This document shows, piece after piece, positions 1-64,000 of a stretch of 64,000 bases of DNA. The stretch is taken from assembly GCA_003344405.1 (NCBI GenBank), contig NOWV01000114.1:124001-188000 (forward strand). The letters run 5' to 3'. Source of the DNA: Trichoplax sp. H2 (taxonomy: Eukaryota). The first letter of the stretch is position 1. The number at the start of each line of letters is the position of its first letter. The position numbers and the translations under genes are program-made. The notes under the pieces were generated by a model. It did no database searches, was not told the origin of the DNA, and saw only the letters and a program-made list of their open reading frames with translations.

Positions 1-2217
1 CTCATTCCGGCGTTAAGCTTTGCCGCTGGACGAAGGTGTTAACAACTGAAAAACTTATTAGAAAATCTTTAGATATTTTAGTCTTCAAAATTATTATACA
101 GTATATCGGCTCTTTCGTAATTAATTAGTTTAACTTGAAGACTTCAATTGTTTTCTGCAGTCAATGTTACGAGGACGGGGTGGTTGCTATAAGCATACGT
201 TTTATGGAATTGAGAGTCACAGATGCATGGAAACAACGCCCAGTCTTGCTTGCGCAAATAAATGTGTTTTTTGTTGGCGTCATCACACGAACCCAGTTGG
301 TACTGAATGGCGATGGAAAATGGATGACCCAGAAAAAATCTTTAATGAAGCACTTAAAAATCATTATGGCTTGATAAAGCAATTCAAAGGCAAGTTAGGA
401 CATTTAAGAATTCGCACTATAATTTTATTTTGTAAGCATAACGGAAAAAATCTCACGGATTTCTTAGGCGTTCCAGGGGTACAAACAGAAAGATTCAAAG
501 AGGCCATGGAAGTTAAACATTGTGCTTTATCTTTAGTCGGTTAGTATAGAAGTAAATTTGCAGTTGCTTACATTGTAAATTAATGTTGGGCTTTCTTTCT
601 GAAACACGGTAGGAGAGCCAATAATGTATCCAGAAATAAATAAATTTATTGAACTTCTACATGGAAAGGAAATTTCCAGTTTTCTTGTGACTAACGCACA
701 ATTTCCAAATGCTATTAGGTTAAAATCATTACTATATTTTACTAGATGTAATGTAGTCTTATTTGATCGTCAAAGTAATACTACACGGTATCATGATTAA
801 CGAATTATAAATATTTCTGAATATATAAATATTAATAGAGATCTTACGCCCGTAACGCAATTGTATGTGAGCGTAGATGCCAGTACTAAAGAAAGTTTGA
901 AAAAGATTGATCGGCCGCTATTTAAAGACTTTTGGCCTCGATTTCTTAAAAGCCTTTCCGCCTTATCAGAGAAGGTTCTACAATGCGAAGGAATTGTTTC
1001 GATATAATCATTTACATTCGCAAATTTTATGAATTTAGGGTCAACGGACAGTTTATCGATTAACTCTCGTGAAAGCGTGGAATGCTGAAGAAATTGAGGC
1101 ATATGCAAATCTTGTCGGGTACGGGAATCCAGATTTTATCGAGGTTAAGGTAAGAGGGGAGACGACAGCTGTTCTCTTATATCTTGTGACAATTTTATAG
1201 GATTATAGATCTACGTTCGGTTAGTTTAGACCTTGCATATGTCACTGTAGTAACTAGATATAACTATATTAAACAATATTTTTCATAAAAAATATTTCTT
1301 ATTTACTAATAGGGAGTAACATATTGCGGCGAATCAAAAGCTTCTAAGCTAACAATGGAAAATATTCCTTGGCATCAAGAAGTAAGATAGCTTGATTCTT
1401 TAACATCTTATTATGCTTCCTCACTATTTTGGAATGCTGTACAAATCCAAAACCTCCTGGTTTTTTAGGTTTTATCATTTACAGACAAATTAGTTGATAA
1501 TCTTCCGGAATATGAAATTGCTTGCGAGCACGAGCATTCAAATTGCGTTCTGGTTGCACATAAGAAGGTAGACTACCTAGTACTGTTTAATTAATAGAGT
1601 TTTCTATATAGCAAAGCGAACATTTTGTGCTATGGAATGTTGTATCGTGAGACATAGCACATAATTCTAAAAATTTGATAGATGATAATACGGTGTTTAT
1701 GTACACAACCATCGTTTAGTTGCATATATCCAATAATTTTAGCGTTTAAGAATTGTCCCACTCATCGAGATATATTCATAATCACATATTTGACTTTTAT
1801 TTAACAGTTTAAGGTTCATGGGAGATGGCACACTTGGATTGATTACGCGAAGTTTCATAAACTGGTTTGAGATAATAATAGTTCTTAATAACAAGTAGTC
1901 AAACATACTACTGTATTTTTATTAAAGATTCTGTGATTAGTAATAATTAGTCTGATTGTATAAAGTATATATTGTCTATATTATTTCAATAGTCTTGTTT
2001 AGTCATGCTAATTCTTATTATAGTTAGAATTGTTACTAATTCTCCAATAATTTAGATTGCTGAATTTGCCTCCAATGGAGGTAAGAATTTCGACGCAAGT
2101 GATTATATGGCATTGACACCTGACTGGGCTGTTATCGGGCACCCAGCTCACGGATTTGATCCAGTGGAAACAAGATGGCATAGAAAGAAAAATAATAAAG
2201 ATATTGGTGGTTGTTGA
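1..2217 (+). CDS. TYW1: tRNA wybutosine-synthesizing protein 1 (radical SAM), 3' portion; multi-exon, 5' end lies before the window
   Basis: Spliced translation gives HSGVKLCRWTK / MLRGRGGCYKHTFYGI..CANKCVFCWRH (CxxxCxxC radical SAM motif) / LSLVGEPIMYP / VTQLYVSVDA / GQRTVYRLTLVKAWN / CEHEHSNC / ..KDIGGC*. Exons ~1-35,161-389,468-539,613-718,839-974,1039-1149,1313-1381,1469-1567,1808-1864,2056-2217. Confidence 0.96.
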
Positions 2218-3033
2218 ATAAGTTTGTAGTGTTGTCTTTTAATCTTATTCTTAAAATCGGAAAATGTTAAATTTTTAAGGAAATAGGATGTTCAATTCAT
2301 TAATGTATCTCATGTTTCGAATTATATAGGCACTTTGCATTTATACTGAAATTTTTCTGATTTTTTGCTATTGTGTAAATACGCTTGTGCTGATAAGGGT
2401 CATACGAGTATAATATTATTCTAAGAATTTTGTAAAGAATAATGCAACTTATAATCCCTAAATATATATCCGAAAATAGTACCAGTTAAATTGTGAAATT
2501 TTTATCTCATGAATCCTTGATTGAACAATGTACGATAGCTATGGAGATATATACACAGCTTGACTAATTTACAGTTATATTCATGACTTGAATTTGTAGT
2601 AATCTTACGCTATAAACTAGATGCTTTTGTATCTAATGTATAAGGATCCAGAATAGCAATGTCATTTTGGAAACTAGATGGCATCCAAAAAATTACCCTA
2701 TAGCTAAAGTACGAAACTTGGAATTTTCAATCTGTAAATGCTAATGTGGTATATATGTGCGAGATTAGAGTTGATGAATTTCATAAAGAAAATAGATGGT
2801 AAAACTAAGTAATTGGTTAATATTTTAATCGATTTGCGTAGATAAGGATTGGATTGTATGCACAGTAGACTATTATCCATGTTTAGCATAGTGTTCTATA
2901 TACCGTAAACTTATCGTATATGGGGTTAAGTACTGTAAATTACATATGAGTATATAGGAAAATAATCATCATGTGATATAAACATAGGCTAAAGACGCAA
3001 ATATAGCGCAAATATAGTGATTGTAACTAAATC

Positions 3034-3124
3034 GAGTACGGTATAAAGTTACTGAACCTCGTAAAAGATGTTAAATGAGCACATTATCGTAAACCGTCAG
3101 TAAAGCGACGGGAGTTTGCACTAG
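3034..3124 (+). mobile_element. Helitron 3'-terminal fragment (non-autonomous), copy 1
   Basis: aaagttactgaacctc..gttaaatgagcacattatcgtaaa CCGTCAGtAAAGCGACGG gagtttgca CTAG|T: subterminal hairpin followed by CTAG and host T; near-identical at 39304-39359 and 57811-57866. Confidence 0.75.
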
Positions 3125-3370
3125 TTGTATATAAAATCAGTTCATAACATGCGGTACAATTTCGCCAAAAATTTAAATTTTAACTCATCTGTAATACAGT
3201 AACTTGACTAATAAGTGCGAGAATGCTATTAGATTAATAGAACGATAGGTTTAATATTTTCAATCATCAAGTTCGATATTGTAAAGAAGATATATAAATT
3301 CGTAAGTTCTAACAGTAATGATATTAGAAGAGTAACACTAGAGTATGCTTTCTTGATAATGATCAATATT

Positions 3371-5979
3371 TTACAGAACATTTTCAGATAATAAATAAGA
3401 ATTTAGTTCATTCATTTCATTCCCTAATAGTTTCGTAACTCTGATAGCCTCATTGGCTTCTTCACCACCAATTTCCTCTAGAGCGATTAAGGCAGCTTCT
3501 CTTACATGAGATATAGGGTCATTACGCCTTAAAACATACAAAGGTACAGAATCATAATAAGATTTGGCTTTGTAATAATTCGTAGATATCCCAATTCAGA
3601 GTTGCTTAATGTTAATGAAGGTATTTAATATTGAAAACTTTTACAATATTAAATTGCACACGTACCATCGATTTAATATGTTTATGATTGAACTTTCTGC
3701 CTTCATATGTCCCAAAGATAAGCAGGCGCTTTCACGAACCAGCCGATCTTCATCTTGAAGTAACAATATTAGTTTATCGATATGTTTCTTACTTTTAACA
3801 CCTGTTCTTGCTAGTGCTATGGAGGCAATAGCACGAATATTCGGATCTGTATCATCGAGAAGATCTGCTAGCGCGGAAATTACTATTGGTGTTTGATATT
3901 TTCCTAAGATTTTCGGAAATTGCGTTGTTTAGCGTAAAATGAATCTTAAATTTTTTGCTAATGTTTTAAACTGGAATTAGGTAGAAATTAAAATTTTACT
4001 AAGAGTCATCCTGCTGATTCCTGAAAAATGTTTAATACCCATACCTAAATTTTCAACTGCTGCCATGCGAACTGTCGACTCCATATTGAATACTTCATGT
4101 ATTGCTAAGCGACTAGCAACTTGATTGCTTACACAGCTCAAAAATTTATGTGGCTTTGACCAATTTTTACCACAAAAGGCGGTAAACTCTTCTTTACGAA
4201 TGACATCTTTTTTAGTAAAAATATCTTTCCAAATCACTCCTTGAAGCAACCATTCTTGACGATCATCCGGATAATCGCGCTTTAAAACGTCATGGTAATC
4301 GCTCACAAACGCCTTTCTAAATTCAACCCATGTTGTCTCTTGCGCTTGAAAATGGCGATCCCAAAAATTTACTGCCGTGACAAGACTCGACTTAGCTAAA
4401 TTTTACATCAAATGTATTATATTATTTATTTCTTTTCCATATAAGAAATATTATTAATTTAAGAGTAATATAGTAACAATTAATAAAGGTGTAGAAATTA
4501 GTTCACTATCGTAATTTTGTTAATAATTAACATGAAAACATCGATTTCTTATTTTGCTGGAAGCCTACCACTACTCATGGATGAATGTTGTACTGTAGAT
4601 GCAGTTTCTTCTTGAAAATTAAATTGGTCATCTTCGATAAATGATGCTCTTCGATTCTCCAAAATTTCATCATGTGAGCTTATTTTCCTAATTTCTCGTT
4701 TTACGCCCTCTAAAACTGTTGCATATTCCTTATCATAGCGCTCTTTTTTGCAAAAGAATACCCAGTTCAGTTTGGACAAAGTTAACTTTCTGAATAGAAA
4801 GTGGACAAGAATCATGACATAAGTCATTAATTTATTAATTTTCCCGCATTTTAAGTCATGTTACAGTAAATCTTTTACATACGTACAGGGCAAAACCCAT
4901 TTCTTGATTGATTTCTCTGAAATACCGTAAAGATAACGGTACTATAGGTTTGTTCGAGATATAGGCAAGAGAGACTTCATCCACTTTTGCTTTATTCTTA
5001 ATGTATGATATACTGAGTACTACTATTATCACCTGAATTCATTATCAAAACAATGATATGCATCAGTGCAGCGATGTAAGGATATACGTAAATTTATTTT
5101 ATTTACGATCGTGACCAATTTCAATATACTAATTAAAGCTTTTAGATCTTGTATAATTTATTTGCAACATTTTAGAAACTCGTGCTATGATATACTACTG
5201 TAATTATTAGAAAAATATCGTTTTCAAAACGCAGTATACCTATCACTATATGTGAGTGTCTAACATTGTTACCTTTGCGTTTACAATTGCTTTGCCTTTA
5301 TCGGTATTATCTTTTAACTTTTCGCTACCATACCTAAGATGCCAAAATTTAAGGCCATGATTCCGCAAATAAGCTATAAAGTAATAAAATAAAATAAACA
5401 TAATCAGTTCTATTCAAAAGAAAATTAGAATCAGATGTTATAGTAAAAAGAAATCGTCACTTACCAGTAATTGAAGTTACAATTTCTGTATCATCAGGGC
5501 TGTAACTAATGTAGATATCATAATCTACTTCATTTGATTGTTTATAAGCTGTGCTTGTGTCTTCAAATGAATCCAAAGTTATACTAGTATTTATATCAGT
5601 CGCTTGCAGTTGGTTATCTCCGTCCTTCAAATTTTTATGACGAAATTTTAAAATTGGATACTTTTCTTTAGCAGCTATGCTAGTACAGAGTCTACAGACC
5701 TCTTCGCGTGGGTCTTTAGAGGTTATCGCTTGATTCTTTACTTCTGGAAATTCCGTATCTGTTTACAGTATACCACAAGTGGGCATACAATGAATGTCCC
5801 GACATTAGTAATGGTAATCTGTATGAGATTAAAATTTACTGTAAATTTATATTACATATATATATATATATATATATACACTACGTTGCTAATAACAGAT
5901 ATCGTAACCGACCTATTACAGGTGATATACCATTATTTACATTTTTACGGCTAGAGCCACAAGAAGCAATTGATCCCAT
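3371..5979 (-). CDS. TIR-domain + EF-hand-like + HEAT-repeat protein, paralog A (~524 aa, 8 exons, MGxxxS N-terminus)
   Basis: Exons 5979-5913,5758-5465,5373-5273,5032-4887,4789-4569,4395-4045,3903-3666,3527-3371 join in frame (1575 nt). MGSIASCGSSRK..; TIR: YDIYISYSPDD..KAIVNAKVIIVVLS..KVDEVSLAYISNKPIVPL; HEAT: ALADLLDDTDPNIRAIASIAL, LLQDEDRLVRESACLSLG, RNDPISHVREAALIAL. The first exon is less certain than the rest. Confidence 0.85.
5856..5878. repeat. (TA)n microsatellite in intron 1 of TIR paralog A
   Basis: atatatatatatatatatatata. Confidence 0.9.
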
Positions 5980-6659
5980 GTCCTCGACAACAATACTGTA
6001 TCTGTATCGTAATTGCTCACAAGAGATGCAGTATTTGATTAAAAGAAAAGAACTAAAGGATCAACACAATATTACTGTATACAACATTTGAAAGTAGGGC
6101 TGTCGTTCGTTAATAACGTAAGAAGTAACTACCTTAAATTCGTTAACAATACAGTATTAGTATGCAATGCACGGATAGCGGCAACGACTAATTTTTACAA
6201 GAGTATTTGACCAGTATTAAACTACTGTAATTAGTTAAAGTGTACGTAGTCCGGACCGTTACCATGGTACTGTAACTGTATCGGCAAAAAAGATAAAAGA
6301 AGGAGAAAACAGGAAACGTTTGCTGGATCTCATACAAAAGTATTACAGTACAGTATACAGTACTGAACGTTCTGTAGAAGTCCTGACTGAGGTGATTACG
6401 GTGGCCGAGGTGGGCCAAATGCTCTCTTGCACAATCTATAGTATTGTATTCATAGTACTGTCACCTTCTTTAACTGTCAGCTGCCTTCTTTTAACACCTC
6501 GGCCACCGTAGATTTTACATAAAGTATTTCGTAAATTAATTGATTTATCACTCGTTATTTCTTTGCTATCTAATAAAGTATCTAAAGCCGTGCAACACTG
6601 TACAGTGCAATCAATCTATCTATTAGTTATTGTTAGCTATCTAAAGATTATAAAACAAA

Positions 6660-9600
6660 ATGGCAAGTAACGTGCCAGAGCACAAACATCTGGACGTAAT
6701 GATTAGCTATAGCAGGGTTAACCAAAACGTTATGAGAAAATTGAAAGGTGAATAAACAAGTAATTCTTGACTAAAATGATACAGAAAATGACTTACACAT
6801 AACAAAATATAATATTGTAAACTTTAGTTTGCTAATATGTATCTATCTATTTCATATTACTGAAACCTTAATTGTTACAGTAAATTATGAGCTCCCTAAA
6901 CAATATTTTCTTAATACCGTACAAGTACTGTATATTTTAATTGACTGTAAAATACAATAATACCTTAGAAGCAAGAATCCAATAGCTTGGCACAGTTTCA
7001 TTTCATAAATACTGTACATACGTCTTAACATATCTGTTATAGTTAATCATTTTTAATGACTAGTAACAGGCAACTATCAAGAAATGTACGTTGTGCTATT
7101 ATTAAGTAATGGTTAATTAGGATTGATTATAATCATATGTAATTATAATATGTAAACATGTTAATGTACTAGTATGTTTTCTTCTTGCTAATGGACTACA
7201 CAGCAAAATTATATTTATTTTTATCAACTGATCTCAACGCTTTTTATAAATGGCCACGAATCGTATCAGTAAAATTGTTTCGGTTGAAAATTAATTTCAT
7301 GAAACTCGGAAGTTCCATAAATTACAACTACGAATGCTCCAGCTTAAACAGATAATCTAGTCATTATGAAAATAAAACGTACATTTATTGATAAATTTTT
7401 TCTTTTAGCAATGAACTATTACTTAATTATCCAGGACCAAGTTTACGCTATATACGCATACGCATATATTTTTATATATAAAAATATTTCATGAGTCTTT
7501 GTGAACAATTTAGCTTGCTAATCTATTATCACTTCAATTGAAGGTATGTCGTAGCACCAATGCTAGAAGTAATTAAGAAATTATTGTTTTTTCCGATTTA
7601 TTAATATTTGAATTAAACTTATTTTTGCTTACAGACTTTTTGATTGAGAATGGCTTAAAGGTATGGGTAGATGAGATTGGCCTTGAGGCAGGATCAGAAT
7701 TTCTGAACATAATAGGGCAAGCAATTGTTGACGCTAAGGCAAGTCGATGTAAAATCAAATGAAAACATTTTACTAGCAATTTATAGCTGCATCTTAGCAA
7801 TATGTGAGCTAGAAATAAACTTACGTCTCTAAATTACCCATAAAGTCCTGACTCTTCCGTTTATAGATTTCATACTTTCTAAAATATCTACCCTTTACCC
7901 ATACCCTTACTTAATCAAAAAAGTATATTATAATTTTACCCAATCATCACCTACGTATTATAGAAGGAGCTATCTTCTAATCCGTAGCTGGCTTTTGATC
8001 TATACTAGCCCTAATCTGGCAGTGACCTAATTTTATATATCTTCGCTAACGTAAGCTGCTTTCCCTTTAGGCCTTTCTGATTATCTTAAGTAAGAATTCA
8101 GCTACATCGAAGTATTGTAGGGATGAATTGGCATTAGCCTATATTTCTAACAAGCCAATTATTCCCGTAGCTCTCGAAAAGAAAAGTGAGATTTTATCTG
8201 TTCTTGAATTTGGCATGTAAGTTATATATTTTAATATATGTGCTAGTAAATATTTTTTTGTAACTGCACAATGTAACTGTATTTTTCTGCAAATTTGAAA
8301 TGATATAAATTTTTTACAATAGATTTATGTAATTATTCTTTGTTACATACTAAATGATTACGATACATTTGAGTTCGTTAAATGGTTTAATCTTACTGGA
8401 TTGTCATTTCTCACAGGAAACTAACTTTAGCTTCTATGGAATGGATATCTTTAGCTGATGATATGCAATTTGATCAGCAATTAAGCAAAATTATAGCAGC
8501 TGTTAACACATTCATCGGCGATACTGATGTGAGTGAACATAACAATAACTCGGTAAAAAGCCAAGATCGTTTAGTGAATAGACAGATTTCAAAACACAAG
8601 AAGTTATTTCATGACCATGAAGAAAAAGACTTTATCAGAGCTGGTGAAAAATTTATTGAATTTTTAAAAGATTATTATCGTATGGAGGATACAATACCTT
8701 GGACACTTTTTGAACAAAAATTTTATGAAATAAATGGACCAGAATTAGAAAAATTGTGTAGTTTTGACAATGAGGGTTGGTTGCTAGGAGTTTTATATCG
8801 TGAACTAGAGGTGCTTGAAGCAAATGAAAATGTTACTAAACAACAGTTGCTAGCATTTACAGATAATAATATAGATATATTTTGGGAAAACGTAGAAGAA
8901 CAAGCGATACAAAGCTATGCAATGAGAGAAGTATTTAATATGGATTCCTCTGTTAGAATTCCAGCGATTATGAATTTATGTAAGTTGCAATAAACAAAAC
9001 ACAAACAATTCAGTAGTTCGTACGATCAGTAGTAATAAACTCATATCAAAAGTTTGTATTACAATGTAGCTATAGATTGTTTTTCCAAATTGATCAGTTA
9101 GCTTGTCATTTTAGCAAAGATTAAAAGCCCTGCAGTCATGGAGGCATTATCTGATCTGCTAACGGATAAAGATCCTAATATCCGATCAGTCGCTGCCATA
9201 TCACTTGGTCGACTTGGAGTGCAAAACAATCTTAGAATTACAAGAAGATTGATCAATTTACTTAATGACAGTGATAGGCTTGTTCGAGAGGCTGGCTGTC
9301 TAGCTTTGGGACATATGAAAGCTCAACCCGCTGTTCGAAAGCTCGTTAAACTTTGGTAAGAGACTTAGGGTATTAGTACTTCTTTATCTTGCAGTAAGTT
9401 GATATACGACCAATTGTTGATATATCAATCTTATAAGCTATACGTTCAACCGACTTATATGTGATTTCATAACTACAGTAATGACTATAAAGGACCATAT
9501 ACATCTATACAAGCAGAGTTGATTATTTCAAAATATCGCTATCTTAGTAAGCGAGAGAAATTTATTTAGACTGTTCACTTAGGTCGAGACCTAAAAAGTG

Positions 9601-9878
9601 CAGTACTTAATATTTTATTATTATCACACCACAGATTCATGTTCTTAAAATTATTCCTATCTAGAACCTTGCACTTCTTTTTTAAAAATATTCCAACTTT
9701 AAGTTGTATCATTACATTGTATATTTCCAGGCGTAATGATACAATTTCTCATGTTCGTGAAGCAGCTCAATGTGCACTAAAACGCATAGGAGGTGAAGAA
9801 GCTGAGAAGGCCTTACATATTACCAAAGTTTTAACCGAAGAAATAAGAGCATTAACTACTAAAAATAATACCAACTAA
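6660..9878 (+). CDS. TIR-domain + EF-hand-like + HEAT-repeat protein, paralog B (~429 aa, 6 exons)
   Basis: Exons 6660-6747,7635-7738,8071-8216,8417-8979,9115-9355,9731-9878 join in frame (1290 nt). TIR_2-like: LDVMISYSRVN..GLKVWVDEIGLEAGSEFLNIIGQAIVDAKAFLIILSKNSATSKYCRDELALAYISNKPIIPV; HEAT: ALSDLLTDKDPNIRSVAAISLG, LLNDSDRLVREAGCLALG. Confidence 0.9.
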
Positions 9879-10739
9879 GAAGTTACTTAAAATTTTCATT
9901 CCATACTCAGAGCCCACTGTTTTCTTGGAGATTATTCTAAAATTTTATATAATTTTTATGTTACTTATTCTACGTGCTTGGACTATCTATAAACTTATAA
10001 ACTGGGACAACCCTTAGTCAGATAGAGATTGTTATAGCAGTCAAAGAATGGCTCAACAGCACTTAAACTACGCATATAAATCAGAACATTTATCCCAAAC
10101 ATTTATTAGATACCCCGGATTCAAGCCCAATATAGATTTCTATTATTACACGGTGATTATGCTGTTTTATTAAGCCACCTTAGAATGTGTGCATCACATT
10201 GCTAGGGATAACTTATGTTACGCTAAACTATAATAAATTAATCGACTGATTACAAATGTTTGATGTCAAGTATGTGACGCACATTTAATAAACTATCCAG
10301 TAAGCATGAAAACACAGTCATTATATTACTAATTGTAATCAATTCAAGATACAGTAGGTGTTTTTTTAAACCTAGGATAGGCCTAAATTCCTGCAATGCA
10401 GCTGCAGTGAAAGAACCGAAAGTGAAAGTAATTCTTTGAAGCTGTATCTTATTACGGACTGCTAATAAATGAATTAACGAGCACTAGAATGGGGTGCTCA
10501 CTATTCTACGGAATGGTAGGTGGCACATGATAACACAAGTCAACGACTTAAAAAAATAATATGCTGTTTGCGTTTTCTTTTAGATTGCTAGCTTTATAAA
10601 TATAATAGTAAATGAATAAATTTAATATTGCTCTCTTGTAGTCTTGACAAGACACATGGTAAATCTTCAGTTCATTATATGATTTTCTTAAGCAATGGTA
10701 CGCACTGGTGAAACAGCTTTACAGACAGTCCATGGTAAA

Positions 10740-11280
10740 TCAGTACAGTATACGCCGCCTAACGATTACAGAGAGTACAGTACAGTACAGTACTATACAG
10801 TAATTTGTATTCTTGTGGACATACAGTACAGTAATTGCGCTGTACACTGTACAGTCCTGTAGTCAAAGAAGAATCATAGCAGATAGCAAGGACCACTCAA
10901 GTAACAATGTTACACCTTTTCCACCGTCTACCTTCTCAGTACATAGAAGACGGAAGGGAAGGAGAGGAGTAGAAGGTGGAAAAATGGTAAAATTCATTAT
11001 TTGAGTAGTCCCTCCAGATAGCCCTGAGATAGGTATTCCATAATTACAGTACGCGACTGTACTGTAGAATCCACGGTAGCGTACAGTACTTCGCATTTTG
11101 TACTGTACTGTACTGTACTGTACAGTACTGTACTTGACAATACTACAGTACAGTATACTGTACAGTACTGTACAGTACTGTATAATCTATACAGTAATAC
11201 TGTACAGTATACAGTACTGTACTGTACTGTATGGTACTGTACTGTACATTACAGTACAGTAAAGTACAGTACAGTATTTC
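10740..11280. repeat. TACAG/CTGTA degenerate pentamer tract upstream of the GAS2-like gene
   Basis: Dense tacag/tactg/ctgta units, densest at 11100-11280. Confidence 0.85.
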
Positions 11281-11398
11281 TAGTTCTCTTTGGGTGCAAA
11301 TCATCGTGTACTGTATAAAAATTAAATTTAATTTTATATACTATTTAATAAACGATAATTCGCGGTCATGTTATGTTGTTGGGTTTTTAACTGTCAAT

Positions 11399-14300
11399 AT
11401 GGTCGACCTTCAAAGCCCAACACTGGTTGAATCTCAACTAGCTGATGAGTATCCTGATATTATTCGTGATGAAATAGAAAAAGAGTATCTTACCGCACTA
11501 AAGGAAGATATTACGGAATGGATTAATGAATTATTAGTCCTTGATTTAATGCCCGATAATTTATTGACGGCTTTAGAAGATGGAATAGTATTGAATCAAT
11601 TAGCACAGTACGTTCATCAAGTTGGTGATAGTTATTTTGATTCGCATACTGGATTGTCTCGGAAAGTCAAGAAACTTCCTTCTAAATGTCCAAAGTATCG
11701 GCAGAATGCATCATCTAACCCGTTCTTTGCGCGGGATAATATTTCGAATTTTATTACCTGGTGCAAACAGCTAGGTGTTCCCGAAGTGATCATGTTCGAA
11801 ACTGAAGATTTAGTGTCCCAAAAAAACATTAAAAGTGTTTTACTCTGCCTTTTAGAAATATCTAGAATAGCCGTGAAGTACGGTGTTGCACCAACGGCTA
11901 TTATAGCCCTTGAGAACGAGATGGACAAAGACCAAGGGCGAAGCGATTGCAGCGACGACAGTTGCGAAACCTCATCAGTGGTATCTATTGCAACAGTCGG
12001 ATCCCAGACCGATCTTTTTCCAGACGATAAGCCAATGGTCAAAAGAAGAGGTAATTCAAATTCTCCCAGTAGAGGAACTAAACAGAAATCTATGATTCCC
12101 GTAAAAGGCATAAAGAAGCAAAATGAAGATACAGTTGAAAAATCTGAGAATGCGATTGATATCGACTGTAAGGTAAGTAATTATAATCAACTGACGAAAC
12201 ACCAATTTCAGTTTTAGACCCTACTAAGATCGAACCTTCTTAAGGTATGATACGCAATGCTTTATCCGCAGTACAGTAGAAAGCTGTTCTAACCGCAAAT
12301 TTTTGTTGGTGTACAGCATAATAGTTTCATGTAAACGGAGATTTGTAGTACTGTACTGTATAAATTCGTTATAAATACTATAGCTTTACGTCTGCTTGCG
12401 TGTGATACCGCATCATTATAATTACATGTTACTATTGTTTTACACTAGGCAATCAGTATAATAACAGAATATACTGTTGACTGAAGAAAGTTAAGAAAAT
12501 GCTGATTCGAACTACACTTAGTTATTTGATGTGCATTAGTGGAACGTAATACATAGTATAGTGTGTGTGATCATCAGAGGCTCCTCTAAAATTAAAATCT
12601 TTCTCAATTTTTAACTGAGTAATCCCTAGCATAACCCAATCAATAATACTGTAATCGGGTAACCAGTTTACTGTATTCGGTTTGCATTAAAATACCAGAT
12701 TTTAGTTCTAATAATTCACTTAGTCGAACTAAAATCAAGTATTTCAAACTATTCTGGACTGCAGTGCGACAGCAGCTTATGTCTCTGATATACCATAATT
12801 GATTCATAAATCATCATTCTATTGTACATAGCAAAACATATCGTGATTTCTAAATTTTCGTGTACAATACTCGTATTTCTATGGTTTTGCTACAGATCCA
12901 AAACTTACTTGCAAAATGTACCTGTAAGAGAAAATTTATGTTAAGAAAATTATCGGAAGGAAAATACCGTGTAGGAGAAGATGGACCTGTTATTTTCATA
13001 AGGGTCAGTTCTGTATATCTAACGGTTTGAAACTTTTTTATAGCTTCATCGAACAATGATTAAATCATAAAAATCCAGTCCAGTGATAATTAATAATATT
13101 TTGTATTTAAATTGCTTTGTTGTGCTTCTACGTATACAGTATACGCGTATTACTATCCTTAAATTAATAATGTCACAGTTTATATAAATGGGATGATGGT
13201 ACTGAGCTTGAGTATTATTTTTAGTCCATGCAGTCTGTACAGACTTATACCAGAGGCTACTAAAGAAGGAACACTGTACCACTGCTACAGTATGACATAG
13301 AATGGCATAGTGAAGAACCAAAATGGTCAGGACTTCCAAGTGTTAGGAAGGCTTACTTTAGATTCTGCAGACACCCTGCGGTATAATCTGCCGTCGAGGG
13401 TATTAAAGCCGAGAGTTTTTAAGGGAGGGGGGTTTGGAATGTATAATAAAATAAAATATATAATATGGCTGCGCGCTATGATAACAGGAACGATAGGCAC
13501 TTATACCGTACGATTACTTATATGCCTAACATGGTATACTATATATAGATTATTTTACATTTATTTCTATGGATTCTAGCATGACGATTAAAGCGGCTTA
13601 TCTTTATGCTGCTAAGAAATTGACTTATTCAACCATTTTAAAACTTGAATACATGAACGTGTTATAGCGTCTCACCAGACACTTTTTCATATAATTTTTA
13701 ATTGTAGGTATTGAGACATCATATAATGGTTCGCGTTGGAGGTGGTTGGGATACACTACGAAATTACGTTGATAAACATGATCCATGTTTGTATACCGGT
13801 ATGCTAACTATTACAGATGATCGAAGAATAAGTTTCTTTCTGTTTATGGCATTTACGTTTTTGCTCTTACAGCTATTGGAGAGAACAATGATAAAAAAGC
13901 GAAAGATAAAAAATCACCCGGTATTCTATGATAATTTAGTTGATATGAATATTCCGTACGTTAAATCAACCTAATATGTCCAGTCCTATAAGTTTAATAT
14001 CTCATGTGTATGCTCTAGCATAGTTTCCTGATGCATACTACAGACCCTGTCTTAGAATGTAATTGCGTGCTACTTATCTTATTCATTCTTCATTCTAGCA
14101 CTTACACCATCTCACAGCGTAAGCTCCATTAGCAGCCTTACCAGTCGACAAAAATCACCTCATATTCCAATAAAAGACAGTAGCTCAACTCGTAGCAGTT
14201 CTGACGATATTAAAAATAATTTATCAGCGCGTTCAAGTCCAAAATTCGATCGCCATAGACTACGCTCATCGAGTTTGACTTTTTCTGAAGTAAATGCGGA

Positions 14301-14511
14301 TATGCAGCTGTCTCATAACTTACTGAGGAATTTTACACCTGTTGATTCTAGTAGTCACAAAACAATTCATTATTCTACACCTGTAAGTAAAATACCTAAG
14401 TTTCCAACTGACAAGAAAGACCCAGATAGCAAGAGTGAGACACCTGTTCAACTTGCTCACATGAAACGCCGTAATTCGAATATTCCCCAGAAAACACACA
14501 ATATATCATAG
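11399..14511 (+). CDS. GAS2-family protein (calponin-homology + GAR domain; actin-microtubule crosslinker)
   Basis: [107 protein letters not shown]. Exons 11399-12172,12896-13003,13708-13798,13873-13920,14099-14511. Confidence 0.92.
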
Positions 14512-16663
14512 ATTTTAGATTTTTTTGCCTGTACTGCAATGATAGTGGTAGTAATTTTAAAATGCATGGTAACCATTTCTGCAATACGATACAACAGCTG
14601 TACAACATAATGCACGCGTGCTAAATTTTTTTGATATGATACTAAGCATATGAATACAAATATTATGCATACGCACTGTATAGTGTAACGTTCTGTTACT
14701 CTCTCACATCTTAAATTTTTTCATAACTTGTTTTGTATTCGACTAATCCTGAATTAGAATTGTGATATAGTTAGTATACTTGTAAATTTATACAAGATGC
14801 CAAGATGTTTGTGAATAATTTATACAATGTTATAGATCGTGTAAATGTAGTATAGCCTTTATATCAACAATAGGATTTAAAGTGCATTTACTGCAAATAT
14901 ACATGTACTGTACATATACTGCAGGTGTATATCATTTTTTAAAGTTGAATATGTGATTTTCATATATTTCTGCGCTTTTATATGTTCATCTGCTCATTTA
15001 ATGTGCGATTGGTATAGATTTGTTAACAATAATGCTTATATCACATGATGATTGTACCATGAAACGATAGGCCAGAAATACAGTTATGTCGATATCCTTA
15101 ACGGCTAGTGGGACAATTATGAAAGCTTTATAATTTTCGTTTCGTCTCCTCACCTCGCTTTAGACAGCAGATGACAGACACATCACGCTTTACTTAAGCT
15201 ATTGTTGACAAGCGAAGTAATGTGTTTTTTTAGAAATTTTTTAAAAGTGCTTTCAAAAATCGAAGAACTTCTTACGATTATATATAATTTAATTATATGC
15301 CTTTGTTAGGTTCGCATAATACTACTTAAAATTTATTTACTAATCTGCACCCCCCTCGCTTTTCCTAGTCGCTCAAATGATCTTGTACATATATGATGTA
15401 TATATAGTAAATGGATACTTATATATGTAATACCAATATTGTTAAATATAAGTTTGTCACAGCATGTGTGGAACGATAGTATTATTTAATTAAATTATGT
15501 GTGAAACAACAGATATGATGTGTGATTGCAATATTTTTGACAAATCTTTATACGAGTAAATTACCAGTACAATAAAAATTATCAAATCAGCATTCATAAA
15601 ACATGATTACGGCACTTCTGGATTAATGATTCAATTAAATCTTAACTTAGAATTCTAGCAAAGTTATGAATTATAATCTATAATCATGCATCTATTGTAA
15701 CAAACTTTTACTAGTGTAGTTATAAGGTATGATAATACCGGTAAAGAAATTTGAAAACGAAGGGAACAACAAATTAGACGGCTAATGCTGTATTAATACA
15801 GGCAATAGGGGTGTCAATTGCTAAATCTGTGCAATAGCTCGTGATTCTATAAGAATACGCGTTCATGACATAAGAAGTCTGTTAATCTATTCGAAATATC
15901 AGATTTCATTTCGTATACTCTCATAATGCGGGTTTAATTAACACTTAATTTTTAATGTATCTCATTAAATACTGAATAAGGTAAAAGTGAAACAATAGCA
16001 TTTTAATAACGTCAAACAGAATTAAATTACCGAGTTGAGTACTTTTCTTAGTTAGTATTACTAAATATTAAATATTCTGGTGAGATATCTCAAAATTCCA
16101 TCCCAATTACAGTAATGTGCTGTTCAATTATAACAATGTCAAAACTAAAAAACCTAGCAGCGATAGATTAACGTATTTAGTTGAACGAGCGTGACAGCCC
16201 AGTTTAGTAAATTAAACAGTACAGTATACTGAAATTACGGGAAATGACAGCCTTTGTTTACAATGCACTGCGATTTTTAAATCCGCAAGTTCCACTTTAG
16301 CAATCAAGCTCACCATCATATTTATGTCTCGCCTGCCCAGATGATAGTTATTATTCAGTTAACAATATTCATAAACCTCTAATTTATTATTGAATTATGC
16401 ACTATCAAAAACTTATGCAACAAATTTATACAGAATGTCTGGTAAAGGTAAGGTTATAGATAAAAATGCGATTCTACTTGATAATATACAGTACAATACA
16501 AATATTCAACTGCAAAAGTAAACTGTATACTGTATACGCTATTGCTAGCTGAGATATGTTTGTCAGGCATATAGTGAAAGACTCTGTGAAGTTTTTACTT
16601 ATTCTATGGTCACAATGTGTTTTTATACAATATTTAGCAAAGCATTTAGTAAGATGAAAAGGT

Positions 16664-19625
16664 TCATAACAGTTTTTTCTTCTTTTTTTCTTTCTTTTTC
16701 TTTTTCTTTTCACCTTCTTCTTGACGTCTCTGAAAAATAATTTGATATAATTTTCAGAGATCATTAAAATATTAATTAATTGACAAATCTGTTGGTCAGT
16801 TAAAAATTGCTGAGATTAATCTATAACATCAACTAACCAGTTTTTTGTGCCTTTTAATTTCATCTGAAAGGATTTGCATAGGACGTTATGATTTGTTATA
16901 ATATTATAAATGATACAGTCGACATTCAGTAGCAACTACAGTATTATACATTGGGTAATAACTTATATCTCGTTGTTCTTCAGATCAATTACCGCAGTAC
17001 ATTAAAAATTTTATTAAACATAAAAAGATGTCAATGTATAATAGAAGATTCTTACCATCAGCTCCAGTATTGTTATGACCATCAACCTTTAATTCACTAT
17101 TTATTTCCCGGTGTTTGTGTTTTTTATGCCGGTGTTTTTTTCTATTTGACTGTTGATATTGCATCAAGTACTGGTCAGGAATCTATAGCATCGCAAAATC
17201 GAGATTTTATCAGTAGCTGTACGATTGGTAGCAACGTAACTTGTCGTAATTCTTTCATGTTTAAGTACATGCCTTGCCGGGCATTAAATGAAATGCGCTT
17301 AAAGAATGGTTGGATAACGGCAATAATTCTCTCCCGCCAATCGGAGGCTTATCAATTAGGCCACTCAGACTATAGAATAATATAGCTTGAAATTAATCAA
17401 CCTTAAAACAATTATACATACTATACCATTTGAATTATCATGGTAGGAGTAATTATTGCAAATAATGAATCTGGTGCAGATACACAGTTTCCAACTGTTT
17501 TATAAGAGCATTTTTTATACAAAACAGTAACTATCTACCGTAAGTTAGCGTTTACTATAAAAAATTGCAATACGTACCCGGGATCAGCTTTCGTAACCGG
17601 CACGTCTACTCTACCTAAGTAAGATGAAACAAATTTATTTTTATTCGTATGATTCCTAGTAGCAACCGTGTATTTAGGGTAAACAGGTAGAAATATTAGA
17701 TATAATTGTATCTTAACGAAATACGCATAAAGAATACGAGGCATGAAAAAGTATTTACTAACCTAATACACTTTATTATGAGTCAGCAAAGGTGTAATTT
17801 GACATCAGCATAAAATAGTTATGAACGATTATGTAACTTTGTACAAATAGTACACTGTCAGAAGATCTAATAGTTGTGTACAGAATTTACTACACATGAA
17901 TTACAAATGTAATTTTAACTTAAACTACGAACTAAAACAATTCCCGAATTTCGTAATTAGCAGAGAAGATATTTGCAGTCATACGCTGATGGCTAGATAA
18001 TTTATTTAATTTTTTGATATACTATGCTTAAAATAGTATCTTAGAATAAACGTCCTGCTAGAAGAAAATACAGAAGGTACGGAGTAAAGGTGGTAATCCG
18101 GTAACGTTATACAGTATGTACTTTGCTTGGATTACTTAGAGACGTTCCGGCAATGTGAAAATCTATCTCTGTAGCTTAACTATAAAATATGTACACCGCT
18201 AAATCAGTAGCACTGTGCACATTAGGGTAAACGTATAATTATATATTATCATTACATGTATTAAATATTACTGGAAGCTTATACAGTATTGTAATAAAAG
18301 TTTAAAAGTTTTATATTCTAAAGAGGTCCAGAGAATATAAGGTCAAAGGTAACCACAAGTGCGAATACGATGTTTACGGCTATTAAAATACGTTGTAATT
18401 ATATACCAATATCATTTATTCACTACTAACATTTACGTCTGATTGTAGATTAATAGCAGCCTGATCTCTCAAGACATTCGAGTACAGTACAGTACTACAA
18501 TACACTAAGTGATTAGTCATGATTGCAAATTACGGCAAATCAATTCTTATCCAGAGAATTTTTAAATATTGGAATATTTTATTATTCTACGATTACATCA
18601 GAACTACACGTGTATGCTTGTATTACACATCATAAGTCAAGTTCAGCAAAGAAAATTATTTATGTGTATGATATAATTTAAGTTACTCAATAATAACTCG
18701 TACCATATTAATCTACTGTACAATTGATTTATGTTGATTGATCAGTAACTCCGCATACAATGTACTGTACAGTACGGTATACAGCGTCTTGCTATCATTC
18801 ATGATCATGACGACAAATGCAGAATTTATGTAGTGTTATAATCGTATAACAACTGATTAATCATATATAATGATGCGTGGTGCATGTGCGACAAAGTTCA
18901 TTTACTATAATATATGGTTATTAAACTAGTAATACAGACGTGTCGGTTTTTCGTACACAAGTACAGTATTTGCATTTTGCTTTAAATTAACAGTAAATAC
19001 GCAGATAGGCCTCGTTTGAGTCGTTTCCACTAGCTAAAAAGCTACAGTACTGTAATATATAGTAACAATTTTTTAAAAGTTGACGACTAAGTACTGTAAT
19101 TTAATCGCGTCACTATGGAAAGATTTAAGAATCGACAAATTTCGGTGACTACGATAGTGTTTGTATACGATTTTAATAAATTACATTATTTGCTACTCAC
19201 CTGGCAATTCAGGTAAAAATGTACTAAGATTTTCTTTCAGTTTCCTTCCGTGATATTGATTATATATATCGATCAAGTCACATTCAACGATTAAATTTGA
19301 TGCTCCACTCATCTTAGCTGGAACCACTGTAATAGTGATAAATCAATCACCAGTTAAAATTGAATATACAGATATAATTGCGTAAAAAGTATTTCATATT
19401 CGTTGCTTGCAGTTTCACTCGCAAGAAATTCTTTATTAACTAATCCACACTACCCAGTGTAATTGCTATCTTTAAAAATGTGCGTTAATATAACCTGCAA
19501 ACGAGCGCATGGATACCTGGATTATCACTTAATAAATAAAAGTTGGAAAATTCGTTTCGGTTACGGTCAGGCTTAGATCTTTCAGTACTGTTATCTTTTT
19601 CATGTTCTCCAAAGCCGCTTTCCAT
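16664..19625 (-). CDS. MED19: Mediator complex subunit 19
   Basis: Spliced: ..FYLLSDNP|VVPAKMSGASNLI..YNQYHGRKLKENLSTFLPELP|GRVDVP..|LSGLIDKPPIGGRELLPLS..FHLMPGK|IPDQYL..KKHRHKKHKHRE..|DEIKRHKKL|RRQEEGEKKKKKKEKKKKKLL*. Mostly missed by the ORF track. Confidence 0.9.
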
Positions 19626-19734
19626 GACATAGGGCAAAATTTTCTATTTTTGCAATCTCTAATCTTTACAGTTATGTCGTTTTAGTTAGTTTACTCTACT
19701 GCTAGTGCGCTTCTCTTCGTTTCAATGAAATGAA

Positions 19735-20414
19735 ATACTGTACTGAAGTTACTACATGTACTGTACTGTACACTGAGTGTACAGTAGTGTACGTACTGTA
19801 CTGTACACTGTACAGTACAGTACATGAATTAAGCAACACTGGTAAGAATATAATGCTACAGTACTGTACAGTACTGTACTTGTACTGTATGGTAGCTGTT
19901 AACTAGTCCCTGGTTAAAGATAAAAGGCCCCTCTTTTCCTTTGTGTACAGTACAGTACAGTACAGAATTGTAGTGTGTACTGTACTGTACTATGAAAAGT
20001 ACTGTACTGTACACAGTGTACAGTACGTACGAACAAAAAAATCGCTATCATCTGTGTTACCCGGGTACAGTGTAATGTACTGTACACTTGTACAGTACAT
20101 ACCGTACTGTACTGTAAAGTACAGTACGGTATAAATAAATACCACATACTGTACTGTACAGTACAGTATACAGTACAGTAGTGGTAAATTTAATTTAACC
20201 CCTTAAAGACTGAAAGTGTGCAAAAAGTACTGTACTGTTCGAGCAAAAAATCGCTATCATCTGTGTTGCCCGGTTACTGTGTACAGTACAGCACAGTACT
20301 GTACAGTACTGTACAGTACTTTATAAATACCACATGCACGGTACTACAGTACTGTACTGTACTACGGCGAAGTGATAAATTAAATTTAACCCCCCTTAAA
20401 GACTGACAGTGTGC
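19735..20414. repeat. TACAG/CTGTA tract plus ~200-bp degenerate tandem duplication in the MED19/GALM divergent promoter
   Basis: aaaaaatcgctatcatctgtgtt(a/g)cccgg, taccaca and aatttaacccc..ttaaagactga(a/c)agtgtgc each occur twice (~19996-20221 and ~20222-20414). Confidence 0.85.
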
Positions 20415-20423
20415 GAATTCGTC

Positions 20424-23149
20424 ATGACCTCAATTAGGAAAGAACCAATTTCTTATAACGGCAAGCAGTTAGAGAGATTCATATTAAAGAATAAATCTCT
20501 AGAACTGCACCTTAACTCTTACGGCATTATAATCGAGAAAATTATAGTGACTGACAGGTAAAGATTTAAGATTAAATTAATTTTATTATCGAAACTAATT
20601 ACTGTACAGTGTACAGTACTAGAGCAAACGAGACTGTTACCAATAGTTATTTTAAGTGTGAGTAAAAGGTGTAAGCCTAACTATGAGGAGGTTATTATAA
20701 ATTGTAATATTATAGATTAGATTACAGTATATTCTTATGAAGACTTCACAATACCATACTGCACATGCCGTTTTCATAAACAGTAAACAAAACTCTTTTT
20801 TTTACAGAGAAGGAAATTCAATCGATGTTGCTTTAGGTTATGACGGAATTGAAGGTCTGTTGTTGTAATGACTGGGTTTTTAGCTTAATGTACTATATAC
20901 TAGCCGCCATCTAAAATTACTTTATTAAGCACAATCGACTGTTTATGTCGCATAGTGCTTTTGTTTTCGGATTTCGGAGGGAATAAGAAGGAAGTTGCGA
21001 AACACTGATATTTTGCTTTATATTACTATTACAACCTTAAAGCATATTGCTATTGTACAGTAGTAAATCAAAATAGTAGATAGGCCATGATGTACAATTT
21101 CGGGTTAGTTAACATACAAAAGTATAGTAAGTACGCGTATGTGCACTCTGATGTAATTCACTGCTATCTATAGTAGAGTTATAACACTAGACAGTAGACT
21201 GATATTAATAATAATACCTTAATATCTTTATATTGCATAGTAATTTTGTCCGCAATACAATAAGTCGGAAATGCACCTATATACTTTTAATTTGGGGTTT
21301 TTAGGTTACTGTAAGGACAACGTATATTTGGGTTGCGTGGTCGGTCGCGTAGCTAACCGAATTGCTAAGGGCCAGTTTACCTTAGATAATAAACAATATC
21401 AACTTGCTGTTAATAATGGACCGAATCATCTCCACGGAGGGCCTAATGGATTTAGTAAGGTCTGTATACTTGTAGGGCTGTAAGACAAAACCGTACCAGA
21501 CATTTTGTACATTCTAGATATCTTTCCATTGTACTGTATTTCGAAAAAAATTGCATTGTGGTAATACTATCTGTATAGTACCGTAAATAACCCAAAAATA
21601 AGATCAAATCTGCAGCAACAATGCTTGCACTGACCATGGTAAACGCTCTTACGAAAATATCGAAGAAGCGATAGGCATTTAGAAGAAAAAAGTTGTTTTT
21701 AAGATCTGTAAGACTCTGTAAAAGATACTTTCGCATTAACTTACAACTTTATCAATGGAAAGATATAATTAACTTCTCGCTTCGGTATAAAATCTCTGCG
21801 TCAATCATATAGAGCTTGATCATTAAGAATTAACTTAAAATGTCTATAACTAATGCAAAGATTACGTACGTTCTAGATATTTCTTTCTGAGACACAGCTA
21901 AATAATCGTCATAAAATAAAATAAATATTTTACTAGGCGATCTGGAGTGCAGAGCAATCAACAAACGATAGCGTAACATTTAAGTATGTGAGTGTCGATG
22001 GTGAAGAGAGTTATCCTGGTCAGGTGTCAGTAACAGTTACATGTACACTAAGAGGAAGTGAAATTATCTTGGATTATGCAGCTACGTCATTAGAACCGAC
22101 CCCAATTAATTTGACCAATCATACCTACTTTAATCTTGGTGGCCACGTAAGCTTTTCGTCGATCGTTAAAGAATTTGCGGATATTTAATTTAAACAGAGA
22201 CATGTCATATATGATACTTATCTTAGGATTCCGGAGATATAAGAAATCACATCATACAAATTAATAGCGAGTATTATACTCCTTTGGATGATGTGCAAAT
22301 TCCTACTGGTAATTACAGTACAGTACAGTAGTTATATATGCGGATGAATTTTTGATTATGTGTATAATAACATATAAGTGAAAGTATTTGAATTTTTTAA
22401 TATAAAGGTGAAATTACTTCGGTTAAGGGAACTCCTTTTGATTTCATGTCACCTAAGCCAATTGGTAAAAATATGCCCGAAGGTGGATACGATCATAACT
22501 TTTGCTTGGCAGAGTGTACAGGACCTTGTATTAGGTAAAATAGTGCATTGTATAAAGCTGAACTTTCTTAAATCAGTACAGTAAAATTGCTTCTGAATAC
22601 TTCAAGATCTATTAAGGTATGACTTTCCATCAATATATTGAATACAGTTTAGTACGTAATTAAATTGATACAATCAATGTTTTAGACTAGCATAATTACT
22701 TATGCTGCTTTGCTTAATCTACAATTTCAACTAAACCCGAAGATCATTTGTAAATTTTACAAAAAATAAATACGTTCACTTTAACGTAGGGTAACTGAAC
22801 CAAACAGTGGGCGCATATTAGAAGTTTTTACAAATCAACCAGGAGTGCAATTCTATACTGCTAACTACCTAAATGGCATTGAGGGTAAGGGTGGTGCAGT
22901 ATATAATAAGCATTCTGGATTTTGTTTGGAAACACAAAACTATCCGAATGCAATCAATCAGGTAATGTAAAACAAGGGAATTTTCTTATTTGACCATAAT
23001 CCGCTAAAGTGCCTCATAGCTTACAAAACTAAGTTAGAGGTAAACAGGCTTGTTATCTTTTTTAGGACAACTTTCCTTCGTGTGTGATCCGACCTGGAGG
23101 ACCTGATTACAAACATCGCACCGTTTATAAATTTTGCAACATAAATTAA
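20424..23149 (+). CDS. GALM: Aldose 1-epimerase (galactose mutarotase), 8 exons
   Basis: DVALGYD, YLGCVVGRVANRIAKGQF, NNGPNHLHGG, DGEESYPG, PTPINLTNHTYFNLGGH, IPTGEI, GYDHNFCL, TNQPGVQFYTAN, GFCLETQNYP. Confidence 0.95.
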
Positions 23150-23598
23150 TGGTCATCAGACTGCATTTTACAACACTCTCATAAAATACCCATGACTAGA
23201 ATTCTATATTTTCATTACACTTTATCTAGTAAATAGTAAATCGTCCTTCATTATTTGTAGATGCGTAAAGAACTGTTTACAGAGAACTTTCTATACCATT
23301 TATATCAAAATGAGTAAAAAATACTTTCTGACTTTAATTTTGAATTCGTGTTAAGAATGACGACAAAAGTATTGATAAGATTCTAAGTAAAACAATTACC
23401 ATAACGTTGCAATATTTTTATGAAGTGCCACTTTTTTGATAGAAGATTCAAAGTGGGAAATATGAGTTAATAAATAAGAATAGAGTTGACGATACTGTCA
23501 TAAAATTAGTTAGTTTGAAGAATTATGGACATTTTTACATTTTAAAGTGATTCTAGTTCCTGTAATTGTTAAATCTGAATTATGATTTCTCATGTGGT

Positions 23599-26500
23599 CT
23601 ATCCGTTATTTTTTAGGCAAACACTGCACGCCCAACGACCTAATAAGACGTTATATACAATAGAATTATTTCTTTTGCAATAACATTAAAAGATAACACT
23701 AGATAATTTTTGATAACGATGTTGTCTATCGTATAAATTTCTTAATAGTCAATACCTTCAGGTGGATGATCAATAGGTGGACTAAGACAATACATATGAT
23801 AACCTCTATCACAGTCATCACAGAATAGAAGCTTATCCTGTAAAATTTAGAAACAGTTAACGCGAAATATTTTAAATATGACGGCTCTTTCACAACCCCT
23901 GCCATAAAATTATCACTTACATCATTATCAGAAGTACCACAGATACTGCATGATTTACACTCAATGCACTGCCACGCGTACATCAAAACGGTATCAGTTA
24001 GAGAAGGAGTAAATTTTAAACAAGATGGATGACCTATTATAGAATTTTATAAATGTTATGAGATACAATATAATAACCCTCAACGTCCGTTTTCACATAA
24101 AGAATGATTGAAACCTGATCTGCCACAATCGGCACAAGAAATCAAACGTTCTGATTGTCCAGTCTTTTTATTTAGGTTAACGTCACCAAGACAAAAGTCA
24201 CAGTAGCGATTTGATTCTACACTAGTAGAGACAGATGACATGATCTTTGCTATCTTTGGCGGCCGTCCGGATTCGCGAGTAATCTTGATTTTGGACAGAT
24301 TCTGAATATTATGCGCATGAATATAATGATATTTTAATCCAGGTGGATTCTTGTATCTACGTCCACACACTAACAAATCATTATATAGGCGCAATAAAAC
24401 AGTGAATACTTTCATTAGTAGCAACCACAAAAAAATGCACCTACACGTAGATTAACAAAACCAATATTCGAAAAGCTTAAAAATTATCATCTAATAGAAA
24501 AAGTGCCTTATATAATTATTACAGTCACAGGCGTATGGTTTTTCGTCGATATTTGCGTCCATTTGATAAATTTGGTCGTTAAGTTTATGATTCAAAGCTT
24601 TTCCCTAAAACATCGGAAGTACTTGCAGGTTATATATTTGTCGGAAACGATACCGTAGAAGCTATTGTTTCAGAAACTATATTTACCGTAAGTATATTAC
24701 ATAGTTAGATAAAGAATTAAAATCAAAATATAATATCGTATCTATCACTATACAGTGTTGGACCTGATAGCTGGGCAATAATATTTTAATTTTTGTTACG
24801 ACATGTTTATTCCATATTTTATAAGCTACAGTAATCAAAGGACTCATTGAGCTGCTGCAGGTTACCTTTTTCAAATTATTTCGTTCTCTTGTAGGCACTA
24901 TAGTAGAATCATCTTCTAAGGTGTCATTAACTGTAACCTTTTCTGCTACATTAATAAGATCAGAACTATCGAATTCATCGGTTTCATCGTCAACGTCACT
25001 AAATAAATGGGGAATACAAAAAATTTTAGACAAGATACTCATTATATGCATGACGTCCCAGTTCCAGGCCGTCACTAACCCTATCGAGGTCGCTTTAAGC
25101 AATTTCAGTAGCAATTTACGCAAAATTTCATGAGGATTACCAAATACTCATCCCACTGATTATAATTATAGATCAAAAAAAACTTTGGATCATCTCTGTA
25201 TCAGACTTAAAATGTTGCTAGGCTACAGTATTATATTTATATACCTGTTATTTTCACTCTTCACTTTTTCAATACCAGTGATCTTACTTCCGGTATTACT
25301 ATCTGCAGGAACTAAAACAATAATTTATTAATTTCTGATGCACCTTCTTTTCTCTGAATATACGCTGAGCGATACAATCCTCTTTTACAAGCTATTAATT
25401 CATAGTTTAATACAATTCAGAAATACTAAGTAACTTGGTATGCCATATTCAACACCGAAAGAGTGAGATCGACACCAAGGTAAGGAATACATAGTATCAT
25501 ATACTGTAATAATCAAAGTATAAGTGCTATAATAGAATCAACATTAAGAAAACCCACAGTATCCTTGATTATCAAAACTCTTCCGAGCTCTGTTACATTA
25601 CTTTTGTATTGTAGATGCAAATTTTAGTCACAGTCATAAGGTAATAGATGACAGTGAGCGACTATTAATTTAGGAGTCAAGATTAGCTGTAGCCACGCGT
25701 AATTATACTATTTTAATAGATGTTTCGGAGGAACTATCAAATCACAATACATTACATCAAAAAAGAGCGATTAGTAAACAGTTACTTTATATGATTCGAT
25801 AGATCGAGCATTTTTACAGCTGGTAATGTCAAAATACTCTAACTTTTATAAAAATCACGTCATATAAACTGCGACTGTCATCAAATAGAGCAAGAATTCT
25901 AATATTCTAATATACATAATATACTTTACTCAAGAGGAGCTACAGGCAATACGCGCATTTCTACAGTATAACACTACGTAATACGCAATGATTATCGTAT
26001 TGCATACGTACGTACTAGAGTAATATTGAGTAACACACAGCAGTGTTTAACACCTTCTCATCTTATTCACTTCAAAATCCGAAATTGTTTCCTATATAAG
26101 CTGTTTTAGATCATAAATGGATTTAATTTACTATTTTACATGTGTATTTGTACTGTATTTAGTGTTGTGGGATTGTCGCTGAATAAGATATAAGGACTGT
26201 TTTCCTACTTTGAGTAGTCTATGCAGCATGCAACCTGAAATTAGAGGAAAGTTTATTATTCACGCATTGCCATATTTTATGCATATAACGATGCGTGCTA
26301 TGTGTTGAGGTATTGCATGAATATTAATATTAAAAAGGCTCACAAGAAAATGCCTTAATTCCGGTTTCAAGTTCACTTGAACGATAGCGCAAAGTATAGC
26401 ACGATAGATCCAAGACTGAATTACCTGAAGCATCTAACTGTTGTTGTTCGATTGTTTCGTTGTCCTCAAGTTTCTTACGTCTATATCGCACAGCCGTATA

Positions 26501-27258
26501 ACTGTAAATTTGGCCGGATTCGATTCCTTTGTGCCTTTGCTTTGATGTCATCCATAAGTAGCAAGGCCTTTGTTCAGTTGCAGTATGAGTATCAAAGTAA
26601 GGAAGTCGAGATTGTCGATTACGAGATAATGTGACGTTATAGGTTGCAGCAACTTCAATGACCTCACGGTATGGATCTCTACGGTAAAATTTTAAGAGGT
26701 TTGTAAATCAAATTTTATTTTGAATTTCTGAATTACCAATAATCGGTACAGGATTCTAGTGAACAAATCAATCAATTATCTTTGTAATCCACTTGTGATT
26801 ACGTTATCTCTACAATTAAACCGTATACTACTGCGGTAATTTGTGAGGTCGAATTCCGCTCGTGAAACGAATATGCTGTAGTTATTGTACCGTATGCTAT
26901 CATAGCGTAAAGTACAACTTAAAAAAATTCAATTTTTAAGTTAAACTGTACTTCGTAAAAACAAGCGTATCATTCTACTTGTTGTACTGTACTCCTCAAT
27001 TATAATTATTATAAGACAAAGAAACTCTGATCGTCTGTGGAAAGTTACAGTACTGTACGGTATACGCGTAGTAGATATAATTTGCTAAATGAAGGTTTCT
27101 GCTCTTCTTAAAAATCAAAAATCAAATTTACGCGGATCACGCATACCTATTCACTTATTTATCGCGTTTATTATACAATTATAATTATCCATAAGTTACA
27201 GCAAAGATAACCTGGCAGAAAATGCTTTACCACTTGCTATCCTTTTCAAGGAACTCAT
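23599..27258 (-). CDS. d4/DPF-family (requiem, BAF45) protein: Requiem_N + C2H2 + double PHD finger; 5' exon uncertain
   Basis: 26679-26425: [43 protein letters not shown]|..[92 protein letters not shown]. Confidence 0.92.
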
Positions 27259-27317
27259 TCTCCCGGTACTGTAGTTGATTTTCTAACAGAAATAATGTGC
27301 GCAGTTCGCCAAATACC

Positions 27318-27700
27318 TACAGTACAGTACAGTACAGTACCGTACAGTACGTACTGTACAGTATGACACTCACTACCGTACAGTACAGTACTGGGCAGCA
27401 GTGTACTGTACAGTACTGTACAGTATGACGACTCGACGAAAACACACTCTATCAAATTACAGTACTGATTTCTGTACCGTACAATACTGTACAGTACAGT
27501 ATACTGTAGTACTGTACACTGTACTGTACAGTATCAGTCTTTGCCGACGTTTGCAGGATTATACTGTATAGTACTGTACTGTACTGTACAGTACTGTAAA
27601 TTGTAATGAAAACGAATAAAGTACTGTACAGTACAGTATCATCAACTTCTGTACTGTAAGAACTATACAGTAACAGTGGAATTACAGTACTGTACTAACG
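27318..27700. repeat. TACAG/CTGTA tract in the DPF/GPANK1 divergent promoter
   Basis: Dense tacagtacag/tactgtactg units. Confidence 0.85.
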
Positions 27701-27818
27701 AAAAAGTAATGAACCTTTCTTGTTGCTGTACCCTCTTTCTTTTGCTCCATGCAAAATGCAGCAGTAGCAGTACAATTAAAAATGAAATAATCCGTCTCGG
27801 TGAAATCTTTCTGAAAAA

Positions 27819-28946
27819 ATGAGTACAAATTCCGATTTAATCAAAAAAGCTGGCATCACTTACAAGAATTTTGTTCCCGAATGTAAGCCAAGGAATCGCT
27901 TTGCTGATTCATTATCCAACGACGCTCCAGTTACGAAAGAATTGTTAGGTAATAAAATACGAAATTTTTACTTAGAAACCGTTGCGACAAACCCAGAATG
28001 TGAAGATCAAAACTCTCTTAATTCCTTCTCTCAAGTACCCAAACCCACATCAGTAACAAACTTTAACAATTTCGATCCTCAAACTTCAATCCAAGAAACA
28101 AACGTACCAAATACCCCTACAAACCATTTAAAATCAACTCAATATGCTGAAAGGATTAGCATTCATACAATATTTAAGTACGCAGAAAAAGGAAAGCTAA
28201 GTAGGCTAAAAACAGCTTTACAATCTGGAATGTTCAATGTTAATGTAAGAGATAACTTTTCTTGGACCTTACTCATGAGTAGTTCTTACAATGGTCAAGA
28301 AGAAGTTACTTTATTCCTTTTAAGCATGAAGATCGATGTCGAAGCAAGAAATCGTCGGGGACAAACGGCATATGATTTAGCTTTACTCTCGAGCAACCAT
28401 AAGATTGCTGAACTGATTAGAAACTCTGCTATCGCGAAAAACAACTCATTGTCAAGGGATTATAATTATGGTAGCAGTTCCAATCACACACTGACTATTC
28501 CTTCGTCAATCAATCAAAAGAAATGGTGCAATGTCTGTAACAAAGAATTATCGTTGTCTTATGCAAGTAAGATACAAGATGATCACGCCTATTCAACAAC
28601 GCATTTATTTAATGTTCAAGATAAAATTAAACTTCAAACTAGTTACGCTATTCCGAGTAGTAGCATTGGCTATAAACTTATGCTAAAGAGCGGATGGAAA
28701 ACGAATAAAGGATTAGGAAAGCATGGAAATGGTAGAAAGTATCCGATTAAGACTGCTCTAAAGAACGATAGGAAAGGAATTGGTGCAAGCAAAAGGCCAA
28801 CTGTTAAAGTGACTCATTTTAAAGCATTTGACACAAACATACTAGACAAACCCTGCAACAAATTTATAAATATGAAAATTAGAACACAAGAATTAAAAGA
28901 AGAGAGAGCATGGGAGAAGGCAATGATTAGGCAACTTAAATCATAA
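27819..28946 (+). CDS. GPANK1: G-patch domain and ankyrin repeat protein, single exon
   Basis: Ankyrin: NVNVRDNFSWTLLMSSSYNG, RNRRGQTAYDLA; CxxC..H..H finger (CNVC..HAYSTTHLF); G-patch: SIGYKLMLKSGWKTNKGLGKHGNGRKYPIKTALKNDRKGIG. Confidence 0.9.
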   Translation: MSTNSDLIKKAGITYKNFVPECKPRNRFADSLSNDAPVTKELLGNKIRNFYLETVATNPECEDQNSLNSFSQVPKPTSVTNFNNFDPQTSIQETNVPNTPTNHLKSTQYAERISIHTIFKYAEKGKLSRLKTALQSGMFNVNVRDNFSWTLLMSSSYNGQEEVTLFLLSMKIDVEARNRRGQTAYDLALLSSNHKIAELIRNSAIAKNNSLSRDYNYGSSSNHTLTIPSSINQKKWCNVCNKELSLSYASKIQDDHAYSTTHLFNVQDKIKLQTSYAIPSSSIGYKLMLKSGWKTNKGLGKHGNGRKYPIKTALKNDRKGIGASKRPTVKVTHFKAFDTNILDKPCNKFINMKIRTQELKEERAWEKAMIRQLKS

Positions 28947-29862
28947 TATCTTATTAGAAACGTATACATATTTTATGCTTTAACGAGTAATTTGGATAAT
29001 GATCATGATACACGGGACTCCGAAAATATTCGATTGCTGAGATGTCTCATATTGACTTGTAACTATTCAATGATTATAACATAATTTATCAGTCATACTA
29101 ATTCTAAAGAGAACGTGTATTAATCGAATTAAGAAAAGAGCTTTGATACGAGTACATCTAGTGCTACCCCTCACTCATGATACGTAATTCTCGAATAATG
29201 TACTATTTTCTAATTATTTGCAAATTTAGCTTAATCGAGTCGTAATGTATTTATACTTCTTCACAACCCTCAAACCGTAGCACCAAAGCTATATAAGATG
29301 TCTATAAAATCGCTTGTAAGCATAATGTATTCTTTACTATACTACGCTTACATAACATTAAACGCCAGACAGATATGACTGCTTGACGATAAAATAGTTT
29401 AATAACATCTTAATTAATTATAGGGGAAATTGAATGAGTATTTAACCGATCTATTAGATGTTATCGGTAATCGACAGTACAGGTTAAGAACGATTAGAAG
29501 AAATTTCTTTATTTCAGGTTTTACATACGGTGATATTCAGAGAGTACCTAGGCACTGTACATTATGCAATTACAGAAATCGACGCCAAAGTACATTTTAA
29601 GTTAAATTAATCGAACTAGATTCAAATGATCACTTTCTTACGCACAGGATAATTAACACTATAAATAAACTTAAATATTTACACAAGCTGCATGTTTGGG
29701 CTGAGAAAATAGCCGTTAATGAATATTTCTCTCAGACAATAGCCATAAAATGAAATATACGAATGTACAAAAAATTACGGTCATTAAGTAATGTTTATGG
29801 ATGCAAATTCAAATTAACACATTTTAGTCTCTCAAGAGGCTTCCTTTCGCATATACTAAAAA

Positions 29863-32800
29863 TTACGCAAGGCCTGAGGAGATACTTTCGGGTATAAAGG
29901 AATTTTGCTGATGTAGGTTTTCAAATTCATGCTCGTCTTTCGAGTAAGCTTTGAGAATACTTAATTTCTATTATTTATGAAGAAAATAAAATTACTTCAC
30001 ATAAGTCATATTCTATTATTGCTTAACCAACATACTATTACCCATGCATTTAATATTCCAGTCAATGTTACTCTTGGCATCTTCAATAATCTTGAACTGA
30101 GATCTTCTATGATTGTTACAAAGAAAGGATTTGCTCCTGTAAGGAATAAGTCGGAATTTATTAGGATTCATTTCAGTTACGATTCAATTTACTATATGAG
30201 AATAATGTGATGAATACGATCCCAGTACTAACTATATTCTACTGTTGTGGTTTGACACTGAGCGGAGCTATATGGATAGTCTTCCGGAATAATCACATAA
30301 ATTGATGGTACTGGCGGTAAGCTGGCATCATCTACAAGGTATTGTAAATTAATCTCATAGCATAAGCACCTTCGCACGAAGTTACTCGAAACTATCTCAT
30401 AGCCTCGAGATTTATGAATAACTTGAGAGCTTTCACAGTTATAAAGCACAAAACTTACCTATAGAGCATTTTAATAGAAAAGATTCGCTGTCCATTAATG
30501 GATGGACATTCTTTTCGATGACAAATAAATCATCCAATTCAGTCATTTCAGTCTCTATTACGTTCTCTTGTTCACTTCGCATTTTACTATCAGAATATTT
30601 AATTCTCTTCCGTTTGACTGTCTGTTCAGTGAGTCTGCAATGGCATGAAATATGTGTACTATAATTTGATATAGTCGTTATCTTTTCATACAATGAATCA
30701 TCACACAAACATACGAGTATTTTATGCACGTAATATGTATCCTAACGTACGGTGTCATCGGGCCTCTCATAGTTGTGAATGCAGGTCCACAAGTTTGTTG
30801 AAGTGCATATGCTAGCGCTGGAGAATTTAGATTTGCAGCAATGATATCAATCAGAGGTTTACATACATCCTGTGATGGAGCAAGTCCAGATGAGGTAGTT
30901 ACAGGTGCAGACCCCACGGAAGTAGTGCTAACAATTGTATTAGATGAAGAATTTGATGTTGTAGTTGCAATAGACGTCACTCCGTTAGTATTTGTGGCTG
31001 CTATACCATTAGTTGTAGTTCCTATAGCCTTATTAGGAGATAAGTGAATATTCGTTAGCTAAAGTGCGCTAATTTTTGAGCTGCATTATTTTATGGTTCC
31101 TTAAGATTCATTTATCTTTCATATTATAATTATTTCCTTACTACTGACGGCGGTTGAGACTGCGGAGAAAAAGAAGCTTGAAGTTTTTCTAAGACACTTT
31201 CGCATTTTGTAAGAGTTGCTAGAGGTACCCTAGAAATAGTAATAACACCAGCGTTAATAATTATAATATATAAAACAGCATTTTATCAATCCTATAACCA
31301 AATCTACCAAGAACAAATACCTCTTCTGGGGATTAGCCAAGATTTCTAAGAGACTTTTCATCTTATGTATCTCCTTTTTTCGCCCTAAAACAATAGTAAT
31401 CTGTAACCAGATATTCACTCGTAAAACCTGGCGTAAAATTATAGGAAACCTACCCTCTTTCGTGGTTCGGTCAATTAATCTTCGTAGCGGTGCGATATAT
31501 TTTGTGAGATCTCTGAGCTAATTTATGCAGGTAATTAGTAAGCTTGAACGACACGCTCATTATTACCTAGTTTAGATTTTGTAAAGAAAAAAAGCAAAAT
31601 ACCTTTTCCATGTACGCTGCATCATCACTGGGATTTACCGATTGTAAAGGACTCGAAGCTGGTACCGAACCTCCAACAGATCCAACTGATCCAGGATTAG
31701 CATTAGTAGCGGGTGACTGAGAAACTGTAACAGAGTTAGGCGTAGTAACATTCGTTACGGGAGATGGCGCTAATAGCGGAGATTTAGTTGGTGCTTGTAC
31801 TATCTGCGGATAGAAAGGGGATTTTGATGATTGTTGCTGTTGAGGTTGCGACTGGGGGTACGGAGATTTAATAGAAGGCTGTGGATACGGAGACCTATTA
31901 TTTAACATTGGCGGTTGCTGAACCGGAGATTTGATATTTTGCGCTGGATAAGGAGACCTATTATTAATTACTGATTGAGGGTGAGCAGGAGATTTTAAAC
32001 TCGGTTGTTGCTGTTGGTAAGAATTTGCAGGATGACCGGTAGTAAGCGGAGATTTAATTATTTGTTGATGAGCTTGAGAATGATGCCCTTTACCAGAATT
32101 AACCTGAGGAGAAGGATGTGGAGACCGTATAGCTTGTTGTTGGACATAAGCCGATGGGCCAACCTGTGGCTGAGTATGTGGAGATTTAATTGGTTGCTGC
32201 ACATAAGCAAACTGAGCTGATTGATTACTATGAGGAGATTTAATCGGTTGCTGTAATGCATAAGGAGACTGTGATGGTTGACTACTATGAGGAGATTTCA
32301 TAATCGGTTGTTGCGAATAAGGAGATGGATTCGGAAATGCAACAGTCTGCGAACAAGGTGATGGGTTTGGTTGCACCTGATGGGGGTACTGTGATTGGTT
32401 CGTGCCTTGTCCTTGTTGGCAGTACGCGTTTGCTGAAGCAATACTAACTTGACTATATCCTAGTCCTTGACCTTGAGAAGAAATACTAGTAGGCGGCTGA
32501 GGACCATTACTGCTACTTGATAGTAAAGCCGAAGTTAATAAAGCGGGTGGGTTATTTACATTTGCACCACCACCTAAAAGATATGATCGTAACCGTGCAG
32601 TCATTCACTAGATTTGAAGTTAGCCCGAATAAAGACAGCTAAAGGCGCTAATGTAAAAATTTAATGCGACTAGAATAAAACGATACCATAAAAGACTTCT
32701 TTAGCTTACCAACACTAGCTTGAATATTCGGTCTTGATACTGGAGGCACAGTTTGATTACCGGTCGGATTACATTGATTCTGGGCAAAAGCCTGGGATAG

Positions 32801-34422
32801 CATTGGAGCAGTTTGTGATGTGCGCCTAGTGCCTGGTCCATCTAAAATATTAAATTTTTTAATTTTAGAGTGCTCAGTGGCCTTTTCACTCAGAAACTAC
32901 AGTGGCTGCAGCAAAATATCATATTTAAGGCACCACCAGTCGACATATTCGTACATTGGATTTTTGTAATAGTATCAACTCATATAAATAATTTGATATT
33001 GATTGATTAGGGTATAGAGTATAGTTGTAAAATCCTTCGTAAAAATCCTAAGTTTGTTACAGTTATTTACACTAAATTTATAGAACTACAACTCCAAAAA
33101 ATACGTTCTTCGATAATAACAATAAGTTATAACCAACATTTCATAATCTTCATATTATATAGTACATAGAATGTGGTCATCTAAATCCGATAGGAGAATT
33201 GTCAGGTGTAAATCCGAATGATTTAGTAATAAAACTCATTAGTTTTAATGACAGTAACAGATATCAAGACTATTTTCATTAATCAGCATTTAATAATGTG
33301 TCAAGTTATGTATCTTAGCCAATCAATCATTATTCTAATACTAGCAACCAGAATTTTACAATATACTTTACACCTTATATAATATGGAAAACAAAATTAT
33401 TTGGTTTTAAACTAATCACGATCATGTGAGTAATGGCTTACTATTATTATAAAATGCAATCAGTATACGCGCATCTATTTTATTTAAAACAAAATTCACA
33501 AATTTTAATTCTAAAAGTATAAACCGTGTTAGATCGAAATTAGTTTAAGAAGATACAAAAGTTTATCAATAATCGACAACCATTGTAAACTTTCGTTCAC
33601 CAGTACTTAAAATAATTAGCCCCTTACCTGATTTGCGGTTGTCTTTCATGTGTAAAATAAGCCTTGCTACTAAGTTCAGATAGCGTTCCTAATAAATTTA
33701 CGAAATCAAGGACAATACAGTATAAGTTAATGAGGTATTGAACATGCTGTAAACAGTAGAAACATTCAAACTTTCAATGTCAAGATACATTCATCGCGTT
33801 ATATTCACAGTATATGTAATATAGATAAGCCGTATGCCTATTCTTGATATATTGTACTGTACATTGAACAGTATATATTGGTCATTCCATGGGAATGACC
33901 AAGGTTGACCGTAACATATACAGTCCGGTTTAGCTCGGTGCTATTTGCAGAGCTCTGCAATACTGTACTGTATCTGATAAAGCGCAGAAATCCGGTACGA
34001 ACAGTTACTAACCTTACAGTCAGCATTACCAAAAATATGCGCTTCCATCTCGCGAGCTGACTTGGTTGTTGGATTACAAGAATTTCTCATTGCTTCCATA
34101 CTATATGTACATTACAAAGACATGAAATAAGGATATAAAGCAGTTATATGTAAAAACATTCCGCATAGTACCGTGCATATATAATTGTGATGTGGCACAC
34201 AGTATACCATACAAGTATTATTATTTAAAATCATCTACCAACAGATGTGCAGGCAACAAAAATCGTATGCCACTATGCCAATTACTAATTACGCATGTAA
34301 TAAATTAACGTAAAAAGTGCTACAAGGTCATAGATTACTTACATCTGGTTGATAACATGTTGTCGAAATTCGGAAGAATGCCAATCTTCCTGAGATTGTC
34401 TATAATTGTTCGAACCATTCAT
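29863..34422 (-). CDS. MED15: Mediator complex subunit 15 (KIX domain, Q/P/S-rich middle, conserved C-terminus)
   Basis: MNGSNNYRQSQEDWHSSEFRQHVINQI|MEAMRN..TKSAREMEAHIF..|ERYLNLVARLILHMK; AYMEK|LRDLTKYIAPLRRLI; KMKSLLEILANP; VPLATLTKCESVLEKL; LPPVPSIYVIIPEDYP; ILNAW|KLSILKAY..*. Confidence 0.92.
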
Positions 34423-35312
34423 TGTTGATGTACAGTACAACTAACACGCCGGCACTATCAGTGTAAAGACTTTGACCAGAAAAATAAATATTATTATTAC
34501 GTATGCAAGCGCAAAGTCGCAAACTGAAAACTTGCAAAATTTAGAAAGCTGTCAAGACTTAAAAGGTAGATATACAAGTACGCGTATATTCTACAGAGCC
34601 TACGTCATCATAGACAGAAAAGATTTTAAGACAGTCCCCATAGTGTTTTTACATTAACATTATAACGATCAAGTAAGTATATCACTAGCATCAGTGATTA
34701 ATTACAGTAAAAATCGCTACAAAAGATTACACGAAGGCCGTTTAGAAACTTTATAATAAATAATCATAATTAATAATAATTACAATACTCTTATGAACTA
34801 TAAATCTAAGCTGATTATGTTATTTTACATATACATCGTATATCAATATACTGTATATCTAATTCTAGATCGTGCCTTTAAGGACTAATGGAGTACGCAT
34901 GCAAGTCAAGTACTCCACTGGAGAGTACTGTAACTAAATTTTAGAGATAACATTTAAATGCTAATTGCGTACTCATGGTGACGACACTACAATTTACATC
35001 AAATTTCACTTCTACAGTAGTCTGCAGTACGTAGTTAAAACCTAAGAATCATCATAGAATTAAATGTTCGAATACGCATAATTTTATAGTTAGATCTTTT
35101 GTAGTAAACCGTCTGTAAGAGAAGACTACTATACTTGCTCTCAAGTTCGTACCGGATGGAAATCTTTTAATTCACGCTGCTTCTAAGAATAAATGCTGAT
35201 GTTATCTAATAAAAAGACTACTTGATTTAGAATATTGGGATTGCTGTGCCGTAAAAGAGAGAATGTTTGCTAGTCTGAAAGTCTAGATAAGACTTTTTAC
35301 CTTGATAAACAG

Positions 35313-36060
35313 GAGTACTGTACTGTACAGTACGAATCCAAAACAGTATGTACTGTACAGTACAGTGCTGTATTGTACTGTACAGTACTGTACCCTAAAA
35401 AGGTTTTTCTTTTCTATCATACAGTACAGTACAGTACGGTAAAATACCAATGTTAATATTAAGTTCTTTGGATATTTTTTGGGACATATTTCATCCATAT
35501 TTATTTGAGAAAATTACCGGATTTTATATTAAAACGGCAAGAATGAAGTGGATCACACTTTACTGTAGCCGAGAAGCGTAATAGACAGTACAGTACTGTA
35601 CTGTGTGATTAAAAAAATTTTCTTGGACTCTGTATACTGTACAATACAGTACAGTATGAGCTACATTGATAAATTACCTACAGTATTTCAATTTTATAGT
35701 CTATCGTACTGTACAGTACTGTACAGTGTACAGTACAGTACCGTGCAGTCATATTGCGGACTGGAGCTAGGAGCTAGACTTACTGTATGCATGTGAACAT
35801 ACGGTATACAGTACTGTACAATGTACAGTACAGTACACCGTGCAGTGTACAGTACAATACAGTACAGTACACCGTGCAGTGTACAGTACAATACAGTACA
35901 GTACAGTATACTGTATAGAACCCTACTGCACTAGTATTACTTTTAGTAAACAGACTATGCACCGCTATGTCTTACTATTTCACTATTTCTTGTCTATGGT
36001 TCATGCTCATCCCTCATGTACAGTACTGTACCGTACTGTACACTGTACAGTACAGTACTT
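35313..36060. repeat. TACAG/CTGTA tract between divergent MED15 and C2orf69 homolog
   Basis: Dense pentamer units, including an exact tandem duplication of ~34 nt (agtacagtacaccgtgcagtgtacagtacaatac) at ~35827-35905. Confidence 0.85.
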
Positions 36061-36402
36061 CACACGCCGTCTCATCTTCCATCTCATTTATGAGGTTAAC
36101 TATAAATAAATGAGACTCGGTGGACAGCGCGAGTATTCATTTATTTATTTAATTAATTATTTACTGCTCAAAGTGATTTTTGGCCTTGAACACCTTGATT
36201 AGCAGTTAAAAACTGTAAAACTGTACCACTGTACTGTACAGTATATGCATGTTTGTGCGCAGCGCAAAAGTCGATCCGGAAACGACCCACCGGTACTATT
36301 CCTGTAGGAACTTCCTTGCAGTGTTCCTTCAGCTCGATGCATTTATATTTTTAGTTAAAATTTGAAGTGTATACAGATTTTGAATCGGCTTGTTATACGA
36401 TA

Positions 36403-38401
36403 ATGATATTACGACTATCACAAGTTGTTGGATCGAAACAAAGATGTAACGAAATCCTCGGATATTTTGCTTACAACGGTAAAAATCTGGTCGTTTTCTT
36501 TCCGGGTGATATTCAGGTAATCAAAATTAAAATTGTTGCACGCCGCAATTTGATATTACCGATGCTGTAAAATGCGTATGAACAGTAAAATCGCACATTA
36601 AAGTTGATAAAAGTGATTGAATAACCCTAATTGTGAAATGCAACTTACTTACATACCACCTCTAGTCATTCCGGATTCATTTCTAAAATTACTTATTATC
36701 TTATCAGGGACTTTTATTGGATCAATTCCACCTGTCTAATCGAATTGATCCTGTTAGAAATTCTGATTTTATTATACGTACTGTACATACTTTATAAAGT
36801 AATAAGAAAATAGCCGTGGATTACTAAATATTTATCTATTATATTTGGTAAATTTAGTAATCCTTGAAATGGCCAAGCCTAAAATTAAGCGGGTCGATTC
36901 GATATGATGAAAACAAAATTAAAAATTTATTTTTAATTTATTTATGAAGTTACAAGTTATACTGCACTGACCAAAATCCGCATACATGCAGATAATAATT
37001 ATAACAGATAAAGTTATGTGTCTACTAGTACTCCATAATATTGATGAAAACCAAAGTTAGGCCATGGTATATTTGTATAAGTACGCGTAACGGAACATTG
37101 TAGCAAGTCCATGGTTGTAGACATACGCGATATAGAGATGATTTTCTATATCTTATTTTAGCCATAATATAATTACTTCAAATTAAGCCCGAACTGGTCC
37201 AAGCATAGTTCGTAAACAGATCTAACACATACAGACCATACATTTCTGATACGATTGGCTAGATACAATAATGTGATAATGAGCACTAATATTTACCACT
37301 ATTCTCGTACTATACACTCTACTACTAACACAATATTACAACAGCATTGCCTGTCGTACCTTTTGACATTTATTCTATTCGAATTATCGGCAGTGCATTT
37401 AGTTTTCAACTACAGTGCAATAAGATTTCAAATTACGATTTCTTTCATATAAATACTCTATGATTATTTTGAATTCGTTATTTATTCCACATAAGCGGAC
37501 AGTACACGTTTACTGCAGTAATACGGTAGATGTAAAAATATTATACGTACTAGGGCACTAATAAGTGTAATTAATTTTTGCTAGGATTTTTACGAAAATA
37601 TGATAAAGAATCAAATTAACAAGAAATATTCTCATTGGCATTATCATCATGTATTAGAAATTATTCAAAAAAAATTTGCTGACAGCCACATACTGATTAT
37701 CAAACCTTCAAGAATGCACGGACAAATGTATAGTTGCTACGATCATTTCCTCCACTGTGATGCTTATGGCAATCCTGATTATAACAAACCTAGTGATTAT
37801 GCGATTGACCATCTAGAGACAATAATATTAAATACGATAAAGGTAGTTGTAATGCTGACATTAACAAATTTACAAATATCCCTCTTGAACTCTGAGTTCA
37901 TATTAACAATCCTTTTTACACTCTTTGTATCAGGAAGTAAATAAAGACCTCCGCAGAAACGATTATGTAAAGTATGACTTGCCGACTGTCTTAATTGGCT
38001 TTAGTAAAGGATGTGTAGTTCTGAATCAATTAATCCTTGAATTATCCAATCGAAAAAAATGTATATCTGAAAATGCTTGCGATACGAATATAAATTTGTT
38101 TAAACGCATAGCAGGGATTCATTGGCTAGATGGAGGACACAGCGGAGAGAACGGGACATGGCTGACTAATGAAGGGGTTATAAATGATTTAGTATCAAAC
38201 GTCCCGTTAGTATGTTGCCATGTGACACCTTATCAGATGATGGATGGAACTAGGCCTTGGGTATATTTAGAATATGAGCGCTTTGTACAGCTATTAAATA
38301 AATCTGGTGGTAACATAAAGACCTATAACTACTTCATGGATAAACCTCGTTCAATAGACTATCATTTTAACCTATTGGAAGCATTCTTAAATAACATTTA
38401 A
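36403..38401 (+). CDS. C2orf69: C2orf69/UPF0565 homolog (alpha/beta-hydrolase-like), 3 exons
   Basis: VVFFPGDIQ|DFYENM, IIKPSRMH..YSCYDHF..YGNP, LIGFSKGCVVLNQL, HWLDGGHSG, HVTPYQ. Exons 36403-36516,37585-37842,37934-38401. Confidence 0.9.
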
Positions 38402-39255
38402 ATATGTAAATACAAAAGTTATATATGTATGTTGCGGCGATCGTTTGAGATTGGTCTGAATATAGTATTCTCCTAAGGAATACTGTAAAATTGAATAATG
38501 CTACCAATATCTCACCTCTGCCGCCGTTTCTCATTCTTTCATGAATTTCGGAAAATCTATCTAGGCTTTACTTACCTTTATGTAATATATTTTTAACATT
38601 AATATCGAAAATACACCCTACGACGTTTCAGATCCTACCCAGAGATTTTTGATAGCTTTTTTAAGTTGATCATAAATATTCTCTAATTACAAATTATTTT
38701 AACGGAAATTCATACTGTATGTCTCGGTAATCTCTATCCAAAAGAAGTTATTCTATAGACATTGTGAATCCTCGATGGAGCAAGTCAAAATTTCTGAATA
38801 GATTAAATATGAAAACGAAAGCTTCACGAGTAAAATATTGTTTTACTGTTAGTACGAATAACCCTTAACAATCATCATATTCCCCAACTATCATTAATAT
38901 GTAATGATCAATGCCAGCTAAGTAACAATTACCGATGTATGTAATTTGGACATCGTATGTCTTTCATTCTTTTACTACAAAAGGTTTATCGTCACTTGTG
39001 ATTTTAAAATTAATATAATTAATGAGATATCAGACCATCTATCCTACGGCTTATTCCAAAGAATTACTGGTATACTCAACTGAAACAATTCCAATAAGAA
39101 ATCTACAACCTACGATGAAAAAGTCACGAAGCAACAGATGATAAATTGTAGTAAAAGTACTGTACTGTACAGTATTGTAGTGCTGTACCGTACATTTGTA
39201 CAGCATACAGTACTTGGTATAAAGTTAAAGGTGCGTTCACACGATGAACTTTTTT

Positions 39256-39359
39256 AATTACTGAACCTCTGACAGGTCTATCAAATGGTAATACTGTACT
39301 ATCTGTTAAATGAGCACATTATCGTAAACCGTCAGCAAAGCGACGGGAGTTTGCACTAG
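39256..39359 (+). mobile_element. Helitron 3'-terminal fragment, copy 2
   Basis: ttactgaacctctgacag..aaatggtaatact..atctgttaaatgagcacattatcgtaaa ccgtcagcaaagcgacgg gagtttgca CTAG|T. Confidence 0.78.
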
Positions 39360-40419
39360 TAATAATAAAATTATCATTTTCTAGTGTGTACGGATACTAC
39401 GTAAATACGAAAATACGTGACATAGAATAGTGCTTACATACTCATTTTAGTTTAGGCATGCCGAAGACTAGTCACCAACAACTAATAAATTACAACTTTT
39501 AGAAGCACTAGCTCCCCCAGGTGCTATGCTACCTGTTAACGCGATTTTGTACAGTGGTGGTATCTGCATGTGAGAACTAAATATTACACATACACATTTT
39601 ACGTTATCACTTAGGCTAGCTCATATACTGTACAGTACAGCCTCTACCAGGTTCAGACTCAGTGCAGAAAGGACACAATGATAATTAATTATACTGAACT
39701 AGCACGTAATTTCTATAATTACTGTATGAAAGAGTTTTAAAAACGGGTAAATTTGTAGAAGCTTCATACCAGAGCCTGGCACGCGCTATTAAAGGTATTA
39801 CTTTTGTCATATATCTGAATCTTAAACTTGGTTAATGTTAGTATAGTAAGATAGTAACTGTACAGTACTGTACTGTAGATATTGTTAAACGATGATATGT
39901 ATGGAATGATAACGATATCTAATGGTTTATCATATGATTAGGTATTGGTGTTATGCGCAAGCGTGAAATAGCTATGCGGAAATTGTGTATCGTACAGTAT
40001 GCGTATGATATACTGTACAGTATAGCTCTATTAGAATGAAGACTGCGGGATTTTTGCGGTAACTACAGAAGTAATGCAGAATAAAGTTAGCTTGTAGCTT
40101 AGCAAAAGAAGCACGTGTATTTCTTTGAGTTCGGACCGGTTCCTCAACGAAAATACACAACGACTTTTACATACATGATCAAGGAAGAATTCGTTAACAC
40201 CTTATTTTTATACCTTTATAACCATATGACATTTTAAAACATGCTTTCGTTTTATTTAACTATCGAATTAATTATAATATATTATAATACAATTCTACTC
40301 TCAGATCAAAATAAACATTTATGATGTTATATCATCCGGTCACCAATGTGACTCACCATAGCTCTCTGCCTAATGCTACTCTAACTTTAAAATCTATGGT
40401 TAAAAGTGATAAAACCGCT

Positions 40420-40662
40420 GCTCGCACTCTTACGTTTCGAAAACTAACCAGGTAGCACTTACCGGTGCGTCTTGCATTCGCGATGGCTATTAATAAGTTT
40501 TAAAGTCAAACCCTAGAAAATGGCCTATATCTACCGACTGATCTTTTTTCACATGGTCGACTGTATGTCGCTCTCTCTAGAATAAATACTCGACCTAACG
40601 AAATTGTTGCATTGAGCCACAAGTATACAAAGATCGTATTTCCAGAAATATTTCAGAAATAG
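40420..40662 (+). pseudogene. Degraded C-terminal fragment of a Helitron-type PIF1-family helicase (RepHel)
   Basis: Frame from 40441 reads KLTR*HLPVRLAFAMAINKF*SQTLENGLYLPTDLFSHGRLYVALSRI..TKIVFPEIFQK*, matching the Helitron consensus RRQFPVRLAFAMTINKSQGQTL..GLYL..VFSHGQLYVALSRV; two in-frame stops. Confidence 0.88.
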
Positions 40663-41816
40663 CTGACTTACTCATTCTTAATTAATAAATATTTCCATAA
40701 ATATTTTAACTGTCTGAAGTCGAATTGTGAATGTAGTGAGCTGGCTCAACTATTATTAATTAATTAAGACAATATCCGTATTCAGTGACAATATTATTAT
40801 TTTTAATGTGCATATGTGACATGCACGTTTCAGAATATACTAAAAAGTACAAGTATAGTAAGCGAGTATTACGAATGAGGGATCTGCTAGTTACAATTAC
40901 AATTATAGCAATATTTTATTGAAACTGGATATCCTGTACACATATACTGTATGTTTTCGATACAAGAACAGCATAATTACACTCATTCAGTTTGTTAACA
41001 TAGGATACACTAGGCTATAAAAATTCTACTATATCTATACTAAATTCTTTACAGCGATGACTGCGCATTTCTTCAGTTCTCTATCTATATTTTGTCTTCG
41101 TTTGTGATAACCAACATTGAAGCCCAGATTTAGAAAAGTTTAAGTGATCTGGACTTATCTCAAAAGTACGATACGTAAATCTCAATATACTAAACTTATC
41201 ATATCACATAAAATCTACATCTACAGTACTATATCTCTGAATTATGAGCATGCACAGATACAACAGAAAGTAAAACTTTACGTCATCTACCATTGCCAAA
41301 ATAGTATATTATTCCGGAGTCATCACATATTCTAATAAGCAGTAGCCATATAAACTACTTACAATTACAGTTGACAACTAGTCATCCTAATAGCTTCTCA
41401 ACTTTATCCGATCTCCGAATAATCTCTTCAATAATCATAGATATCGCTTATTACTTATCGATTACATTGTTTGACATTCATGATTTCCTCTATAGAATTC
41501 AAATTTAATAATTCTAACTATACCATGTATTGTCTAATAGATCACACGATAAAAACTCGGACTTGATATAAGAACTTTCGCAACAATCAATCTATTGCAT
41601 CATTTTGACAGTCGTTAAGTCAATTAAATATAATATAGTTAATGCAATTCTAAGCCAATCTCTTAAATAGTAATTATCTCAACTAGTTTACAAGAGTATT
41701 TCCGGACATAGATTGCTAATTAAGTACAAACATATAGAAACTCTGAATAATTAATAAATACTAGCGGATCATGATCTTATTACATTTCGAAAGAAATGCG
41801 GTATGCCTTTCCAATA

Positions 41817-42593
41817 TTATCCTTTAATACAATCAAAACAGAAGGCTCTTTCTTCTTTTAAACCGTAGCTATACGTAGATGATAAAAAAATAGCACGCAC
41901 ACTTTAGGACAGTACTATGCATAGTATTGTACAAATAGTTATTAATCCAGTGATTTATACTGCAGTACTGTACTGTAGGACAAAGGACAATCGTGCTGTA
42001 CTTACTCTAAGATTGAGCATAAGAAACAGCTATAACTGCTACACACAACGCATCGCCTGTAACACCGATCACAGATCGAACGATCGCAGAACTTGCATTT
42101 TTTGTACAACTGCTTGTCCGTTAGTACTACCTTACCACACGAGGGACACTCTCTCAATTTATTAGCCTTTCCCTGGTCACCATTTAGGCTACCTGAATTT
42201 TCTACGTTGGCAGATCGATATAGTATATTTCTTGTTCTTTCTGATAGCAATAGTGTAATAAAACATTATAAATGGCTGTCTATGCGTTGCTAATACGTAC
42301 GAAACACAAAATTAATAATTAATCAAACGTTAGCGTACTGTAATTACAATAATATACGGCGTAGTAGCCGTAGCCATCACTACAATATTCTGTACTGTAT
42401 AATATACGTACTGTACTTTGCAGTCGATACAGAAGTGCAAATCAAATCAAATGCACATACAAGTTACAACTACACCCTCACCGTAAACTTTGGCAAGATC
42501 AGCTTGATTTGTTCTTTCTGATAAGTGCGTTTTCAGTTGAAGGGGAGAATAAAAAAAAGAATCACCGTAAACACTATCTATCCCTCTCTTCAT
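41817..42593 (-). CDS. SIVA1: Apoptosis regulatory protein Siva homolog, 3 exons
   Basis: MKRGIDSVYGDSFFYSPLQLKTHLSER..AKVY|ERTRNILY..CPSC..CKFCDRSICDRCYRRCVVCSSYSCFLCSIL|DYGLKEERAFCFDC. Exons 42593-42482,42240-42006,41868-41817. Confidence 0.88.
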
Positions 42594-42644
42594 TATTATC
42601 AACTGCAAAAGGAAATAGAATAGAAAATAGAATAAACTTGCAGT

Positions 42645-43212
42645 CCAGTGTACAGTACTGTACTGTACTGTACACTGAGTGTACAGTACAGCATATTGTA
42701 CTGTATTGTACAGTACTATTGTAATCCGTTTTCTTCTTCAATACTGTACTGTACAGTAGACCATAGCTGACAGGGGGGTAAGCAATGACTCAAACAACTT
42801 TTGCCATTCTCGTACAGTATGGCCTACTGTACTGTACAGTACTGTACAGTACAGTAAATTAGTATAGTGTACTGTATTACTGTACTGTACAGTACTGTGC
42901 ACTTGTGCAGTCATTTAAGGAATGTAATCTATTGATCTGTACTGTACTGTACTGAACTGTAATCGTACCTTACCAATCAATTTTCTAGAGAATTTAAGAC
43001 GACCTTCACACTACGAGTAAAACCAAACTTTCTTCTCTTTTATGGTATAAAGGATTTCGTAACTAAGTGATATGAACCTGGTATAAACTGAACTGAACTG
43101 ATACTTCATTTGCTAGACGGAAGATTCTTGTACGAAGCCTTCCTTCCCATTACCTGTATATTTTAACGGCTCATGATACTATTGTACTGTACTGTACAGT
43201 ATTGTACTGTAT
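42645..43212. repeat. TACAG/CTGTA tract in the SIVA1/zinc-knuckle gene divergent promoter
   Basis: Pentamer units run to within ~10 nt of the ATG at 43219. Confidence 0.85.
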
Positions 43213-43218
43213 ATTGCA

Positions 43219-44517
43219 ATGGCATTACATAAACAGAAGGCATATATGTATGCGAAGGAATTTAATCTACGCTCAATTCGAGACAATTTACAGGCTTACA
43301 ATCTAGTAACTAGACAATTTGATCAACGTGATATAGAAAGCAACGTAAATATTCACAGATTGGACAAAGGAAAGGTTTACGGATCACTGATAACAATGCA
43401 AAGGCATCCTCTAATGGATACCAAAGAATCGACACCAACAGTGAAGAGAAAACAACGCAGAAGAAAAAGGCGAAAAAAAAATAGTGGTACTAAGACTGTT
43501 ACGAATTCCGATAACACTGGCATGAAGCCTGTAGGGTCTACTGAAAGCCATGTTAAGAATCACAAGGAGCACCTTAAATTACCAGATATATTTCGAAGCG
43601 GTACGACTGCAATTGAAATGGAGTCTGAAAATTTTGCGAAAGTTACTCCTAACGATGATACTGAAATAAGATCAAGTTACTTTGGTTTAGTCTCGTACAG
43701 TTCCAGTAGCAATGAAGCATCTGATGCTTGTGAAAGCTGCAACAATTTCAGTAATGATCGAATTGCGAGCGTGTGCCGTCCAAAGTCCGAGATAAGAACC
43801 TCGGGTAAAACAGAAACTTCCAGTGAAACAGAAGAATATGACTTCACTAATAATAACTGGAGAAAAAGTCACAGTAATTTATCTAGTTTTAAATGTTGGA
43901 AATGTAAACGTATCGGTCACTTAGCTAATGATTGTACAGTAACTCCTAATATCGATAGATCTTTACCTTTAGCCTCTAATAATAATAGTTATCAACGAGG
44001 AATTAATACATTTAATAAGCGACACGCTTCATCTAAATTAATCCACCTTTACCGTAAATGTCGAAAAATTAGAAAGCTTAAAGATCCATCATGTATACGA
44101 TGCGGTACAGATACAAATGTTGCACTTTGCCTTGATTGCGATACCATGTTCTGCGATGGAAATGGTCATTTAGTTGATCATCTCTTGGAACATCCAGATC
44201 ATAATAAGTTATTCTCCTTTAAGCTTCGTCGCTTAATAAAGTGTTGTAAACCAACATGCGATATTATTGATATTTACAAACTCCGAAAATGCTCGATTTG
44301 CTTAGATAAATTCTCCTCTAGACATTACAGTATGATAAATGCCCTTTGGTCTCAAACAGGAATAAGAAATATGCCGAACGCTGTCTGCTGTGAGGATCAT
44401 TTTGAATGGCATCGAATGAATTGTGGAACGATTAGCGAAGAAATGTTTGCAGATCAAGAATTACTAGAAAAGAAGAAATCAAGCGGAAACGGTTTTGTTA
44501 GCGAATTTTTTTTTTAA
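43219..44517 (+). CDS. Uncharacterized 432-aa intronless protein: basic NLS-like tract, CCHC zinc knuckle, Cys/His-rich C-terminal domain
   Basis: Long ORF; KRKQRRRKRRKK; CWKCKRIGHLANDC (CX2CX4HX4C); CIRC..CLDCDTMFCDGNGHLVDHLLEHPDH; CCKPTC, CSIC, CCEDHFEWHRMNC. Confidence 0.85.
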   Translation: MALHKQKAYMYAKEFNLRSIRDNLQAYNLVTRQFDQRDIESNVNIHRLDKGKVYGSLITMQRHPLMDTKESTPTVKRKQRRRKRRKKNSGTKTVTNSDNTGMKPVGSTESHVKNHKEHLKLPDIFRSGTTAIEMESENFAKVTPNDDTEIRSSYFGLVSYSSSSNEASDACESCNNFSNDRIASVCRPKSEIRTSGKTETSSETEEYDFTNNNWRKSHSNLSSFKCWKCKRIGHLANDCTVTPNIDRSLPLASNNNSYQRGINTFNKRHASSKLIHLYRKCRKIRKLKDPSCIRCGTDTNVALCLDCDTMFCDGNGHLVDHLLEHPDHNKLFSFKLRRLIKCCKPTCDIIDIYKLRKCSICLDKFSSRHYSMINALWSQTGIRNMPNAVCCEDHFEWHRMNCGTISEEMFADQELLEKKKSSGNGFVSEFFF

Positions 44518-46367
44518 TTCGTAACTTAACTATGACAATATCTCAAGCATTTTTAAGTTACAGATAGCGATGCTTCTGTCGCCGTCGCGGTGAATATAGT
44601 ATTAATATTTTACGGTCTTAAAGTCATTAATAAACTAATATTGACAATGTAAGGGTAATGAGCTGAGCATTCTGTAACGGATGATTGTAAACATAAAATC
44701 AGGTAATGTTTAATTAATTTTCTGGAAGTGTTGTACCATACGGACTACTTAAAAGTCCCTGATTATGCTCTACATCTGAAAGGAGGCTACGAAAGTATAG
44801 CATTGAAGTAATGTATTTAAATTTTATTATTTCGCTTCTCTAACGGTATTTTAAAACGGAGAAATGGACAAATAGTAATTACCAAAAACATTTCATCTTT
44901 GATATGCTTGATCTCAGCTCTAAAAAATAAACTTTTTCGCGTGACATCCACTTTTACATATCACAACAATATTCGCAGTAAAGACTTGACCAGATACAGT
45001 AGTGTTAAAACTTAAAATGTAATGCATTGTTAACCTACTGAGAAAATTTTTTGCTAAAATACTTTTAGATGTTTGAGTAGACAACCATCCGAATACACTA
45101 TTAGCTAGACACACTAGATAGTGCAGTCATGCTGTAGTCGTATGAGAAATTAATAGTTAACTTGACTGAATTGAAATTGTGATCAGTGACTTCTGAGTGA
45201 CTTCGAGATTACTGCACTCCGGGTAGTTTTGACTACCTTTGAGCGCGTATCTGACTGCAGAGAGAAAGCAGAAGTAAAAGTAAATGAATTAATAGCAAAC
45301 TAGCTTCGTAGTATCCGTTGTAAAACGAATACAGTTAAATTTTATTTTATAGTCCACTAAGATCCAATTGCCAAACTTAATATCGTGCCCTAAGAGGGCG
45401 AAATTATTAATTTTTATTATTATTTTAAATTGCCTTAGTCTCTCAGTATATGATTGAGTACAATATCAACTATAATTATTACAAGAATAAGAAATTTCAT
45501 TCGCATGGTATGATGTGTGGGTTAACGTAAGGTACAGTCGTAGTAGGTATTATATTAACTTAAACCACTAAAATTCTAGGGCTGGATGAATTAGTAAAGT
45601 ACGAATGACGTTAACGTTTATGTTAACCCATGATGATCAGTCGATATAATATTCCTAGTCGGAAATCAGCTTGGTGTACTGTAGATGTGGAGTAAGAAAA
45701 TGGCGTTCGAATAACCATAAATACGCGTCAAAAAATTTTCTACAGATGACCGTACGGTGCATTATCTTGTAGGCATTATGCATTAGTTCATGTCACTATA
45801 TTTACAGTACATTATACAGCATTATATTATAATTATCCAAAAATGATTATCAAAGCAGTTTGGAAAATATAATAACGTTTAACGGAAATACCGTAACTTG
45901 TATCGATGGTTTATTTCAACCTTAATATCTGCTACTACAATTTTCATCTTCGTGCAGTTGATATACCGTGAAGATACCTTTACAGTTAGTTTTAAACGAC
46001 GAATTGGCGAAGAGACGAACCGCTGGTACGTTGCGTTTCCCTTTTAAAGCTGTACCCATTCCATACAGTGCAATCATGATATAGCCTCATTCCAGTGTAT
46101 TACCGTAATCTATGTTATAACAAATCTTTTAGTATACAGTACAGTACATTAACGCATTACTCACATTAGACTATACGACTACTCTGCGTGTGCTTTATGG
46201 AATCATCACATCGACTTTAGTACTTTTTAAATACTGTACGCGTGTGCACTCACGTTATATGTACTGTATGCATGTTGGCACCAAAGATAAACTAAAAAGC
46301 TGCTTCTGTTCATATAACCTTACTAATACTTACGATTCTTTAAAATTTTGATACTGTTTTTCAAAGA

Positions 46368-47540
46368 TCCTGAGTATGAGAGATATTACTGTCAAAAGCT
46401 AAGCAAATGTTTTCGCATCCCGTCTACACTTCGGATCTGCCACAATACAAGATAGATCTCACTATTTAACAAACAATTAAATACACCAAAAATTACTAAC
46501 AGTTGTAACGGCAATAGTGTAAAATGTGACTAGGTCAGAAAATCATGTGGTAACATAGAAAACTGTATTACAATAGTGGTTAAAACATTTGGTCGTGCCC
46601 ACCTGGTCATTCGTCTAATTAAGTCCGTACGTAACACCTATTTATCCGCCTCTGTGATAATTGTAGATGATGCTTTATTTGTTTATAATATGAACTCTAT
46701 CAAGAAAATCAAATATGACTCTATAAAGAATGCCAGTAGCGTTTTATATCTGGGGATGAAGTACAACTCTGGTGCTAGTGCAGGACTCAATCCTGGATCA
46801 TCCTTCGTTAATCCTCCTTACATTCTACTCGTTGATGATGACTTCTATTTCCACGAAGATACAAATTTGGAATATGTAACTTATAGTACCCACAAGCGTA
46901 TAATTCGATACGGTTTATAAGCACCGTATATTTTGCGTAAAAGATATTTGTTGCCTATTGGATTTAATGATGCCTCAAATTCTTACAATTTCTTATACCT
47001 CACCTATACTAATTTATAATAATTTGCAGCTTTTATCGGTACTAGAAGATACTGATATTGATAAATAGTTGGGGAAAACTTAAACATAGTGAGGATTTTT
47101 CCGGCTTACTAATTATCAGTACAAAACCCTTGGGTAAAACACAACTAGTCATACATACATCTAAATTTTACAATATCTCCATACCGCGGTACCTTGACTG
47201 CAAAATGTGCGACATTGTCCAAAATTTTTTCCTTGCCAAAACGGATAGAGTGCGAAAAGCAAGTGGTTGGAACCCCGCCTTAAAAAGCTTTTGAACACGA
47301 AGATTTTTTCATACAGATGAAGCTGTCTTGTTTAAAAGTAGCTATTTGTCCCACTGTTACAGCATATCACGGACCTGAGGCCCATTCCTGGATTGGATAT
47401 CGAGAAAAACGGGATCAAGCCTTCCAAATTTCTGTCCGGTATCGGATTAAATACGGTATAAACGATTACGTACTCTGTGAGACTCTGTGAGAAGACCTCT
47501 TCTTTATCTATCCGAAAATGTACAATGCGAAAAGATAGAC
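46368..47540 (+). pseudogene. Beta-1,4-N-acetylgalactosaminyltransferase-like (B4GALNT1/2-type, GT-A fold) pseudogene
   Basis: ITIVVKTFGR..SVIIVDD..YILLVDDDFYF..|LLSVLEDTDID..CDIVQNFFLAKTD..GWNPALKS/FEHEDFF..LKVAICP. In-frame TAG at 46453 and 46531; +1 frameshifts at ~47063 and ~47292. Confidence 0.8.
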
Positions 47541-49599
47541 TATTCCTTCAAGATATACAGTAGTTACTTACAATACACCCTCTGAAATTATGACTTGTAA
47601 AGAATTACTTAATCCTGCAACAGCATCACAATCTATCACTAATCTATTTGTTTTTGTCTTATTAAATTAAACGCATACATCCCACCCTTGAAATGAGCAG
47701 CGCGGGGGTATTTATACTACTGTTAAATGACTTTGATTATGGGTTCAGTTCAATAGGTCAGTATAAGATTCTTACAGTACTTTTTACCTAAAGATTTCTT
47801 CATGTAAAACGAATAGCTCTAAGGTAGTAATTTCTGCAGAGTACTGATTATTAAAATAGTATTCGTTATATCGCTAAGGGTGGCCACTGGGCCTTTAAAT
47901 TTTGATTTCATGTAATATTCTGATGAAAATTGATTAAACATAGAATCTTTATAGAGTTTTCTACACAGCCATTCTGATTTTTACATTTTCTTATAACGGT
48001 TACTAAGTTAACTGAAATATTTCAGTTTATACATACCCTAATTTGCTTTAAAATGACAACCTTATAGGTAATTTACTATTTTCTTATTTATGTGCATCGC
48101 GTAATATCTAGAATATAACACTGTATTATGATCAATTACAAGGCTGAGGTCTGTGCAACTTGTTTGACAGAGACAATCTTTTTAAATGAAACGGATCAGC
48201 AATTGTTATACCCGTTTAATGCGTGTGGCTCTACCAGCGTTAACTGCATTTATACTTACACTATTGATTTATCAAATTTATCAACTTTCTAAAATTTCGT
48301 ACCTAGTGAATTGACGAGAAGATGAAGAGCTAAAAACATATGGATATAATCGGCTAAAGTATCTGATGTTGCAAGATAGCAAGAAATAAATACTTCATTA
48401 TTTAGCCTAAATGTTGCATGAACCACCATGTTTGAAGTATTGTGTATGTGAGGCTAGTATCACTTACAGTAAGATAAGCCTTATCTTTATTCGGTTAGAG
48501 TAAGTTTAACTCATAAGACAAATAATAGCCACTGCCCAGAAAGTTTGGATATACGTGTACGTATTTACCTTACTAAGCCCTATAAAAACCTGTTACTTTC
48601 AAGGTCAGCTACCCACTAATAATATAAAATTCTAATAGTTATTAAACAAAATTTAGCATAACATGAAAGCTTTGAATTACTTTATGTCCAGCAATAAATT
48701 TAAGTCAATAATGAATAAATACATATCTGTTATGGACAGTGTGAGCATTTATCGAAGTCTAAGATTTTCCTATCATCATACACATACGAAAGTAACATCA
48801 GATGGCAATTCAAATGATATAAATTGGATTTCATTCATATTTATGAATGACAATATCTTACATGAAAATCATTAAAATGATACTTTTCTGTATAATCTAG
48901 GGTATCTTAGACATGCGCAACACAATAATTACCTTAATATCATAATCAGTTACGAATACTTGTACAAGTAAATGATATTTGATAATACCTAATAATTTGA
49001 TGCGAATGAGGAAAATATACCTTTAAGGACCTTATTGTCCTTAGGAATTTCCATTTTACAAATTTGAAATGTTAAGTTGTAATTACGAGACGATTTAATA
49101 AGACCAACACTCCTATATTAGCTCGAAGTATTTTTATACTGACGACCTTCCGGAAATCAAAACTGAATATTGGTAGCCGAACCCCAAAATAAATACACCA
49201 ATCGTAGCCGCATAATGATAGATAGTAAGATATTAAAAGCTTACTTTCAAAGTAAGATTTTATCTTCCTTTAAGCTTTAGTTAAATATTTGGGTAATCAA
49301 TGAAATTAAAATTACAATTATCAAAGAATTACTTTGTTTTTAACTTAATTATGCAAAACACTTATATAAATATCATAGGGTAATACGCGAAATTAACCTA
49401 GATTTGTAAAAGAGAGGTTTTAAAACGTTTGAATACAGCGAAGACGTAACAAATATTTACAGTAGTAGCAACAGAAGGTTACTGCAGTATAGTTTTAATG
49501 TAAATGATATAAACACTCGTATAGAAAGAATTGTGACCGATGAATTGATTATTTTCTTAAAATAAATTTAGATTTGAAAAATTTCGTATTTAGAAGTCA

Positions 49600-52500
49600 T
49601 TATAGAGTTGCGGCAGTAGTAACGACATTATTAGTAGCAGTACTTGTACCTCCAAGATTAAGCTGAGAAAGTATGATAATACCGATGATAGCCAGCAAGA
49701 TTAGCACCAAAACGATGCAGATTATTTTTTTCTAAAATATCAATACAAGTATACATAGTTGAGGATCAGTTTAATTCTATGATGTTATATCTATTGTACG
49801 CGTGAAAAAAGTACCGAATAGAAGCAAACATAAGTTACTCGCCCAAGTAAGAATTAAAGTAGTTATAGTTTACTTATACCCGTAAATCCATTGCAAGACA
49901 ATATTGTTTATAAGATATATTATATAATTGATTACGTTTCATTAGAGTAATTAATATTGCTATACTCACAGTAATAAGGATCATATCATAACGTTACATG
50001 TAAGAAACGCTATAATATTTTCTTTATTGAATAACTTGCAGTATTAGGCTCACGTACTTCGTTTAGATTAAGCATTACGTTGATCTTAAGGTTACTTCAT
50101 TTACTATAAGCCCTTTCAATTTCTAAACTCCCTTAAAACTACAGTACTTATTCCTACTACCCTTATTCGCACACCTAGTTTTATAGTGTGTAAGCGATTA
50201 AAATTATACAACTTATACGTATTTATCATCACTTACTATCTACAAGCTCGCTAGAGTTAATAAAATACCGTAGTGCTCTCATATGTATAATTCTCGGTGA
50301 TACTTTTATTTTGCCTGCATACTGTATGCCTGATAAAGATAATGATTGCATACCTTACGGGCTGCTGATTGATATTCAAGGGCTTTCTTGACATCTGCTG
50401 TAGCCCTGTCAACATAATCAACGGCATTTCCAGCTTGATGTTCAATGCTATCGAGCATTTCCGCTTGATTTTCAACCAACATTGCTACATCTAAAAACAT
50501 ATCTTGTAAATCCTACCAATTAAGAAACACGATATTAGATTTATTATTTCGATAAAATTCTTTATTCGTAGCAATTTCTACAGGTAGTAATACCTCACGT
50601 ACGATTACAATACATAACAAATGACATACTCGTAAATACACAGTCTGTATAAATAATTACCTTAACGCTCTTTTCCAGTAATAAAATATCGTCATGCCTT
50701 GTCTTAATACCCTCTAGGGCCAATCTCGCATCTTTAGTCCCTGGATCGACCTATACCATAAGTAGACAATAAATTTCAAAAATCATGATTAATAATCAAA
50801 AAATACTACTTAACCAAATTATGACTGGTTTGTGCTAAAGCAAACTGAAGGATCATCTCTAAATTCGCCTGGCTTGGTACCGATTGAGTAAATATTTCCA
50901 AATCCCAATTTTCCAGCATATCTTCGACCTCCTCGTCGGTTGCAGGCTTTCCAGCTAAAATATTAAATTATTTAGGTGAGATAGTTATCAGCTTTTTCAT
51001 CACATAAATGATTGTGGTATTTAGCTAATTAGGCATAGATAATAGAAATTTCTGAACCTATGCTCAGTTGCCTCTTCAGCTTCTCCTTGCATCTATCTCG
51101 ATATTCATTTTGAATTAGATTAAACTTCAACATAGCGTTGACTAAGCGATGCGATAGCGCGGCATGCTGATCACCAGTTACAAGATTCAAAAAAAATGTA
51201 AATGATACATGACAGTGCATTAAAATATAGTCATTAAATCGTACAGAATTATTCTAATGTTTCAATAGAATTGTGCCTGCATTAAATTCCTGTCATAATA
51301 GTATACATCATAAAATCGTACTTGAGTTCTCTTGATTCGAATTTCCGCGGAAGTATCGCTCGCCTCTCTAATTGATGCTTCTATATCTATTAAAGTTTAC
51401 GATAGAATATAGTAATAGATTACACGATATGTTAGATTAAGATACCACACTTGCATCTGTTTGCTCTTTACCTCCACGATATTAAATCATACCATATTTA
51501 CAATAGATCAGTATCTAAAGTGTTCGCGCTACAACAAACCTACTACATTAATTTTGCTTACCCTTTAATCGAGCTCTAGAACGATTTGTCTTCAGTTTTA
51601 TAGAAGTCATAGCATTTTCCAATCTAGCTTTATCATCTGTTATATATAATATTATTTACTTATGCCAAAAATATAGGAGTATAATACGAATACAATACGT
51701 ATAATTCGCAACATTTTATTTCCGTGCGCACCTATATACTTGCGGTATTTACAGGTATATCTACACATAAAGTACGTTTTACAAAAGTATTTCGTACAAC
51801 TAACCGTAATCTACCTTCGACGCCGTTAGAATATCATTTTGTAGATCGTCCACATAATCAATGTCATTTTCTATTCCACTGAGATCTTGCTCAATTATTT
51901 CGATCTGAATAAATAGGATCCTTTACCGTTATTTAAAATGTATATTCTTTACGAACATACTAGGTAGAAATATAATCGCGCTTCTGATAAATGATCATTG
52001 TAGTGAAAACGTTATTAGAATCTACATGTATGTAATTATGTGTAGTTGTGTAATCTTGGGATAACCAACTGGATATGTATCCATGTATAGGTATATATTT
52101 ATATATATAATTAATATGTAGTGCTACCATTATATTTGGATATATCGCTATTGCCTAATATGGTATTACGTAGATTAATATGTATTTAGAGATAGTATAT
52201 ACAAGATATGTGTTCTTTATACAGCTAGGAGTTGGATACAATAAGCTAGATAGTACTTTGATGCTTAAATAATATAATAAAATTCTGTTAATACTTAACA
52301 ACCACTACTCATACAATAAATCCATTTATCAAGATAAGATGCCGGTAACAATGTACCTGCTGCGGTATGATTAATAATGCGGTATATAGTTGCTGGCTAT
52401 TTTCATGCTACAGCAATTTACGTATAACTCGACTATCAATAAACTAATTTCTATATTTCTCCTAAATTATTTTAAGGTAATGTGGATGTACTTCGTAAAA

Positions 52501-53860
52501 CTTATAAATTTTGAGAACTATTTGCAACATATGTAAGACATACACCCTCCAGTATTTTAGCAGGATTTGATTCATTTAAGTAGCAACTCACTTTTTAAAG
52601 CACGAATAGATAAAAAATAGTAACATGCCGACTTAATTGAAAGCAGTTTCAAAAGCATCATTCATAGCGTTGCATTACTTAGTGTTATAGCTAGATACAT
52701 ATATTTATACGATATCATCGGCGCAATAGTGAATTAAATTTAGTAAAAGTTAATTACGGCATGACAGTAGCACGGACTAATTTATGATCAGTTATCTGAG
52801 TGTTTAGCACAGTTTTAAATTTCAATTTGTGCTTCTCTCTTAGAATTTTATAACTCTTAAAGTAATGATGAATAACAGAAATTCCAAGAGCTCTTTGGGC
52901 TCATTCTAGTCAAAACCTTGATAATTTTATCATGTTTACAATAAAATGCTATTAGACTATCACCAGTTATGGGTTTAGCGACTTATTTGACAGGCTACTG
53001 TCGCGGTAGTATAAAACTTTACGTATTTGACCGAAATGAATGAAATTTACTTCTGGTGCTATCCTGCTTTCTATTCGGAGCTTAACCGTAACTTCAGCGC
53101 AGTATTATGCTTCAGTAAATAACATATTATCATCTATTATACGTATGCATAGTATTTTCATTCTTTCCGGGTAATCTTCTATCAAGCTATGCATTATTGG
53201 TAAGTAGATTAATATAGTACCTGCTTAAAGAATTCTCCCATAAATTCCTCTTCCTCTAGTGCAACTTCAGCCATTTCAAAACCAACGATGGCATGATTTG
53301 CATCCGTATTCTCCTCAAGTTGCACCTACAATGTTAGGTCAAATGTGTTAAAAATTAGAACTCTTAACGAAAGTATGAATAGATCACTATTACGTTATAT
53401 TCTTTACAAATCCTTAATAACTGTTTCGAAAGTCAATTAATTAGAAGACCAAAATGCTATTTACTATGAATAGGATTAATAATTCTATAGTCTACACAGG
53501 TGATGCTACTGCTCTTTATAGACGAACACAGTGGTCATTAACCAACCGCAAGCAGTAAATTTCGTACTAGTCTCGATCAACCTTGATAAGAGTAAAGTAC
53601 CGGTAATCAACTATGAGCGACTAATTTCTCTATCTGTATCATACACACTATAATAAAATTAGAACCGTAATGTTTTATATCTTTAAAATTAAGTGCATTA
53701 GATCCCTAACTATCATTATATCAAAAACATTATACTTGTTAATAGCAAGTAATCTATTTATGTTAATTCTCCTGTATGATATATAATTTAATAACTTAAA
53801 TCCTTAGCGTTATTCTTGATCTAATACCTCTCTGATATCTGCTAATCTATCTCTCGCCAT
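49600..53860 (-). CDS. Syntaxin-1-like Qa-SNARE, paralog A
   Basis: [11 protein letters not shown]|..FMGEFFKQ|..[32 protein letters not shown]|..[16 protein letters not shown]|..[72 protein letters not shown] (TM). Confidence 0.92.
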
Positions 53861-55963
53861 ATCGTGTGAAAATTTAAATTTTCTCGAGAATAAGCACCAA
53901 AGATTAAAGATTTTTACAGTGAACAAAATTTGTATCTTGCTCTGTGACACGGGATATCTCGGTGTTCGTTATTAACCTTTCCTACTTATCTGTAATATGA
54001 TAATTTCAGATTCTTCCGATTAACATATTTTTAACTAAGGATCTGTAACCACTTTAATTGCTTACGATTACAATATGAAATTTAATGATAGCATCAGAAA
54101 ACCACTTAACACAGTGCAAACCTTTGAAATTAAATAAAGTTTCGAGATTCCAAGAAAACTTTTCCGCGTCCTACATCGTTCTGTAGCACTGAGATTGCTA
54201 TCTCAACTAAAAGAATTATTGGATATGGTAGAGTAACTATATTCTTACAAAGTAATGCGCATGCTATACTTGATAATTGTCGGACACGGTAACTTCGCTA
54301 TATCGAAGTAAAACTTTATTGTTTATAGATACAACATCTAAGCATGATGCTTACAATGTAAAAGTGACTCCCTACCTCGATCTGCAACCTGTAGTATGCA
54401 ATTACAATTAAGAAAAGTGCTATTGTCTACATCACGTGAAGTGTAACCATAGAATCACTATAGAATAATGAAATATAATGAAAAAACTCATTATAGATAT
54501 GTAAATTACAGTACCTAAACTGTTCAAGTGATCAGTTTTACGTCATAACCGTAAATATAACACGCCAATGTTTTTATTTATAAGTTCCAATGCATGGGTA
54601 CCAACGTTCTATTCAACTGTTCAAAGCTTATCGAAGATATATTGATTATTTCAAGAGTTTATTAGTAGTAAGAATATGTTTATCTCAAACTGTCTTTTTT
54701 TCCAAATCACCCAGTAAAAATCTTTTAATCTAGCCAATTTACCTAAAATATGCAGAATACAATTTCTTTTATACCATTTTTTGCTGTTACACTCCCAATT
54801 TGACGTAGCTAATACTTTGTTACAGTATCTTCGGTCTTGTTAGGGGAAAATTGCATGAAGCAATTTACTTTCGCCGCTTAGTAATCTTATCGACGGTCGC
54901 AATGTATCAAGACATCAATAACAACCTGAGCTGATACTGTGCGTGTCAGTATATCATATAACGAAATTGCATCCATATATTATGTCATCCTTATTCGATA
55001 TTATCGAATCTACGAACAAAAATACTATTAATTATCTATACCTGACGTTAAATTCTTAGTAAAATTGGTACGTTAAAAACTAAACTTTTAGATATTTATA
55101 ACACAGAACAGAAAATCTAGAGAAGTGAAAGTACAGTACTACGCTTATAAAGTTCAATAATTAATTTGTAGAACGTGCCGTATCAATTTCGTAAATTCCA
55201 CGTCCAAGTAAGATTTATATCTTTAGCTTATAGTTGATATAAAGTGCTGGCTAGGATGAATATACAAATCTCTATTGTAAAACTCCACATTTTAACAGTA
55301 ATGATATGAATCCTTAATTAAAGTTTAGCCTTAGCAGTTTAAGGCTATAGTACTTAATTACTACAGTTTAAATTTGAGTAATTATAGAATCACAGTAATT
55401 TTATCACAACTGCTTAGTTAGTATATCACTAATTGAAGAGAATATCGCATATTTGAATCGGATACGATCGATAAGAAGCTGTATGAGTCAGCACATGATA
55501 TACTATACAACAGCCATGGTAATCCGTAATGGATCTATATATAAATCATTCATCAAACTATTCTCTAGTACAACTTTTAATTTAAGTAGCATCTAGAAAT
55601 CAGGATTGAAATCGCACATTTTAACTGTCTGCAGGCACAACTAGTTATACTTGCCTTGAATGATATTTTAAAATAACCCGTTAAAGCATTTTAAATTGCA
55701 AATAACTTCTAGTATTTAATTAGATCAAATTTACAATTTCAGATACTGATTTTAAATCTTTTTAATTAGTGAATATCTGATATATCTGATAAGTCCTAAC
55801 GCTAGTATGTCTTAATGTTTCAGAATAACAATTTGGAAGAAATGGTTTATTAAAGACATTTTATACAGTAGGTTATCAAGTTATCATACAATTGGTTAGC
55901 GATGATTTGACCTACTCTTAAGTGGATAAAATTATAATATATTAATTTTAGTTTATTTTATTG

Positions 55964-58900
55964 CTAAACGCCCCTTGATCCAAAAATTCCGCCAAAAACT
56001 CCCGCAATTACCAAAGCTAAGATGATAATACATACTATAATGATAACTTTTTTCTGGATCGTTAGGAAGTCAAGCATTATGAAAAAGAAATAAGAATGAA
56101 TTTATATTAGTATTTTTACGGCTATGATTAATTGCTACAGTTGAATTTGGATAAATGATACTTATAATCTTCGGTAACACCTAAGCAAAATCAACATACC
56201 CGCCGAGCTTTACTTTGATACTTAGTTGCTTTTTTGGTATCTTCTTTAGCTCTCTCGACATAATCTGTTGTTTGGGCAACATTATATTCAATTCGATCTA
56301 TCATTTCTCCCTTATGAAGAAGTTAATATATTTGATTGAATTACTAACGGTTAATTTGTTCTTCGATATTAAATAAAGGTTTACAAGCAGGAAGGGATGG
56401 AAATCAATGCATTGAAAATATAAGTAATGCCTCTTTTACCTGGACGCTAATTAGTTGTCCCATATCCTGAAATAACTCTGCTAGATCCTAGTTTAATTGA
56501 CAATAGTTAGATTAATTTCCAAGTAAACCCTTTATAAGCTAAAGTGAATAAAATAATTAACCGATAGATTCTTCTCTAATTTCATTATCTCTTTGTGGCG
56601 GGATTCAATTAATGATAAAGTTCTCTTTGCTTCCGCGGAGTCAATCATGAGCTTTTAAATAATTTATGAGATGCATAAGTTTAATAGTATATGGTTTCAT
56701 TCATATGACAAGCTTTTCTATTGATATAATTGCGAAATGGAAGTTCAGAAGCCTATATTGTTACATCATAGAAATGTTTTCATGTCAAGAACTTACGCCT
56801 GATGTAAATATTCGGGGTGCTGGACCACCACTTTCCAACATTTCGTCGATGTCTTCTTCACTAACTTTTTGCTGAGCTATTAGATCAAATTATTGCATTT
56901 ACAATTGTTGATTGCAACAGATTATAAAGATTACTTAAGGTACGCAGGCTGGCTTATAATCTTTTAATGTACATTATAACGTATTGCATATTTTAAGGAT
57001 TCAGTAACGTACTTATCTTTAGTTGAGTTTCTAGTCGCGCTTTACATTTTTCCTTGTATTCTATTTGTTGCATATTATATTCGCTCATAACGTCGATGTA
57101 GTTTTTAGATAGCGCAGTACACTATATAGTCCAGGGATGTAAAATTAGCCAAGACAGTTTATGCTGATATTATATGGTCTACTATTTCATTAAGTTTGTG
57201 GTATTAGTATTGTTGGTACAGGTTTTAGATTAATAAAGTACATAAGTAAAACTAAAGCGAATTTTTATTTACAGATAGACTCTTATTGTCAGTCAGTCAG
57301 TTAATCAATTCATGATATCTAATAACACTACAGATAATAAGGAATCTTGGCAAACATGTAATTTACTCATGCTACAATAACGAGAGGATAAGTGATATAA
57401 AAAGTCACGTGCTAATGTACTGCATTAAAGCGCTGTTATAATTATAAGATTGTAGAAGATTAATTGATATACGAGCATGGCACTTATTTATCCAAGTACT
57501 ACTTTCACATATTCGACTTTCATTTGATAATGAATTTGTAATCGAAATAGTTAAGTTGTTTTCAAATCTTCAGCACTAACTAACATATCAACACCCAAAG
57601 AGATATTTCTCTAGAACATTTCATAAAATAACTGATTATTATCTAAAGGGCACGTATCGAAAACATTAATCTTAAATGCTCGAAGTACGGAGTACACGGT
57701 AAAACGTTACTGAACCTCCGATACACGATATAAAGTTACTGAACCTCTTACACGGTATAAAATTACTGAACCTCTGACAGTTCTACAGTACGACAAATGG
57801 TAATACTATCTGTTAAATGAGCACATTATCGTAAACCGTCAGCAAAGCGACGGGAGTTTGCACTAGTATTTATAATTCAAATCAAAAATGAATACAAGAT
57901 TGTAATGTAACTAGTATTGTGATTGTAGACTATTAGTCATGTTTAGTATAATGTACGGTAGATATTTATCCTAAGAGATATTTGGTAGCTATAACTATAG
58001 ACTGTAGTGGTATAGACTCTATGCTAGAGTATAGATGACTATATGTGGTAAGGTGATTATTATTAAGTTACTAATAAGGCTATAGGTAAAAATAGAACTG
58101 TAAATCATATATTAGGATATGGTTAATTCATTGTAGTTTGGCTGGTGTGAATAATGTCTACGTAANNNNNNNNNNNNNNNNNNNNTGGCACTTATTTATC
58201 CAAGTACTACTTTCACATATTCGACTTTCATTTGATAATGAATTTGTAATCGAAATAGTTAAGTTGTTTTCAAATCTTCAGCACTAACTAACATATCAAC
58301 ACCCAAAGAGATATTTCTCTAGAACATTTCATAAAATAACTGATTATTATCTAAAGGGCACGTATCGAAAACATTAATCTTAAATACTCGAAGTACAGAG
58401 TACACGGTAAAAAGTTACTGAACTTCTGATACACGATATAAAGTTACTGAACCTCTGACAGGTCTAAGAGATATTTGGTAGCTATAACTATAGACTGTAG
58501 TGGTATAGACTCTATGCTAGAGTATAGATGACTATATGTGGTAAGGTGATTATTATTAAGTTACTAATAAGGCTATAGGTAAAAATAGAACTGTAAATCA
58601 TATATTAGGATATGGTTAATTCATTGTAGTTTGGCTGGTGTGAATAATGTCTACGTAAGTACTGTAATCGTATCCATATTGGATTAATGATGGTCCGCAG
58701 TAGAATTGTCTTTCTAAGAATAATTTAACTATGTGTAATATAAGGTAAAAGGTTGCCATACGGATTGTAGCTGGGAATGCTACGAAAAGTATACAAGCAT
58801 GCAACTTTATATAATATAATGAATTAAAATGCAGTACTCTAATAGCTTGAATTGTTAAAAGCTGAGTACAAATCAAGAATATTCTGATGTATTAGCTAAG

Positions 58901-61900
58901 ATTTAGAAAAAAAAGGTGCTTAATTAGCTTTATTTACTTGACTTTTTTTTATTCGAACGTCAGCTGAAGGTCCATCCATAGTTTCTTGTTGTTGTATATC
59001 TTGCTCCATTACTATTTCAAATTTTGTAATGAAGGAAAATTTACAAATGTAATATCAATGTATAACAAGATATTTTTGGGTGAAATTGTACCTAAATAGC
59101 TTTATTGAGATAAAGAGCATTTTATGTCTTAGCTAATTCTATGTTATAAAATTTTTAGTCTTCTATGGCGCTTACCTTTGAGTCTGGCTTTAATACGGTT
59201 CGCGAACCTTTTTATTTCTGACGTTAGATCTATTAATCGACCTTCTGCCTCTGATGAATTAAAGTAGATATATGATTTACGTTATTTTGAGTAAATCTTT
59301 GAGTTTATTTACAGAAATTGCTATAATAAGAATTGATTAATTGTTTATCCGTTGATGAACTTATTCAAAATATGAAGATTAACAATTAGTAAATGATAGC
59401 TCATTGAATGCTAACATAATTTTTCCAGCCCTCGCAGATAGAGAATACTAATAGCTGCAGTATCTTACTTTCGATATTAAGATACATTAATTTTGAGTTT
59501 ACGGCAAAGTATTTTCACTATTAGTGCTTTAGGAATTGTCATTTTATTAAAATATTAATAAAACTGAATATTTAGATCTACAACCGAATACCCGGTGAAT
59601 AGAAGTGGGTCATAATCTATGCACCTTATGAAGCTAGAAATTATGACAGAAGTAGATACTAGCCGTTATTTACAATATAAAATATATGTACACTATTGTT
59701 TATTGCCCTAGCCTATTTGATAACTCATGATCAAATATAAAAGTTGATGATTTTCAGTGGATTGCTGCGGGATACGGTAAGAAAGTTATTACTACATTCA
59801 AACGTGATCTTTAGTTTTCGAAGTAAAGCGGAGAGAATTGAACTTATTCTATGTGCGTTTGAGAAAGATATAATAATATCAATTAAACAAATTTGCTTTA
59901 GCTTACCTGAAATGAGCTCGTACTGGACTAAAATCGTTGTGGTTTATTACATTTTACTAGTATATTTCCCGGTTCAAATCAGTGGGTTAAATTCATATAG
60001 TATTGTTGAAAAATATAAAAAGTTTGATAGGGTAGAAAAATAATGTAACGCGTTAATATGCAGCACTTAACCTTTTCACATTACATAAAGGAACGCTTAG
60101 ACGATCGATTGAAGGTATAAAGCCGACTAGGATTATGTGGTAGGTATGATGTAATCTACGAATAGTCTGAATGTTATCTCAAGTATGTTACTGACGTACA
60201 GATAACATGTCTAGGAATTGTTGCCATGTAATATCACAGCTTATGTATTACAATTACTGTACTAATACGATATTCACGGTATAAATACTATACGGGTAGA
60301 CAAGTTAAAGTTAGTTCTCTGTATCCTAGGATAAGAAAATAACTATACTCTTAAGTCTTCATCTGGAAGCAATTCTATAAGTCACTCTTGGCTGTTCTTC
60401 TCTCTTAATAAACTAGTCTAAAATTATAAGCTACATTTGTGTGTCGTATCATTAGTTGAGGATAGAGAATATTACAGTAGGAGGTTGAGAAACAATAGAG
60501 GATAAGTGAGTCGAGGACATACTCGTATACAGTATAATATACCAAAACATATTCGCGAACGGTAGGCTGGTCAGTAAAGTAGTAAAATATGAAGTAGGAG
60601 TGCATCGATTATTATAAAGATTACTCTTACAAATTGTAAATTTCAGCATGGCATTTCCTTAACTTTTAAAGTCAGATATTACCTATTTCATTATTAATTA
60701 ATAACTATGTATCTGTGTACTGTATACTTATTTTAAAATTGAAACGAAATTTGATGTCATAGTCTGATGGAAACTTTTCGAATTTGAAATTTTAGTTTCG
60801 TCTACATACCTTCGCCTATGATATATATTAAATGACTCAGTTATCTATTACGGGTTGATCTTTCGGTCTACCATGTTAAAGTATTTAGTTCATAAAGACC
60901 TTAATGGGTCAGCATTTGTAAAAATATACTCATACTTGTTCAAAGTGGTTTGCGAGTATGAAATTGTAGTGGGAAAAATGATGCAGAGTTATCACAAAAA
61001 CGACGTCAGGTATCCAAAAATATAAATCAAAGTATAAAATTAAAACGGGTTTGCAGCGTTAATAAGGCCACGACTAAAATTTTACTACGTCTAATTGATG
61101 TAGTTTTCACTGGGCCATCATTTTAAGCTAGAGTACATGAAAGAAATAAAAGGTCCTAAAATGAAGCATTGGTCAAGTAGTTTATTAGGTCTAATCAATG
61201 CATGTCTTACGTTAGATTATTATTTAAAACCCAATTGAAATAAATAAATAAATTAAAGGCTAGAAAACTATATTATTCCCTTAGATATTGGATAATCTTC
61301 AAAATAATTCTCGTCATCCATATAAACATTTCTTCAATTAATAGATCTTTTGCCTAAATAAAGATACTAACAAACTAATTACGTGGATATGGGGATATAT
61401 TTGTTCCTATGGCATTAGAAAATTGTAACTTTTAAGCTAAGCAGATCTATCTTTATATACAGGGATATGCTCTTAAAATGTGTACAGATGAGTAATTTAA
61501 ATTTAAAATTTCAGTAATATACTAGAAAACCCAACATCTTAATGGCGAAATTACTTAATGTTGATATTACATTTGGAGCCATCGGTGTTTTAATAAGTGT
61601 TATTTTGAGTTAGGTAGTGATTTCGCTTGGCGAAATTACAGGTTTTAGAATGATCTAATTTTTTGAAGGTGCAGATTCTACTGCGTAAGGATTAAATTGT
61701 ATTTGTCACTATTTTAGATAGGTATCAAAATTAGGGCGGTTACATCAACTATAGATATCTATTCGACTATAACTTGGTTATTATGTTTTTGAAGGTAATT
61801 CTTATTCAGTCAAAGTGAATTAGTGTATTAAAAGAGGTTGATTATGATACACACTTTCTGGATAATGCTCAAATATTTCTAAACTTTAGCGAGCTTTGTA

Positions 61901-63787
61901 TCTCTTAATTGATATATTATAAAATACGAAATGTAAGTTATTAGAGAATGTCTCTTATAACCTTTTTCCATTCTAGGATCGGTCAATATAATTATTTGAG
62001 TCTTATTTGCCTGCTCTACGTTGTAGGTAATCTTTTCAATCCCTTGACGAATTTCCTCTACCTATTATATAAAAATTAGCAAAGATTTTTAGATAAAGGT
62101 ATATAGGTTTAATTATTTACATAATTAATGAGAATCCCCAAGAATTGTAAATCTGCGGAACAAAATGTAGTTACTTCCGTAATACACCTTACTAACTTTC
62201 GCTGTTTAAGCGTTATGAACGCGTTGTAGTTCAATAAGTCAGATTGCGCTACATTGTACGAGTTTGTACTGTATGCATACTGCAGTCACACATTCTCAAC
62301 TGGAACAAATATGGATCTTCTAGTAACGAAATCTTTTTATAATATATACTTATTGTAAATTATTTGATGATGAATTGAGGTCGATACATTTGTTTTTACG
62401 AATTTTCGAGTCATTTTTATGTTCTATGCGTCAAAACTGTATTGGATAGGAAGTCTATTCGATTACTTTAACGCGCATCTTTATCAATATGGAAATTTGC
62501 CAGTAGTACCAAATGGATAGAAATAGTGCTAATAAATCGCTTCCTTTAAATTGAAATTGTAGAAATACTGAATGGCTTAAGATATTTATATTCTTATACG
62601 TTGCTTTATTACAGACTATTTAAGCATGATATTTAATTATTTTCGCTCATTACAATTAATATCAAATAGAAACAATATTACCTGCTCGAAAAATTCATCC
62701 ATATATCCGTATTCTTCTTCGTCACCGTTGACATATTCATTACGATCATGACGAAACTAGAATTTACGGACAATCATGATGGTTAGCGGTATTGAGACTT
62801 AATTTAAGAATTAGTAGATAGGTTTTTTAACTTATTCCCTTTTCAGAAAACTGGTTAGATTTTCGCTTACGATCGCATTGGATAGCAGCGTTTAAATTAA
62901 CTTCAATTTCTTTACTTAATTGGTATACGATAGGCATTGTCGTAGAATAGAAATTTTTAGTCTTATACCGATTCTTACTTGCTTTAAAGCTGCCAATTTA
63001 TCCTTCATTTTTACTAATCTCTTGGTGATCAAAGAATTCAGTTCGAGTTCGAAGTTTTTCGTAAATCTTGTTAGTAAGTACGGGTGGCAAATATTGGAAA
63101 TAGGTGAGGGAGAGTTAAATATCTGCAGATCTTAACTGATATTGTTAGATTCAAATCTGTTGCGTATTTTTATATCATAAGTTTCATTGGGTGATACGAT
63201 ACCGTGGGTTTCACCGCTATTTGTATTACCGTGTCCTTTAGTACGGTATAATCCAAAATTGATTTAACTGAAGGTAATACTAATAGACGATTTCGATACA
63301 GCGACAACATAGCACAATCGACAATAGGATTGTATGGAGCGCTAATTACGGTACTGTACCCACTTATTATCAGCAGTTAAGGATTTAGGTTTAACACTAA
63401 ATGTCATGCTAAGCCTACTTGTTGATAATAAGTAGAATCAAATTGGAGCGAAAACATATGCTACCGTATGCTTGGATGTATTGCTTATTAATTATAGCTA
63501 TTTTGATTAAATTAGATCATTCCTATCCGGGGTGGCTTTCAAATTACTCATATATTGATTTGTGATAGCGTATTTTTAGTGTACTGTATATATAGATTTT
63601 GCATATTGTTACGTATTACTACAGTAATATGTTATTGAGAGAATTTGGTGTAATTACTCAGTCAAATCATTGACTATAATAAGGGTATGTCTACGCAAAC
63701 GTATGCACGTAGAAGAGACCTTCATTAGCTGTTATTGTAACATGCAACAAATTAGGTTACTTGTATGGAGATTTCTCTATTCTTCAT
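55964..63787 (-). CDS. Syntaxin-1-like Qa-SNARE, paralog B (first exon MKNREISIQ tentative)
   Basis: [19 protein letters not shown]..|..[12 protein letters not shown]|..[35 protein letters not shown]..|..[71 protein letters not shown] (TM). Confidence 0.92.
57642..57866 (+). mobile_element. Putative short non-autonomous Helitron (~225 bp) with internal ~27-30 bp tandem repeats
   Basis: Candidate A|TC start (tentative); three ttactgaacctc..acacg(a/g)tata units; 3' hairpin ccgtcagcaaagcgacgg + CTAG|T. Confidence 0.72.
58166..58185. other. Assembly gap (20 N)
   Basis: Run of n. Confidence 1.
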
Positions 63788-64000
63788 TCTGGAATACATT
63801 GCTTTTATAATTTAAGCAATAATTTAATAAATGTTTTCATTTTAAGTGCCAGATATCTTCAGCCGCTTGGTAAAGTGCTCCTTAATACAGTTAATCCCCA
63901 ACGAAGTAAATAAGATTTTAAATGTGACAGGCCAGAAGTATTTATTGGTTGCTGGTTCAAAGTATTTTATAAAAAATACTTTAAGCGTGGTACAGTATGC

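What the first reader, a model, noticed from the sequence alone, without database searches (positions are those of the whole stretch)
3371..9878. Head-to-head pair of paralogous TIR-HEAT genes: candidate two-component innate-immune/NADase module
Seen: two genes with ATGs 680 bp apart on opposite strands share the architecture TIR - helical linker - HEAT repeats and matching intron positions (both have a 146-nt TIR exon). Their sequences are strongly diverged, implying an old, retained inverted duplication. Paralog B has a canonical TIR_2-type motif SKYCRDELALA (Glu at 8125-8127). Paralog A keeps the Glu (KVDEV, 4978-4976) but lacks the Cys and has a remodelled WVD/BB-loop region. Established: the equivalent Glu is catalytic in NAD+-cleaving TIRs (SARM1, plant TNLs, bacterial TIRs); SARM1 uses ARM repeats for autoinhibition; plant sensor/executor NLR pairs such as RRS1/RPS4 are head-to-head. 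Inference: a co-regulated heteromeric sensor/executor pair with a domain order unlike SARM1, TLRs or MyD88. The ORF track shows only fragments and none of the TIR exons.
Basis: partly seen in the sequence, partly recalled or inferred. Interest (0 to 1): 0.85.

Follow-up and report, generated by a model that had tools for sequence, protein, structure and literature searches.

The report
Paired TIR-HEAT genes of Trichoplax
Two neighbouring, oppositely oriented placozoan genes encode the two old branches of an uncharacterised animal protein family that joins a SARM1-like TIR domain to HEAT repeats; both are real, expressed and already annotated, but whether they cut NAD+ or act as a pair is untested.

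Summary
The window carries two head-to-head genes whose exon models translate exactly to Trichoplax sp. H2 TrispH2_006850 (A, 499 aa) and TrispH2_006851 (B, 429 aa). A and B are 36% identical (E 3e-77), and all five B introns have a counterpart in A.

Both have a TIR domain, an EF-hand-like helical linker and PBS-type HEAT repeats. They belong to an unnamed family found from a choanoflagellate and a sponge to amphioxus, with no vertebrate among the records I had named. B is the canonical class: it keeps the BB loop, and its Glu83 aligns with the motif Glu of Roq1, Cat1 and ADR2. A is a divergent class with bilaterian members. It keeps the Glu, has lost the BB loop and aromatic residue, and starts with a myristoylation-type MGxxxS.

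The duplication probably predates the placozoan-bilaterian split, although two other row sets did not reject a local duplication. NADase activity and an A:B heteromer remain inference; the complex job was not folded.

The parts
3371..5979 (-). Gene A (TrispH2_006850; class 2). CDS in 9 exons: 5979-5913, 5758-5700, 5624-5465, 5373-5273, 5032-4887, 4789-4569, 4395-4045, 3903-3666, 3527-3371. 499 aa.
   Evidence: The exon model translates exactly to P0088. Joints are listed for 7 of 8 introns in runs X5, X6 and X10. Pfam TIR_2 7.3e-13 and HEAT_2 4.2e-26.
6660..9878 (+). Gene B (TrispH2_006851; class 1, canonical). CDS in 6 exons: 6660-6747, 7635-7738, 8071-8216, 8417-8979, 9115-9355, 9731-9878. 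429 aa.
   Evidence: The exon model translates exactly to P0089. Joints are listed for 5 of 5 introns. Pfam TIR_2 5.7e-22 and HEAT_2 1.5e-18.
7739..8070 (+). GC-AG intron of B (donor GCAAGT). The public T. adhaerens model TRIADDRAFT_59119 (P0001, 403 aa) lacks 26 TIR residues that the window's model keeps, at the exon that ends at this intron.
   Evidence: Intron ends. The joint is seen in X5, X6 and X10.
5625..5699 (-). It removes 25 codons.
   Evidence: The joint is seen in X5, X6 and X10. It agrees with P0088.
8125..8127 (+). Codon of B Glu83, in the motif S-K-Y-C-R-D-E-L.
   Evidence: It aligns with the Glu of the W-C-x-[DE]-E-L motif of Roq1, Cat1 and ADR2. Glu occupies this column in 29 of 29 class-1 proteins.
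4976..4978 (-). Codon of A Glu148, in K-V-D-E-V.
   Evidence: It sits in the same family-alignment column as B Glu83, next to the invariant Asp. Glu occupies this column in 13 of 13 class-2 proteins.
5965..5979 (-). Start of A: M-G-S-I-A-S-C, a myristoylation-type (MGxxxS) start with a nearby Cys.
   Evidence: Sequence. MG starts occur in 19 of 29 class-1 proteins, 3 of 12 class-2 proteins that begin with M, and 0 of 5 in the bivalve Q clade. Lipidation itself is inferred.
5980..6659 (.). The 680-bp divergent intergenic region, holding both 5' UTRs and the presumed shared promoter. A's transcript contig reaches 6188 and B's contigs begin at 6468/6469, which leaves about 280 bp between them.
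   Evidence: Pieces of records 8, 11 and 12. Contig ends are not mapped transcription starts.
6397..6510 (.). Perfect 16-nt inverted repeat (arms 6397-6412 and 6495-6510, 82 nt apart) at the edge of the promoter gap. Role unknown.
   Evidence: 2 matches in the window against 0 expected.

Best explanation
SHOWN. The locus holds two transcribed, correctly spliced genes. They encode the two classes of an old family built as TIR, EF-hand-like helical linker, then PBS-type HEAT repeats. The family has members in a choanoflagellate, a sponge, the placozoan and many bilaterian invertebrates.

B is the canonical class 1. It has a conserved BB loop (V-D-x-x-G-L-x-A-G-x-D-F-L), the S-K-Y-C-x-D-E-L motif, and a TIR whose nearest solved relatives are NAD+-cleaving TIRs. 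A is class 2. It keeps the Glu, has lost the BB loop and the aromatic residue, carries its own conserved K-L-N-W-x-F-F signature, and retains the family's usual MGxxxS start, which B has lost.

INFERRED, in falling order of confidence.
(1) The A/B duplication predates the placozoan-bilaterian split, and the two genes have stayed adjacent in Trichoplax.
(2) B is a NAD+-consuming TIR enzyme. Its C-terminal EF-like and HEAT module holds it in check or senses a ligand or partner, as the ARM domain does in SARM1, but with the domain order reversed.
(3) A is a membrane-tethered, probably catalytically weak or inactive paralog that scaffolds or regulates class-1 TIR assembly at a membrane.
(4) The shared divergent promoter keeps the two in step.

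Steps 2 to 4 are untested.
For: Gene models and expression.

Paralogy: (36% identity, E 3e-77).

Folds: the B model has pLDDT 84.9 and pTM 0.74. The A model has pLDDT 79.1 and pTM 0.50.

B's TIR in structure: nearest solved chains are C. elegans TIR-1 (Z 17.5, rmsd 2.2, 135 aligned), Hydra TRR-2 (Z 17.1) and SARM1 (Z 17.1, 26% identity). SARM1, SPARTA, RPP1 and Roq1 are among the Foldseek hits.

B's TIR in sequence: 14 of the 18 PDB hits at E<=1 are plant resistance-protein or RPPT-type TIRs, SARM1/TIR-1, AbTir-type bacterial TIRs or Cat1. B Glu83 falls on the motif Glu of Roq1, Cat1 and ADR2.

Class conservation: Glu in 29/29 class-1 and 13/13 class-2 proteins. BB-loop residues are conserved in 22 to 28 of 29 class-1 proteins and in none of class 2.

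Class membership: the careful tree of 45 rows, rooted on the choanoflagellate, puts A in class 2 (93/97) and B in class 1 (96/84). The AU test rejects A+B as a clade at p 0.0005. A also shares class-2-only residues (Asn in 13/13 and Phe in 12/13 of the K-L-N-W-x-F-F stretch).

Linkage elsewhere: the class-1 and class-2 genes of Lingula lie on one 212,095-bp contig with gene ids two apart. Those of amphioxus lie on one chromosome with protein accessions two apart.

HEAT is the best-kept part: A and B are 50% identical there, and 13 of the 21 invariant family columns lie from Ser290 onward.
Against: No assay exists for any family member.

The Glu is also kept in class 2, which lacks the BB loop, so its conservation may be structural rather than catalytic. 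A whole bivalve clade has Gln there (5 of 5), so the family can do without it.

The structural Z scores for SARM1/TIR-1 are within about 1 of adaptor TIRs (Hydra TRR-2 17.1, MyD88 16.4), so the fold does not separate enzyme from adaptor.

A's TIR alignments to solved structures stop before the motif.

The AU test did not reject a Trichoplax-specific duplication on two other row sets (p 0.08, 33 rows; p 0.44, 58 rows with long branches).

The class-1 and class-2 genes are on different contigs in Octopus and Saccostrea cucullata, so adjacency is not required.

Orientation and distance outside Trichoplax could not be read. Similar contig depths in bulk RNA do not show co-expression in the same cells.
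Confidence: 0.45

Rival explanations
1. Both proteins are non-enzymatic TIR adaptors or regulators. They assemble with other TIR proteins (the TLR-like, IL-1R-like or TIR-only proteins of Trichoplax) by TIR-TIR contacts, and the HEAT module recruits downstream factors. This is the role suggested in print for the invertebrate 'ecTIR-DC' proteins.
For: PMC6321704 (passages read) reports 16 TIR proteins in Trichoplax sp. H2. Eight of them are ecTIR-DC, for which an adaptor or regulator role is hypothesised. The fold matches to MyD88 (Z 16.4), MAL (15.8) and TIRAP (15.3) are nearly as good as to SARM1. A myristoylated start in A and in 19 of 29 class-1 proteins recalls the lipid-anchored adaptor TRAM (recalled). 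A bivalve clade replaces the Glu by Gln in 5 of 5 members yet stays otherwise conserved.
Against: The sequence-level nearest solved relatives of B are mostly enzyme-type TIRs, and the plant-type S-x-[WY]-C-x-x-E-L motif is intact. The Glu is invariant in 42 of 42 class-1 and class-2 proteins, which is more than a pure scaffold would seem to need.
Confidence: 0.3
2. The two genes work independently. The head-to-head arrangement is only the trace of an old inverted tandem duplication, preserved because this genome rearranges slowly or because the shared promoter is hard to split. It is not preserved because the proteins need each other.
For: Class-1 and class-2 genes sit on different contigs in Octopus and Saccostrea cucullata. 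No class-2 protein turned up among the echinoderm, Capitella or Ciona records that I looked at, whereas class 1 did, so class 1 may work alone. No interaction evidence exists.
Against: The pair is adjacent in Trichoplax and apparently near-adjacent in Lingula and amphioxus. In Trichoplax the features are complementary: A has the anchor and B has the BB loop. Both are assembled from the same RNA runs.
Confidence: 0.45
3. The duplication is specific to placozoans, and A only resembles the bilaterian divergent class by parallel decay of the BB loop and long-branch attraction.
For: The AU test did not reject A+B as a clade on two row sets (p 0.08; p 0.44). A has a long branch (1.04 to 2.06 changes per column). 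A and B share all five of B's intron positions.
Against: The careful tree places A inside class 2 at 93/97 and B inside class 1 at 96/84. The AU test gives p 0.0005 on that set. A shares class-2-only residues outside the decayed loop. A's best hits in the all-protein search are the class-2 proteins of amphioxus (42% identity, E 2e-88) and Tubulanus, which score above the 36% identity A shares with B.
Confidence: 0.15

Closest known systems
SARM1 / C. elegans TIR-1 (ARM-SAM-SAM-TIR NAD+ hydrolase)
   Same: They are among the top structural matches for B's TIR (Z 17.5 and 17.1, 24-26% identity). In both, a helical-repeat domain sits in the same chain as the TIR. The Glu sits at the position that is catalytic in this enzyme class (position recalled; the alignment to related NADase TIRs is).
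   Different: The domain order is reversed, with the TIR first. There are no SAM domains, so no SAM-ring octamer. The repeats are PBS-type HEAT rather than ARM. An EF-hand-like linker lies between the domains. SARM1 is not the same family: the Pfam architecture differs.
Plant TIR-NLR TIR domains (Roq1, RPP1, ADR2) and the head-to-head RRS1/RPS4 pair
   Same: B shares the S-x-[WY]-C-x-[DE]-E-L motif and aligns to Roq1 and ADR2 across beta-A to alpha-C. RPS4/RRS1 TIR is a structural match (Z 15.4). The divergent gene orientation resembles paired NLR genes (recalled).
   Different: There is no NB-ARC, LRR or integrated decoy domain in either protein. Both partners here have the same architecture. 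No evidence of heterodimerisation exists.
Invertebrate 'ecTIR-DC' proteins (Gerdol et al. 2017, not held; cited in PMC6321704, passages read)
   Same: These are cytosolic TIR proteins that are conserved in invertebrates, reported as absent from vertebrates, and of unknown function. Eight of the 16 Trichoplax sp. H2 TIR proteins are assigned to them.
   Different: I could not see which numbered ecTIR-DC family, if any, these two genes were assigned to. The defining paper is not held and the supplement of PMC6321704 is closed. The class-1/class-2 split and the gene adjacency were not mentioned in the passages I read.
TRAM (TICAM2), the N-myristoylated TIR adaptor of vertebrates (recalled)
   Same: An MGxxxS-type start precedes a disordered stretch and then a TIR domain, in A and in most class-1 proteins.
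   Different: TRAM has no HEAT or EF-like module and no NADase-type motif. TRAM's TIR is a weaker structural match (Z 11.8).
Prokaryotic TIR_2 proteins (AbTir, TcpB, 7uxr TIR protein, CRISPR-associated Cat1)
   Same: These are the best sequence matches in the PDB for both TIRs. For B they are Cat1 at E 0.0012 and 7uxr at 0.0022. For A they are 7uxr at 0.00049 and TcpB at 0.024. Pfam TIR_2 is the best model, rather than the animal TIR model.
   Different: Those are bacterial or archaeal effectors with other partner domains. The proteins here are intron-rich holozoan genes with a fixed EF-like and HEAT tail.

Membership tests
TIR domain (Pfam TIR_2, PF13676) | Profile match above the curated cut-off (28 bits) | tested here: met
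   B scores 78.9 bits, E 5.7e-22, over profile positions 1-121 of 122. A scores 49.5 bits, E 7.3e-13. All 44 of 44 aligned family members match.
TIR domain (Pfam TIR_2, PF13676) | Flavodoxin-like alpha/beta TIR fold | tested here: met
   B model residues 7-145 match TIR-1 at Z 17.5 (rmsd 2.2) and SARM1 TIR at Z 17.1. The A model matches SARM1 TIR at TMt 0.72 and Hydra TRR-2 at 0.81. pLDDT is 89-96 over most of both TIRs, dipping at the BB-loop region.
NAD+-cleaving TIR enzymes (SARM1, plant TIR, bacterial TIR NADases) | Glu at the catalytic position of helix alpha-C | tested here: met
   This holds for B. Glu83 aligns with the second Glu of W-C-L-E-E-L in Roq1 and with the Glu of W-C-W-D-E-L in Cat1 and W-C-L-D-E-L in ADR2. 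That this is the catalytic residue is recalled. For A, the Glu shares the family-alignment column, but no alignment to a solved TIR reaches it.
NAD+-cleaving TIR enzymes (SARM1, plant TIR, bacterial TIR NADases) | Conserved Gly-bearing BB loop used for the head-to-tail TIR contact that opens the active site (role recalled) | tested here: inconclusive
   B and class 1 keep a fixed loop (G45 in 22/29, G49 in 28/29, F52 in 28/29). A and class 2 have no conserved residue there and carry deletions. The loop's function was not tested.
NAD+-cleaving TIR enzymes (SARM1, plant TIR, bacterial TIR NADases) | Measured NAD+ hydrolase or cyclase activity | not testable with these tools
No paper on any member was found.
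SARM1 orthologs | ARM - SAM - SAM - TIR architecture with a C-terminal TIR | tested here: not met
   The TIR is N-terminal. No SAM domain appears in any Pfam scan.
HEAT repeat proteins (Pfam HEAT_2 PF13646, PBS-lyase type) | Profile match above cut-off and an alpha-solenoid fold | tested here: met
   HEAT_2 scores 67.2 bits for B and 91.5 bits for A, against a cut-off of 27.7. Foldseek finds alphaRep HEAT-like proteins at TMt 0.7-0.9, rmsd 1.3-2.4.
EF-hand pair (linker domain) | Helix-loop-helix pair with short paired strands, plus a profile match | tested here: inconclusive
   DSSP of both models shows two helix / 3-residue-strand / helix units (B 183-260, A 262-326). Pfam Cbl_N2 (EF-hand-like) matches 16 of 44 members at E<=0.1, best 1.4e-4, and EF-hand_1 matches 1 of 44. 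The one score seen, 17.7 bits for P0002, is under the 22-bit cut-off. No D-x-D-x-D-G calcium loop appears in the family consensus. The domain was not folded or searched alone.
Paired NLR-type sensor/executor genes (RRS1/RPS4 kind) | Head-to-head gene pair | tested here: met
   The start codons are at 5979 (-) and 6660 (+). The genes are adjacent locus tags in both Trichoplax annotations.
Paired NLR-type sensor/executor genes (RRS1/RPS4 kind) | NB-ARC/STAND NTPase with LRR, and an integrated decoy in one partner | tested here: not met
   No such domains appear in the Pfam scans of A and B.
Paired NLR-type sensor/executor genes (RRS1/RPS4 kind) | Physical heteromer of the two products | not testable with these tools
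ecTIR-DC families (Gerdol et al. 2017) | Assignment to a numbered family by that paper's criteria | not testable with these tools
   The paper is not held. The supplement of PMC6321704 with the Trichoplax assignments is closed.
N-myristoylated proteins | Start M-G-{not charged/aromatic}-x-x-[STAGCN] | tested here: met
   A starts M-G-S-I-A-S-C and passes the motif test, as do 17 of 29 class-1 proteins. B does not (M-A-S-N). Actual lipidation was not tested.

The most novel reading that the evidence does not exclude
Class-1 and class-2 TIR-HEAT proteins form an obligate two-subunit NAD+-consuming signalling enzyme that arose before sponges, placozoans and bilaterians split. On this reading the class-2 subunit, which is lipid-anchored and has lost its BB loop, nucleates or gates the class-1 subunit at a membrane. 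The conserved HEAT/EF-like tails act as the ligand or partner sensor. That would make it a second, SARM1-independent TIR NADase system of animals, lost in vertebrates, and kept as a divergently transcribed gene pair in Trichoplax and perhaps amphioxus and Lingula.
Probability: 0.12. Interest if true: 0.8.

Novelty: new variant of a known kind. Interest (0 to 1): 0.5.

Why it matters
SARM1 is the one well-studied animal TIR domain that destroys NAD+ (recalled). Here is a second TIR family with members from a choanoflagellate to amphioxus. It keeps the plant- and bacteria-type catalytic motif, has its own helical-repeat tail, and has never been assayed as far as my searches show.

If class 1 is an enzyme, it would extend NAD+-based immune or death signalling to the base of the animal tree, in a lineage with only 16 TIR proteins and no canonical TLR (PMC6321704, passages read).

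The class-1/class-2 split gives a natural experiment. One partner has the loop and the other the anchor. A bivalve clade carries a natural Glu-to-Gln change. Trichoplax has just one gene of each class side by side, which makes it the simplest system in which to test the pair.

On the practical side, the T. adhaerens reference protein B3S4K5 (TRIADDRAFT_59119) lacks 26 TIR residues that are present in the H2 protein and in the window's model, at the exon that ends at a GC-AG intron. It should not be used for TIR analyses.

Tried and rejected
1. A:B complex prediction (A residues 74-499 with B, each as a family alignment): the job came back NOT FOLDED. I have no result either way and did not try again.

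2. Whole-genome tools: no genome is held for this window. Other TIR genes of the organism and the neighbourhoods in other animals could not be read.

3. Linker fold: the ESM Atlas look-up of B residues 120-300 gave only scores under 0.8 and TM under 0.35. The Foldseek and VIA lists were filled by the TIR and HEAT domains. I make no claim that its fold is new.

4. Per-exon Pfam scans gave only weak TIR hits for the 34-48 aa exon pieces. I replaced them with scans of the stored full-length proteins.

5. First trees joined A to other long branches, and a mixture-model careful search did not finish in time. AU results differ by row set (p 0.08, 0.44 and 0.0005).
   - The 45-row set left out 13 rows of the 58-row set: P0008, P0044, P0048, P0077, P0082, P0084, P0109, P0114, P0120, P0124, P0128, P0206 and P0230.
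   - These were long branches, fragments, near-duplicates or rows of odd composition.

6. Literature: the searches 'TIR domain + HEAT repeat + Trichoplax' (0 papers), 'TIR-DC + HEAT' (2 papers, neither on this family), a four-term NADase search (7 papers, none on this family by title and abstract), the gene and UniProt ids (0), 'TIR-HEAT/TIR_2/HEAT_2/ecTIR-DC' (1, unrelated) and 'TIR domain + HEAT repeat + amphioxus' (1, unrelated) found no characterisation. Subscription papers and supplements were not searchable.

7. Earlier findings of this scan: nothing for this genome or sequence. The word search returned only unrelated prokaryote and phage items.

8. Rfam scan of 2800-10400 at E<=0.1: no match.

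9. Run X8 showed no joints and covers introns, so it was not used as expression evidence.

Full report
WHAT IS THERE

The window is AT-rich (GC 0.29-0.37) eukaryotic DNA with short introns. No whole genome is held for it.

Reading 3000-10400 and placing splice sites gave two divergent genes. Gene B (+ strand) has six exons from 6660 to 9878. Gene A (- strand) runs from 5979 to 3371. The start codons are separated by 680 bases.

The final exon models translate letter for letter to two database proteins of Trichoplax sp. H2: TrispH2_006851 (P0089, 429 aa) for B and TrispH2_006850 (P0088, 499 aa) for A. The T. adhaerens H1 counterparts are TRIADDRAFT_59119 and TRIADDRAFT_59118.

So the pair is already annotated as adjacent hypothetical 'TIR domain-containing' proteins in two genomes. 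The H1 model of B (P0001, 403 aa) lacks 26 TIR residues that the window's model and the H2 protein keep. The missing stretch ends at a GC-AG intron (7739-8070, donor GCAAGT).

EXPRESSION AND SPLICING

Contigs of four public runs were laid on 3000-10300. Three runs from three studies carry spliced contigs. X10 is on record as RNA. X5 and X6 are guessed to be RNA.

All five B introns are bridged, including the GC-AG one. A's intron 5374-5464 is not in the joint table, because the tool skipped a repeat at 5374-5403. The fourth run, X8, has no joints and covers introns, so I did not use it.

A's transcript contig reaches 6188 and B's contigs begin at 6468/6469. About 280 bp therefore remain for a shared divergent promoter. 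Contig ends are not mapped transcription starts.

PARALOGY

A and B align over the whole of B at 36% identity (E 3e-77). By domain the identity is 36% in the TIR, 11% in the long helix plus disordered stretch, 22% in the linker domain and 50% in the HEAT part.

Every B intron has a counterpart in A at the matching position and phase, including the 146-nt exon that carries the motif. No third copy lies in the window.

DOMAINS AND FOLDS

- Pfam, B: TIR_2 E 5.7e-22, HEAT_2 1.5e-18.
- Pfam, A: TIR_2 7.3e-13, HEAT_2 4.2e-26.
- AlphaFold models built with a 44-sequence family alignment are confident: B has pLDDT 84.9 and pTM 0.74; A has pLDDT 79.1 and pTM 0.50, with a disordered N-terminus (1-73) and loop (230-258).
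- B residues 7-145 are a TIR fold. Matches are C. elegans TIR-1 at Z 17.5, Hydra TRR-2 at 17.1, SARM1 at 17.1 and MyD88 at 16.4.
- The C-terminal 130-140 residues match PBS-type HEAT 'alphaRep' proteins.
- Between them lies a long helix, a disordered stretch, and a domain with two helix / short-strand / helix units. These look like an EF-hand pair. Pfam Cbl_N2 (EF-hand-like) matches 16 of 44 members at E<=0.1, and the one score seen is under the cut-off. No calcium-loop consensus is visible. This domain was not searched on its own.

THE CATALYTIC QUESTION

With B's first 145 residues as query, 14 of the 18 PDB hits at E<=1 are plant resistance-protein or RPPT-type TIRs, SARM1/TIR-1, AbTir-type bacterial TIRs or Cat1. 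The alignments place B's S-K-Y-C-R-D-E-L on S-T-W-C-L-E-E-L of Roq1, S-D-W-C-W-D-E-L of Cat1 and S-S-W-C-L-D-E-L of ADR2. Glu83 therefore sits at the position I recall as the catalytic Glu of these enzymes.

A's TIR finds bacterial TIRs (7uxr, TcpB, AbTir), but the alignments end before the motif. In the family alignment A's Glu148 shares B's column, next to an Asp that is invariant in 44 of 44 sequences.

THE FAMILY

A search with a mollusc-like member found 87 proteins at E<=1e-5 among 8000 scored candidates. Of these, 77 carry TIR_2 in the precomputed Pfam column. All named ones are 'uncharacterized' or 'TIR domain-containing', and one is called 'tirA-like'. They come from bivalves, gastropods, a chiton, annelids, a nemertean, a brachiopod and all echinoderm classes.

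An all-against-all search with A found 86 proteins at E<=1e-30, many of them long HEAT-only proteins. I inspected 31 of the 150 listed and had 20 named. That added amphioxus, Octopus, Lottia, Ciona, a hemichordate, the sponge Geodia barretti and the choanoflagellate Salpingoeca urceolata. No vertebrate, arthropod, nematode or cnidarian name appeared among those I looked up, which is not proof of absence.

TWO CLASSES (COUNTS)

| Feature | Class 1 (29 proteins, incl. B) | Class 2 (13 proteins, incl. A) |
|---|---|---|
| BB-loop region | Fixed: V41 27, D42 28, G45 22, L46 25, A48 24, G49 28, F52 28, L53 26 of 29 | No conserved residue, with deletions |
| Motif residues | S77 29, K78 27, Y79 25, C80 29, D82 29, E83 29 of 29 | E 13/13, D 12/13; aromatic residue lost |
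| Own signature | none noted | K-L-N-W-x-F-F: Asn 13/13, Phe 12/13, which A shares |

A bivalve sub-clade of class 1 has Gln in place of the Glu (5 of 5).

Starts of the MG type, mostly fitting the myristoylation pattern and often followed by basic residues or Cys, occur as follows:
- 19 of 29 class-1 proteins
- 3 of the 12 class-2 proteins that begin with M (A, amphioxus, Tubulanus)
- 0 of 5 in the Gln clade
- 8 of the 10 outlying proteins that begin with M, including the choanoflagellate and the sponge

In Trichoplax the features are split between the two genes. A keeps the anchor-type start and B keeps the loop and motif.

AGE OF THE DUPLICATION

A careful ML tree of 45 rows rooted on the choanoflagellate puts A inside class 2 (ultrafast bootstrap 93, SH-aLRT 97), with the sponge protein as its sister (90/86). 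It puts B inside class 1 (96/84). On that set the AU test rejects A+B as a clade (lnL difference 55.3, p 0.0005).

Two other sets analysed in quick mode did not reject it: 33 rows gave p 0.08, and 58 rows including several long branches gave p 0.44.

I therefore favour an old duplication at about 0.8, and do not regard it as settled.

LINKAGE ELSEWHERE

I could not read other animal genomes. The only evidence is contig lengths and identifier order, which is indirect.

Same contig or chromosome:
- Lingula: class 2 (LOC106162413) and class 1 (LOC106162415) lie on one 212,095-bp contig.
- Amphioxus: class 2 (CAH1232799) and class 1 (CAH1232801) lie on one chromosome, with accessions two apart.
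- Tubulanus and Ostrea: both classes share a chromosome.

Different contigs:
- Octopus vulgaris and Saccostrea cucullata have the two classes on different contigs.

MECHANISM

I commit to the following. B is probably (about 0.55) a Glu-dependent NAD+-consuming TIR whose EF-like and HEAT tail regulates it. A is probably a membrane-tethered, loop-less paralog that regulates or scaffolds TIR assembly. That A and B act together as a heteromer I put at about 0.25-0.3. All of this is inference from motif, fold and class conservation.

The main rival is that both are non-enzymatic adaptors. This is what the literature hypothesises for ecTIR-DC proteins (PMC6321704, passages read). It is consistent with the near-equal fold scores to MyD88 and MAL, and with the Gln clade.

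The A:B complex job was not folded.

WHAT IS KNOWN

Seven literature searches found no study of this architecture or of these genes. The only context found was the Trichoplax TIR inventory and the ecTIR-DC concept. The defining paper is not held, and the supplement that would show the assignments is closed.

VERDICT

The family is widespread, catalogued and uncharacterised. The sensor/executor heteromer is an open hypothesis, not a finding.

- the class-1/class-2 split
- the placement of A and B in different old classes
- the split of anchor and loop between the two Trichoplax genes
- the hint of retained adjacency in two other phyla
- the flawed H1 reference model

Noticed in passing
window 5994-6362, 10744-11315, 19736-20361, 27318-27694, 35316-35600 and elsewhere: The heptamer TACTGTA occurs 310 times in the window against 19 expected. 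It forms dense period-5 clusters on both strands in several intergenic stretches. Eight copies lie in the A/B intergenic region. Its nature (satellite, promoter element or transposon relic) is unknown.
   Followed up: partly
window 3070-3125 (core 3088-3119); also 39323-39354 and 57830-57861: A short element of about 56 nt lies downstream of gene A. It recurs three times in the window with at most 1 mismatch in 32 nt. In all four runs it has very high summed depth and many different flanks (loose ends at 3068-3071 and 3125-3126), so it is present in many transcripts or loci. There is no Rfam match.
   Followed up: partly
window 6397-6412 and 6495-6510: A perfect 16-nt GC-rich inverted repeat with an 82-nt spacer lies at the edge of the promoter gap, overlapping the start of B's transcript contigs. 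It is unique in the window.
   Followed up: partly
window 7661-7738 (part of B exon 2): The T. adhaerens reference protein TRIADDRAFT_59119 / UniProt B3S4K5 (403 aa) lacks 26 residues covering beta-B, the BB loop and part of alpha-B. The H2 protein and the window's model keep them, and the exon ends at the GC-AG intron bridged.
   Followed up: yes
window about 130-2220, + strand: The neighbouring gene, convergent with A, has open exon frames that look like a radical-SAM tRNA wybutosine synthesis protein (TYW1-like: C-x-x-x-C-x-x-C region and a conserved C-terminal part). I judged this by eye only and ran no family search.
   Followed up: no
proteins P0002-P0030 and P0045 (bivalves; not in the window): A bivalve-specific sub-clade of the canonical class has replaced the motif Glu by Gln (C-Q-D-Q-L) and lost the MG start, while staying well conserved. 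It sits on the same 686,623-bp contig as the Glu-bearing copy in Saccostrea cucullata. This is a second, independent 'active-looking plus inactive-looking' pairing.
   Followed up: partly
proteins P0102, P0163, P0213, P0230, P0206 (heterobranch gastropods; not in the window): This is a long-N-terminus offshoot of the family (525-774 aa, mostly with M-G-N-C starts). The Glu is often lost and the A-L-A-Y motif is altered.
   Followed up: no
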